From Octopus vulgaris (lineage: Eukaryota), in the NCBI GenBank assembly GCA_951406725.2, contig OX597814.1:89466001-89530000 (forward strand): DNA of 64,000 bases, written 5' to 3'. Within the stretch, counting starts at the first letter, position 1, and each line of letters opens with the position of its first letter. Positions 1-64,000 of this stretch are shown here, one piece after another. The position numbers and the translations under genes are program-made. Under the pieces are notes generated by a model that saw nothing but the letters and a program-made list of their open reading frames with translations, did not search any database and was not told where the DNA came from.

Positions 1-430
1 CGACTTTGCCTTTCATCCTTTCGGGGTCGATAAATTAAGTACCAGTTACGCACTGGGGTCGATGTAATCGACTTAATACCTATGTCTGTCCTTGTTTGTC
101 CCCTCTGTGTTTAGCCCCTTGTGGGTAATAAAGAAATAGGTATTTCGTCTGCGCCTACGTTCAAATTCTGCCGATGTCGACTTTGCCTTTCATCCTTTCG
201 GGGTCGATAAATTAAGCACCAGTTACGCACTGGGGGTTGATATAATCGACTCAATCCGTCTGTCTGTCCTTGTTTGTCTCCTCTGTGTTTAGCCCCTTGT
301 GGGTAGAAATAGGTATTTCGTAGGTCGACTTTGCCTTTCATCCTTTCGGGGTCGATAAATTAAGCACCAGTTGCGTACTGGAAACGATCGAATCGACTGG
401 CCCCTTACCCCGAAATTTCGGGCCTTGTAG
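1..430 (+). mobile_element. SINE family A, tandem array of three partial units
   Basis: Repeated core GTCGACTTTGCCTTTCATCCTTTCGGGGTCGATAAATTAAGTACCAG, resembling Deu/Nin-type central domains. Two tail-1 units and one tail-2 unit; runs off the window start. Confidence 0.9.
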
Positions 431-892
431 GAAAGAATATTATCGTCATAGCTTATCTTCTTTAAATGCTTTCGTAAATGCAGTTTCTGTCTGATTCTGC
501 AGTGCATACTAAAAAAAATTACAGAAAAAGAACTGTTGTTTCTTTTAACAGAAAATCTGTTAATTTGTAATTGATGTCAAAGACAAGCCTTTTGCCTGGA
601 ATATTTACAATTGGTCGGGCTATAAAATAAAAATAACCAACAACTGTAACAAAGGAGATATCAAAGAGTTAGCTCCCTTCTAGCGAAAGTTAAGTCTGCT
701 CAAGTTACCTCCCTTACACCAAATTATACGGTGCCTCGTACATCAACATGTTAATTTCTATCTTGTTCTGTGGTTCGACAAATGGTGAAAAATACCTGCC
801 TTTAAATTCATTAAATGTGTGCTACAAGCGATCATCTGAAAGCTGGACACCTGTTCTACGTGTGTTTGACGTAAGTTAACAACGGTCCTTCT

Positions 893-2534
<1,642 letters not shown>

Positions 2535-2688
2535 TGATGTACGTGCATATACATATATATGCACACACATACATATATGCACGTATGTATATATATATAT
2601 ATATATATATACAAAAATGTGACCTCGTGTGTACCGTTGGCGATTTTTTTCCTCTGTCTTCCCTTCTCTGGATCTTTCCTTCTCCTAT

Positions 2689-2723
2689 GTTTCCGACGAA
2701 GAGCTCCGCTCGAAACGTTAAAC
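2689..2723 (+). ncRNA. Minimal type I hammerhead ribozyme-like motif (core variant CCGACGA)
   Basis: GTTT-CCGACGA-A-GAGC-TCC-GCTC-GAAA-CGTT-AAAC: stem I GTTT/AAAC, stem II GAGC/GCTC, palindromic AACGTT stem III. Confidence 0.7.
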
Positions 2724-2819
2724 CCTCCTTCTTCCCTTCTTTCCTGAGCGTCCAATAATACTATATTTGTTCCACGTCCTCACGTTGTGTTTTTTTTTGT
2801 GTTTTCTTGTTTGGATTAA

Positions 2820-2821
<2 letters not shown>

Positions 2822-2876
<55 letters not shown>

Positions 2877-2894
2877 ACATATATATACACACAC

Positions 2895-2940
<46 letters not shown>
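2822..2940. repeat. (TA)n microsatellite
   Basis: Direct reading. Confidence 0.95.
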
Positions 2941-2942
<2 letters not shown>

Positions 2943-3744
2943 CGTGCATATATGTATGTGTGTGCATATATATGTATATGCACACACACCCGCACACGCT
3001 AACACACACATATATGTCTGTATATGAAAAGACTCCCACTTTTTTCTAAACATTTCTCTGACTCGATTGTACTACACTGCAAAGATTTATGCCTCGTTTC
3101 CAAATTCGAATAATTGTGCAAATTGGATGCTGTCATCTTGAATCGATAACCAATACCGGGCTCAGACAACTGTCGAAGCCGTATCATTCTTACAATATGC
3201 AAACTCCAGATGTAGATAACCCTTTTTTGCCACTTTTCCCTCGTAAGTTCTGCAACTTCAATGGAACATTTGGTATGAGGTTCATTTCGCTTCCTCTGGA
3301 CATCAAACTGTTCTCTTTCCAAGTCTGCAAGACTCATAATCATCCTCAAAGCCGAATTCCAACTCACCACCCACTTCTCTACTCTACCAATCTTAGTTAC
3401 TCCATCACAAGTAAATTCTACAAATCTCTATAATTTTGGGTTTGCAGACACTCCGTAGTTAGATGCAAATTTTGTGCTTCAGTGAAAAAAAAATGCAATT
3501 TTTTGCATTTCACTGAACCGTTATCGTTTTAGAGAGGAAACATTGAGTGGAGTAGTGAATGGGTCTATGCAATGAAGGAATGGATGTGAATACAATATGG
3601 AGGACGAAAACATGAGAACTGAATGTATTAGAAGTGTCTGGAGAGAGGTGGTATGAGACCAGCCGGATTTAAGAAGCAGAGGCGGCTGTAGAAGCTGAAG
3701 AAAGAAGAACGAGAGAAAGAGAAGTTGAGGGAGAAATAGATTAA

Positions 3745-3978
3745 TAGGTGGCGAGCTGGCAGAAACGTTAGCACGCCGGGCGAAATGCTTAGCGGTATTT
3801 CGTCTGCGTTACGTTGTGAGTTCAAATTCCGCTGAGGTCGACTTTGCCTTTCATCCTTTCGGGGTCGATAAATAAAGTACCAGTTACGCACTGGGGTCGA
3901 TGTAATCAACTTAATACCTATGTCTGTCCTTGTTTGTCCCCTCTGTGTTTAGCCCCTTGTGAGTAATAAAGAGATAGG
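3745..3978 (+). mobile_element. SINE family A, full-length copy
   Basis: Head GGCGAGCTGGCAGAAACG, B box GAGTTCAAATTCC, central domain, tail CCCCTTGTGAGTAATAAAG. Confidence 0.9.
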
Positions 3979-4059
3979 TATGTAAGTATGTATATAGGTA
4001 GGTGGTGAAGGAGGTAGATAGAAGTTAGGCAGGAAGATAGGTAGGCAGGTAGAAAGAAG

Positions 4060-4090
4060 GGGAGAGAGAGGGAGAGAGAGAAAGAGAAAT

Positions 4091-4127
<37 letters not shown>

Positions 4128-4166
4128 CAGAGAGTGTGTGTGTGTGTGTAAAGAAAAGAGATATAG

Positions 4167-4208
<42 letters not shown>

Positions 4209-4250
4209 AGATAGAAAGAAAGAAAGAGAATGAGAAAGAGAGAGAAGAAA
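4060..4250. repeat. (AG)n/(TG)n/(ATAG)n compound microsatellite
   Basis: Direct reading. Confidence 0.9.
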
Positions 4251-5399
4251 TTGCACGCTAGTAGAGGGTTGTGTATATCTGTGAACGACTGCTAATCAAT
4301 CGGATGTCCTTTCTTTCGAAGCAATCTCGAATGTCTATGAGATGAGCAGCAGCATCCAGTTGCGAATTTCACCTAACCTTTGTAGAGCATTAATAATTGT
4401 TGGAGATCTGAGAAAAAAACAACAAAAAACCAAAAAAAAAAAAACCCAGCGTTCTTGAAACATTTGTCGTCTAGACGATTATTCCCACAAGCACATTCTC
4501 GTTGATCACAATAACGTCTACAAACTTTACAACACTAGTCAGACATTTCGATTCCTAAAGCTGCTTTTTGAATAAACAATCAGTTTGCTCTGTCATCTTA
4601 CACTACGTTTCGCTCTACACTCCTAAGCGCAAGAAAAATACTTCACTTTTGCAATGGAAACTTTCTCACCCATAGGCAATAATAAATTTCTTTCATTCTC
4701 ATAGTCGTCATCTTTTTCTTTAAGATATCTGCAGTTTAACGACTCGTATAATAGTTCATATATCTTTTTTGATATTAAATTCACACCTTTCTCACTTCAA
4801 ATTTCCACCCTCCCTTCCTCATTTCGATGTTTGCAAGGCGTCCTTGTTGACCATTTCCTTATTATCTTACTGTCTCTCAATATTTATTCCAGCGTTTCCT
4901 GTCGATCATCTTTTCTGCTTTCTTTTGTCTTTCTCTGTCGTATTACACGCTATTTACCCATTTGTACGTATCATCAGGAAATATCTTTCTCCGAATAGGA
5001 CTTCACCCGAAACGCTAGACTTTCGTTCGTTGCCGAGAGAAATCAATTTATTCGTCTCTGGAGTACGTTTGTACTGATTTATAACCGATGCAGATCTGCA
5101 CTAGTTTCTAGTTAAAAATACGGATGAGATGAGGAAACTACAACTGAATGGCTAATATATATTTATTTCAGCAAGTACAGAAAATAACTCCAGACATTTT
5201 TACATCTTATTAGACACCCTCAGCGAAGCATAGACTTCACGGTACTAACCAAAGTAGTGATAAGAAAATCATTAAGTAGATGTAACCGAAATTTGATAAT
5301 ATTTCTTTCCTACTCTTGTTCAATATTGTACATCTACTGCATGATTCTCTTACTCAGCAAATAAGTGAAATATATGCTTTTTCGAGGAGGTATAATAAT

Positions 5400-5612
5400 C
5401 CTTTCTAGTATAGGTATAAGACTTGAAATTTTGGAGGAGGGGCCGGGTCGATTTCCTCACCCCAGTACTTGACTGACGCTTATTTTATGGACTCCGAAAA
5501 GATGAACAGCAAAGTCGGCTTCAGTGGAATTTGAACGTAAAACGTAAAACGGAGGAAATGCCGTTAAACATTTGGCCCAGCTCAGTAACGATTCTACTCG
5601 CTCGCAGCCTTT
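5400..5612 (-). mobile_element. SINE family A, diverged copy
   Basis: Degenerate match to the family A central domain and tail 2. Confidence 0.75.
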
Positions 5613-6354
5613 GAGGCGGTATAATAATATCAAAAGTTTTAAGAGCTATCATCCGAAATAATTAAAATAGTTTAATCATTCAGCTAATGTATTTTCCTCA
5701 CTCCATTCGTATTACTAATTTCATTCCTATGCACACTAAGTTAGCTATTTCGATAAACATGAAATATAGTTCAATGACTTTTGTTGTCTGTTATGGACAG
5801 TCTGAAAACCTTCACTGAGATTCCTCTCCAAGACACAAGCGTGACAAAATTTTTGTTTGAAAGTCAGCAAGTGGTAAGTTAGCTGCAGTTTTCACAGTTT
5901 TGTTTTTAAATTAGCGTTCATATTTAAAACATTTCAATGGACGAGTTATAATTTCTCATATATAAAACTATTTTTGCTTTATCGCCATCTGTGATGATTG
6001 TCGAGAAAGTAGTCAGTTGGAACACTTGCTCTTCAGCTAACAGATGTCTCTATCATTTCTAAGAGTGTACGAAGCTAATCGCTCTATATGTCACCATTCA
6101 TCTGTGGAAATGAATAAATAGATAAATACATATAAGAGAAATAATATATTTCTAAATCTCTCAGAGAGATTTATATAGTAGCAACGCAATAAAGTGATGG
6201 TATGTTGTCAACTTAATGTGACAATCCCAGAAAGGGAAGAATGCTACTGCTATTTAGCTCTAGGAAACACCGTTTCCTGTTGGCCTTGACACATTTCCTG
6301 TGTCCTTATGTTTACAAAGGAGGAGATAAGCACCTCCATCCTTCAAAGCCAGCA

Positions 6355-6397
6355 TCCAGAGACTAGTTTCAGAGTTATTGCTCATCATCAGTCTGGA
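6355..6397 (-). ncRNA. Minimal type I hammerhead ribozyme, intact core
   Basis: Minus strand TCCAGA-CTGATGA-TGAG-CAATAA-CTCT-GAAA-CTA-GTC-TCTGGA: stem I TCCAGA/TCTGGA, palindromic ACTAGT stem III, GUC cleavage triplet. Confidence 0.85.
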
Positions 6398-6651
6398 GTA
6401 GCATGGCTTGCTAGCTGTCGATGCCTATCTGCCTTTGTAAACATATAATAATTCAAGTGAGATGCAGTCACTAATTTCGAAAATAGAAATAATACATTTC
6501 TAAATCTTCCAGAGTGCTGCTACTGTATAAATCTCTCTGAGAGATTTAGAAATGAATTATTTCTATTTTCGAAATCAGTGAATGTATTTCAATTGAATTA
6601 TTATATGTTTACAAAGGCAGATAGGCATCGACAGCTAGCAAGCCATGCTAC

Positions 6652-6694
6652 TCCAGACTGATGATGAGCAATGATTCTGAAGCTAGTCTCTGGA
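6652..6694 (+). ncRNA. Minimal type I hammerhead ribozyme, mutated copy (GAAG)
   Basis: TCCAGA-CTGATGA-TGAGCAATGATTCT-GAAG-CTAGTC-TCTGGA; mirror copy of 6355-6397. Confidence 0.7.
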
Positions 6695-7499
6695 TGCTGG
6701 CTTTTATGGGTGGAGGTACTTATCTCCCCCTTTGTAAACATAAGAACACAGGAAATGTGTCAAGGTCAACAGGGAACGGTGTTTCCTAGGGCTAAATAGC
6801 AGTAGCATTCTTTCCTTTCATGGGACTGTCACATTAAGTTGACAACATACCATCACTTTACATATAAGAAAAATATTTATAAAATAAATTTCAGTAATAT
6901 ACTAGTTTCGTCTCCTCTGCCCATCCTTTTTTTTAAAGATCTCATTTAGCGTCGAATGAAAACATCAATATTTCTGTGAAAAATTAAAAAAGAGAAAACG
7001 AAAAAAAAATAAAACAAAACAAAACAAAGCAAGAGACAGATCGTGTTTTGAGAACTTAGATTTTAGGATTGTATTTTTTGTGGTTAAAATCTCCGTACTT
7101 ACTAGTTCAAAGATTTTCAATATTTTCTTTCGAATGTAAAAATCAATATAGTTCTAAGACACATACATACACACAAAGAAAATAACTTCAATATTTTATT
7201 TTGTCAAATAAAATCCTAAGATGAAGAAATTGTTATTTGACTTACAAGGTCCTTGAAATATTCTTCAATACTACAACGTGAACATAATTCCAAATTCTCT
7301 GTGGTTGGTTTAGTGGAATCGGTAAAACTTTGAGATGAAATATCTCGAGGTATTTACTTTCGTTTCTTTATGTTTTTTGCTCATAACCTACCGACGTCAT
7401 CTTTGCTTTTTATTCTTCCAGAATTAATAAAACATTGATCAAGTACTAGAGTCGATGAAGTAAAATGTCCTTTACCACCAATTTCTTCTTCTTCTTCTA

Positions 7500-7890
7500 A
7501 AAGCGGCGAGCTGGCAGAAACGTTAGCACGCCAGGCGAAATGTCTAGCGGTATTTTGTCTGCCGTTACGTTCTGAGTTCAAATTCCGCCGAGGTCGACTT
7601 TGCCTTTCATCCTTTCGGGGTCGATAAATTAAGTACCAGTTGCGTACTGGTGTCGATCTAATCGACTGGCCCCCTCCCCCAAAATTTTGGGCCTTGTGCC
7701 TTGAGTAGAAAAGAATTGTTAGCGCGTCGGGCAAAATGCTTAGCAGCATTTCGTCCGTCTTTACGTTCTGAGTTCAAATTCTGCCGAGGTCGACTTTGCC
7801 TTTCATCCTTTCCGGGTCGATAAATTAAATACCAGTGAAATTCTAGGGTCGATCTAATCGACTAGTCTCCTCCTACGAAATTTCAGGATT
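7500..7890 (+). mobile_element. SINE family A, two tandem copies (tail 2)
   Basis: Head at ~7503; second unit restarts at ~7718 within the head. Confidence 0.9.
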
Positions 7891-7934
7891 ATCATTATTA
7901 TTATTCCAAATAATAATAATAATATTATTCTTGT

Positions 7935-8375
7935 GAAGGCGCTAGATCGCGGGTTCGATTCCCGAACCGAGTAGTGTGTTGTGCTCTTGAGCAAAGCACT
8001 TCATTTCACGTTGCTCTGTGATCATTTGGACATGTGTTTCATAGCACACATGTGTACCAGTACAGGCAATGCCGATTTGATGGGGAAATTAGCTAAGGCA
8101 CAGCACATACATTTGGTCACTATAAACAAATTATATGTGCAGGTTGTTCAGCAGAAACTGAACACTCATAAGTCATTTTCGACTGGAGAGTCCATCATTA
8201 ATGATCATAAGATTGTGGTTTCGATTCCTGGACCGGGCGACGCGTTGTGTTCTTGAGCAAAACACTTCATTTCACGTTGCTCCTGTCCAATCAGCTGACA
8301 AAAATGAATAATCTTGCGACGGACCGGCGTCCCATCAGGTGAGGACGCCACGAAACTGGGAAACCGACTCTTATT
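7935..8375 (+). mobile_element. SINE family D, two partial tRNA-derived copies
   Basis: B boxes GGTTCGATTCCC and GGTTTCGATTCC, each followed by GTG(C/T)TCTTGAGCAAA(G/A)CACTTCATTTCACGTTGCTC. Confidence 0.7.
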
Positions 8376-8399
8376 ACTCGAAAAGGTAACTTTTATCTT

Positions 8400-8993
8400 T
8401 ACCACCGGGAGCATTGCTAGTTCGAGATAAATTCTATAGTCACAGCAGTGTCGACATCCACGAGGTTTACTGACACGTGTAAGATTGATCAGCTGAGTTC
8501 AGATGAGAATCATTCCGTCGCCCTCCTTTCGCCGCGAAGGGCAGGCAGTGTATATCTGTCTGGTGACCATGGCGAAAAAGGTGTGGTAGATGAGATTGAA
8601 AGAGCTGCAGACAGCCATTCGCTTCAATGGTCAAATTCTCATCAACTTTTTATGGGTTTCACTTGAAAAGAAAACTGAGGGTGGAGAAAGAAGTGTTACC
8701 TTCCAACAAATTCATTGAACGATGGATGACATTGACAAGCAGAGTCCAGGCAAATGGGCCTTCTCTGAGCATGCGTTTCTGGATTGGAATGGGGAGGGTA
8801 CTTGCCTTAGTGGTCAGGGTGACAATGCTTTTTCTGGGGTTCTCTTTCTTATTTGAGAATTTTCATTGCTAAAATTTTCTTGTTATCTCATTGTTGTAAA
8901 TCTGTGTATATGTATAAATCTCTGTGTGTTTTTTCTGCTTTGCACCAATGTCCTTTTCACTTTTTGTGGAGGCCCTAGTGGCCAATATAGAGA
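8400..8993 (+). mobile_element. 3' end of L1/Tx1-like LINE (ORF2 C-terminus and 3' UTR)
   Basis: Peptide FHLKRKLRVEKEVLPSNKFIERW resembles the C-terminus of the LINE at 14564-17950. Shares terminal motif GGCCCTAGTGGCCAATA. Confidence 0.7.
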
Positions 8994-10420
8994 CGGTCAT
9001 CATCGTCATTATTACTATGTTGTTGTTTTTTAGGCCAGTCCAGTCTTGATAGAGCAGACCGATGATCAAAGGCATCCTAGTTGTGACCGTCTCGCCGTTT
9101 CTTCATACATATTATATCCCTGACTATATTTTCGATTGTTCCCTTCTCTTTTGTTGCGTCGAAGACATTTACGGTTCAAGTTAATCGTGTGTCGAAGTGA
9201 TATGGGCTGCTCATACTATGATAACGATAAAGTGGTATCTGTGGTATGTAGAATATCGTAACATCACGCCAGTTGCTAATTGAGTCCTGACTAAACCAGA
9301 ACCATGAGTGCAGATATATTATGCTCTAACTCCTTGCAATTTATACACATATTTGTTTTCATTTGAAAACTGGATCAATATTTGCAGAGGCGGATAAGCA
9401 TGGTCAGTAAAACCGATTGAATTATTGATGTTAATGCTATATATTTTATTGATTCCAGAAATCAGATAAAAAAGGAGGTAATTTCGATTACATTGCTATT
9501 TGAATACAAAACATAATCGGACGTTTCACCGTTGCTGCTGGCTCCTCGTGTTATTGCAATTTCCTTATAATATTGGTGGTTATAATAGTAATGGAAAATA
9601 CATTCAAATGCAGAGATAAACTGCCTTTTGTTTTCATTCTTAACATTTCTGTGAATATTAGGCCAATTTTTTTTCAGATCTATGAAACGGTTCTGGAATG
9701 GGAATTCATATTCAAAGTAGCCATATTTGTTATTTCGTGTTTGACTTTGTGGTTAAAGGAGCAGTGGAATTTTTTATAGGCTATCTAACCAAACTAATAA
9801 ACCTTTGCTGCTTCATATTTGAAATATTTCACTGTCAATAACATTTACTTATTCACCACTAAAAGAAAATTACGAAACACACACACTCTTTCTGCTCTTA
9901 TATTAGATAGAATTAATAATGAACCCTGCATAAATGGTATATCTGTGTACAGATTAAAAAAAATACTCGGCCATTTTTAAAGGATTACGAAAAAGAAAAG
10001 AATATCGCTATATTTTTTATACGTATGTGGGTCCACGATGACCTCATAACAAACATTACATATGCAAGTATTGACCTCAAAGATAAGTCATAGAGTGTAA
10101 TTATTGAAATATGAAATAGCCTTCCAAGTAAAAAGTCATATTTCTCCCATCATATGCTAAATGAGGCCTTTTAATTTCTATTAGAGTAAAATATAATAAA
10201 CAGCATGTTGGAATATTTTGTGTCAGAGCTATACACAGTGAAATATTACGACTAGTTTTAATTAAATTTTAGGTTATAGATGAAAAACGGAGATTTGTAA
10301 TGTTCTAAACGTTCGCAGAAACATAAATTCTTGCGCTAAATCTATTACACCCAGGTATGATAAAATGTAATAACGGGAATTGTTAGAACATCATATGTAT
10401 TATTATATATCAAACTTATA

Positions 10421-11698
10421 TTGAGTCATCTCATAAATAATGTAGTTTTTTCAATTGTGTGAACTAAAAGTCGGAGGTGGGGACGGAATAAACTACTTGC
10501 ATCAACCTGCTATAAAAGCAGGTAGTAATTTTACCTTGTCCTTATTCTTAGTGCAAGTTTTGAAGAGTACAATTCGATTCTAACAGTTATATTTTCAAAG
10601 CTATAATGGAAGTAACAAAGGAGAATATTCGGCATATTTTGCTTTATGACTTCAATAAAGGCAACAACGCAACGGGAAGTGCGAGGAATATTAGTGCAGT
10701 TTATGGGGATCGGACAATAAGCGTAAGCCAGTGTCAACGGTGGTTCCAGAAATTCCGAGCCGGAAACTACGGCCTAGAAGACGAGTCTCATCTTGGAAGA
10801 TCTGTAAAGCTCGATGAAGGCGTCTTGCAAACTCTGGTGGAATAAAATCCCACCATAACTGTTGAGGAACTAGCAGAGAAGCTTGGATTTGGTTATTCAA
10901 CCATCCATCGACACCTGCGTGGCATCAGAAAAGTAAACAAATTGGGTCAATGGGTTCCTCACAGACTTTCTCAGTCTAATCATGCGCAGAGTGTGAATGT
11001 GTGCTCTTCTTTGCTGTCACGTCTCACGAATGAACCTTTTTTGGACCGAATAGTGACTGGCGACGAGAAATGGGTTCTCTATAAAAGTGTCAAGCACCGA
11101 AGACAGTAGGTAGTTAAAGGAGAAAAACCGACACCCCAGGTTAAAGAAGGTCTTCACCCACGTGAGATGTTATCTGTTTGGTGGGATATGAAAGGTTTAG
11201 TCCACTTTTTACTTTTAAATACAAGCCAAACGATAAACATCTCCTGCAAGCAACTTGAGCGGCTTAAGTCAGCGCTAGAAGAAAAACGACCATCTTTGCT
11301 TTCAAGACGAAAGGTGGTCTTCCATCAGGATAATGCTCGGCCATATGCAGCGAGGATGACATTCCAAAGGCGGGAACAGTTTGAATGGGAAACAGTGCTG
11401 CACCCTCACGTTCACCGAACATTGTCCCACCTGATTATCATTCATTCTGAAGTATTCAAAATCATTTGGACGGAAAAAATATGAATTATGTAGTCGAGGT
11501 CAGAACAGTATTGGAGGAGTATTTTTCGTCATGGACAAGTGAATTTTGGAAGAGTGGCCTTGCAAGTCTACCAGATAGATGGAAGACCATTGTAGAAAAT
11601 GACTGAGAGTTTATTTTAGATTAAAAAAGAACCTTGTTTATCTTAATTTTGAAAGATAAGAGAAGTATAAAAACCGCATCATTTATGGGATGACCCAA
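10421..11698 (+). mobile_element. Full-length mariner (Tc1/mariner) transposon, inactive
   Basis: Imperfect TIRs TTGAGTCATCTCATAAATAATG / CATCATTTATGGGATGACCCAA, TA on both flanks, ~1.28 kb. Confidence 0.93.
10606..11623 (+). pseudogene. Mariner transposase pseudogene
   Basis: MEVTKENIRHILLYDFNKG HTH start, WVPH, IVTGDEKW, MLSVWWD and HQDNARP motifs; in-frame stops and frameshifts. Confidence 0.93.
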
Positions 11699-11894
11699 TA
11701 GATCAAAAATATTAAAATCAAATTTTCATTTAATAATTTAGTGTATGCAGAGAAACTGAATTTTAAATTTGTGTTTTATGATTAATGCATTTGAATTAAG
11801 TTGATTCGATTTCGTTGCAAAATTTTCTGAAATGGGAAATTTATCGCACAATGTCACCGTATATTTTGATTATGTTTGACTGCCATCAGTAGTA

Positions 11895-12269
11895 GAGGCG
11901 CAATGGCCCAGTGGTTAGGGCAGCGGACTCGCGGTCGTAGGATCGCGGTTTCGATTCCCAGACCGGGCGTTGTGAGTGTTTATTGAGCGAAAACACCTAA
12001 AGCTCCACGAGGCTCCGGCAGGGATGGTGGTGATCCCTGCTGTACTCTTTCACCACAACTTTCTCTCACTCTTACTTCCTGTTTCTGTTGTACCTGTATT
12101 TCAAAGGGCCGGCCTTGTCACTCTCTGTGTCACTCTGAATATCCCCGAGAACTACGTTTAGGGTACACGTGTCTGTGGAGTGCTCAGCCACTTACACGTT
12201 AATTTCACGAGCAGGCTGTTCCGTTGATCGGATCAACCGGAACCCTCGTTGTCGTAACCGACGGAGTGC
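11895..12269 (+). mobile_element. SINE family C, tRNA-Arg-like head, full-length
   Basis: A box TGGCCCAGTGG, TCG anticodon-like loop, B box GGTTTCGATTCCC. Tail GGAACCCTCGTTGTCGTAACCGACGGAGTG recurs at ~38920 and ~59235. Confidence 0.85.
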
Positions 12270-12699
12270 TTCCATATATCCATAGAATGATAAACTAAAT
12301 CATTTGCAACATTTAATTTTGTCTCTGTTGTGAATTCAAATACTATTAAGGTCATTCCTCTGAGATAGATAAAATATGCAACGACTGAACTTAAATACTG
12401 GGTAGGTGGGATTTCATCAACTATATCTCCTATTAACAAACTGACACCTATTTATGTCTGGTTACAGGACAACTACAACTATCACCCAAATCTCCTTAAA
12501 ATCACATTCTATGGTTTTTAAAAATGAAGGATACTGGATAATATAGTCCTAGACAAATTATTTTTGAAAACAGTCGGATAGTCGTGTCACATCTGGAATG
12601 GCTTTTCGTCATAGGGCGTGAAGACGTGTAGATCGGGAACTCTGGTCTCGCTGATGGCCACTACATCTATGTCTAGTGACATGAGGTCGCTCAGGTGAC

Positions 12700-13900
12700 G
12701 TTGTTTTCAAGGTAACCCAAAGACACCTTCTTTTAAACTAACTAATCTGAGTAAGGCCATGTTTGACTGAAAGAAGGAGGTGAGAAAAGGCCTACTTGTC
12801 TTATTCTCCTGGCTGCTTGTGGGTGTTTCCACGAGCAGTTCTTCATGCAGTCTATCGTTTATATTTCCTCTGATGTCCCCTACTTCAGTGGGAGATATTT
12901 ATTCTTTAAAACGTTGTACGTATATTGCAATATTTGGATGATTTTGATATGTAGTTGAACGATATTCGGAGCTGTGTACGATGCTTTTATTTTGGTGTAC
13001 GTGAATCACTAGTGTTTTTAATTTTCATTGTTTCTACCAAGCAGCACATGTTTAATTCTATGAATTATCATTCATTATCATTACTTTTACTATCTTACGG
13101 CGTAGGTAGATTGCTTTGAGAACCAGTTGATCACTCGTTAGGGTTGTTGAGAGTGCTTCTTGGCTTCAGTCTCTGAACGGAATCTCACCTCTTCTGTGCC
13201 GTACATTTTCTCCCTGGCAATATATGCTTTGTTGTCCCAGATTGAGCGGAGACATTTTTTATATTAACTACTGTGTCACCTGTTCTATTCTCTTACTTTT
13301 GCTGTTAAAGTTTTATACACCACAGTTTTCGAGGTCGGTTTCTTGATTCCGATATAATTAACGCAACATTTCGTCCAGACTTTGTAAGTATATTTTTCGC
13401 ATTTTTAAACTCTTCTGACGATAAAATAATTTCTTCTTCTAACTGGCGGACGGTATCGGCGAACCCACCAACACTGCATTTGCAAGTTGTAGTGTATTCA
13501 TTGTTTATGTTGGTGTCAACGGTGGTGATGGAGGTGAAATGTGCAGATGTGTTGAAAGATCGATTTAATTTTTTTGTTTTTTTTTATTTCAAGTTCTCCG
13601 ATGTTGTGGTTTTCGTTTTCTTTGTTATTGCTGTCTTCCTTTCTTGTTGTTATTGTACCTTGTTTTTGTTGTTGTTTCAATTGGTATTTGTGATGGTAGT
13701 GGTGGTAGTGATGGTGGTGATTTGTTTTAAAGGTGTTAAGTCTGCGTCAAAACAGCTCTTCAAATTTCTGATCTCACTCCCTTGACATTTTCCCGCAAAA
13801 ATCGACACCATGTTTTTTTCTGGTTATTTTAAAAAGAAATCGGTAAATATTACAAAATAAATGAGAAATTCCATCCCTAGAAGTCAAGCGGCTCCCGAAA
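12700..13900 (-). mobile_element. Decayed LINE ORF1-like region
   Basis: Minus-strand fragments such as KMYGTEEVRFRSETEAKKHS, preceded by a low-complexity Thr/Gln/Lys-rich stretch; many stops. Confidence 0.4.
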
Positions 13901-14014
13901 CCTTCGAGTTTTTTATGTGACATGCGGAGGAAAAATTTGGAATACAAATCATTGGAAAATGGTTAAATTAAAACAAAAATTACGAGCAACTCAAAACGAA
14001 CATGTTACTGATAT

Positions 14015-14074
14015 CCATCATCATCATCATCATCATCATCACCATCACCATCATCATCATCATCATCATCATCA

Positions 14075-14123
<49 letters not shown>
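14015..14123. repeat. (CAT)n(AAT)n microsatellite
   Basis: Direct reading. Confidence 0.95.
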
Positions 14124-14124
<1 letters not shown>

Positions 14125-14125
<1 letters not shown>

Positions 14126-14526
14126 CTTTTCTACTCTACGCACGAGGCCCAAAATTCTTGGGGAGGAGCCAGTAGCTTAGATCGACCCCCCCCCCAGTAG
14201 GCGACTTGTACTTAATTTATCGACTCCGAAAGGATGAAAGGCAAAGTCGACCCCAGCGGCATTTGAATTCAGAACATAAAGACAGACGAAATACCTATTT
14301 CTTTACTACCCACAAGGGACTAAACACAGAGTGGACAAACAAGGACAGACAAACGGATTAAGTCGATTATAACGACCCCAGTGCGTAACTGGTACTTATT
14401 TAATCGACCCAGAAAGGATGAAAGGCAAAGTCGACCTCGGCGGAATTTAAATTCAGAACGTAAAGATGGTCCAAATGCCGCTAAGTATTTTGTTCTGAGT
14501 GCTAACGTTTCTGCCAGCACGCCGCC

Positions 14527-14528
<2 letters not shown>
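14125..14528 (-). mobile_element. SINE family A dimer (tail 1 unit followed by tail 2 unit)
   Basis: Two central domains in tandem on the minus strand. Confidence 0.9.
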
Positions 14529-14561
<33 letters not shown>

Positions 14562-14563
14562 TT

Positions 14564-17500
14564 TTTCTTTGTTGGCCACAAGGGCCGAACATAAGATATA
14601 AAAGGACAATATAAAACAAGGGATGAGATAGGTTTAGCACAAAAATACGTATATACAATAAAAACAATAACAATTAACAAAAGATTTTAAACAATAAATT
14701 TCCCCCAAAGTGAGGAGTTCCATCCAAGAGAGCGAAGCAAGAAACCCCACACATTCTGGTCATGCCCGACTACCAAGGGCACCTCAGACAGACGTCTGTC
14801 TCTTTTCAACCCCTCCGGCTTATAAGCGTTTTGTTCAGAGTTAGCCTTTTATTCGGGCCATCATCGCCACATTTACTCATCTTTAAATAGAAATAATGGG
14901 TGGGTTGGGGGCCAACAGTTCCCTCTCCATCCTGACTTACCTTTTCTAATGGAACTTCAAACAGTCGATGAGGGCTTGATCGAAGAGGAAAGTATTTTCA
15001 GTTCTTTCAACTTCACCCATCACACTACCTCTTTTACCATAGCCACCAAAACAGAAGCAAACTGCTTACCCTTCTCGGCCAAAAGAAAGCGGCAGTGCGA
15101 TCCTCACGATAGGGTCTGCTGATAATCGGATCCATCCTACACGCGTCAACAGCTGTTCGATAAAGCGACATAAGTCAGCAATGCCTGGGCATTGGACTCG
15201 TGCAAAGAGAATGGTTTCATCGCTCTGCGCACATCTCGGACATGTCCGTTTGGAAGCACTTTCGTCCTTCTCGAACCAGCAGAGCCCCCTCGTAGCACTG
15301 GTTAGGCCATGAATTTTTGGAAAAACCCCGCAGCTAATTGATCTCCCCCGACGCCCAAGGTTTCCTCGAGGACGTCGTCGCTTTTACTCGTCACTAAACC
15401 CCTCTAGAACTCCAGTATAGAACGTCTACTGACCGCATTTCCCGACTGGATGAGGGCTGTGAGCGCTTGTCGACACTCCAGCTGTCAAGCGTCCTTTCTC
15501 GGTCTACGCTTGATCCAGGACTATAGCTTCATCAATGAGACGAGCTGAGGAAAATCATGTGACAAATGGCGACCACACCTGCTCACCGTCAAGGAAACGC
15601 TAGAGATGTAGCAACCTCAGTGCAGGTCTGTGCATAGAAAGTGGAAGAACAAGCGCTCTACCCTGATCATTCACGAAGCAGGGCAAGGGACGAGGGTCAA
15701 GAAGTGGTAGATGACAGAAGCGATGCACGCATTGGCCTCCTCCACACGACTCTTCGGAGGCAGCTTCCTTTCTGCCCATTTCTGGTTGAGATGATCACTC
15801 TCATCGTTCCCTTCCCTTAGTTCTTGTCCACATGGAGGTCTGGACCAAACTAGACCCCGAGCATTTTAACCAGTTCTTCCGACCAGTGCCCTACGACGCT
15901 GTCGGACGACGTGTAATTGTCTCTCAAGGTGCCGAGCTGGTGGCCAATCGACTTCTCTTGGTTATTCTTTGCTCCTGTCCCCGCTTCGTATTCTCTTAGG
16001 GTAGTGCCGATCATCTCAACACTATTACGATGATGTTGTTCACATAAGGTGACAGGAACCCTCCGCATCGTAATTTACGCGGGGTGCCCCTCGAAACATC
16101 CGACTTCCATAACAATGACTCAAGAGTCAGTACGTACAGAAGGTGCAAGAGTGGGTATCTTTGACGGACCGAACGAGCGATGCTAAACGATTCCGATGGG
16201 CAGCCATTTACTTTCACACTGTACACTGCAGCGATGCAGCCTCTGAAGATGGTAGAGAAACCGACCGCCGTGAGAATGGTTGCCAACTATTAGTGATCGA
16301 CTCTATCAAAAGCTTTTGATTGATCCAAATTAAAGCCCCACCCATACCAGGTTTCTTACCTACCTTCTCTATGATAGTGTGTGACATGGAAGTTTTCGTC
16401 GATAGATCTGTTTGAGGTAACACATGTCTGCGCATCACCAACCAATTTATCGAAGATAAGCGCCAACCTCATGGCTAGCACCTGGGCCAAAATCTTGTAA
16501 TCTGCGTTCAGCAGGGTTACGGGCATAAAATTATCTATTTGGTCTTCCTCGTTCGGGTCTTTTCTTAGCAACACCACAAAGTCACAATTCACAGCATTGG
16601 GAATTCTCCCGCTCTGCTACAAGTTGTGGCAGACATCAGTCAAGAGATCACCGAACATGTCTGGCACATAATAATAAAGCTCGAAGGGCAGATCATTCAA
16701 CTTCTTATGTAGCTAATTATCGAGTCACGTATGGATTCGGCTGTTATCGGCATTTCACAGAGCTCCGACTCACTATGCGTTCCGTACAGTTCGGTAAAGT
16801 GTCGCTGAAATTCCGTACACATTTACATGGATTCGAGTAGCATGAGCCTCTCCTGATCCTTCAAAGACCGAATTGTATCTTTGTTGCCACGTTGCGTCTC
16901 CACCATCCGGGTCCATCGAACGGTTTTCATTTCCTCGTGCCTTAACACAAATGCCCAAGATCTGACAACGCAACCTTCGTACTTATCAGTGAAGAATTTT
17001 AAGAGCCAATCTAACCGCCAGCATGACGGCCGTTATGTCTCTTCTAAGTGTCCCTTTTAGCTTTCTAACTAGGTCTCTACCCGAACGCCTCTACTTTAAT
17101 AACTTTTTTCAGGGCTATCTACCATCGGTTGTAGACGATCTCACCCGACAATTTCTGATGGACTAACTTGCTAATCGAATCGCTGAAGGTTTGATGCAGG
17201 GAAGACGCGTTTAGTTTCCAGCACCAGGGGGTCCTGTCTATGGATCCTATCTGGATCGACCATACGGAACAGAAATTCGTGGTTTGTGTAACCAACGATT
17301 TTGAATTGTGGACAACTTATGCTACTTCTGTTTACAGGCCTACAAACAACTCTATCAATGTACGATACGGAAGACCAGACGATGCTGGTCCATATCCATA
17401 TTGGCATATTCAGGAAATACAGTAAGCACATTTCAACTAGTTGGAAGCGACTGAATGGTTTGAAAGGCTTTTACACCCTCCTCTAATCGGCTAGCACCGC

Positions 17501-17950
17501 CCTATCAAGGTGTGCGCCCAAGATGGCGTTCTAATCGCCCACTAGCACTAAAGAGCAATACGTCCCAAGGAAAACTTCTAAACGTCTGAAAAAATCTGGC
17601 TGCCCCGCCCCAGTTGGGGAATGCATAGCAACTAGTATAAAAGCACCACCTTCGCTATTACTCACATCCAGGATCACCAACTTATCATCCAGATCCAGGA
17701 AGATCGTCCGTACCTCGAGATTCAAACCTATTCTAAAAATCACTGCCACCTCGCCTACCATTCCAGGCCTGTTAAGAGACGCGTAGATGTGAAAGTCGTC
17801 GAAATTAGGGGCTAGATCTTGTGTGTCAGAAATTCTGGTCCCGCTGACAGCCGTCACAACCTTAGGTAGTAACCTGAGGTTGATGAGCAGGTGATCATGC
17901 TTTAGGCCACGATTATCTATGCAACCCACTCTTAAACTCGCTATGATGAC
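14564..17950 (-). mobile_element. L1/Tx1-like LINE, decayed ORF2 (APE endonuclease, RT, C-terminus) plus 3' UTR
   Basis: APE-like ORF 17531-17929 (GCIDNRGL...SLVLVGD). RT motifs NFMPVTLLNADYKILAQVLAMRL and SVRQRYPLLHLLYVL. Many frameshifts. Confidence 0.9.
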
Positions 17951-18140
17951 CGGAAAAGTTCAGAGAATGAGAAAAAATGGAGGAGGCTACTGACTCACCG
18001 GGTGCCACTGTAGATCAGACTGTTCAACTTTCATATCTTGACGTTCCTTTGGGGACTCCCTTAAAAGCCCACTTGTAACCTTTACATTAGGGCACATTAT
18101 TTACATTTGACGGATATTTGTCCTCATCTTGTTTGTTGTT

Positions 18141-18186
18141 AACACAGCGTTTCGGCTGATATACCCGCCAGGCTTCATCAGGTGTC
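18141..18186 (-). ncRNA. Minimal type I hammerhead motif (decayed)
   Basis: GACAC-CTGATGA-AGCCTG-GCGGGTATAT-CAGCC-GAAA-CGCT-GTGTT. Confidence 0.7.
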
Positions 18187-18262
18187 TTGGGCAAATTTCG
18201 AACCTGGGTTCTCATTCCTAAGGTATTTTTCGATGTCATTATTATTATTATTATTATTATTA

Positions 18263-18297
<35 letters not shown>

Positions 18298-18489
18298 TTT
18301 AATTAGGTCACTGCCTGGAATCAAACTCGGAATCTTGCGGTCAGTAGCCCGCGCTCTTGACCATCACGCCATATGCCCGTGGATTCTATTCTAGGCAGTG
18401 ACGTGAATAATAATGATAATAATAGTAACAACAACAACAACAACGAAAAATTCCTTAGGAGTGCGAACCCAGGTTCAACATTTCCCCAA

Positions 18490-18532
18490 GACACCTGATG
18501 AAGGCTGGAGGGTATATCAGCTGAAATGTGTT
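18490..18532 (+). ncRNA. Minimal type I hammerhead motif (3 nt missing from stem III)
   Basis: GACAC-CTGATGA-A-GGCTG-GAGGGTATAT-CAGCT-GAAA-T-GTGTT. Confidence 0.7.
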
Positions 18533-19077
18533 AACAACAAACAAGAAGAAGACAAATATCCGTCAAATGTAAATAATGTACATAATTCCTAATTTCTTAG
18601 ATGTAGAACTGTTTTACATTAGAGGTTTCTACGTCGTGAGAGAAACTTTTCCTTATACGTTTATGTTTCCAGTGGCATACGCACCATCATCAGTGTTTGT
18701 GAAGGAGATTACACCTTCTCTCTCAATGATCTTCCATCGTGCTATGATTGCCATCAATTCTCCTTTGGTCTTACCAGCACGAAGATTTGTGTTTCTGTTG
18801 TAGATTGTTGCTGTTGGGGGTGTTTTCTTTTCATTGATTATTGCAGTTGAGGTAGTGTTGATGGAGCTGGTCGTGATAGCGGTTGATGTGTTGTCGATTG
18901 TGGTGCTGGAGAGGTTGGTGTTGCTGTAGGTGTGTCTGTGATTGTTGCAGGTGTATTTTCTATGTTTTTTTTTTCTGTTTGATTTATTTTAAATTCTTTT
19001 CAGAATATGGAGTTTCCCCTCATTTTCACTACATGCTCTGCTCTGTAACTCAATAATAATAATAATAATAATAATAA

Positions 19078-19275
19078 TTCTTTCCAATTTTGAAACAAAG
19101 CCAGTAACTTTGAAAAAGGCAAGTCAATTAGATTGACCTAAGTACTTGACTGATACTTATTTTCATCGATCTCGAAAAGAAGGTAAGGTCGACTTCAGCA
19201 GAATCTGAACGTAGAACGTAAAGTTGCGGTAGAAATTCCGCTACGCATTTTTTTTCGGCGTGCTAATGATTCTAC
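19078..19275 (-). mobile_element. SINE family A, diverged copy
   Basis: Degenerate GGTCGACTTCAGCAGAATCTGAAC and head. Confidence 0.7.
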
Positions 19276-19400
19276 CACCACCACCACCACCACCACCATC
19301 ATCATCATCATGCAGCATCAACGGAATTCATTTGAATATAAAAATGTCAGAAAACTCAATTTAAGTTTTCTGACATTTCTTCCCACACGTTTTTTTTCTG

Positions 19401-19439
<39 letters not shown>

Positions 19440-20164
19440 TATATTATTTATTTATTTATTTATTTTTATTATTTTCATTATTTTCTTTTTATAATTCAGA
19501 AACCACAAAACTTTAAATTTGTCATTCACTCAAACATCTTTATTTCTCTTCCGTTTCTCCTTGAATTAATGTAACGATTCCGTTGTCATGTAGGCATAAG
19601 ATAAAAATGGTAGCATTCTTAATCTTTTAGTATTCATTCATGTTTAACACGTTACACATGAATAAATTTCTACTTTTTTCTAACTGCTTTCTGTCCGTGA
19701 ATGAATTTGAGAGAAAGAAGCAAAATAAATGAAAAATAAACTAAAGTAAGTAAAAATGCAAAAGAAGGAAAAAAAAAAAAACCCAACTTAAATCCAAATA
19801 CAAGGCTTACACATACCACAAATATACAACAGATTTTCGTTGAAGAATTAAGAATTGTTGAATTGTAGAAATGTAAATAGCATCTGGTTGTTGTTTTTAT
19901 TGTCTAGTGTTAGATCTGTTTTCAGTAAGCAAAACTTATGATCAAAGGCATTCCGGCTACCATAATCACGTATTTTTGTATACTTAGGATTATATGAACA
20001 AATTTGACCTACCTTTTTTTTTTTTTATAAGACACTAGAGTACTATTTCAAAGGAATATGATTGCTATTTCTAGCAGGTCTAGCAACAACCCACGCGAAG
20101 ACGTCATTGTCTGCTAGCAAGGAACTTGTAGTGTTAAACGTGTTTTCTCGCACTAAACACACTT

Positions 20165-20167
<3 letters not shown>

Positions 20168-20237
<70 letters not shown>

Positions 20238-20468
20238 TATACATACACACACCCATATATATATATATATACATATATATAAATATATATTGTATATATA
20301 CATATATATGTATGTATATATATACACAAACATATATGTATACATGTATATATCTATATCTATCTATCTATCTATCTATCTATAAATACATACACACACA
20401 TATATATAATTATTACATGTACTATATATATATGTGTACAAGTGTGTGTGTGTATGAACGTTTCTTTT

Positions 20469-20500
<32 letters not shown>

Positions 20501-20548
20501 CACACTCTTAATTACGCACAATATATGTACACGCACACACATATATAA

Positions 20549-20593
<45 letters not shown>

Positions 20594-20700
20594 CATAAAA
20601 TATATATAATGCATATAAATGTGTGCATGTGCACAATTGCGTGTGTGTGTATTCGTGCATGTGTGTATTTGTGAACATGCTTGTGTGTATGCATGTTCGT
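20168..20700. repeat. (TA)n/(TG)n-rich microsatellite tract
   Basis: Direct reading. Confidence 0.93.
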
Positions 20701-21324
20701 CAAAGAAAATTTGCGTATTTCGTTTTATTTTTCTTCTCCGTTTTTAGAATATTTCTACATGATGCTTGATTTGATCTCTAATCCATTGCTTGAGATCGCA
20801 TAAATTTTCCATTCTTTTAAATTTCATTATGCATCGTTCACACTGAAAATTTTCAGCCGCTGAAACTTGGAAATATTTATTCTTGAAAAAGCAAAGCCAG
20901 TACAAGTTTACCAGGTCGATCGGTAATCTACTTTTCCTATTCAGTAATTTCTCTATAGTATCAGCATACTTGTATAAAAGTATTACAATACAAGTTTCAG
21001 TATTTTACATGTTTACCGAGCGCTTGACACTTGTATACATACAGGTCAAACAAATGCACCCTCACATGCATACGTTCATATATACATACATACGTACAAA
21101 CATCTCTCAGTCTATGTATCCGTCGCTGCCTGTCGGTCTATCTGTCTGTCTGTATGTCTGTCTGTCTGACCCTTTCTCTCTCTCACTCTATGAACCTCTC
21201 TGTCGGTCGATGTCTGTCTGACTCTCTCTTCTCCAATTTTTCTCTCTATCTAGCCGTCTCAGCCTATCTGTCTTTCTTTATTCCCCCCTCTCTCTCTCAC
21301 ACATACACTCTCTCTAACTAACCT

Positions 21325-21527
<203 letters not shown>

Positions 21528-21529
21528 AA

Positions 21530-21690
21530 GGTGGCTTCTTTCAGTTTTCGTCAACCAAATCCACTCACAAGGCTTTAGTCGGCTTGAGGCTATGGTAAAA
21601 GACACTTGCTGAAGATGCCGCGCAGTGGGACTGAACCCAGAAGTATGTGGTCGGGAATTAGATGTCTTACCACATAGCCATTGCGCGCTT
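21530..21690 (-). mobile_element. SINE family B, 5' half
   Basis: Reverse complement of the family B motif GCCTTGTGAGTGGATTTGGTAGACGGAAACTGAAAGAAGCC plus tRNA-like head. Confidence 0.8.
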
Positions 21691-21842
21691 GGGGCCCAAA
21701 TTCGCCTATAAATACAGTTGCGGGTATTAAGCAGGTGAACACTTACCTGATTATTCCATGAGACAGCTTTGTATAACTCCATATAAACTCTCACAACTAT
21801 CCATCACGTTTAATTTCTTTTATGTATATCTTATTTAAATGT

Positions 21843-22263
21843 ATTATTAAATCTCTGAACGAGATGTAAACATAACCGCTCGACAATGTAAAGTATAATA
21901 GCCATCTCAATATGGCTAACCACAAAGGGTGGGTGTTACTGTAGCTTTTAGCCCCAGGGGATCATCGTCTCCAGCTGGCTTTAGGCACACTATCTGTGCC
22001 CTTATGGTATTTGCAAAGGGAGGCCATCCCTTTCTCGTAAGCCTAAGTGATACGACCGGACTGCAGAGGCAACAACCTCGAAACTGCAGTCCGGTCGTAT
22101 CACTTAGGTTTACAAGAGAGGGATGACCTCCCTTTGCAAATACCATAAGGGCACAGAAAGTGTGCCTAAAGCCAGCTGGAGACGATGATCCCCTAGGGCT
22201 AAAAGCTACAGTAACACCCACCCTTTGTGGTTAGCCATATTGAGATGGCTATTATACTTTACA
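21843..22263. mobile_element. Near-perfect fold-back element related to 6138-6859, with a hammerhead remnant at the apex
   Basis: 182 bp arms 21885-22066 and 22084-22265 with about 6 mismatches by eye. Direct repeat TTATTTAAATGT at 21831-21842 and 22264-22275. Apex GAGG-CAACAA-CCTC-GAAA-CTGCA-GTC. Confidence 0.88.
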
Positions 22264-22289
22264 TTATTTAAATGTGTTTTATCTTTTAT

Positions 22290-22685
22290 CTATTACTTGT
22301 TTCGGTCAGTGGACTGCGGCCATGCTGGGGCACAACCTTGATGGGTTTAATCGAACAAATCGACCTCAATATTTATCATTTTTAAAATCCGGTACTTATT
22401 CTGTCGGTCTTTTCTTTTGCCGCACCGCTATATAATGGGGGAAATAAACAAACCAACACCGGCCATCAAACGGCGTAAGAAAACACAAAGACACACACAC
22501 ACATACACACACATGCACGTATATATGTATACGACGGGCTTCCACACAGTTTCCCTCCACCAAGTTCACTCACAAAGCATTGGTCAGCTTGGGCTCTTGA
22601 AGAAGACACTTACCCAAAATGCTACACACTGGGAATGAACCGGAAACCACCTGGGTGCAATGTGAGCGTCTTTCCCCACACAGCG
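22290..22685 (-). mobile_element. SINE family B, diverged full-length copy
   Basis: Reverse-complement match to 25135-25530. Confidence 0.75.
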
Positions 22686-23275
22686 TATTTTATTTTACTT
22701 TATCGCATTTTATTTTATTTTATTGTGCGCTATTCAAACTCGTATTCCGAGCTTGAATGTAAGATCGAAACATTTGCACAAACATCCCCACCGGAATGTT
22801 TGTGCGAATTTATGAAAGTCTAAACGATTGACGAAATGCAACTACGCAAGGAGAAATAAAATACTAGTATGGTGCTTGCACATGTCTTCTTATGGAAATA
22901 TAGTAGGGAGATGCACCTAAACCAGTTCATGGTGTATGTAATTATTGTCCATTCCTGCTTTCATGCAACCTGAAAGCCGAGTGTGGCAAAGCGAATAAAG
23001 AAATGAATAAGTGAACGCGTACGAAACAGATGTAAACGTTATGTTATTGTAGGAACATACACGCACACACATGGCCTAATCCCTAAATATATTGCACTAC
23101 TTATCCACAACTCATTATTCACCAATTGTTTACTTAATACTTACTAACCCAAGCCCTTCGTTCCCTATAGAGCATAGGCCATCGACACCTTATTCTGGGT
23201 TGCTTTCTGCTTCTCCCTCTTTGGTCCCTGCTTTTCAACTCTACCTCAGTATTCCACCTCCAGCTATGTTTAGAA

Positions 23276-23499
23276 CAGTGGTTCTCAACCACATTTTGTC
23301 TATGGACTCCTTTGGTTCCTATTTTACTCTACTGGACCCACATGTTAAAAACCCTATAATATTTTTATATTTTATAAATATTTTTAGGAATTGAAAAAAA
23401 ATTGCTAAAAATATTTTGTGTATTGTAGATGAATAACCAACTTATTGCTTCTAAACTTTAACAGCGAAATCTTATATGGACCCCGGTTGAGAACCACTG
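23276..23499. mobile_element. hAT (Charlie-type) MITE
   Basis: 15 bp perfect TIR CAGTGGTTCTCAACC / GGTTGAGAACCACTG; target duplication degraded. Confidence 0.8.
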
Positions 23500-24184
23500 G
23501 TGTTGAGTGTCCTCTCTTCCACTTCCCTAGCAGGTCAGGGCTTGACGCATCATGTTTCCCCGAGGAAAGGCTTTTCTATTTCCGGTCTTCTTGGTATTGA
23601 ATTGTCATCGATGCACAGTAACTTTGATTATTTTCTTGGTAGGGGTGTTGACTCTACACAAACTTATTACCTCTGGTAAGTGGTAACCCTTATTAGTCTG
23701 ACTTGCCCAGCATATGTGGCCCTCCTAGGAGCTCACGTTCCGCTATCAAAGCGCTCAGGGTCATTGAAGTTATACAAGACCCCACATCGTAACAAAAACT
23801 AGATTTATCTACTTATCAATCATAATTAATTTCGCTATTCATGCACATATTACTCACAAAGACATTTATAGGGCGTTAGCGATGAATATTATTTATTTTA
23901 AACGAAGCACGACTAATCTCCCTTATTCCGTGTTCATAATATGCGTACACAGGATTTGCGCTGATGAATCGAATATCATATTGCATCCATATTATTTGTT
24001 AATGTATGTATTCCATCAAAATAACCAACAGATGAATTAAATGTGGTTGAAACGTGTCCACGCTTGATGAAAAACTCGGAGTTTCAGCCAGTTTTGGTCT
24101 CGGCACAGTGAAGCAAATTATTTATACTTTACCTTCGGCGTTGAGTGCCCATTCTTATATTCGTTATTGTTAATACACACATAT

Positions 24185-24348
24185 TGGCAGCTTATTTCAG
24201 TTTCCGTCAATCAAACCCACTCACAAGACTTTGGTCGTCCCAAGGTTATACTGGAAAACACCAACTCAAAGTGCCACGCAATGGTATCGAACTCGAAACC
24301 CTTTGATTGGGATGTAAACTTTTTATTGCATCGCCACGCCGGCGCCTA
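24185..24348 (-). mobile_element. SINE family B, 5' half, diverged
   Basis: TTTCAGTTTCCGTCAATCAAACCCACTCACAAGACTTTGGTCG. Confidence 0.7.
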
Positions 24349-24567
24349 TTAATTATTATCCTGTATATCCATCAAAACACACACCCTACTAAGGCATTAT
24401 GGCGCTATAGTTCCTATGAATATTTAATTTGCTGTTTTACTGCGATATGTCATATTTGAAACATTACTATTATGGAACTCCCATCTATCAGACTACAGTA
24501 TATCAGTGCAAAAGTTAAAAAAATTTTCTTATTAGTTTATTCAATAAAGTATAAAGCTATAAATATT

Positions 24568-24950
24568 CTTTTCTACTCTAGGCACAAGGCCCGAAATTTT
24601 TGGGGGAGGGGGCCAGTCGATTAGATCGACCCCAATACGCAAATAATATCTAATTTTTCGACCCCGAAAGGCAAAGTCGATTCCGGCGGAATTTGATCTC
24701 AGAACGTAAAGACAAATGAAATACTTATTTCTTTACTACCCACAAGGGTCTAAACACAGAGAGGACATACAAGGACAGACAAACGCATTAAGTCGATTAT
24801 ATTGACTCCGGTGCGTAAGTGGTACTTAATTTATCGACCCCGAAAGGCAAAGTCGACCTCGGTGGAATTTGAACTCAGAACGTAACGGCAGACGAAATAC
24901 GGCTACGCATTTCGCTCGGCGTGCTAACGATTCTGCCAGCTCGCCGCCTT
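24568..24950 (-). mobile_element. SINE family A dimer with target-site duplication
   Basis: Flanked by TATAAAGCTA(T/C)AAATATT on both sides. Confidence 0.9.
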
Positions 24951-25134
24951 ATAAAGCTACAAATATTAAAACGAAGATGATAACTTCAATTAATAGAAAT
25001 GAATTCGTTAGCTTAATATTTACACAGAAACCTGAATTGGAAGTTAACTATTGTTTTAAATTACAATTATACGGTAAATATTAAACATATCATACGCAAC
25101 AATTCATTAAAACCTTGCAAATCCACAACATTCA

Positions 25135-25530
25135 AGGAGTGGCTGTGTGGTAAGTAGCTTGCTAACCAACCACATGGTTCCGGGTTCAGTCCCACTGCGT
25201 GGCATCTTGGGCAAGTGTCTTCTGCTATAGCTCCGGGCCGACCAATGCCTTGTGAGTGGATTTGGTAGACGGAAACTGAAAGAAGCCTGTCGTATATATG
25301 TATGTATATGTATGTGTGTGTGTTTGTGTGTCTGTGTTTGTCCCCCTAGCATTGCTTGACAACCAATGCTGGTGTGTTTACGTCCCCGTTACTTAGCGGT
25401 TCGGCAAAAGAGACCGATAGAATAGGTACTGGGCTTACAAAGAATAAGTCCCGGGGTCGATTTGCTCGACTAAAGGCGGTGCCCCAGCATGGCCGCAGTC
25501 AAATGACTGAAACAAGTAAAAGAAAAGTAA
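25135..25530 (+). mobile_element. SINE family B, full-length (tRNA head, CORE-like CTTGGGCAAGT, internal microsatellite)
   Basis: A box TGGCTGTGTGG, B box GGTTCAGTCCC, ends GACTGAAACAAGTAAAAG. Confidence 0.88.
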
Positions 25531-25999
25531 AAGTAAGTATTCAAAATGGAATAATTACTGTCATATCGCACTATTCTCCACAAAAGTCGCTTGTTGTCCT
25601 TAAATAACTTTGATAAGCTTATACACAGTGCTACCATAGTTTGCATAATAATGGCATCACTGTTGTGTCGTTCTTTAAAAACTGAGCTTGCATCTTTTTA
25701 TTCTTCCTTGCCGTAAGTAACCCTTGCTAGCTGTTATTACTGGTCAAAGGTGTTAGCGATGTAACTATAGTTCTTTCATTTATCAACAATACTACAGTTA
25801 TCAAAGTGAATCATATTCTCTCTACGGATTCTCTTTATCATTGCAGTCCATAATTATAATATTCCCATTGTCTGCTGGGTCTTTCTTTATCATCTTCATT
25901 CCACAGACATTCATCCTTTGTATTCGTCAGTGCATTCAAAATTTCACATTTTTTTTAATGATTTGGTAAAATTTGTTCCAAATGTTGGCTTAATCCCAG

Positions 26000-26425
26000 A
26001 GATTTTAGTGGGATGGGGTAAGTCGATTACAGGGATCCTAGTACTCAACTAGTACTTTATTTCATCAACTCGAAAGAATGAAAGGTGAAGTTGACTTTGG
26101 CAGGATTTGAACTCTGGAGGTAAAGAGCCGGAAGAAATACCACTAACATTTTGTCCGGCACGGTTATGATTCTGCTAGCTCGCTTCCTTGAACAGTTTGA
26201 TAATAATGGTTTCAAAATTTGGCACAAGGCCAGCATTTTCGGGTGCGCGCGCGTGTGTGTGTGGATGAGGTAGGTAAATTACATCGATCCCAGTGCTCAA
26301 CTGGTTCTTATTTCGTCTACCTCGAAAGGATAAAAAGCAAAGTCGACCTCGGCGGAATTTGAACTCGGAACTTAAAGACGGACAAAAAGCCGCTAAGCAT
26401 TTTCCCCGGTGTGTTAATAATTCCG
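26000..26425 (-). mobile_element. SINE family A, two diverged copies
   Basis: Two central-domain matches (~26075 and ~26330). Confidence 0.75.
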
Positions 26426-27794
26426 GCTTTTATTTCCTTCTATGAATCAGTGATCCATTCACAGATCAGATATAGTGACGACAACTTGTGTATTGTTTCG
26501 TTTCGAGTATAATTTTTTTTTACATCATGTACTCAGTTATTTCCTTTAGTTCTCATCATTTCCTTAAACGGTTTATTGATATCAACATCTTAAGGCTACA
26601 AAACCCTTGGAATTTCACAAAAAATTACCCATATATCTGTGTTTTGTAAACGGTCATTATCAGTAACACTCACCACGAAATGTTATCCCCATAAAAAAAA
26701 ATCCCCTACGAAAAGAGTCTTTTGATTCTGTGGTCCACCTGACTTTAATTAAAAAATTTCTTTTGTTCATTTTCTAAATGAACCTTCATCTATCCAGTTT
26801 GTGGTTGTGCATGTACAACAATCCACTTCTGAAATTTCTTATATGGCATAAGTTTCCATAAGTAATCATAGATGCGTTAACCAAGTAGAGAAATCGCATG
26901 TACAAGAAGTAAATATATTGTAAATACACAAACAATAAGCGAACGTGCATTGCAGGTTCCATCTATCGAGAACGTATCTTCAGGCTACAGCACTCACGGT
27001 TTTTTGTGCATCATATTGAAAAAAAAAAACCCTAATAAAAGAAGGAATTTTTTAGAATGCTATTTTTAGTCTCTGGAAATTCTTACTGTGAACGCTCCCT
27101 TAAAATACTGGTAGTACTTATTCTAATCATCCTCGAAAAAAAAAAAAAAAATGAAAAGCAAACGTTCACCTTGGCCAATTTCGATCTCAGGACATAGAGG
27201 TGTTGGAAATAAATACTGAAATATACGCAGTTAAATGTTTTACTCATTCAGCTACAGCGGCGACTTTTCTTTATATGAGAAAGCAATATTTTCTTTCTTT
27301 CAAGCAGAAATTAAATTGTGTAATCTTCACAGCATTCGTAATAAGAGAAAACGATCAATCAGTACGGAATTACTACAGCTTGGAATCGAAACGCGATCGC
27401 AGGCTTGCTATGAGCTTACACTTGCTCTACGTTGTTCTTGGGAAGTATTGATTTCTAACATTAATAAAAATATTGATTTCTTACAAGCTCTTACAAAAAT
27501 ATTACTGACAGCATCTTGGGTTTTTTTCTTTTCTTGTTCTCTTTCCTTTTCACTTCTATTTTTCTTTCGCTCCTTTCTCCCCCCCCCCCCCCCGCCACCA
27601 ACATTCACTTTCTTTCTTCATTCAGTCGTTCGTTCATTCATTCATGCATTCATTTCTTTTATCTCTTTTCTTTTGGTTGCTCATCCCCAACATTCTTTTC
27701 TTTCTGTTTTGTACCCCCTTTTCTTCACTCTTTCTTTTACTATATTTAGGAAGATTTCATCAACACATAGAGTAAATAGGAAAATAACGGTCAA

Positions 27795-27831
<37 letters not shown>

Positions 27832-28624
27832 TAATAACAACAACAACAAAATAATACATGAAAATCAAAGAAAGCTCCCTCAAAATACTCGAATCATATC
27901 TAATCAATGATTTGACATAACGCTAGTTTCATTTTTTAACCCTTTCAATATCGTTAGCTTAATAATAATTGAGAATTTATTCAATTTTCTTCAATAATCT
28001 TCTTTTCAATTTGAATCATTATATTACTTCAATTGCTCGTTTTCTAGACTAGTTTCTTTTCATTGATACTAACGGCTTTATTTACATACTTGCAGGCGGA
28101 GAGAAATGGGATGCTGTGACATTCGTCCCATAATTCATTTTGGTATTTTTTTAATAATAGATACTTTTAAATGGAACTATATCGTTAGTAAGGACTTTAA
28201 TTTTCCACAAGGTCATTATATGCTTTACGCAGGAGAAAAAGAATATTATGACAACTCACTCTCAAGGAAATTAGCGACATAAGTGAAACTGCAAGGATTC
28301 GACCGAGATTCGAAACTACATCACTGAAACGACTACTAGGAGATTACTTATTGTGTTAAGGCACTCGCCATGAAATCTGTTTCTTTTAGTCTAGGTTCAA
28401 AGGCCGTATGTTTTAGGAAGGGTAGAAAAAAAATTAAACGATTGGATAATGTTCATGACTTTCTTATTGTAATTAGAATCTTTAGTGGCGTTTCCCCAGC
28501 CCGTCTCTACTTAGTGGGAACTTGTCTTTCGAGGTAAGTTGCTCAATATAATACTGATTTCGTAAATGCTAATTTTCGTAGGTATATTCGAGTGAATTAT
28601 CAGTCGTATATTATTTATTTAGAG

Positions 28625-28966
28625 CAGGTTTTCCCAAAGTGAGTAATACTGCTCACACAGGGGCAGTGGAACGATTCAGAGGGACGTAGAAAGAGGCGAT
28701 GGATATAACCCCTCTCCACCAAATAATGGATTGTCTTTGATCATTAATTTACTCAATCAGGGCTGACCTGGGGTAAAACAGCATCAACACAAATAGTTAG
28801 AATTGACAAAAGCCATGAAAACGACAGAAATACAGTCGTAGTGAATTTACTGCAGAAAGTGGCCTATGTTTATGGTGGTGAGTTGGGGGAGGGGGAGAAG
28901 CTCTCGATATTTGGCCCAGGTGCCAAGGGGTTGGGGCAGCAGCTTGAAAAAGTATAGGAACCACTG
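28625..28966. mobile_element. Decayed hAT-type MITE
   Basis: Ends CAGGTTTTCCCAAA and TATAGGAACCACTG; flanks ATTTAGAG/ATATAAAG resemble an 8 bp duplication. Confidence 0.5.
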
Positions 28967-29169
28967 ATATAAAGGTTGAACGTTCAAGTAGGTAAGATAC
29001 GGAAATGCGTATATGTAGGTCGCAATTTGAAGGCTCTAGTTGATGTGTACATAATAATAATTGCTTTTTTTAAAGAAAATAAATCGTTGTAACGGTATGA
29101 CCGGAAGAACATAAAGCTATAAATTATACTATGTAGAATACTGGGTTAAAAAAGCTAATATTCTACATT

Positions 29170-29725
29170 TATAGCTTTATCTCCTTCAAGTCCAACTATT
29201 AAAATTAATTTTTTGTAACTAAAATATACACCGCCGGAAGTTGTTGTTGACAAACAACAGCAGTAATTTTATTCAGCTGAATACACGTCATTGATTGGTT
29301 GAAATTACCTATTTCTTTACTACCCACAAGGGGCTAAACACAGAGGGGGACAAACAAGGACAGACATAGGTATTAAGTCGATTACATCGAGCCCAGTGTG
29401 TAACTGGTACTTAATTTATCGACCCCGAAAGGATGAAAGGTAAAGTCGACCTCGGCGGAATTTGAACTCACAACGTAACGCAGACGAAATACCGCTAAGC
29501 ATTTCGCCCGGCATTTCTGCCAGCTCGCCGCCTGGTTGAAATTACCGAAATACGATAACTTTAACACGAAATAACTTTGAAAATACAAACTTTTCTCAAC
29601 AACACTAAGAGTAAAAGATGTTTTATGTGACACATTCTACCAGTGTCCGAAGTTTGAAAGTGTTTAGTTACAAAAAATTAATTTCTCGATCCGCCGTTCA
29701 AAGAAAGGGTAAAGATCCATTTTTT
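29170..29725. mobile_element. Non-autonomous DNA-transposon-like element interrupted by a SINE
   Basis: 22 bp perfect inverted repeat AAATTAATTTTTTGTAACTAAA (29202-29223 / 29663-29684). Confidence 0.55.
29310..29532 (-). mobile_element. SINE family A with target-site duplication
   Basis: Flanked by TGGTTGAAATTACC on both sides. Confidence 0.9.
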
Positions 29726-31099
29726 CTATTAAAATTTTACTTCTATTGTTGCTGTTTCTTTGGGTTTTGGGATAACTCTTTATTATATATTGACTAAACT
29801 AGCTAGATGATCAAACTCTAGATAATCTGGTAATGTAATATAATATGATATAATATAATATATATATTTTAAAATGGAGCTGTCATCTCTTTTGGGGAAA
29901 ATTACTTCTCATCTTTCAATGGCACAAAACTAGAATTCAGAACCAACATTTAACTTATTGCTTGTCCCGTGTACCACATGTGATACACAGGACATATCTC
30001 CCTGACGCTCATGCGTCATATATGATACACAATCCCAATTTTTTCCAACCGCAAGGGTAATGTGGGACTAATGAAAGGGAAGTTTTGAATTACTCAACGT
30101 ATAAAACAAGGGTTAATTAAAAGTCTAAAGTCAAGCATTGATGTTCAGGACAAGCTTATGAAAATGCTTTGGACAGGCAAAGGTTTTAAAGCCTCCGGAC
30201 ATTTTAGAATGAATTTATATTTACATATTTTTTCAATCATTTTCTATCGACGATGTTGTTTCTAGTGCCATTTGAATTCGGGACCTAGAATTACGAAGGT
30301 AAACGTTTTAATGTACAATATTATATATGTCGTTTTCATGGCTTTGTCAATTTTAACTATTTGTGTTGATGCTGTTTTACTCCATGAGAGAGAAAGTGGG
30401 AAAGAGAGAAAAATAGGGTCGAGAAGAAATTTGGCTGTTATTTCTCACGACTCTTTCGTTGAACGCATTTCCATCGCTGTGAGTGCCGTATGTTAAGTAA
30501 TATTCTTGCATATTGTCAAAGAAGTTAGCAAGGCTTTTCTTCACACATTTCCTTAATGTAATTTTCACTTCCACATTACATTTGAAAAATATAGAATCAT
30601 TTTGTAAATTGATTATTCTATTTTTTTGTTGTTTATATCGCATTAGGTGAAGAAAAGGGTCGTTGGTGACAGATTTCCAATGAGTCAATCACTGGCTTAT
30701 TTAATTTCTGACGGCGAGATTGTCAAAAACTGTCGAAAGAGATACCACACAGGGTATTGGTTTGTCGTTTCCTTCAGTCCTTTTCATTGGGTCTTTCGTG
30801 GGTTGTGTGTCTTACACTGCTAATGCTTTTCTTCGTCTATGATTTTATCTTTCGTCAAAAGCAAACACACACACACACACACACACGCAAATTTCTTTTT
30901 TGTATGTTTCAAAAGATTTTTCAGGTGAAATAGTACGGTGCTGGTTATATTTTTCGGAGGTTCCTTCTTCCAAAGAAGTCATTTGCACAGGATATTCACT
31001 TTTTGAATCATTTATTGGTTGATTTATCAATATCTTTCGTCCCACATCTGTAGCCTTTCTAATTATTTCTCTATAACAATCTTTTTAATTGAGTGTCTC

Positions 31100-31490
31100 G
31101 TGTGTGTGTGTGTGGAGTGAGTTTGTCATCTCATCGATTGACAACCGGTGTTGCATTGCTAGCGGTTCGGCGATAGAATAAGTATCGGACTAAAAAATAA
31201 ATAAGTCATAGGGTCAACTTGTTCGACTAAAACCCTTTACATGGTGCCCTAGTACGGCCGTAGTTCAGTGATTGAAACAAGTAAAAGAAAACAAAGAAAC
31301 AGATGTGGTTGTGAGAAGGTGCAGACGTAGCTGTGTGTTAAGAAGCTTGCTTCCCAACCACATAGTTCTGGGTTCAGTCTCACAGCGTGTGATCTTGGAC
31401 AAGAGTCTTCTACAATAGCTTCGGGCCAACCAAAGCCTTGTGAGTGGATTTGATAGACGGAAACTGAAAGAAGCCCATCGTATATATATA
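31100..31490 (+). mobile_element. SINE family B fragments (a 3' half, then a 5' half)
   Basis: Matches to 25135-25530. Confidence 0.75.
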
Positions 31491-31565
31491 TGAAACAAAT
31501 TTGTCATGATATTTGGATTTTTTATCGTTAAAGAAAGATTCATCTAAATATTTCTCTGTCATTTA

Positions 31566-31607
<42 letters not shown>

Positions 31608-31608
<1 letters not shown>

Positions 31609-32470
31609 TAGACTACCCGTGATCCGTTGGGCTACCAGGAAAGTCTGAGTTTCTCAGCAACGGAGTTTTGTTTCGTAGTTTTTTTCCTTTCCAGTTTATT
31701 TCGCATGCTTTCAACGAATGTGACATCGAAGTCACGCGTAAACGGCTTCTTTCTCCTGAAAAGAAAAGATTTGGCCGCTATATCTTGCACGCCCTGCTAT
31801 CACGCAACATGTATTTCATTTCCTTTATCGCAAATAGCTGTTACGTTTTAGCAGGGCCTGCTAGAAATAGCAGCCAAATCTTTGGAGGTGAGATACGTTG
31901 AATGCCCTAAAAAAAACCTATGGAAAAAATTATTTCACACCGAGGTTACGAACGGGTCTTTTATAAAATATTTACCGTATTTTAAAGTCATTTTCACTTT
32001 GAAATATGTTTTAAATATGCCAAAAAAATTTTTGTAGTGGTATTCACTTGAAAATAATTTAAAGAAACATGAAAGCTAACTTATTGTACAAACAACTTAT
32101 ATTTTTGGAATCTCATTCACTTAAAAATATTTCTAAATAATAAAAATATTGTTTAACAAATGCGAAAATAGAAACATTTACTATAAAAAACAAATCGTGT
32201 GATTTCATTGTCAAGTCACTGTGTCTAATCGAAGGGTTAGAGTTTCATCCTTTTCAGGATGAAATTATATTCGAAATATTTTCCCATTATGCACCGTTTT
32301 AGGTATTTATACCCTCCGATCCCGAATATCTCAATAACTACTGGTCCGATTGACGCGAAAACTTGTTTTATTCCGTTTGTATTAATATTTCAGGGGCAAC
32401 TTAATTCATAGTATTTTTCCATTGGCTGAGTAACATTGCAAGCAAGCAAGATTGAATTTTACTTTTATTA

Positions 32471-32474
<4 letters not shown>
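31608..32474 (-). mobile_element. Non-autonomous Helitron-like element
   Basis: Minus strand begins TATACTAATAAAAG and ends with hairpin GCCCAACGGATCACGGGT then AGT-CTAG-T, the Helitron 3' signature. Embedded in TA repeats. Confidence 0.55.
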
Positions 32475-32499
<25 letters not shown>

Positions 32500-32510
<11 letters not shown>

Positions 32511-32702
32511 GTGTGTGTGCGTGTTTTTGTGTCTATGCTTCTCCCCCACCGATTGACAACCGGTGTTGGTGTGTTTATGTTCGGCAAGAGAGATAGAATA
32601 AGTACCAGGCTTTAAAAAGTCCTGGGGTCGATTCATTCGACTAAAAATTTTTCAAGGTAGGTGCCCAGTATGGCCGTGGTCAAAATGACTGAAGCAAGTA
32701 TA
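32500..32702 (+). mobile_element. SINE family B, 3' half
   Basis: TTGACAACCGGTGTTGGTGTGTTTA...GATAGAATAAGTACCAGGC. Confidence 0.75.
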
Positions 32703-32923
32703 TGGTAAAAAATAAGTCAATTTAGTCCTCAGCATCATTTGAACCGAGAACCTAGAGAAACGTGGCTCAGCAGTAAACTATGAGCTGACACTTTACAGTC
32801 TTAAATTAATGTAAAAATATTCAGAAAATACGATTTTTTCTATGTAATGTTTATTTATTTATTTAAAAAAATTTAAAATTTTACTTCAGCGTTTCACAGA
32901 ACAAGCTGCTCACAACTCCTGTT

Positions 32924-32955
<32 letters not shown>

Positions 32956-35349
32956 TTTCACTTTCCCTCCTCTCTCTCTGACTCACGCAAACATTACCAG
33001 CGCACATATACTAGAAGCATATACATACACATACGTATGGACAAATGACTCCTCTTTACAAACGATGATGATACTAAGAGTTAGAAACGAAGAAATATAT
33101 TGAAAAGTAGGAATTTAATTAGTTTTCTGAAAACAGAAAAAAAAAAAAGAAAAAAGGACTAAAAAAAAAATTAAGAAAATACAACAAAAAAAATAAAGAT
33201 TTTGAATTCTGATATTGCAAAATGTTGATTCCATGTTAGAATTAGTTAACTAATGCAAATTGTAAACAATGTTCTCGTTCTTTTTTTTTTCATTAGCCTT
33301 TCTTCGTTTTTATTGTTAATCATTTTTTTTATTTAACTTTTATAGATTTCTTTAAAGGGAATCTACAATTTAAAACAGAAGTATTAGACGTTGTTATTGA
33401 AATCCAAATCTAAATTAATATTGATAGCATAAAAAAAAAACAAAAACAAAGAAAACCAAAAATAGCAAAAACGTCCCAAAACATAAAAAAGCAAAAATTT
33501 AACAAACACTTTTATCATCATCATCATCATAGTCACCATTATCATCATCACCCCCACAACCCCCTCCCCCCACCACCACAATTACCATCGTAACCATGGT
33601 TATCACCATCGTCGTCATCCATCATTATTATTATTACGTCATCATCATCATCATCATTATCATCTTCACTGTTCTCATCGTTTGCCTCACCAGCAATATC
33701 ATCATAAATGTCAACATCAATCAGCATTATCTTCCTCAACGTCGTCGTCGTCATCATCATCATCATCATCATCATCAACAACATCAACATCGTCGGTATC
33801 GCTTTTGAAGATTTTTTGTTCACACATACACACACACACACAAACATTTACATGCGCACTCTTCTGCGTGCGCATACACATACGAACACATCTACACATA
33901 TTCACACATATACGCGTACAGAACTGTATAAAACAACTTTTCAAACATTATTAAATTTTATTTCCTTTTTGATGTATTATTTTTTTTCACGTTATTGTTT
34001 TTGGTAATGTCTTAATTCCTGGTATTTGGCCTTGTAGTTAATAAACAAATCATTATTATTATCATTAACATCACCATCACCATTCTTCTTGTTCTTGTCG
34101 TTGTTCTTCTTCTTACTACTACTGTTATTATTATTAATGTTATTTTACTTTTAATTATGATAATGGTTTCTTTTATTGTTACAAAGGCGACATATGTGAG
34201 GCACTTACAAGGACAGATTAAAATACGGTAAGGTTTCACAATGTCATAGGAGAAAAAATTGAGAACAAACAGATGAATAAATAATATGAAATATATCGTA
34301 TATGTACCTCAACGTACGGAACCATAATCTGGAATCAATTGGGGAACTCTACAGAAACCACGAGCTACAGAAACCATAGATATGTGTCCTCTCGCAAAAT
34401 CTCGCTTATGACCTACCAGCGTGTATTAAGTGCAGACCCATTTTCTTGCCACCCCAACCTACCTCTAAGCAAATTTACTGAATGGCAACACTTCCTTATC
34501 TCCTATCTGGTTTTCCTCTTGAATTAGTATTTGAAAATGTCGATGTGGGCTTGGACGAAGAAGAAAAGACTTGTTCCAGTTCTCAGTCCATACTATATCT
34601 CTTGCATTATAGCCATAGGATAGAGAAAAAATGCCTACTCATCCTCGATAAAGTTTGTCAGCGGGACGTTCTTAACGTCAGATTCAGATAATAGCCAAAT
34701 TCTTCCTACACGGAACAAATGTTGCTCGATATAACTTCGTTGGTTAGCAATGTTCTCCCGCTAAAAACATGTACAAAGAATATTTTCTTCTCTCCCTGCG
34801 CATTTCAGAAAGGCTCGATGATAGTAGTACTGTATCCCTATGGTTTATAACGAACCAGAAATGGCCTCCCCACCAGTAGTCCTTGGCCTCGTTTACTGAA
34901 GACTGACTATGGGCCTGCGCTTTGAAAGTTCTTCTTTGAGGCGCAAGCCCAGACAAAATATTTTGTGAAAGATTAACAAGTTGCCCATGCATGCAAGATA
35001 ACCATTTTCCATGACATCGATCATGTGCAAGGAAAGACAAAAACCAAGACACCTTGACACCAGTGTTGTAGGTGTTGTCAGAACGCAAAGGGCTAGAATG
35101 GATATCGCAAGTACCTCCACCGGTCGATGACATTTGGTTGCTGGATTTTATATAGATCCAGAAAGAATGAAAGGCAAAGTTGACTTCGGCGGAATCTGAA
35201 CAAAACTACTAATTCAACCACTTACTCTCTCGGCAACTTTTTAGATGTCTCTGTTCTTTAATTGCCACGGCAGACTCTACTCTTCAGTAACCTCGGTACG
35301 TTATATTCTCATTACAGATGGGGGTTGACTGTAGCTGGGGTCTTACGTT

Positions 35350-35750
35350 CAAACCTGATCAGGAGATGATAAAAATATTTTACTGATATATAGTTTTACT
35401 CTATGATTTTTGAAAAATCTTACAAGATAGCCACCAATATGCTTTAGTCAACTTCTGCAGGTACATCCTTTAGTGTCAGCTTAGTAAAGTGCTGCTGGAT
35501 GCTAGTAGGAATCAGATCCTCGCTGTCCATCATCATTGGGGCACAAAAATCACCACCAGCATGTTATAAAGTTACCCCCTTATTATGCTTTATGATATCG
35601 CACGTTTCTTTGAGTTATTTTCATGCTTGGTCTAGCGTCAGGCTTCGCAGCCTTTTCATTTTCCAGTTAATGCACTCGCTTGTGATGTTTTTCTCTGTGC
35701 TTTCCGTATGGTAACCACAACAAGGAATGCTCAAGTGAAGAATTTGCAAA
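35350..35750 (-). mobile_element. Decayed LINE ORF1-like fragment
   Basis: Minus-strand peptide LIPTSIQQHFTKLTLKDVPAEVD*SILVAIL; weak resemblance only. Confidence 0.3.
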
Positions 35751-36179
35751 TATTGCGAAAAAATGTTTTGTTATTGTTGGTGTTGTTGCTGTTGTTGCTG
35801 TTATTATTTAATTTTTATTAGTGTTTACATGTTGTGATTGCCGCAATAGTGATACTGGTTCTAGCAATTCTGTTTTTAAAATGTATTTTCAAAAGTTTTG
35901 TTAAACGAATTCATCCCGACTAGCTTCGCAACATGAGAAATATAACACTGAGGAGACGAAAAATTCGAAATTGGACATAGTCAACAAAAAATAAAAGCAA
36001 ACTCACAGACCGATGGAAACCGAAGCATCTCTCCGGAAGCAATAATAGTCATGACGATAACAAAAACAACACAGGGGCAGTAACAACCGTTACAATAACA
36101 ATAACAGTCTATTAAAGCGTTAACGATATGTGGTGTAAATCGTGCCACCTTGTGGAAAGGGTATGATAAAAGTGTGCAT

Positions 36180-36235
<56 letters not shown>

Positions 36236-36409
36236 TTCAAAAGTATGCTATTGGCACGTGTCCGCATAAATACTCACTCAAAAGAACGCTCTTTGCGTGC
36301 ATACACACACACTGTGATGATAATTAACTATGTTTGTGTGAGAGTGTATGAGTGTGTGTATATGTGGGCACGCCATTAACGTTCGTATGTGTGTGAGTGA
36401 GTGGTGGTT

Positions 36410-37990
36410 GTCTACTCCTTCTGCAGAGTCTGACCACCTCTTGTACCTGCACCTTAGATTCATCATGGTGTCTGATGTAGCTTTTTAAACCAAACAATGT
36501 GTCAAAAAGACACCTACATAGATTGCTTATCTGATTTAGACCACCAAGAGCTGCAGTTAAGTTCTGATCTTTGTGGATCTTAAAATGTCTTTTGCGGCTT
36601 CCGTTAGAATTGCAGACCTTATGAAATATACGGCATTGAAAGGTGTGCAGATATATAGGCAAAGCAGTTGGTAGAGTTTCGTTTTTCATGAGTCCTCAAA
36701 TGAGATTTGAGCTCAGCAAAAGAAAGGCATAGTCTGTCACAAGGTGTGCACACAAAATGGTTACTGAGATTCACTTTCTCGATCGCAAAATTCTTCTTTA
36801 ATTTCTCCTGAGTCTTGCATGTGCTACCTTGGCCTCCTCAAATGCTTTCACTCCACTCCACACTTTTGTTCGCCATCCAGCTCGATCCGAAGCAAGGGTT
36901 TCTATGGCCTTTGGATCTATTCCAAGTGACTTCATGGTAGTCCTTACGCCGTCTTTAAACTGCTTTTTAGGTTTACACTGATTGCGTTTCCCCTCTGCAA
37001 GTTCACCATGGGTGTGAGTTCATCCGCCATTCGAACAATATGGCCAGACTATTTGATTCTTCAGAATCATTGATTTAATTGAAGTGATGCCTGCAGACGC
37101 AATGATATCTGTGTCTGGAGTGAAAAAGCTCCTTTTACTGTTTAAAATGCGATGAGGGCATTTTTGGTGGAATCGTTCTAACAATTTGAAATGTCTTTCA
37201 TAACACGTCCATGTTTCAGAAAAACACAATAGGGATGGTAAGGCAAACGATTTCTAAAGAGCCAATTTTGTGTTGCGTGACTCCAAACCACCAAATGCTT
37301 GTGCTGCCCTTTGAATTCGTAGATGTATTTCTGTGTCCAGATTTCAATGATTTTGTACAGAGCTTCCAAGGTAAATGAAAGAGTCAACAACTTCAAGTAA
37401 CTTACCCTTAATGAACATTTTAGTGGGGTTGCAAGCAGCACCACGTGCAGATTGAAACATTACAACTGTTTTTCTTCAAGTTGACGGTCAAGCGAAAATC
37501 ATCACAAGTGGTGCCAAATGCAGATATAAGAGATTGTAGGCCCGTTTCGGAGTGACTGACTAGATTGCAATAATCAGCGTATAAGAGTTCCCTAATGAGC
37601 GAAGTAAAAACCTTTGTTTTGAATTTTAGATTAAAAACATTCCCTGTTTTTCGCTATTTTATGTAAATACCCTCTCCGAAGTTTTGAAAAGCGTGTGACA
37701 GCACAATAGCAAAGTATATTGCAAAGAGGGTTGTTGCATCAAGGTCTCCTTGCTTTACTCTATTTTACACGGCAAAAGATTCAGAGAGCCTACCACCAAA
37801 ATGAACTCTATCCTTCATATCTTGATGTAAAGCCTTGATCATGTTCATAATTTTTCTGGGCGGCCTATATTCCTTAGAATTAGCCATGGAGCACTTCGAT
37901 TAACTGTATCGAATACCTTGCTTAAATTAACAAAGCAAGGGTTTAGGGCAAGATTCTGTTCAATGCACTTTTCTTGCAATTGTAAGCGAG
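36410..37990 (-). mobile_element. RTE-clade LINE, 5'-truncated and decayed
   Basis: RT motifs FVNLSKVFDTVN and VKQGDL, LERFHQKCPHRIL, C-terminal C2H2-like CRCLFDTLFGLKSYIRHH. Confidence 0.88.
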
Positions 37991-38919
37991 TATGTGTATG
38001 TGTATACGTGCTATTAACGTTTGTTTGACGTTGTCTTTCTCTCGCACTGTTTACCTGCCGATTAGATAGATGCGTCTCAGAATAAATTATTGTCGTGAAG
38101 ATTAAACATCGATCTATCTATTTTATTATCAGCTAGCTTAAAAGTCGCACTCCGCGCGAACTTTTAAATCAGCTCCTGAGGAGGGCTAATTGGGCCTGCA
38201 ACCCAAAACTAAAGAGAGTTAAACGTCTATAATGATTATATGCCCCGGTGGTGTTTGATCAGAGGTTAAGGAATTCTGTAATGCAATCATTCTATTGTTC
38301 CAGTCCCAAGTTGAATTCCAACTACTGGCTAATTTGTCCCAAAGTTCTTATCTCGACGGAAAATTAACGAAGCGAATGTCCTTTATCTTCTCCTTGATCT
38401 CTGACGTCATCTGACAAACGCCAACGAGGATGGCGTGAATCAGTCAAGCTTTACCTGCTAGTAACAGCAACCCAAATGCTTTTACATCAGATCCCAATGC
38501 TGGATGTTCAAGAACTAAATGAAGGGTAAATTTTCAACCCAAAGCTCATCCTGATTCCAAAAAGGTATAATATATCTATGTAGAGAAAATGTAGACTGAG
38601 ATTCAGAGGTCCCAGACGGACAGACAGAATTTCGCTTTTATTATTATAGATATACCAAGTGCCATGTTCCTAACATTCTTCTTAAAATTATGCATCGGTA
38701 TATACGAATACGAGTGTTACCAGCTGTATAATAAATAAAGCGTGCCTTAAATTATTTTATAACCGAAATGATGTTTGGTATGTTACAATCGATGATGATA
38801 ATAGAGTACAACAGCAAGAATGGAATCGAGAGAAGCAGTGAAATTATAGAGAAAGGGTGAAGAGGAGAAATATGAATTAGGAATAAAAAGAAGACAATCA
38901 GGAATGCCGAGAAATATTG

Positions 38920-39243
38920 GTACTCCGTCGGTTACGACGACGAGGGTTCCAGTTGATCCGACCAACAGAACAGCCTGCTTGTGAAATTAATGTGCCAGTG
39001 GATGATCACTTCATAGACACGTATACCCTTAACGTAGTTCTCGGGGAGATTCAGCGTGACACAGTGCGCGACAAGGCTGGCCCTTTGACATACAGGTACG
39101 ACTTAATTTTGTCTGCTGAGTGGACTGGAGCACCTTAAAATAAAGTGACTCTTGCTCAAGGAGACAACGCGTCGCTGGGAATTGAATTCACGACCTTGCA
39201 ATCGTGAGCCAAATGCCCTAACCACAAAGCCACGCGCCTTCAC
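38920..39243 (-). mobile_element. SINE family C-related copy
   Basis: Tail is the reverse complement of 12100-12269; tRNA-like head at ~39170-39243. Confidence 0.8.
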
Positions 39244-40171
39244 AGACGAGAAGCATTAACTCAGGAAGAAGGGAATAAAATTAATAGATGAACTGGTGCT
39301 AGAATGTGTTATGTGATAAACAACAAAGCTCAAGCTAATAGAGAAAAGAATGTTAATCAAGAAAGAAGACGGCATATGAGCGAGGATGGTAAGCAAGAAT
39401 ATTTTACACAAGTCAGAATAAGAAAACAGAATACAAGAGAAAATATGACTGAAGAGAATAGACAAGACTTGCTAGATCTTAACCGAAGGATTGTGAATGA
39501 AATGACAAGATTCTATTCCTGAGTGGGGAGATGTTTATGACTGACACTGTTCTACAAAATGGGCAGTGAAATTTCTCTATATTATTACGCGAAGACCAAA
39601 TGTGTGACGCGCTCATGTTGCTTGTTGAAGGGAGAGGAGAAACGTATTGATGGCGAGGGCCAGGAGAAAGGGATTACTATTATATCATGTGATTAAATAG
39701 TCAGTTCAAAGGAAGAGCGAGAGAGAGAGAGAGGGAGAGAGAGGGAGAGCGAGCGAGCGGGAGAGAGTGTGTTTGACGCTGGGAATGGGGTGAGATAGAA
39801 ATAGAGTGAGAGTGTGTGAGTGTGTGAGTGTGTGTGTGTGTGTGAGTGTGTGTGTGTGTACGTTTACTTTGTGGCTATGTAGATACATCGACGGATAGAA
39901 GATAGAAAGATGGATGACTAGATATATCGATAGATTGTTAAAGTGAAATAACCTTAGCAGAGAGCTGTAGCCATACTAAAGTAACGTCATTATTCAGTTT
40001 TTTTTTTTTGCTATCAGGTTTAAATGCTTCTCCGTATTGTCAGAATAGACAGATACATTCATCGACAGAAAGAAAAGTAGATATGATAAATAGATAGGTC
40101 AGTTGGTTGGTGGAAAAGTAAGCAGGTCTACAGATATACCAATTGATATACTGACATACAGACAGATATAT

Positions 40172-40387
40172 TCTTTTCTACTCTAGGCACAAGGCCTGAA
40201 ATTTTTGGGGAGGGGGTCAGTCGATTAGATCGACTCCAGTAGGCAACTGGTACTTAGTTTATCGACCCCGGAAGGTTGAAAGGCAAAGTCAACCTCGGCG
40301 GAATTTGAACTCAGAACGTAGAGACAGACGAAATGCTGCTAAGCATTTTTGCCCTGCGTGCTAACGATTCTACCAGCTCGCCGCCTT
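40172..40387 (-). mobile_element. SINE family A (tail 2) with target-site duplication
   Basis: Flanked by ACAGACAGATATATT. Confidence 0.9.
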
Positions 40388-41268
40388 GACAGACAGATAT
40401 ATTGATAGCTGTACAGGTAGTTGAACTGAATTGAATTGAAATGAAATGGAAATATTATTGATTGGCAAATAACTTAGACTCTGCCTTGTAACTGTTAAGT
40501 ATAGTGGTGGTGGTAATATTGATAGGAGTGTTGGTTAATGGAGATAGCAGTGATGAGTAGACTGCGAAAAATGTGTTTAAATTTATTTCTTATTTCTATA
40601 ACCCTCTTTACTTCACGTATGTACTTTAGTGCAATGCATTAACGTTTTGCTCATTTGAAACATTTTTTTATAACACATAGAGAACGATAGACGACGTAAG
40701 GCGACAAGAGAAAGAGTAAGGGTACGACATTTTTATAGTTTTTCCAAACAACCATATTAAATTTTTTTTTAAACTTTACCAACATACTGTAACAGAATAA
40801 TATAGATAATATCTTCGATTTTATTTCATAATTAAAACTGATAGCTTCTTGCTAAATGGAAAATACTAGATAACAATTCCATGTCCGAAGACGTAAGAAT
40901 ATAGCTTTCAGAGATGATGTATTTTTGAGATTATACCATCGATACAACGTATGTAGATTTTTATACCATCTCAAGTACCAAATAATTCAGAAAAATATAC
41001 AATTACATGTAGCAGTTTTCAAAATAATAGTGGAATATTCACGGAAACTGCAAGTAAATCATTAATATTTTAAATGGAAATTTTCTTCAGCTTCATAGAT
41101 TTTCACACTTTCCCAGTTTTCAATAACTCTGATTTTCTTATGCTTTAAAGTTTGTTTTGATGAAATTTTATTTAATTTTCAAAAATGTTAGCTGTCCATC
41201 AATTCTATAAATCACTTAATTTTGCTAACATTTTTCATATCATTTACAAGCTTACACACACACAAACA

Positions 41269-41327
<59 letters not shown>

Positions 41328-42248
41328 TATATGTATGTGTGTGTGTGTACATCCTGGTGTTAAATATTAAGGAGAATATAGGAAGGCAACTTACAACAAA
41401 GTACTCAAAGTATTAAAATTGTGTGAAGATATTTAATTGAAACATTGAGTTCAACAAAATGCATTTGTTTAATTCTTGAACAGACATACATACGCACAAT
41501 CCGCGCATATATATACGTATGTATGTACACACACACACTTATATATATATATATGAAAATATATGCATATATAGATGCATGTATTTAACTTAGTCATTAT
41601 ATATATGTGCATATATATACGTACACATGTACACACAGACACACACACACATACACACGCACACTCATAAATATGTATATATACATAAGTGTAAATTCGC
41701 ACGCGAGTGTGTCTGTGTGCAAGTGTATGTGTGTATGTGTGTGTTTGAAATATAATATTCTATAATGCAAGAACACAAGATTGGTTAATGGAAGATGAAT
41801 AAACATCTGCTAAAGATGTTAAATAAGAGAAAAGAAATTATTCAAACCTGCAACCATCTTGAACCACCCTTTTACCATGTTCGGTTTTCCTTCTACCATC
41901 ACCATTACCACCAAGACATACATCAATAACCATCATCAGCCACATCGTTATCACTGCAGCATTAATACCAAGAAGTAATATCTATTTCCACTTAAATGTG
42001 GATGTTCTGTTCAGAGCAAACCTTACTTCGGAAACTACCATGAGAGAAATTCTCATCTTGCCTTTTGGTGCAAAACGTACCCTTGTTTATATCGTTAGTG
42101 GGGACATAAATCATCACCAACTCTAGCAACGAGATCACATGATCACGTGAATTCGTAGCTAATCGCGACACCAGTGCCTGTTCTGGCACTTATTTTCTAT
42201 ATATCGCTGGCGGGGAAATGACTTGCTGTTATCTCTAGCGGTCGGGCG

Positions 42249-42318
42249 TCCATCACTGATGAGATCAAGGAAGGTCGAAATCGTGTGAACTGGTCGTCTC
42301 AGAGCTGGAATTGATGGA
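42249..42318 (+). ncRNA. Hammerhead-like motif inside a larger hairpin
   Basis: TCCATCA-CTGATGA-GATC-AAGGAA-GGTC-GAAA...TGATGGA; cleavage triplet register imperfect. Confidence 0.45.
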
Positions 42319-42488
42319 GGGTCTATCTCCACGCTAGCGATATAAAACAAGCGTGCATTTTGCACCAAAAGCCTATATAAGAGTTTCTCTGATGGTATCT
42401 ACCGCAGCAAAGTTTCTTCTAACAGAACATCCCCGTTTAAGTGGGAATAAATATTACCAGATTTTGTTCATTCTCCTCAACTCAGATA

Positions 42489-42905
42489 CCTATTTCTTTA
42501 CTGTCCACAAGGGGCTACACACAGAGGGGACAAACAAGGACAGACAAACGGATTAAGTCGATTATATCGACCCCAGTGCGTAACTGGTACTTATTTAATC
42601 GACCCCGAAAGGATGAAAGGCAAAGTCGACCTCGGCGGAATTTGAACTCAGAACGTAACGGCAGACAAAATACCTATTTTTTTATTACCCACAAGGGGCT
42701 AAACACAGAGGGGACAAACAAGGACAGACATAGGTATTAAGTCGATTACATCGACCCCAATGCGTAACTGGTACTTAATTTATCGACCCCGAAAGGATGA
42801 AAGTCAAAGTCGACCTCGGCGGAATTTGAACTCACAACGTAACGCAGACGAAATACCGCTAAGCATTTCGCCCGGCGTGCTAACGTTTCTGCCAGCTCGC
42901 CGCCT
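42489..42905 (-). mobile_element. SINE family A dimer with 15 bp target-site duplication
   Basis: TCCTCAACTCAGATA at 42474-42488 and 42906-42920; two tail-1 units. Confidence 0.93.
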
Positions 42906-43472
42906 TCCTCAACTCAGATAGCACACTCGAGATAAGCCTTGTCCGTAAACCATTTCCACCATGTTTCCCCGACACAATTATTTCCCTATCTCTCATTTTC
43001 TTAGTGACTCTCTTTCATGAAGAATATCCTATGCACAGAACTTTTATTATTCCTCCTTTTCTACATGGTTATATGCATTGACTTTACATTTGTTTTTAAT
43101 ATGCCTATCCTACTGAATGATTTGCTGCTAGTGCAAACCTACAATAGATCCTAGATTACATAGACATGTGCACTTTACATATGTATGCATGTATACGCAC
43201 AGACAGACTGACAGGCACACACACACGTTAAACTTTAAACGTATTGAGGGTGTTTATGGTGGTTTTGTTGCATAAATATATATATATGTAACATGCATAA
43301 AATATACATGTAAATGTATATGTAAGTGTGATACACATGTATAATATACATGTATATACGTGTAATATATGTGTATAAATATGTATGTATAAATATATGT
43401 AATATATATGTATACATATATAAGTATATGTGTATGTGTATATAGAGAGGGAGAGAGAGCGAGCCATACACG

Positions 43473-43518
<46 letters not shown>

Positions 43519-44042
43519 CATGCATATATTTACATATGTATATGGCTCGCTCTCTCCTTCTCTCTCTTTGCTTCTCTCTCGTATACATATATATACGCAC
43601 ACATGCATTCACACACACACACGCACACACGTACGCACGTGTGTGTGTGTGTGTGTGTGTGTGGCATATACTTTGCCATACATACAGATCTACCTGTCAT
43701 TCTGTAGAAGAAATTAATTATTTTCTCTACAGTTCAGTGAACTAAACAGCAAATTGAGTAGATAAAGTGAAGCATTTTGGTCTTCAAGAATCTTCCATGA
43801 ATTTAATACGACAGGAAACCATAAACTTGATATTTTTCCATATCCTTTGCGATTTTTTAAAAATTTATCCTTCATTACACATTGTTGTGTGTTTTGTCTT
43901 ATATCATTTTATACACTTGCATGCACATATATGCTTCCCGTTGTTCTCCTTTGTAAATGTACTTACACATACATACATTACGTACATAGATTATTTACAT
44001 ACATACATGCACACATTCTCACATACATTTGTGTGTAAATGC

Positions 44043-44133
<91 letters not shown>

Positions 44134-44134
44134 C

Positions 44135-44217
<83 letters not shown>

Positions 44218-44246
44218 CCTACCTACCTACCTACCTACCTACCTAC

Positions 44247-44281
<35 letters not shown>

Positions 44282-44302
44282 CCTACCTACCTACCTACCT
44301 AC

Positions 44303-44335
<33 letters not shown>

Positions 44336-44338
44336 ACC

Positions 44339-44376
<38 letters not shown>

Positions 44377-44480
44377 ATAAATAACACACACAGATACATA
44401 CATACATACATACGTACATACATACAAACATACATACATACATACATACATACATACATACATACATACATACATACTTA
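44043..44480. repeat. (ATCT)n/(ACCT)n, (TA)n and (TACA)n microsatellites
   Basis: Direct reading; explains the YLSI-repeat ORFs. Confidence 0.97.
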
Positions 44481-45532
44481 CATAATACATGTATATACGC
44501 ATGCATAAGCATGCATATGCATGCGTATCTGTATTTTTATGCCCACGCACACAATACTATAAAGGACAGAAACACTTCTTTATGTTTTTGGTTTAACTTT
44601 GATAACAGCAAGAAACCCCTTCAAGCCACTTGTAAGCTTTGTTTGGTTTGTGTGTGTTTTGAAGATCGACATTTGGAAATTTTTGCTCTGTGTTGTTGTG
44701 AAGGAGACCAGGATCCTGAGGAGCTAGTTAGTTCCGTTTTGTTTTTGTCTTTTGGGGCAGAATTTATTATATTTCTTTTTTATTTTTTTGAATTTATATA
44801 TTTTCTTTTAAAGACATAAGTATGTCATCGAAAGGTAAACAGAATTTGAAAGAGTTCTTTAAAATTGACTTCCTCATCTTAAGCAAAAAACATCACCGAC
44901 TCCAGTGCCGACACAAAGAACAACAACAATAGCTAAAACAAACAAACAAACTAAGAATAGAGCGGGGATAATGATATACCGCTAATGCCAACATCAGCTA
45001 CCAACACTGCAATAAAACAGCAGTTGCTGTACAACAAATTACAGAAGTGAAGTAAAAGGCATGAACATCAACTGTAGCAGCAACAAAAGCATTGAAAATG
45101 AGGACGACGAAAAAACAGAGACAACAACAACACTACATCTAGCAATAGGTGTAGTGACGTTGCATATCAATTACCATCATCACTATAGCATTGATGCTAA
45201 CACCATTAATAACGAGACCAGAGCGGTGTGCAAACTCACTGTGAGCAGTTTCAAAGACACTGTGAGCGGTTTACAATAGGATAAATTTATATTATTTAAT
45301 CTCAACCGAAGCAAGGCTCGATAACCTCACTACATCCTCCTGGTCCATAAAAAAAGTGTGGAGGGGGTCTCTAATAAAACAGCCTCTCAGTCCACACACA
45401 CACAAAAAAACTTACTGTGAGCGGTTTGAAAAGTGAGACACATTTCCTCAATCAGATCTGGATGAGCTTTACCTTGAAATACCGCAAAATGTCCAGGAAT
45501 ACACACAGAAAAAAGCCCCCCCCCCCACCATA

Positions 45533-47070
45533 CGTGGGTGGGCTGAAAAGTTCATAGGCCGACTATGAAGGAGTGATGTTAGAGAAGTGACATATTTCAT
45601 GCATTAATTTCAACTCTCTTTTTTAAAATTGATAACTGCATTATTTTTCCAGGTAAACTGACATCTGATTGTTCAAAGAAGACTTCAAAAGTAACTAGTA
45701 GCGATTTCTCTTGAAAATCAACAAAATTTAGTCTTATCAAGTGCCTGCAGAAAAAAGGCTTTAACTCTCAAAGGACATTCATACTGACATAGTTGCTTCA
45801 TTTGGGAATGGTTATCCAGCTTTATCAGTAGAGCAAAGATGGGCAGCTGAATTTAGGTGGGGAAGGAGAGTTTTGAAGATGATCCAAGGTCTGGACATCC
45901 TGAAACTGCCACCACCAAGGAAAAAACATTGATCGTATTCACCACACAGTGATGGATGTCAGGCGATTGACTATAAATCAAATAGCCAATGCTATTAGCA
46001 TATCCCGCAAGAGACTTGAGAATACTATGTACAATGAACTTATTTCTTATTTCCCACAAGAGGCTAAACATAGAAGGGACAAACAAAGGGATTAAGTCGA
46101 TTACATCGACTCCAGTGCGTAACTGGTACTTATTTAATCGACCCCGAAAGGATGAAAGGCTAAGTTGACCTCGGCGGAATTTGAACTCAGAACGTTGCGG
46201 AAGACGAAATATATGCCTCTGTACAATGAACTTGGCATGACTAGGATTCTGCCAGCTCGCCGCCTTATTTTTTTCTCGCGTGGAGCTTAGGTGTTTCGCT
46301 CATAAACACACATATCGCCCGGTCTGAGATTCGAATCCGCTGCTCTAACTACTAGGCCATATACCTCTGTACAATGAACTTGGCATGACTAGGGTTTCTG
46401 CTTGGAGGGTGTCACGTCTTCTGACACCTGATCAAAAGTGCACCAGGCTGGTCACGTCACGGGAAAATCTGACATTGTTTCAATCAGGTCCAACTGGTTT
46501 CGTTGGACGTTTCCTGCATCAGGATGAGTGTTGGGCTCATCCCTTTGATTCTCGAGACAAAGAGACAATCCATGCAGACGAACCCCCTTCCACCTGCTCC
46601 AAAGAAGGCCAAGGAGCTTCATCTGCAGAGAAGATGACAGCCTCAGTTTTTCGGATGCAAAAGGCATTGAGCTTATTGGCAATCTTTAAAAGGCCACACC
46701 ATCAATGACATGCTAACTTGCGGAGACAGTTACAAAAAGATATAAAGACCAAACGTCGGGAAAACTGACGGAAACGGTCTTGTTTCAACAGTTCAATGCT
46801 CTAGCACACAAGTCGTTTGTTTCAATAGCTGCTGTAAGTGACTGTGGTTTTGAGCTGGTTGACCACCCTCTCTATTCTCCTGATTTGGCCTCCACCTGAC
46901 TATCATCTGTTCCCCAACATGAAAAAACAGTTGGATGGGAAGAAGTGTCAGAGTGATGACGATGTCATATCTGCTGTTGATGATTTTTTTGACAAATAGG
47001 ATAAAAGCTTCTTACCCAATGGAATCCAAGCACTGCGACTTCGATGGACGAAGTGTGTGGACCGCAAAGG
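45533..47070 (+). mobile_element. Second mariner relic (irritans/Himar-like), 3' TIR missing, interrupted by SINEs
   Basis: Left end TA-CGTGGGTGGGCTGAAAAGTTC. Peptides SFEDDPRSGHP, MTRVSAWRVSRLLT, QDECW, VDHPLYSPDLA, WTKCVDRKG. Confidence 0.88.
46042..46364 (-). mobile_element. SINE A copy plus SINE C head fragment nested in the mariner
   Basis: Family A at 46042-46266, family C-like head at ~46270-46364; target sequence TGTACAATGAACTT occurs three times. Confidence 0.8.
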
Positions 47071-47597
47071 GGATTTTCACAACCCTTTAATTAAAAAACT
47101 ATTTAAAAACAGCCCAAAACGATGTTAGAAATGGTAGAAAGTTGCAAGAATAGATTGCTTCTATTCTTATTTGTGAAGTTATGGTCCGCCAAATTTGCGA
47201 AAAGCATTTTTTAAGTTCGTGACATGCAATTTTCACTAATTTTTACTAAATTTCAAAGTTCGAAAACTTTTGAACTGATGGAACAATTGGCCTGAAATTT
47301 TCAGAGTTGTGTTTTCTCTGTGGTAAAAATTTTTGAAGTAAATCTGAAATATGACCCATGGGACCATTCGGTAACTTCATTAGGAATAATCCTTATGAAA
47401 TATAGGTTTATAGAAATAAAATCTAGGAAAGTGGAGCAAGAGAAACAAAACAAGAACAGCAGCGGCGGTGGCAGCAGCAGCAGCAGCAGCAGCAAAAGCT
47501 TCCAAGCTACGTGTCCCCAGCTTATTTTCGGTGTTTGCGGTGCATGCACGTAAACATGTCGCCCGAGATCGGGAGAGGGAGTTATTATTTTTGGGTG

Positions 47598-47972
<375 letters not shown>

Positions 47973-47999
47973 AAACCAGGCAAAACACCTGGTTTGAAT

Positions 48000-49430
48000 T
48001 GTCTATTTTACTTTTATATGCCAGACTTGTTCGGTGACCTCTTGGCGGATATCTATTGTAACAGGTAGCTGGATAGAAGAATCGCCAGTTCTGTAGATCG
48101 AAGAGTGGTTACGCTGCAGGGAAGGTATTGAGGTTAATAATTTTTACCCTTAACCCTGCTAAACGCAGATTTCAAGATTTTGGCCAAAGTGTTATTTAAG
48201 AGGTTGGCGCTTGTGTTCAGTAGCCTGATTGATGCACAAATATGCACCTTCCCAAACACATATATTCACGTCAACCTTCTCTTGAGAAAGGACCCTGGTA
48301 CGGAGGGGGTTCTGATTAAGTTATATCAACCGAAAGCTTTCGTCAGGGTCCACCACAAATACGCAGCTGTCTCCACAACAGTCGGTTTCGATATTGTCTT
48401 TCACGGTTGGATTGTTGCATCATGCGTCGACATCCCCTCGGTGGTGATGATGAATAACTGTCTATGGGAAACATTCAGAATAATGTACTCGGTCCATCAT
48501 AGTATCTCCTTACGACTCTTCTGTCGACTCTACTGTAGAAACTAGAGACATTGAGGGGCAGCCTGTGCCAACTAAGATGCGGAAATTCCGAGTCAGCATA
48601 TGCAGACAACTTAACCAACCATCCCAGCGTTATCGGGAACAAGACACACAGGCTTGATAAGCACCGCTCTAAGCGATTATAAGGCAGTAACAGGAGCTAA
48701 AATTAATCAAAATAAGTCACTGGATCTACTGGAGAGGCAGATCTAGACAGTCCAAGCATTGTAATAGGGTGCTAGACCGACGGACTGGTTAGATTGCCCA
48801 GAGTATACTTTGACCAAAGGAGAAAATGCTACGACTATGTGATGAGCAGGCTGGTCAGTGTCACCCAGAAATAGGTGGAGGTCGAGCAAAGGTGGCGAAC
48901 ACCATCATAACTTCTGTCATCTATTAACACAAAGCTGTTGTGTTTTTTGCCCAATATACCTCTCACTAAACTGGTGCATTTGCTCTTTCACTTTCTTTGA
49001 AAGAGATGTGTTTCACTATTTAGACACTTCATTTGCTGTCAACATCCACTGAGTGGCAAGTTTGAGGTTGTTATCGGTTAACAATTTGCCTTTTTGACAG
49101 AGCTTGGTCAAACAAAAATTGAGCGAGAGCCTGGACTCATGGATAATTTTCAGAAATCTCTGGCGTGGAAGTGCGACTGGATGAGAACGTTTCCGGTTTG
49201 TGATAAATTCTACAGGCACGGAATTGCCGTTAGCTGGACCAGTCTAAAATACGAAACCGTTTTGTACCCACTCGTCTTGTTCTCAAAAATTGTTGACTTG
49301 GTGGGTTATGTGGATTACCTCCTGTCACTTGTGGGGAAAATCCGGTTATCAGCTAAGTTCATCGTGAAGACAATTCCGTAACCTTCCTTTGGGCGGGAAG
49401 GACAGGCGCTCTTTATTTATCTGGAAGCTT
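48000..49430 (+). mobile_element. L1/Tx1-like LINE ORF2 relic (RT and C-terminal part)
   Basis: LTLLNADFKILAKVLFKRL and SAYADNL; homologous to the element at 14564-17950. Confidence 0.8.
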
Positions 49431-50035
49431 TGGTGAAAAAGGCTGCGTGATTGGTAAAATTGGTTGTTAATAGCGTAAGCATTATTAGTATTAAGCGGAC
49501 AAAAATGCTTCACAACTTCTTATATTCTGAGTTCAAATATCACCAAGGTCGATTGTGCGTTTCATAATCACAGGGTTCATTGAATAATTACCAGTGAGCA
49601 CTGGAATCGATGTAGCTGACTTGCTCATTCCTCTTAAATTGCTGGCGTTGTGCTAAAATTTGTAGTTATTACTAATGTTATGTAAAGTGTGATGGATTAA
49701 TAGAACTGTTAGAGCCTCGAAAACTTAGCGGTCCCCCCACCCGCCAAGAGAATAAATGCCAGGCTTTAAAAATAAGTACTAGAGTCAATTTGTTTAGCTA
49801 AGCATGTCAAGGTGGTACCCTAGCATGACTGCATTCTGAAACAAGTAAATGATAGTAATAGTAGTAGCGTTAACATTAAAACGCTGTACAGTTATAGATC
49901 AAAATATTTTCCTTGATTCAATAACAAGAACCGGAACAGGCTTCTCACTATCTTTACCCACAGCAACAGCAGCAAGAACAACACCAATAATACTGAATTT
50001 TGGCAGCGACACAAAGTAACACATATATAAATATA

Positions 50036-50262
50036 AGGCGGCGAGCTGGCAGAAACGTTAGCACGCTGGGCGAAATGCGTAGCCGTATTTCGTCTGCCGT
50101 TACGTTCTGAGTTCAAATTCCGCCGAGGTCGACTTTGGCTTTCATCCTTTCGGGGTCGAAAAATTAAGTACCAGTTACGTACTGGGATCGATATAATCGA
50201 CTTAATCTGTTTGCCTGTCCTTGTTTGTCTCCTCTGTGTTTAGTCCCTTGTGTGTAGTAAAG
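50036..50262 (+). mobile_element. SINE family A, full-length
   Basis: Head, B box, central domain and tail 1. Confidence 0.9.
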
Positions 50263-52519
50263 ATATATATATATATAATATATATATATTTATATAGCTG
50301 CTTTTTCAAGTAGGTCAAGCGAATACATAGAGGAATTCATCACTGGCTCGTATCAAACACTGTTATTATGCCGTAACAACATAGCTTTGAGACTGAATGG
50401 ATTGTGAATGTGTATTGTAGCAATTTGTCTTCTAAAATGTAAAATATAGATAATTTATTTTTTTCACACCTTCAGCTTCATCAACTGTAATGATCCAGAG
50501 AGGTTTTCAACAAATTGTGACAAATTGGCTGATGATACGATATGAAGCATTCATTCAAGATAGCTTATTACATTTCTGCTTCTGTTGCCACCTAGTATTT
50601 TATTAAATTGGCACGTACCGATTTAATCTCAGAGACACTTGTTACTATTCTATTTTTGCAGTTCGTATTTTTATCCTTTACGGAGAGAACGTATGGTTCT
50701 GTATCTTGCTATTTTAATTATTTTCCTTCATTCAGTGGTCGTTTCCTTTAAGAGTTTTTACTTGCATACATTGTATTACTGGGTGCATTGCTACAAAATC
50801 ATTACTTTTGTGACCGTTGGATACGTTAGTGTTGTTGTTTTTGTTTAACTCCAAGCCAAGCAGTCCTAATCTTGTTGACATACAATCAAACGCATTCCAG
50901 CTGTGATCATCCCATCAACTTTTACGTAACTGACACTGGACAACACCATGAAAAGTGTTAATTTTAAGACTGTGAGAGAATTGACTGATATTTCTAGTAG
51001 ATTGAACTATCACAGAGAATTCCTGCTTGTTGGTAAGGATGTTGTATGCTTGTAGTTATTTTAAACTTCTTTAATATGGAGTTTTGCATTGCTTGAATAA
51101 ATTCGGCCCATGTATTATCGTAAAGGTTGTATGTAAATCTTTAGGTCTCACAACTCCGCTACTTCAACAGTCAAGGTGGTTAATTGTCAGACTCAGCGTG
51201 ATGGCTCTAAGTTCAAATCCTGTTGAGACAACTTGGCCTTCCATCTCTTCAAAATGAACAAATAAATTACTAGTCCAGTACTTGCTTGATTCTATATTCT
51301 TCCTCTCACACTCTCCATTTTCCTCTCTTTCTTTTCTCCCTTTTTATTTCTGTAAACAAGTCGACAATGATCAAACTTGGAGAAGAATGGAATTCGTCGG
51401 GTGTAGATTCCCAAAATATGAGGGCACCCATACAGTTCCTCCATCAAGAGCTGAGAGAGCTCCGGTTAGAAAGGACTGAAATAGTCGATAAACAGAACAA
51501 CAAGTCTTGACCACTTTGAGTAGGTCAGTTTCTCCAGGAGGAAGGTGTTCATCCCTTTTGATCGTTGAACGCATTGAATTCTGCCTTTGGAGCACTGAGT
51601 TTTATTAGCAGCCTCTTCCACCCTTCTCGGTCTTGGCGTTTCCAGGCTTCTACTGGTCCGCTAGAGAACTAAATATTGATGTAACTGCCATTTATGTATT
51701 TCATTGGGATTGGTAATCCTGGTTAAATCCATCATCTCCATAGAATATGCGTGCCATTAGCCCTCAATCAGCTCATCCACATTTAACATTTTGTTTTTAA
51801 AATTCTGTTTGGAGATCATACACTCTCCTGACTAAGCAAACTCAGCAGAGTGCTGGTCTATTTGTGATCACTCGACCATGGACAATAAGTAAGTAACGAA
51901 TTACATGGTTAATAATAACTAGTTTTCACCAGTCTGCGATGGAACTTGTGTCAATTCTACGTATTCTCTTTTATAGAACAATGTGTAACACAATTTTTGT
52001 CCTTGGAAAGCAACTTTTATTTCCTATTTGCTTTCCCCTGGAAAGTTCCAAAGAATCCTTCTCAGCACATGGCTATGATGCTCCTCCACTACTCCTGCTC
52101 TTTATCAGAGAGGCAGATATTGTCAGCTACTAAGGGACATACTCTATTGATTATGGTCAAGCAAATGACAAACAAATGTGTGGTATTGAGCAGAATATTT
52201 GCTGTAACGATATTTCTGCTTCAGCAACTCAGCGCTGAATCTGTCTGAAATGTAATGGAAAATAGGCTAATTTAAAAAAAATCGATGTTCAGGTCACAAA
52301 AGCAAAGTTTGAAGGGAACAGTAGTCATTTCCTTCGATTTCTAGATAGAAGCAAATAAGAAATAACACTTGCTGACCAAAGACAAAAATAGAAAAGATAT
52401 CGTTACACAGCGTAATTGAAAAAATACAGTCGACCTTTTCGCTTTTGTGATTCTGAATAATAACAATAACAACAATAACAACAACAATAATAATAATAAC
52501 AATGATAATAATAATAATG

Positions 52520-52695
52520 ATGGTTTCAAACTTTGCCACAAGGGCAGTCATTTTGGGGGAGGGGATGAGTCGATTACATCGGCCACAGTATTAAACTAGT
52601 ACTTATTTTATTGATCCCGGAAGGATGAAAGGCGAAGTCGACCCCGGCGGAATTTGAACTCAGAACGGAGCGACGGGCGAAATACCGCTAAGCAT
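52520..52695 (-). mobile_element. SINE family A copy
   Basis: Central domain and tail 2. Confidence 0.8.
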
Positions 52696-53979
52696 AATAC
52701 AACAAAAGTGATAATGCTGATGATGATAATAATATGAAGATAAAACGATTCGATATTGCAAATGTTTGGTCAAATTTGGTCCACAACTGACCAATACTGT
52801 TGAGATTATCTCTGTTGTTTTTGTTTAGTCAGAGATAATCTTTGATTGATGGACCTATTATAAAATGCATTCGAGTTATAATAATCCCATCCTTTATTTC
52901 AAGTATTGCCCATCATGGAATATACTATTCAATGTTATATTATTTCCATTATTAAGACGGCAGAGCATGGTTTGAAAGAGAATAGATTTATCTGATATTT
53001 CTAGCAAGTCGAGTGACCATGTAGAGGTTTCTTTGTTGACATTGCTGCTGTTATTGTTTTGGCTGTTGCAAGTTGAGAAAGTTTCAAGTGGCTGTAGATT
53101 CCAACTACACACTCAAGGAAGTTTCTTGTGCTTAAAATTTCAATCGAAGCGTGCTTTTGTTGCCAGACATCATCTTTCCTGAATGGTCTTTGTTCCGTTT
53201 GAAGTATATAGTGGGCTTTGTCTACTGAGTGTCAGACTGTTGCTGTCGCTGTTCATGTTACAGCTGCCGTTATTGTTATTGATAATATTGATTTCTAACA
53301 CTGACATACACCCACACAATTAACTCAACCAACCAACCAAAGTGACCACAACATGATGACGTTGGTATATTTTATTAATGCTGTAAAGCCAAGGAAGAAA
53401 GTTAATCGTAGCAGGGTTTCAACTCAGAATGTAAAGGGATGTAACTCAAATCGTTTTCATCGACTGTTTATTCAGTTCTGCTCTCTATCGCCCTTTATTA
53501 TTCTGTTGAAATATTGCTCGTATTGTTTCTCTTGTTGCTTCTATTTTTAGCAATGGCTTTAATCTGTCGGAGCGTTTGAATTCCATTAACTTAGCACTTC
53601 ACGCCAATAAAACAGTTATTAATTTATTATTGTGTTTCAATTGTTTAGATGAGTTGTCTGCACCGTTCGTATATAGGGGTAATACCATTAGCTTTAAGAT
53701 TCACGTAGTGTTGCGAAAATTCTAGTCCTCTTTATACAGTTACTGGAGATATCACAAGAAAGACAGGGCCACGTAGTCAGTTTAAAGCTGATGCCGTTAA
53801 TATAGCACCTTTCTTTCTTTCGTGTTTAAGGTAGGAAAACCAGGTAGAAATCAGAAGCAAAGCATTATAACGTAATGTATGTGAAAATGGACTTTGTTAT
53901 ATCTTTCAAAGTCTCACATTTATTGCATACATATGCACACATATATGTTGCATAGTGTGTGTAAGTACATATATATATT

Positions 53980-54067
53980 TGGCACCTTGGGCAAGTATCT
54001 TCTACTATAGCCTCACGCACCCAAGCCTTGTGAGTGAATTTCGTAGATAGGAAACAAAAATCTCATC

Positions 54068-54147
<80 letters not shown>

Positions 54148-54150
54148 GTA

Positions 54151-54187
<37 letters not shown>

Positions 54188-54430
54188 GCATATATATATG
54201 TATACATGTATATATATATATAATGTGCGTGTCTGTGTCGTGCTTTTCCTCACGCCATCATTTGACAATCGATGCTGGTGTATTGACGTCTTGGCGAAAG
54301 AGACCAATAGAATAAGTAATTAGGCTTACAAAGAATAAGTTCTGGGGCTGGTTTCTTCGATTAAAACCCTGTAAGACGATACTCCAGCATGGCCACAGTC
54401 AACAGTCAAAGGATTGAAACAAGTAAACGA
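53980..54430 (+). mobile_element. SINE family B with long internal (TA)n
   Basis: GGCACCTTGGGCAAGT...GATTGAAACAAGTAAA. Confidence 0.8.
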
Positions 54431-54852
54431 ATAATAACTTGATTCTCAGCTGTATTTTTTGATTTACAGCTACAATCAACTCTACATTATTCTATGCTGT
54501 TTCCGCCTACTTACTCTCCTATTTTCACTCACAAATTAAAGACCGACCTGAGGCCTTGTGGTTGCGAAGCAAACTTCTAACTATTCGACCATACTGCGCC
54601 TACACATACACTCATACATATATACTTACGCAATTACGTACATACACATGCATATATATCTGTATGTATAGAAGCGAAAATTGCACAATATATAAAATAA
54701 ATGTTGCATGCATATACATACGCACATAAATACATACACATAATTTCTCCACTTGTCTATATATCTGATAAGCTTTATTCACTATATTTGCAATCGAAGT
54801 GAGTGAGAGTTTGAAGAAAGAAGGAAGCGCAAGGAGATAAAGGAGATAAAGG

Positions 54853-54912
<60 letters not shown>

Positions 54913-55338
54913 GTCTATATTTATTTGCATGTATGTATAGATAAGCAATTAGGGATAAAAATATAGTTAGAGAGACAGGGCGAGAGAGTGAGGAGAAGGA
55001 AAAGGAAGAAAAGGGAATTATTGAAGCCAACTTGCATAAAACACTTCTCGGTAGTAAATATTGATGGCAAAACGAACATTTGACATTAAGATGACGTGAA
55101 TCTCTTCAGAGAGTACAATATTGGACAATTAACCGTTTAATATGAACAATAAAATATGTCTTCCTATCAGAGATTACTGTAAAATATCAAATAAATATAA
55201 TTCCATGACATATTTTATACAAATGCCTTATGGAATTGTAAAGCTTATTTTCGTATCATCATATATTGGTCACAATGTTCGATGAGATTATGCTCTTTCT
55301 GCTCTCCCACTTTTGATTTTCCTCAGTCTCCATGCTTC

Positions 55339-55387
<49 letters not shown>

Positions 55388-55439
55388 ATACACGCACACA
55401 CACACACACAGACGCCCGCGCGCACGCAAACATACATAC

Positions 55440-55582
55440 ACGACGGTCTTGTTTACGTTTCCGTCTACCAAATCCACTCACAAGACTTTGGTCGGCCTAA
55501 GGCTATGGTAGAAGACACACAGTGGGACTGAACCTGTTGTGGTTGGCAAACAAGCTTCTTATCACACAGCCACGCCTGCACC

Positions 55583-55585
<3 letters not shown>
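55440..55585 (-). mobile_element. SINE family B, 5' half
   Basis: GTTTCCGTCTACCAAATCCACTCACAAG. Confidence 0.75.
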
Positions 55586-55633
<48 letters not shown>

Positions 55634-56038
55634 ATCACTCTCATTGTGAAATGGCATGTTCTTATATTCCCGTATAAAATAACACGCTTGTGTTTTTCCC
55701 TCCAGTAGACGAAAATTTTGAAAACTCAATCTTCTCAGAAATTCGGTGTCGTTCAGATTAGGCTTAGGGTAAGGTAAATGTTTGCTAGAAAATCTCATGT
55801 GTGTGTGTGTGCGTGTGTGCGTGTGTGTGCGTGCGTGTGTGTGTGTGTGTGTAGTGTGTATGGTGGAGTGTTAAATATTAGAGAGTTATTCTGCTGGTTT
55901 TGGAGTGAAAGGTCAAGGGAAAATGTTTTGAGCTGGGCTTGAAAGTTGAGACCAAGAGAAAATACCTGGGAGAGAAAAGATGGATGGACGTCGTCTGATT
56001 GATATGCAGTTAGCCCATGAAGAAGATGAAACACTAAT

Positions 56039-56039
<1 letters not shown>

Positions 56040-56113
<74 letters not shown>
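56040..56113. repeat. (AAT)n microsatellite
   Basis: Direct reading. Confidence 0.97.
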
Positions 56114-56115
<2 letters not shown>

Positions 56116-56339
56116 TGTTTTACTTCCCAGAACGCTCGATCTTGTTTGCTCTGGTTGATTCTGTATGAGCGGAAAGCAGCCTGTTGTCAGATGTCTCACA
56201 GGGTCTCTTTCTGCACGATTATAAGCTTTGATACTTGGTTGTTAATTATAGTGGAAGACAGTCAACATCCAAGTACCAGTCTCAAAATTCTAGCTGTCCC
56301 CAGATTTATTTATCTTAAATCCCCCTTGCTCTGCTTTTA

Positions 56340-56960
56340 ACGTATGTTATACGACGATTCCAGTCCCTGCGACTGATGCGCCAAAAGAACAAGCATACAG
56401 TGGACGCAAGAGCAGGTGCTAGACTTTGCCTCATATTCCAAAGAAGTTTAAGACATGCAAAGAAAGATAGACAGGCTAGAAGTGGTAGCGGGAAAATTGG
56501 TCCGAAGGTTAACGTTTGAAAGACAGATATAGTGAAAGGTAAGAACGATGACTCTTGGCTCTGACTAAGTTGAAAATAACCTGTTCAATGAAGTGCAGTG
56601 TTTAACGTATTTAGGAAGTGAGCGTAGCATCCGCAAATGGAGATAAAAGAAAACGAAGCGAGATGTGGAAATGTGAGTCAAGTCTTTAACATCCGATGTG
56701 TATTTTCATAAATTCCGAGTGGTCAAAAATTCGCGGGACAATGAGTGGGAAGGGGTAGGTCATAAGTTTAGAAACCTGAGAAATGTAGGATTGAAACCCA
56801 GAAAGGCAAAGGAAATCAGGCCACCTGAGGACCACCTAGTAGAAATGAGCTGAAGAGAGATTGAAGACGAATGAGATGACATCGAACCAAGTGGAAAGGA
56901 AAGCACATAACTCCTTGGGAGACTGCTGTGGAGAACTTACGTTCTACCAGGTATTCAGCA
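56340..56960 (+). mobile_element. Old RTE-like LINE relic
   Basis: Peptides DMQRKIDRLEVVAGKIGPKVNV and NEVQCLTYLGS match RT thumb-region motifs. Confidence 0.65.
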
Positions 56961-58559
56961 GGTCATGTTAAGGTGTTAGTTTAATGGAATGGTTAAATGA
57001 TGGACTAAATGAGACTATTTAGTTTTGACTGTCTACGTTTTCAATCCAACTCCCCTCAAGGCTAACTCCGCCATTTACACACATCCCGATTGATTTGATG
57101 AAATATGTAACAGTGGCATTATAGACTTGAATTAATTGACTTCCCCCATCTCCCTACACAGTAAACAAAACAAATCACTCTGATATTCAGATGACTGTTG
57201 AAAGATGTGGCTAAAACTGACAAAACGCCAGAAATATGTCGCCCATTTTAACACAGCAATCTGGTCATTGGATACTTTTACTAGAGTTCACTCTGTTGCG
57301 GTCACGCCAAACTTCCGGTCTGAAGATAACCTCCCTCTTTCCCCCACTAGTTTCAGAGGCTTCCTCCAAAACAATTAATGGGTGCTATATTTTCTACCTG
57401 ATTAAGTAATTAAAAGATAAAACAAAACAGATTTCCCTCGAAGTGATTTTTGCCTGTTGTTATTTCTTAGTCGTTAAGGATGGTTGGATTGGTCGGAATC
57501 GTGAAAGCGTCTGAAATATTTTATGTTATTTGTTCCGACTCATTACATTCTGAGTTAATGTTTTGTTGAAGCCAACTTTGTCTTTCAACTTTCCGGGCCG
57601 ATAAAATAAAGTAATAGTCAAGTGCCAACCTCGGTGACATCGACTAACCCTTTGCCCACAAATAATCGTCGGCTTTGTGCCTAGATAAGAAACCTTTATT
57701 TCATAGGTGCTAAGTGTGGCTGGACCATCGGAATCATTAGAGCGTCAGAAAAAATTGCCTTCCGTTAGTTGTTCTGGCTCCCTATGTTGTGAGTTCAAAT
57801 CCCATAAAAGTTAACTTTGTCTTTTATCCCTCCGGAGTCGATAATAATAACCCTTCCCCTCAAAAACTGCTGGTCTTGTACATGAATTAGAAACGAATAT
57901 TTCTTATACGTTAACATACGGAAAGAGCATTTCTAAGTTTGGTTCCCTCTAAATTTATTCATCACATTAACCTATAATTTTGGACGTTGTTGAGTTCTCA
58001 GAGCATTCAAATTTCTTTTAATATGCTTCTATACTTTTTTTAGTTTGATATACTGTTTCTGAATTGTTTTTGTCTTACATCAGATTTTTAAAACGAACTG
58101 TAATTACCAAAATAAACGGTAACAGATGGGATTCCTTCTGATTTTGCTTTTAACTTTACATAGCATTTATCTCGTTTCAATCACCCGATATAATTGACCA
58201 TCATATTAATGTCCCAACTGTTTAGAAGATTTTTCTTCCATTAACGCAATGTCATGAAGAAAACGTTCACCTTGCCTTTTACTAAACTTGTCAGATATTT
58301 CTGGATAACAGTAAAGTTGAATGTGTAGAATGCATTAACTGGTTCTTGTGTAGTTTAGCCTCAGTCCTATACTAATCGAACAGAAGTATGATCAAACACC
58401 TTGACTTTGCTGACGTATATTAATTTAATACTATCTAAAGTGTCTTTCTCCTGTTTTAAAAGCTTGAGTGTTATGTAAGGGGGATTTTTGCTGCTTCCAC
58501 TTCCATGCCACTAGGGGCTTTCTCGCTGGTTTAGATTTAAATGATTACTGTACATCTAA

Positions 58560-59226
58560 TATTGGTTTCAAATTTTGGCACAAAGCAAGCAAGTTCGGTG
58601 GAGGAGGCTAAATCGATTATATCGACCCCAGTTCTTGACTGGTACTTATTTTATCGACCCCGGAAAGATGAAAGGCAAAGCCAACCTCAACGGAATTTGA
58701 ACTTAGAACGTGAGGATGGACGAAATGCCACTAAGCATTTTGTCCCGGCGTGCTAACGATTCCACCAGCTCGCCGCCTTAGTACCAGCTAATATTAGACG
58801 CACAGGAAGGCGGCGAACTGGCAGAATCGTTTGCACACCAGGCGAAATGCTTAGTGGTATTTCGTCTGCTGCTACGTTCTGAGTTCAAATTCCCCCGAGG
58901 TCAACTTTGCCTTTCATACTTTCGGGGTCGATTAAATAAGTACCAGTTACGCACTGGGGTCGATGTAATCGACTTAGTCCCTTTGCCTGTCCTTGTTTAG
59001 CCTCTTGTGAGCAATAAAAAAAATAAGAATCATCAGCACGCCGGACAAAGTGTTTAGCGGCATTTCGTCGGTTTTTACGTTCTGAGTTCAAATTCCACAG
59101 AGGTCGACTTTGCCTTTTATCTTTTCGGGGTCGATAAAATAAGTACCAGTTAAGCACTAGGAGGATTGATGTAATCGATTTGACCCCTACCATGAATATG
59201 CTGGCCTTGTGCCAAAATTTGAAATC
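58560..59226. mobile_element. SINE family A cluster: one minus copy head-to-head with two plus copies
   Basis: Minus 58560-58779; plus 58808-59020 and ~59025-59226. Confidence 0.85.
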
Positions 59227-59234
59227 AATACTGA

Positions 59235-59415
59235 CTGGCACTCCGTCGAGTACGACAACGAGTGTTCGAAATGATCCGATCAACGGAACAGCCTTCTCGT
59301 GAAATTAACGTGCTGAGCGTACCCTTAACATAGTTCTCAGGGAGATTCAGTGTGACACAGAGTGTGATAAAGCTGGCCCTTTGAAATCCGGATACAGCAC
59401 ATTTTTGCCAGTCAC
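59235..59415 (-). mobile_element. SINE family C 3' part
   Basis: GCACTCCGTCG...GATCCGATCAACGGAACAGCC. Confidence 0.75.
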
Positions 59416-61029
59416 TAATATGAATCAACATAAAACATATTGTTCTCAAATCTATTATCACTCCTTAGTTTTCTGGTTTGTAATTCAGCAAAAATATCAA
59501 CCCATAATTTTGTTTCTGTAACAGTTTAAAAAAAATGTTCGTCGCCAGGTAACTTTTTGTGCAGTGAGAAGAAAATAACATCTCTTTAAATTAAAAAAAG
59601 AGAACTGCAATACCATTTCAACACATTTCTTAACGACCAGTTTTTTTTAAGTGTAAAAAGACTTATGTATGTTTAGTTATTTCTTAAATGTCGAAATATG
59701 GAAATTTTATAAAATATATTGAAGAAGAAATAATCAGCCTCTAGTATCATATTCTATTTTTATTTCAAGCTGTGTAAGGTAACATATTGGTTGAATCGTT
59801 AGACTGTCAGATAGAATGCCTTGTGATATTTGCTCTAGTTCTCTGCACTCGCAGTTCAAGTCCTACTTAGGTCAGATTTGCTTTTCGTCTGTTCAGGGTT
59901 GATAAGTAAAACACCTGCTCAATATAGGGCTTCGACTGCTTTCTCTCTTTTTCAAAGTTGTCTGTTGTTAGACTTGTATAAGGAGTGGCTTCACTAAGTT
60001 TAAAATGTACCCTTACAACCCCTTTTCCCCTAAAATAACTCATATGTTATGATGGTACCCTTGGAACTCACCGAGGAATTGCGGGCTCAAGGAGAGAAGG
60101 ATTTAAAATGTGACCGTGATTGCGTGGGCTTAGTTTCCATTTTAGCCAATCCCGCCGAGCTGATGAAAAAGCAGGTCCCTTAACCTGTTAGAAGTAGTAG
60201 TTAATGATCCTTAAATCACATCTGACCACCTAAAATATATTTTACTCTGATATACATGTAAAAAAGATGGGATAGTGCAGTTATATTGTTTCTTTTCATA
60301 GGTCTTTTCGATGAAAGCTGATCTGGGTTTAAATTGCCACCACCTACATAAGTCCAGTCTAAAATATTTCTTAATAACCTGGTTTCAATTCTCTCTTCCT
60401 CACGCTTATAAATTCATCTGCAGCTCTCCTAGCTGACAGCAATTGTTCGACTACTTCACGTTCAATATTGAGAGCTTCAGTTACAACTCATATCTATTCG
60501 CAGATTTTATCCTTAGTACCTTCAGTACACAATAACTCTTCATAGTTGCCGTTCGCTTCTTAATACAACTCTGCAAGCTTACCAAAGAACGAGCTTCTTT
60601 GTGATCACACTGTCTACAAGAAATAATAGACAAATATTTATCAAATCAATGTCACCGTCTTTAAAAGCCAAAAAACTCATTAGATAATGTAGTACAAGAT
60701 ATCCTTAAAAAGATAGGATTGTTACTGCTAACGTACCTTTGCTCATAATGGTTTTTAAATCAATGGTTTTTTAAATAAAAGACATTGAAAACAACGACAG
60801 CAATAACATAAATATCAAGAACATTGTTGGCGTAGATGCCGAAACTGTCTTCACTTTGTGCAGTTTGAAATAGTTAATATCCTTATTTGTACTTCAGATC
60901 GACATGCCGAATAACAAAGCAATTTTGAGTCCATTTCTGGACTCCTCAACCAGACGGTTATCGCGATCCCTGCGCTGAGCTTCCCGTCAAATCACAGCCA
61001 AATCAAAACACACCACTTTACATCTTCAA

Positions 61030-62198
61030 ACTGAACAACAACTCTTGTATTTTGAACATTCTAGTTGGTATTGAAGTCTGATAACTGGTCGGAGCCCTGC
61101 ATGGCTTATGGCGACTACCCTTGAGAAAAAATATGCTTTAACTGAGATTCATCCAAGAGGGCTAAAGTATGCTACATTATCACATCTACTCAGTTAAAGT
61201 CCATAATAGAAGATGACTCACAGTCGACAGTCGGTTCACAAGCATATGTACGTAAGTAAAGATTAGTGTCTACAACTCATTGATGAAATTACCAACGACC
61301 AAAGAACCTACAAAACGCACCCAGGAAATTAAGGGATGTCTTCCTGCATCCCACATTTGCAATCTTTTGTTTCACAAGTTGTAACTAGATCTGTGGTAAC
61401 CCTCTCACCTCAAAAATTGCAGCTGTATCTAAAGGAGCAATACTGTTAAACCTGTCGACCACTTGCACTATGTTCTTCATTTCAACATCTCATAAGTTAT
61501 GGTTAACAACAGTAAAAAAATAAAACACTTATAATTTCGTCGCCGCATTGTCACCCTTGTCATAATCATATAATTAATCCTACCGCTTTTGTCCAGTGAT
61601 TTCTAATACAGCGTTTACTGGATTTCTAAACTACATTTTGCAAGTCGAAATTCTATTTTGAACCTCACATTTTCCTTATTGTATATTGGCACAGTACTTC
61701 TCGTAAGAAAAGAGCAAACCCATCTCTAAAGCAGCCTGTAAATATTGAAAAGTAACAGACTACTTAAGTCAACATGTGCTATCCCGAAACAGAAACTCGT
61801 GTTTGCAGCTGTCCACCTGTTCACCAAAAATGAAAAAGAAACAGATTCTATTTTCCTTTATGTTATACTAATTCTTGAGAATTCTTGAGTCATGAAATCA
61901 TTTACCTTTTCTTCTTAGAATTGGATCCAATTGCTGCCAGGAATTTTTTTTTACTGTATATCGAAACGAAGATAATTTCAATATATCAGGAATTTTTCTT
62001 GTATGGTATTTGTTATACCTTTATTCGTGTTGGTTAATATAATTATGACAGTTTTACACATTTCAAACTTGTTCAACAACAAAGCGGAAAAAGTATTTTG
62101 TGAAAGCAAACTTTTTGGTCTTTTCATTAATAAAGAGTGGGGAGGACAAAATTTCCCTATTTTTCTTTGGGTTGGTATTTGTAATTTTGAGAACCACG
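61030..62198 (-). mobile_element. Decayed hAT (Charlie/Buster-like) element
   Basis: Minus strand starts CCGTGGTTCTCAAA (hAT-type end). Contains TYACE, matching the hAT dimerisation motif TYLCE, followed by RVAIS. Confidence 0.5.
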
Positions 62199-62830
62199 GC
62201 CTAAGTAAACTACTTGTTGTTAAGTTTAACCACATACACTCACTCCTTTACAGATGCTATCACCTATCACTCCTCCTTAACCAACCGGACCGACACAAAT
62301 ATCATGCACACACACAACCAAGGTACTTTCCGTTAGACATGCACTGATTTCACGAGAAGCTTCCAAGCTTTGGCTGGGGATCGATAGAGTTACCGGAAAA
62401 AAAAAACACCTTGTGGTGGTTTGGCAGGGTTTTTAACGTTCTGAGTTCAGTCCCAGCCGAAGATAGTTTAGTCTTTCATCGTTCTGGGATCGATGAAATA
62501 AATATTAGTCTAGTAGTGGGATCGATAACATTGGTTAAAGCCAACAATTGTTGTCTTTTGACTAAATTCCAAATCGTTATTCAATATAAAAGAAGTAGCA
62601 GAAACATTATATTGTAGAACTTAGTGCCTCGCAGTATTTAGTTCTGTTTTTCCTTTCAAGTTCTGAATTCAAAACCCACCAAGGTCGATTTTGCCTTTCG
62701 TCGTTTTCGGGTCAATAAATAAGCAGCGGTCATGTAGTGCGGTCAAGAAAATCGGCAGCTTCCGTTTCCCAAATTTGAGATCATATGCTAGAATTAGAAA
62801 TCCATGGTTATTCAATACAATCAAACTAAT

Positions 62831-62960
62831 CTTCTTCTTCTTCTTCTTCTTCTTCTTCTTCTTCTTCTTCTTCTTCTTCTTCTTCTTCTTCTTCTTCTTC
62901 TTCTTCTTCTTCTTCTTCTTCTTCTTCTTCTTCTTCTTCTTCTTCTTCTTCTTCTTCTTC
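62831..62960. repeat. (CTT)n microsatellite
   Basis: Direct reading; source of the poly-K/F/E ORFs. Confidence 0.98.
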
Positions 62961-63139
62961 AGTAAACAACAGTACAGAACAGATGAAAATATCCATACTG
63001 ATGCACATGGACTGTTCACACATACACATATATGTAACATAAGTATTCGTATATCTATTTCTGAAAATGCAGACCTACCTAACTACCCTGTATTGTTCAA
63101 CGTTGTTGTCGACGCTACATTTCACTCAAAATTTCTCTC

Positions 63140-63700
63140 CTAAAGGTGGCGCCTGCGTATATGGATATTAATAACAAAGTGACTCTGGTTCAATCTCTCC
63201 CTGTCTCACTTCAAAAACATATATTCTTCCTCAATCTATTTTCAACTTCGTCTTAGCAACATCTATTCGACCATATCTCTTCCAGCATCGACGAAATCTA
63301 TCTCACTTCCCTCCTCTCCGACGACATTGCACTTGGTGACTTTAACGCTCAGAACTCATGTTGCCTTTCACAGTTATCTCAGACCAAAGCCACCGGTGCA
63401 GGTCTCAAATCTTTCGCAGTTTAAATTCTCTATGCCAAAACTTCCATCCCCTACACGCAAGCATAACCGATGCTCAGACGCTCACACAACGTTGGTAGCA
63501 TTCTTACCTCCGTAATTAACAACTATCATACTATCATCATCACATCCCCTGCCGGGTCGTCTAATTACTGTACGTCATCGCAAGAACCCAACACAATACG
63601 CGTTATTAGGATATATGGCACATGCAATTACAGGTCCACGATTCCTACGCCGTCTGTGGTAACACAACTGGTTCAATCATAAACAGCTAAGGAGGTGACT
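63140..63700 (+). mobile_element. LINE AP-endonuclease relic
   Basis: DDIALGDFNA motif at ~63320-63350; the rest is heavily decayed. Confidence 0.5.
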
Positions 63701-63783
63701 CAAATGCTTTCAGAAAACCTCTAATTCTATAAATTGATTGGCATTTGCGAGCACTGCAACTCCTACTACATTTTCTCTGTTTC

Positions 63784-63784
<1 letters not shown>

Positions 63785-63864
<80 letters not shown>

Positions 63865-63910
63865 CATCCATCCATCTATGCATACTCACACAGCAAACAC
63901 ACACATATGC

Positions 63911-63958
<48 letters not shown>

Positions 63959-64000
63959 GCATACATATATACACACACATATATATATATACATATATAT
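63785..64000. repeat. (CTAT)n and (TA)n microsatellites
   Basis: Direct reading. Confidence 0.95.

What the first reader, a model, noticed from the sequence alone, without database searches (positions are those of the whole stretch)
6138..6859. Circularly permuted ~350 nt hammerhead unit (retrozyme-like) captured as an inverted pair
Seen: the right arm runs from GTGCTGCTACTGTATAAATCTCTCTGAGAGATTTAGAAAT (6514) to CATCACTTTA (6860). The left arm, read on the minus strand, passes CATCACTTTA and continues straight into a second copy of that start sequence (6189-6138), so the end of the unit is joined to its own beginning. The minus-strand HHR (6355-6397) has an intact core, a 6 bp stem I, palindromic ACTAGT and GUC. 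Inference: the template was a tandem or circular RNA of about 350 nt with one HHR per unit. The palindromic stem III would favour dimeric cleavage.
Basis: partly seen in the sequence, partly recalled or inferred. Interest (0 to 1): 0.85.

Follow-up and report, generated by a model that had tools for sequence, protein, structure and literature searches.

The report
Twin-primed non-coding Penelope hammerhead insertion
This is one old insertion of a common, non-coding 350-base jumping element that carries a hammerhead ribozyme motif; its two head-to-head halves were likely copied at once from both cut strands of the target DNA, a known Penelope-type layout that here follows an unusually strict one-long-end, one-short-end rule.

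Summary
The inverted pair, the end-to-start junction and the type I hammerhead motif are real. It belongs to a dispersed, non-coding family with a 348-350-nt cyclic unit, 2,822 first-look candidates and about 86% identity between copies. The permutation is not variable: 159 of 193 arm ends fall at two fixed sites about 55 nt apart, the 'tail-less' and 'tailed' ends of Penelope-like elements (PLEs), far from the hammerhead cut. Of 62 inverted loci with both ends at these sites, 61 pair one tailed with one tail-less end. A sister family (11 of 14) and a young coding PLE (2 clear cases) show the same. Best reading: a non-autonomous PLE (animal retrozyme class), likely inserted by a dimeric PLE enzyme priming both nicked strands, one start site each. 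A circular RNA and self-cleavage are untested; RNA reads look like read-through. No partner PLE was identified. The layout is published, and this scan noted similar PLE ends in other genomes. The quantified pairing rule is the only fresh point.

The parts
6127..6137 (+). Left copy of 11-bp target-site duplication (1-2 terminal bases shared with the element)
6138..6189 (-). Tail: first ~52 nt of the next unit; the tailed 3' end of the left arm, inferred RT start site 1. Holds a palindromic hairpin at about 6153-6173
6190..6514 (-). Left arm: unit positions ~22-348, 5'-truncated at the central junction
6355..6397 (-). Type I hammerhead motif, core intact; 6-bp stem I extended by a bulged helix to about 6345-6410; stem II of 3 bp plus U.U; palindromic stem III; predicted cut between 6361 and 6360
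6515..6534 (.). 20-nt unpaired centre between the arms (start of the right arm); head-to-head junction of two 5' ends
6514..6860 (+). Right arm: one full unit (1-348) ending at the tail-less 3' end, inferred RT start site 2
6652..6694 (+). Second hammerhead motif with GAAG in place of GAAA; likely impaired
6859..6869 (+). Right copy of the target-site duplication

Best explanation
The 722-bp structure is a single old insertion of a non-coding, 350-base hammerhead-bearing repeat that was likely mobilised by a Penelope-like element's reverse transcriptase-endonuclease, with both target strands likely primed in the same event. Shown: a cyclic non-coding unit, two fixed 3' ends about 55 nt apart, head-to-head arms with their 3' ends at a target duplication, and one tailed plus one tail-less end per inverted insertion. 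Inferred: a dimeric enzyme nicks both strands about 10 nt apart. Each 3'-OH primes cDNA inside a more-than-unit-length RNA, one at the tailed site and one at the tail-less site. The two cDNAs stop at variable points and are joined end to end, and repair duplicates the target. Not shown: whether the RNA is a linear read-through of a partial tandem or a hammerhead-made circle, whether the hammerhead cuts, and which PLE supplied the enzyme.
For: 3' ends: 81 tailed and 78 tail-less of 193 ends in 118 loci. Pairing, first sample: 48 tailed/tail-less, 1 tailed/tailed, 0 tail-less/tail-less, 26 with a non-standard end, of 75 inverted loci. Second sample chosen by another motif: 13, 0, 0 and 5 of 18. 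Combined 61 of 62, binomial P about 1e-17. The script flagged no tail-to-tail junction among the 118 loci. Target duplication of 8 nt or more in 28 of 48 such loci against 31 of 2,256 mismatched-flank controls. Arms within a locus are more alike than between loci: 89.8 vs 86.4%, 60 loci, P 1e-9; the window's arms rank top at 94%. Sister family B: 11 of 14 inverted loci pair the same way. The genome holds young RT plus GIY-YIG PLEs; one has two 3' ends about 46 nt apart and tailed/tail-less inverted copies at L177 and L251. In vitro a PLE protein extends both strands, starts at two internal sites that bound the tail, and is modelled as a dimer (PMC11167929). Inverted repeat, tail at one end and a 9-10-bp duplication are described in PMC3846280 and, without the duplication, PMC8557442.
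Against: No autonomous partner was found. The coding-PLE loci examined match the unit only through two unrelated non-coding insertions nearby and short AT-rich stretches. 26 of 75 and 5 of 18 inverted loci have one or both ends off the two sites. 20 of 48 paired loci show no clear duplication under my filter. One family-A locus (complex L031) and one family-B locus (L215) are tailed at both ends. Tailed arms usually run through the tail-less site (only 10 of 48 stop within about 30 nt of it), so simple twin priming on one RNA unit needs strand displacement, a second unit or a second RNA. Within-locus similarity could reflect subfamily age or gene conversion, and was absent in family B (13 loci, P 0.68). 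In vitro the start site did not differ between top and bottom strands. Samples were selected by similarity or exact motifs, not at random.
Confidence: 0.76

Rival explanations
1. Rolling-circle retrozyme: hammerheads cut a multimer into 350-nt monomers that circularise, and the circle is the template copied more than once around. This is compatible with dual priming and differs only in the nature of the template.
For: Unit-into-unit read-through up to 796 nt in family A and 944 nt in family B. The unit folds strongly as a circle, z about -6.8. The core is intact in 28 of 36 copies, and hammerhead motifs persist in sister families about 61-67% identical. Circles of 220-390 nt are shown for coral and reported for mussel retrozymes (PMC7229834).
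Against: Coding 4.3-kb PLEs give the same partial tandems and two ends. Hammerhead-dead RNA inserts equally well in vitro. 5' ends are not enriched at the cut (2 of 54, about 1.7 expected). No arrays were seen. RNA reads are few, on both strands, and 87-90% run into unrelated flanks, with no start or end pile-up at the cut; these libraries may lose small circles.
Confidence: 0.3
2. Fold-back or self-priming: one cDNA (or an antisense template) folds back and copies itself, producing the inverted arm.
For: Proposed for PLE inverted repeats in PMC3846280. The window's own junction is nearly symmetric, with a 20-nt loop beside a palindrome. A related insertion at 21845-22265 has its junction at the palindromic stem III.
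Against: Fold-back predicts that both arms' 5' ends lie close together: 8 of 48 lie within 40 nt against 9.6 expected after shuffling. Many inverted arms hold sequence absent from the other arm (for example L082, L097). It does not explain why the second arm stops at a fixed RT start site flush with the duplication.
Confidence: 0.08
3. The unit is only the terminal repeat of a longer coding PLE, and these copies are its truncated ends.
For: This is the usual origin of such hammerhead-bearing ends (PMC4209133). Only a small part of the family was examined.
Against: All 24 segments of 420 nt or more among 118 loci continue into the previous unit, not into a body. tblastn with two PLE proteins over the family-A loci L001-L120 and L141-L170 found only one fragment, about 600 nt from the element in L104. 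The 2.3-kb spaced pair L061 shows identical ORFs in both halves and no long ORF, so it is a segmental duplication. The longest frame in the unit is 55 codons.
Confidence: 0.06
4. Two independent insertions, a DNA-transposon-like MITE with long terminal inverted repeats, or an assembly artefact.
For: Long inverted arms and an AT-rich target resemble fold-back MITEs.
Against: One duplication flanks the whole structure. Arms differ in length and in outer end, and vary between loci. 43 of 118 loci have no inverted arm. The two arms differ by 6-8%, which an assembly artefact would not give.
Confidence: 0.02

Closest known systems
Animal non-LTR retrozymes (Cervera and De la Pena 2020, PMC7229834; Li, Clavereau and Pollet, bioRxiv 10.64898/2026.07.22.740005)
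   Same: Non-coding 150-450-nt unit, under 50% GC, one type I hammerhead with palindromic stem III, long target duplication, proposed to be non-autonomous PLE derivatives.
   Different: Dispersed monomers, partial tandems and inverted pairs rather than arrays. No abundant circle seen in the reads laid. Stem II base is U.U or C.A. Activity untested.
Endonuclease-positive Penelope-like element insertion unit (Arkhipova et al. 2013, PMC3846280; Craig et al. 2021, PMC8557442)
   Same: Partial tandem, adjacent inverted 5'-truncated copy, tail at one end only, 8-10-bp duplication, hammerhead in the terminal repeat.
   Different: No ORF. The tail is about 52-55 nt rather than 30-40. Those papers call the tail 'optional' or 'often at one end'; here the pairing is nearly strict. 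The 2013 paper explained inversions by self-priming.
Poseidon element of Anolis reconstituted in vitro (Frangieh et al. 2024, PMC11167929)
   Same: Two internal RT start sites bounding the tail, both DNA strands cut and extended, AT-rich targets, hammerhead not at the insertion ends.
   Different: A coding element. The main text does not link the two sites to the two arms of inverted insertions and reports no strand difference in start site.
LINE-1 twin priming (recalled, no call)
   Same: Both nicked strands prime cDNA, giving a 5' inversion inside one target duplication.
   Different: In L1 the second primer anneals at variable internal sites by complementarity. Here it starts at a fixed site, and the arms often overlap in sequence.

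Membership tests
Non-LTR retrozyme | One type I hammerhead motif per unit with palindromic stem III | tested here: met
   Manual motif and stems; Rfam models do not hit
Non-LTR retrozyme | Non-coding unit of 150-450 nt, GC under 50% | tested here: met
   348-350 nt, 39% GC, longest frame 55 codons
Non-LTR retrozyme | Tandem organisation with two or more hammerheads | tested here: inconclusive
   24 partial-tandem segments but only 3 of 118 loci with two whole hammerheads, no arrays; not met at this locus
Non-LTR retrozyme | Target duplication longer than 4 bp | tested here: met
   11 bp here; 28 of 48 paired loci
Non-LTR retrozyme | Expressed as an abundant small circular RNA | tested here: inconclusive
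   Low, two-strand, read-through-like reads in 3 raw runs of one study; junction reads cannot tell circle from tandem
Non-LTR retrozyme | Self-cleavage, as monomer or dimer | not testable with these tools
   Only duplex energy computed: stem III self-duplex -4.8 kcal/mol
Penelope-like element insertion | Partial tandem with variable 5' truncation | tested here: met
Penelope-like element insertion | Head-to-head inverted 5'-truncated copy | tested here: met
   75 of 118 and 18 of 36 loci
Penelope-like element insertion | Two 3' ends separated by a short tail | tested here: met
   159 of 193 ends at two sites
Autonomous Penelope-like element | RT plus GIY-YIG ORF | tested here: not met
   No ORF in or attached to the unit; hence non-autonomous
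Non-autonomous PLE | Terminal sequence shared with an autonomous partner | tested here: inconclusive
   Coding PLEs exist but those examined share no detectable terminal sequence; only part of 6,136 candidates was examined

The most novel reading that the evidence does not exclude
Penelope-like elements integrate by obligatory asymmetric twin priming: a dimeric enzyme assigns one of its two RNA start sites to each nicked target strand, so every complete inverted insertion has exactly one tailed and one tail-less end. This would explain the inverted repeat, the one-sided tail and the target duplication in one step, and replace the self-priming model. The genome's 350-nt non-coding families would be minimal substrates to test it.
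Probability: 0.55. Interest if true: 0.55.

Novelty: new member of a known kind. Interest (0 to 1): 0.32.

Why it matters
The element is ordinary for its class. Its value is as a clean readout of an unresolved step: how PLEs make inverted repeats and one-sided tails, which PMC8557442 lists as an open task. A 61-of-62 pairing rule, a failed fold-back test and a target duplication give a concrete prediction for the existing in vitro system. The same genome holds a young 362-nt sister family and near-identical coding PLEs, which are ready-made substrates and enzymes.

Tried and rejected
Rfam: no hit at gathering score in the window. At E up to 10 there were only hairpin artefacts (miRNA models) and no hammerhead.

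Tandem arrays: none in 154 family-A loci or in the spacing of the 100 listed of 131 exact motif matches.

L061, two same-strand copies 2.3 kb apart, was tested as a coding element and is a segmental duplication.

Partner search: 20 plus 16 GIY-YIG loci and 14 further loci of one coding family were examined. The two unit-like hits (L139, L177) proved to be separate non-coding sister families inserted nearby.

Linear hammerhead-cut monomer as the usual template: not supported (2 of 54 5' ends near the cut). The 1 of 193 in the first sample is biased, because most of those loci were chosen for holding the hammerhead.

Fold-back: rejected.

Run search: no RNA holder listed; not used as evidence either way. 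Expression of the young sister family was not examined.

Dropped rows: L003 and L053 (duplicates) before the 118. Of the 55 matches, 36 loci were used; the rest were duplicates, same-locus matches or not fetched. L150 was counted through a neighbouring element. L209 was left out of the family-B identity test as a likely duplicate of L199; both are among the 11 of 14.

Literature searches for a published pairing rule found only the descriptions cited. Subscription journals, supplementary figures of PMC11167929 and the preprint's supplements were not visible.

Full report
Observation. The region holds two inverted arms, 6190-6514 on minus and 6514-6860 on plus, 91.5% identical; it is the longest inverted repeat of the window. 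The left arm continues into a second copy of the unit start (6138-6189); the period is 348 nt. The minus-strand hammerhead motif is as described: stem I, CUGAUGA, stem II, GAAA, a palindromic stem III and GUC. Stem I extends into a bulged helix and a long hairpin; the unit folds better than all 100 shuffles (z -4.6). Rfam does not detect it. The right-arm copy has GAAG for GAAA, and both copies have U.U at the base of stem II.

The family. The window lies in a 2.8-Gb genome, G000. The right arm has 2,822 first-look candidates, of which 40 were scored, at 87-93% identity apart from itself. A 28-nt hammerhead word occurs exactly 131 times and a 23-nt end word 55 times; controls were 0. Copies average about 86% identity to one another, so the family is old. 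I mapped 118 loci and a second set of 36 on a repeated natural unit. Copies are 5'-truncated monomers, partial tandems and head-to-head inverted pairs. 24 segments reach 420 nt or more and continue from one unit into the previous one, the longest 796 nt; 3 loci hold two whole hammerheads in tandem; no array was seen. No PLE coding sequence is attached, L061 is a segmental duplication, and the unit has no frame over 55 codons. The unit is therefore a complete non-coding element.

Ends. The permutation is fixed. Of 193 arm 3' ends in the first set, 81 fall at unit position 40-65 (tailed), 78 at 333-350 or 1-3 (tail-less) and 34 elsewhere. The hammerhead cut is at 177, and 5' ends are not enriched there (2 of 54). 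Of 75 inverted loci, 48 pair a tailed with a tail-less end, 1 has two tailed ends, none has two tail-less ends, and 26 have at least one non-standard end. The second set gave 13, 0, 0 and 5 of 18; it was selected by a motif next to the tail-less end. Combined, 61 of 62 are mixed (P about 1e-17). A duplication of 8 nt or more flanks 28 of the 48 paired loci, against 31 of 2,256 control pairings and 4 of 43 single-arm loci. Flanks are 73% AT against 62% for the window. Junction gaps are mostly within 10 nt of zero.

Replication in other families. A younger 362-nt sister family (about 61% identical, copies 95-98% alike, 2,746 candidates, inserted in TA repeats) shows 11 mixed, 1 doubly tailed and 2 other among 14 inverted loci of 30; the query selected for one tailed arm. 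A third family (about 65%, 2,595 candidates) also carries hammerhead motifs and inverted arms. A relative of it in this window (about 21845-22265) has one long and one short end and a 12-bp duplication. The genome has young coding PLEs with RT and C-terminal GIY-YIG domains (the RT match is just under Pfam's cut-off). Among 23 loci of the 775-aa family, all 3' ends not cut by the locus edge fall at two positions about 46 nt apart. L177 and L251 are mixed inverted pairs and L250 is ambiguous because its end runs into a TA repeat. None of the coding families examined shares terminal sequence with the unit, so the partner is unidentified.

Mechanism. A staggered double nick leaving 3' overhangs puts a primer on each strand. 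Extension of both gives head-to-head arms with their 3' ends at a duplicated target, which is what is seen; this step is inference. The Anolis PLE protein cuts and extends both strands, starts at two internal sites that bound the tail, is modelled as a dimer, and does not need hammerhead cleavage in vitro (PMC11167929). The strict pairing suggests one start site per strand in each event (inference). Fold-back self-priming, proposed in PMC3846280, predicts adjacent 5' ends; 8 of 48 are within 40 nt against 9.6 by shuffling. Arms within a locus are more alike than between loci in family A (60 loci, P 1e-9) but not in family B (13 loci, P 0.68), so a shared template is plausible and not proven. 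Only 10 of 48 tailed arms stop near the tail-less site, so the second primer uses another unit, another RNA, or is displaced. Whether the more-than-unit template is linear or circular cannot be told from DNA.

RNA. Three raw RNA runs of one study gave 590, 578 and 453 family reads among 11.5-12.9 million read. Both orientations were about equal and 87-90% ran on into unlike sequence. The only listed start or end pile-up was at 6173 in one run, none at the cut. Five reads join unit end to unit start, which genomic tandems also give. This looks like read-through of embedded copies; such libraries may miss a small circle.

Comparison. It is built like a PLE insertion: partial tandem, inverted copy, one-sided tail, 8-10-bp duplication (PMC3846280; PMC8557442). 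Opposite-strand hammerhead pairs 100-700 bp apart were already noted (PMC4209133). It meets the sequence criteria of animal non-LTR retrozymes (PMC7229834), which a 2026 preprint treats as non-autonomous PLEs; tandem arrays, circle and cleavage are not established. Searches for a published tailed/tail-less pairing rule found only the qualitative statements above. Earlier notes of this scan describe similar PLE ends in other genomes; none concerns this sequence or genome.

What I read: preprint 10.64898/2026.07.22.740005, parts 1-3 of 5 (main text; supplements not seen). PMC11167929, parts 1-3 of 4, plus a term search of 3 supplement files held as text with no hits (figures not visible). PMC4209133, parts 1-2 of 4. 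PMC7229834, passages and part 2 of 6. PMC8557442, PMC3846280 and PMC2377424, passages only. L1 twin priming and the expected harm of GAAG for GAAA are recalled.

Verdict. A real feature and a new member of a known kind. Interest 0.32, carried by the quantified pairing rule, not by the ribozyme or the permutation.

Noticed in passing
window 21831-22275: A second head-to-head insertion, about 80% identical to the third family, with one long and one short end, a 12-bp duplication (21831-21842, 22264-22275) and its junction at the palindromic stem III of the hammerhead.
   Followed up: partly
L139:17-305; L187-L216: Young 362-nt sister family in TA repeats with a U3/A8 hammerhead core variant and up to 2.6 tandem units. 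The 781-aa coding PLE has the same core variant and the same stem III palindrome, a possible lead to its partner.
   Followed up: partly
L177:5110-5315; L263-L282: Third non-coding family, about 65% identical to the unit, 2,595 candidates, hammerhead with C.A at the base of stem II.
   Followed up: partly
window 6355-6397; L177:4300-4350; L265-L281: The base pair of stem II is mismatched (U.U or C.A) in family A, the third family and the young 775-aa PLE, instead of the usual G-C; it looks like a lineage trait.
   Followed up: partly
L217-L228, L249-L262: Very young coding PLE: all 76 scored matches are 100% identical in protein over 573-574 residues, with a 4,270-nt tandem period and insertion in TA repeats.
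   Followed up: partly
L171:906-1982 and 2245-4587: The 781-aa PLE has a separate upstream open frame of 330-380 codons with no Pfam match.
   Followed up: no
family-A loci, unit positions 201-250: 5' truncations cluster at the 3' foot of the long hairpin that encloses the hammerhead (20 of 54 ends), suggesting RT pausing.
   Followed up: partly
window 3744-3987, 7500-7887, 14192-14529, 42486-42905, 50035-50272 and others: Many dispersed SINE-like copies of about 200-270 nt on both strands and long TA, GT and AAT microsatellites.
   Followed up: no
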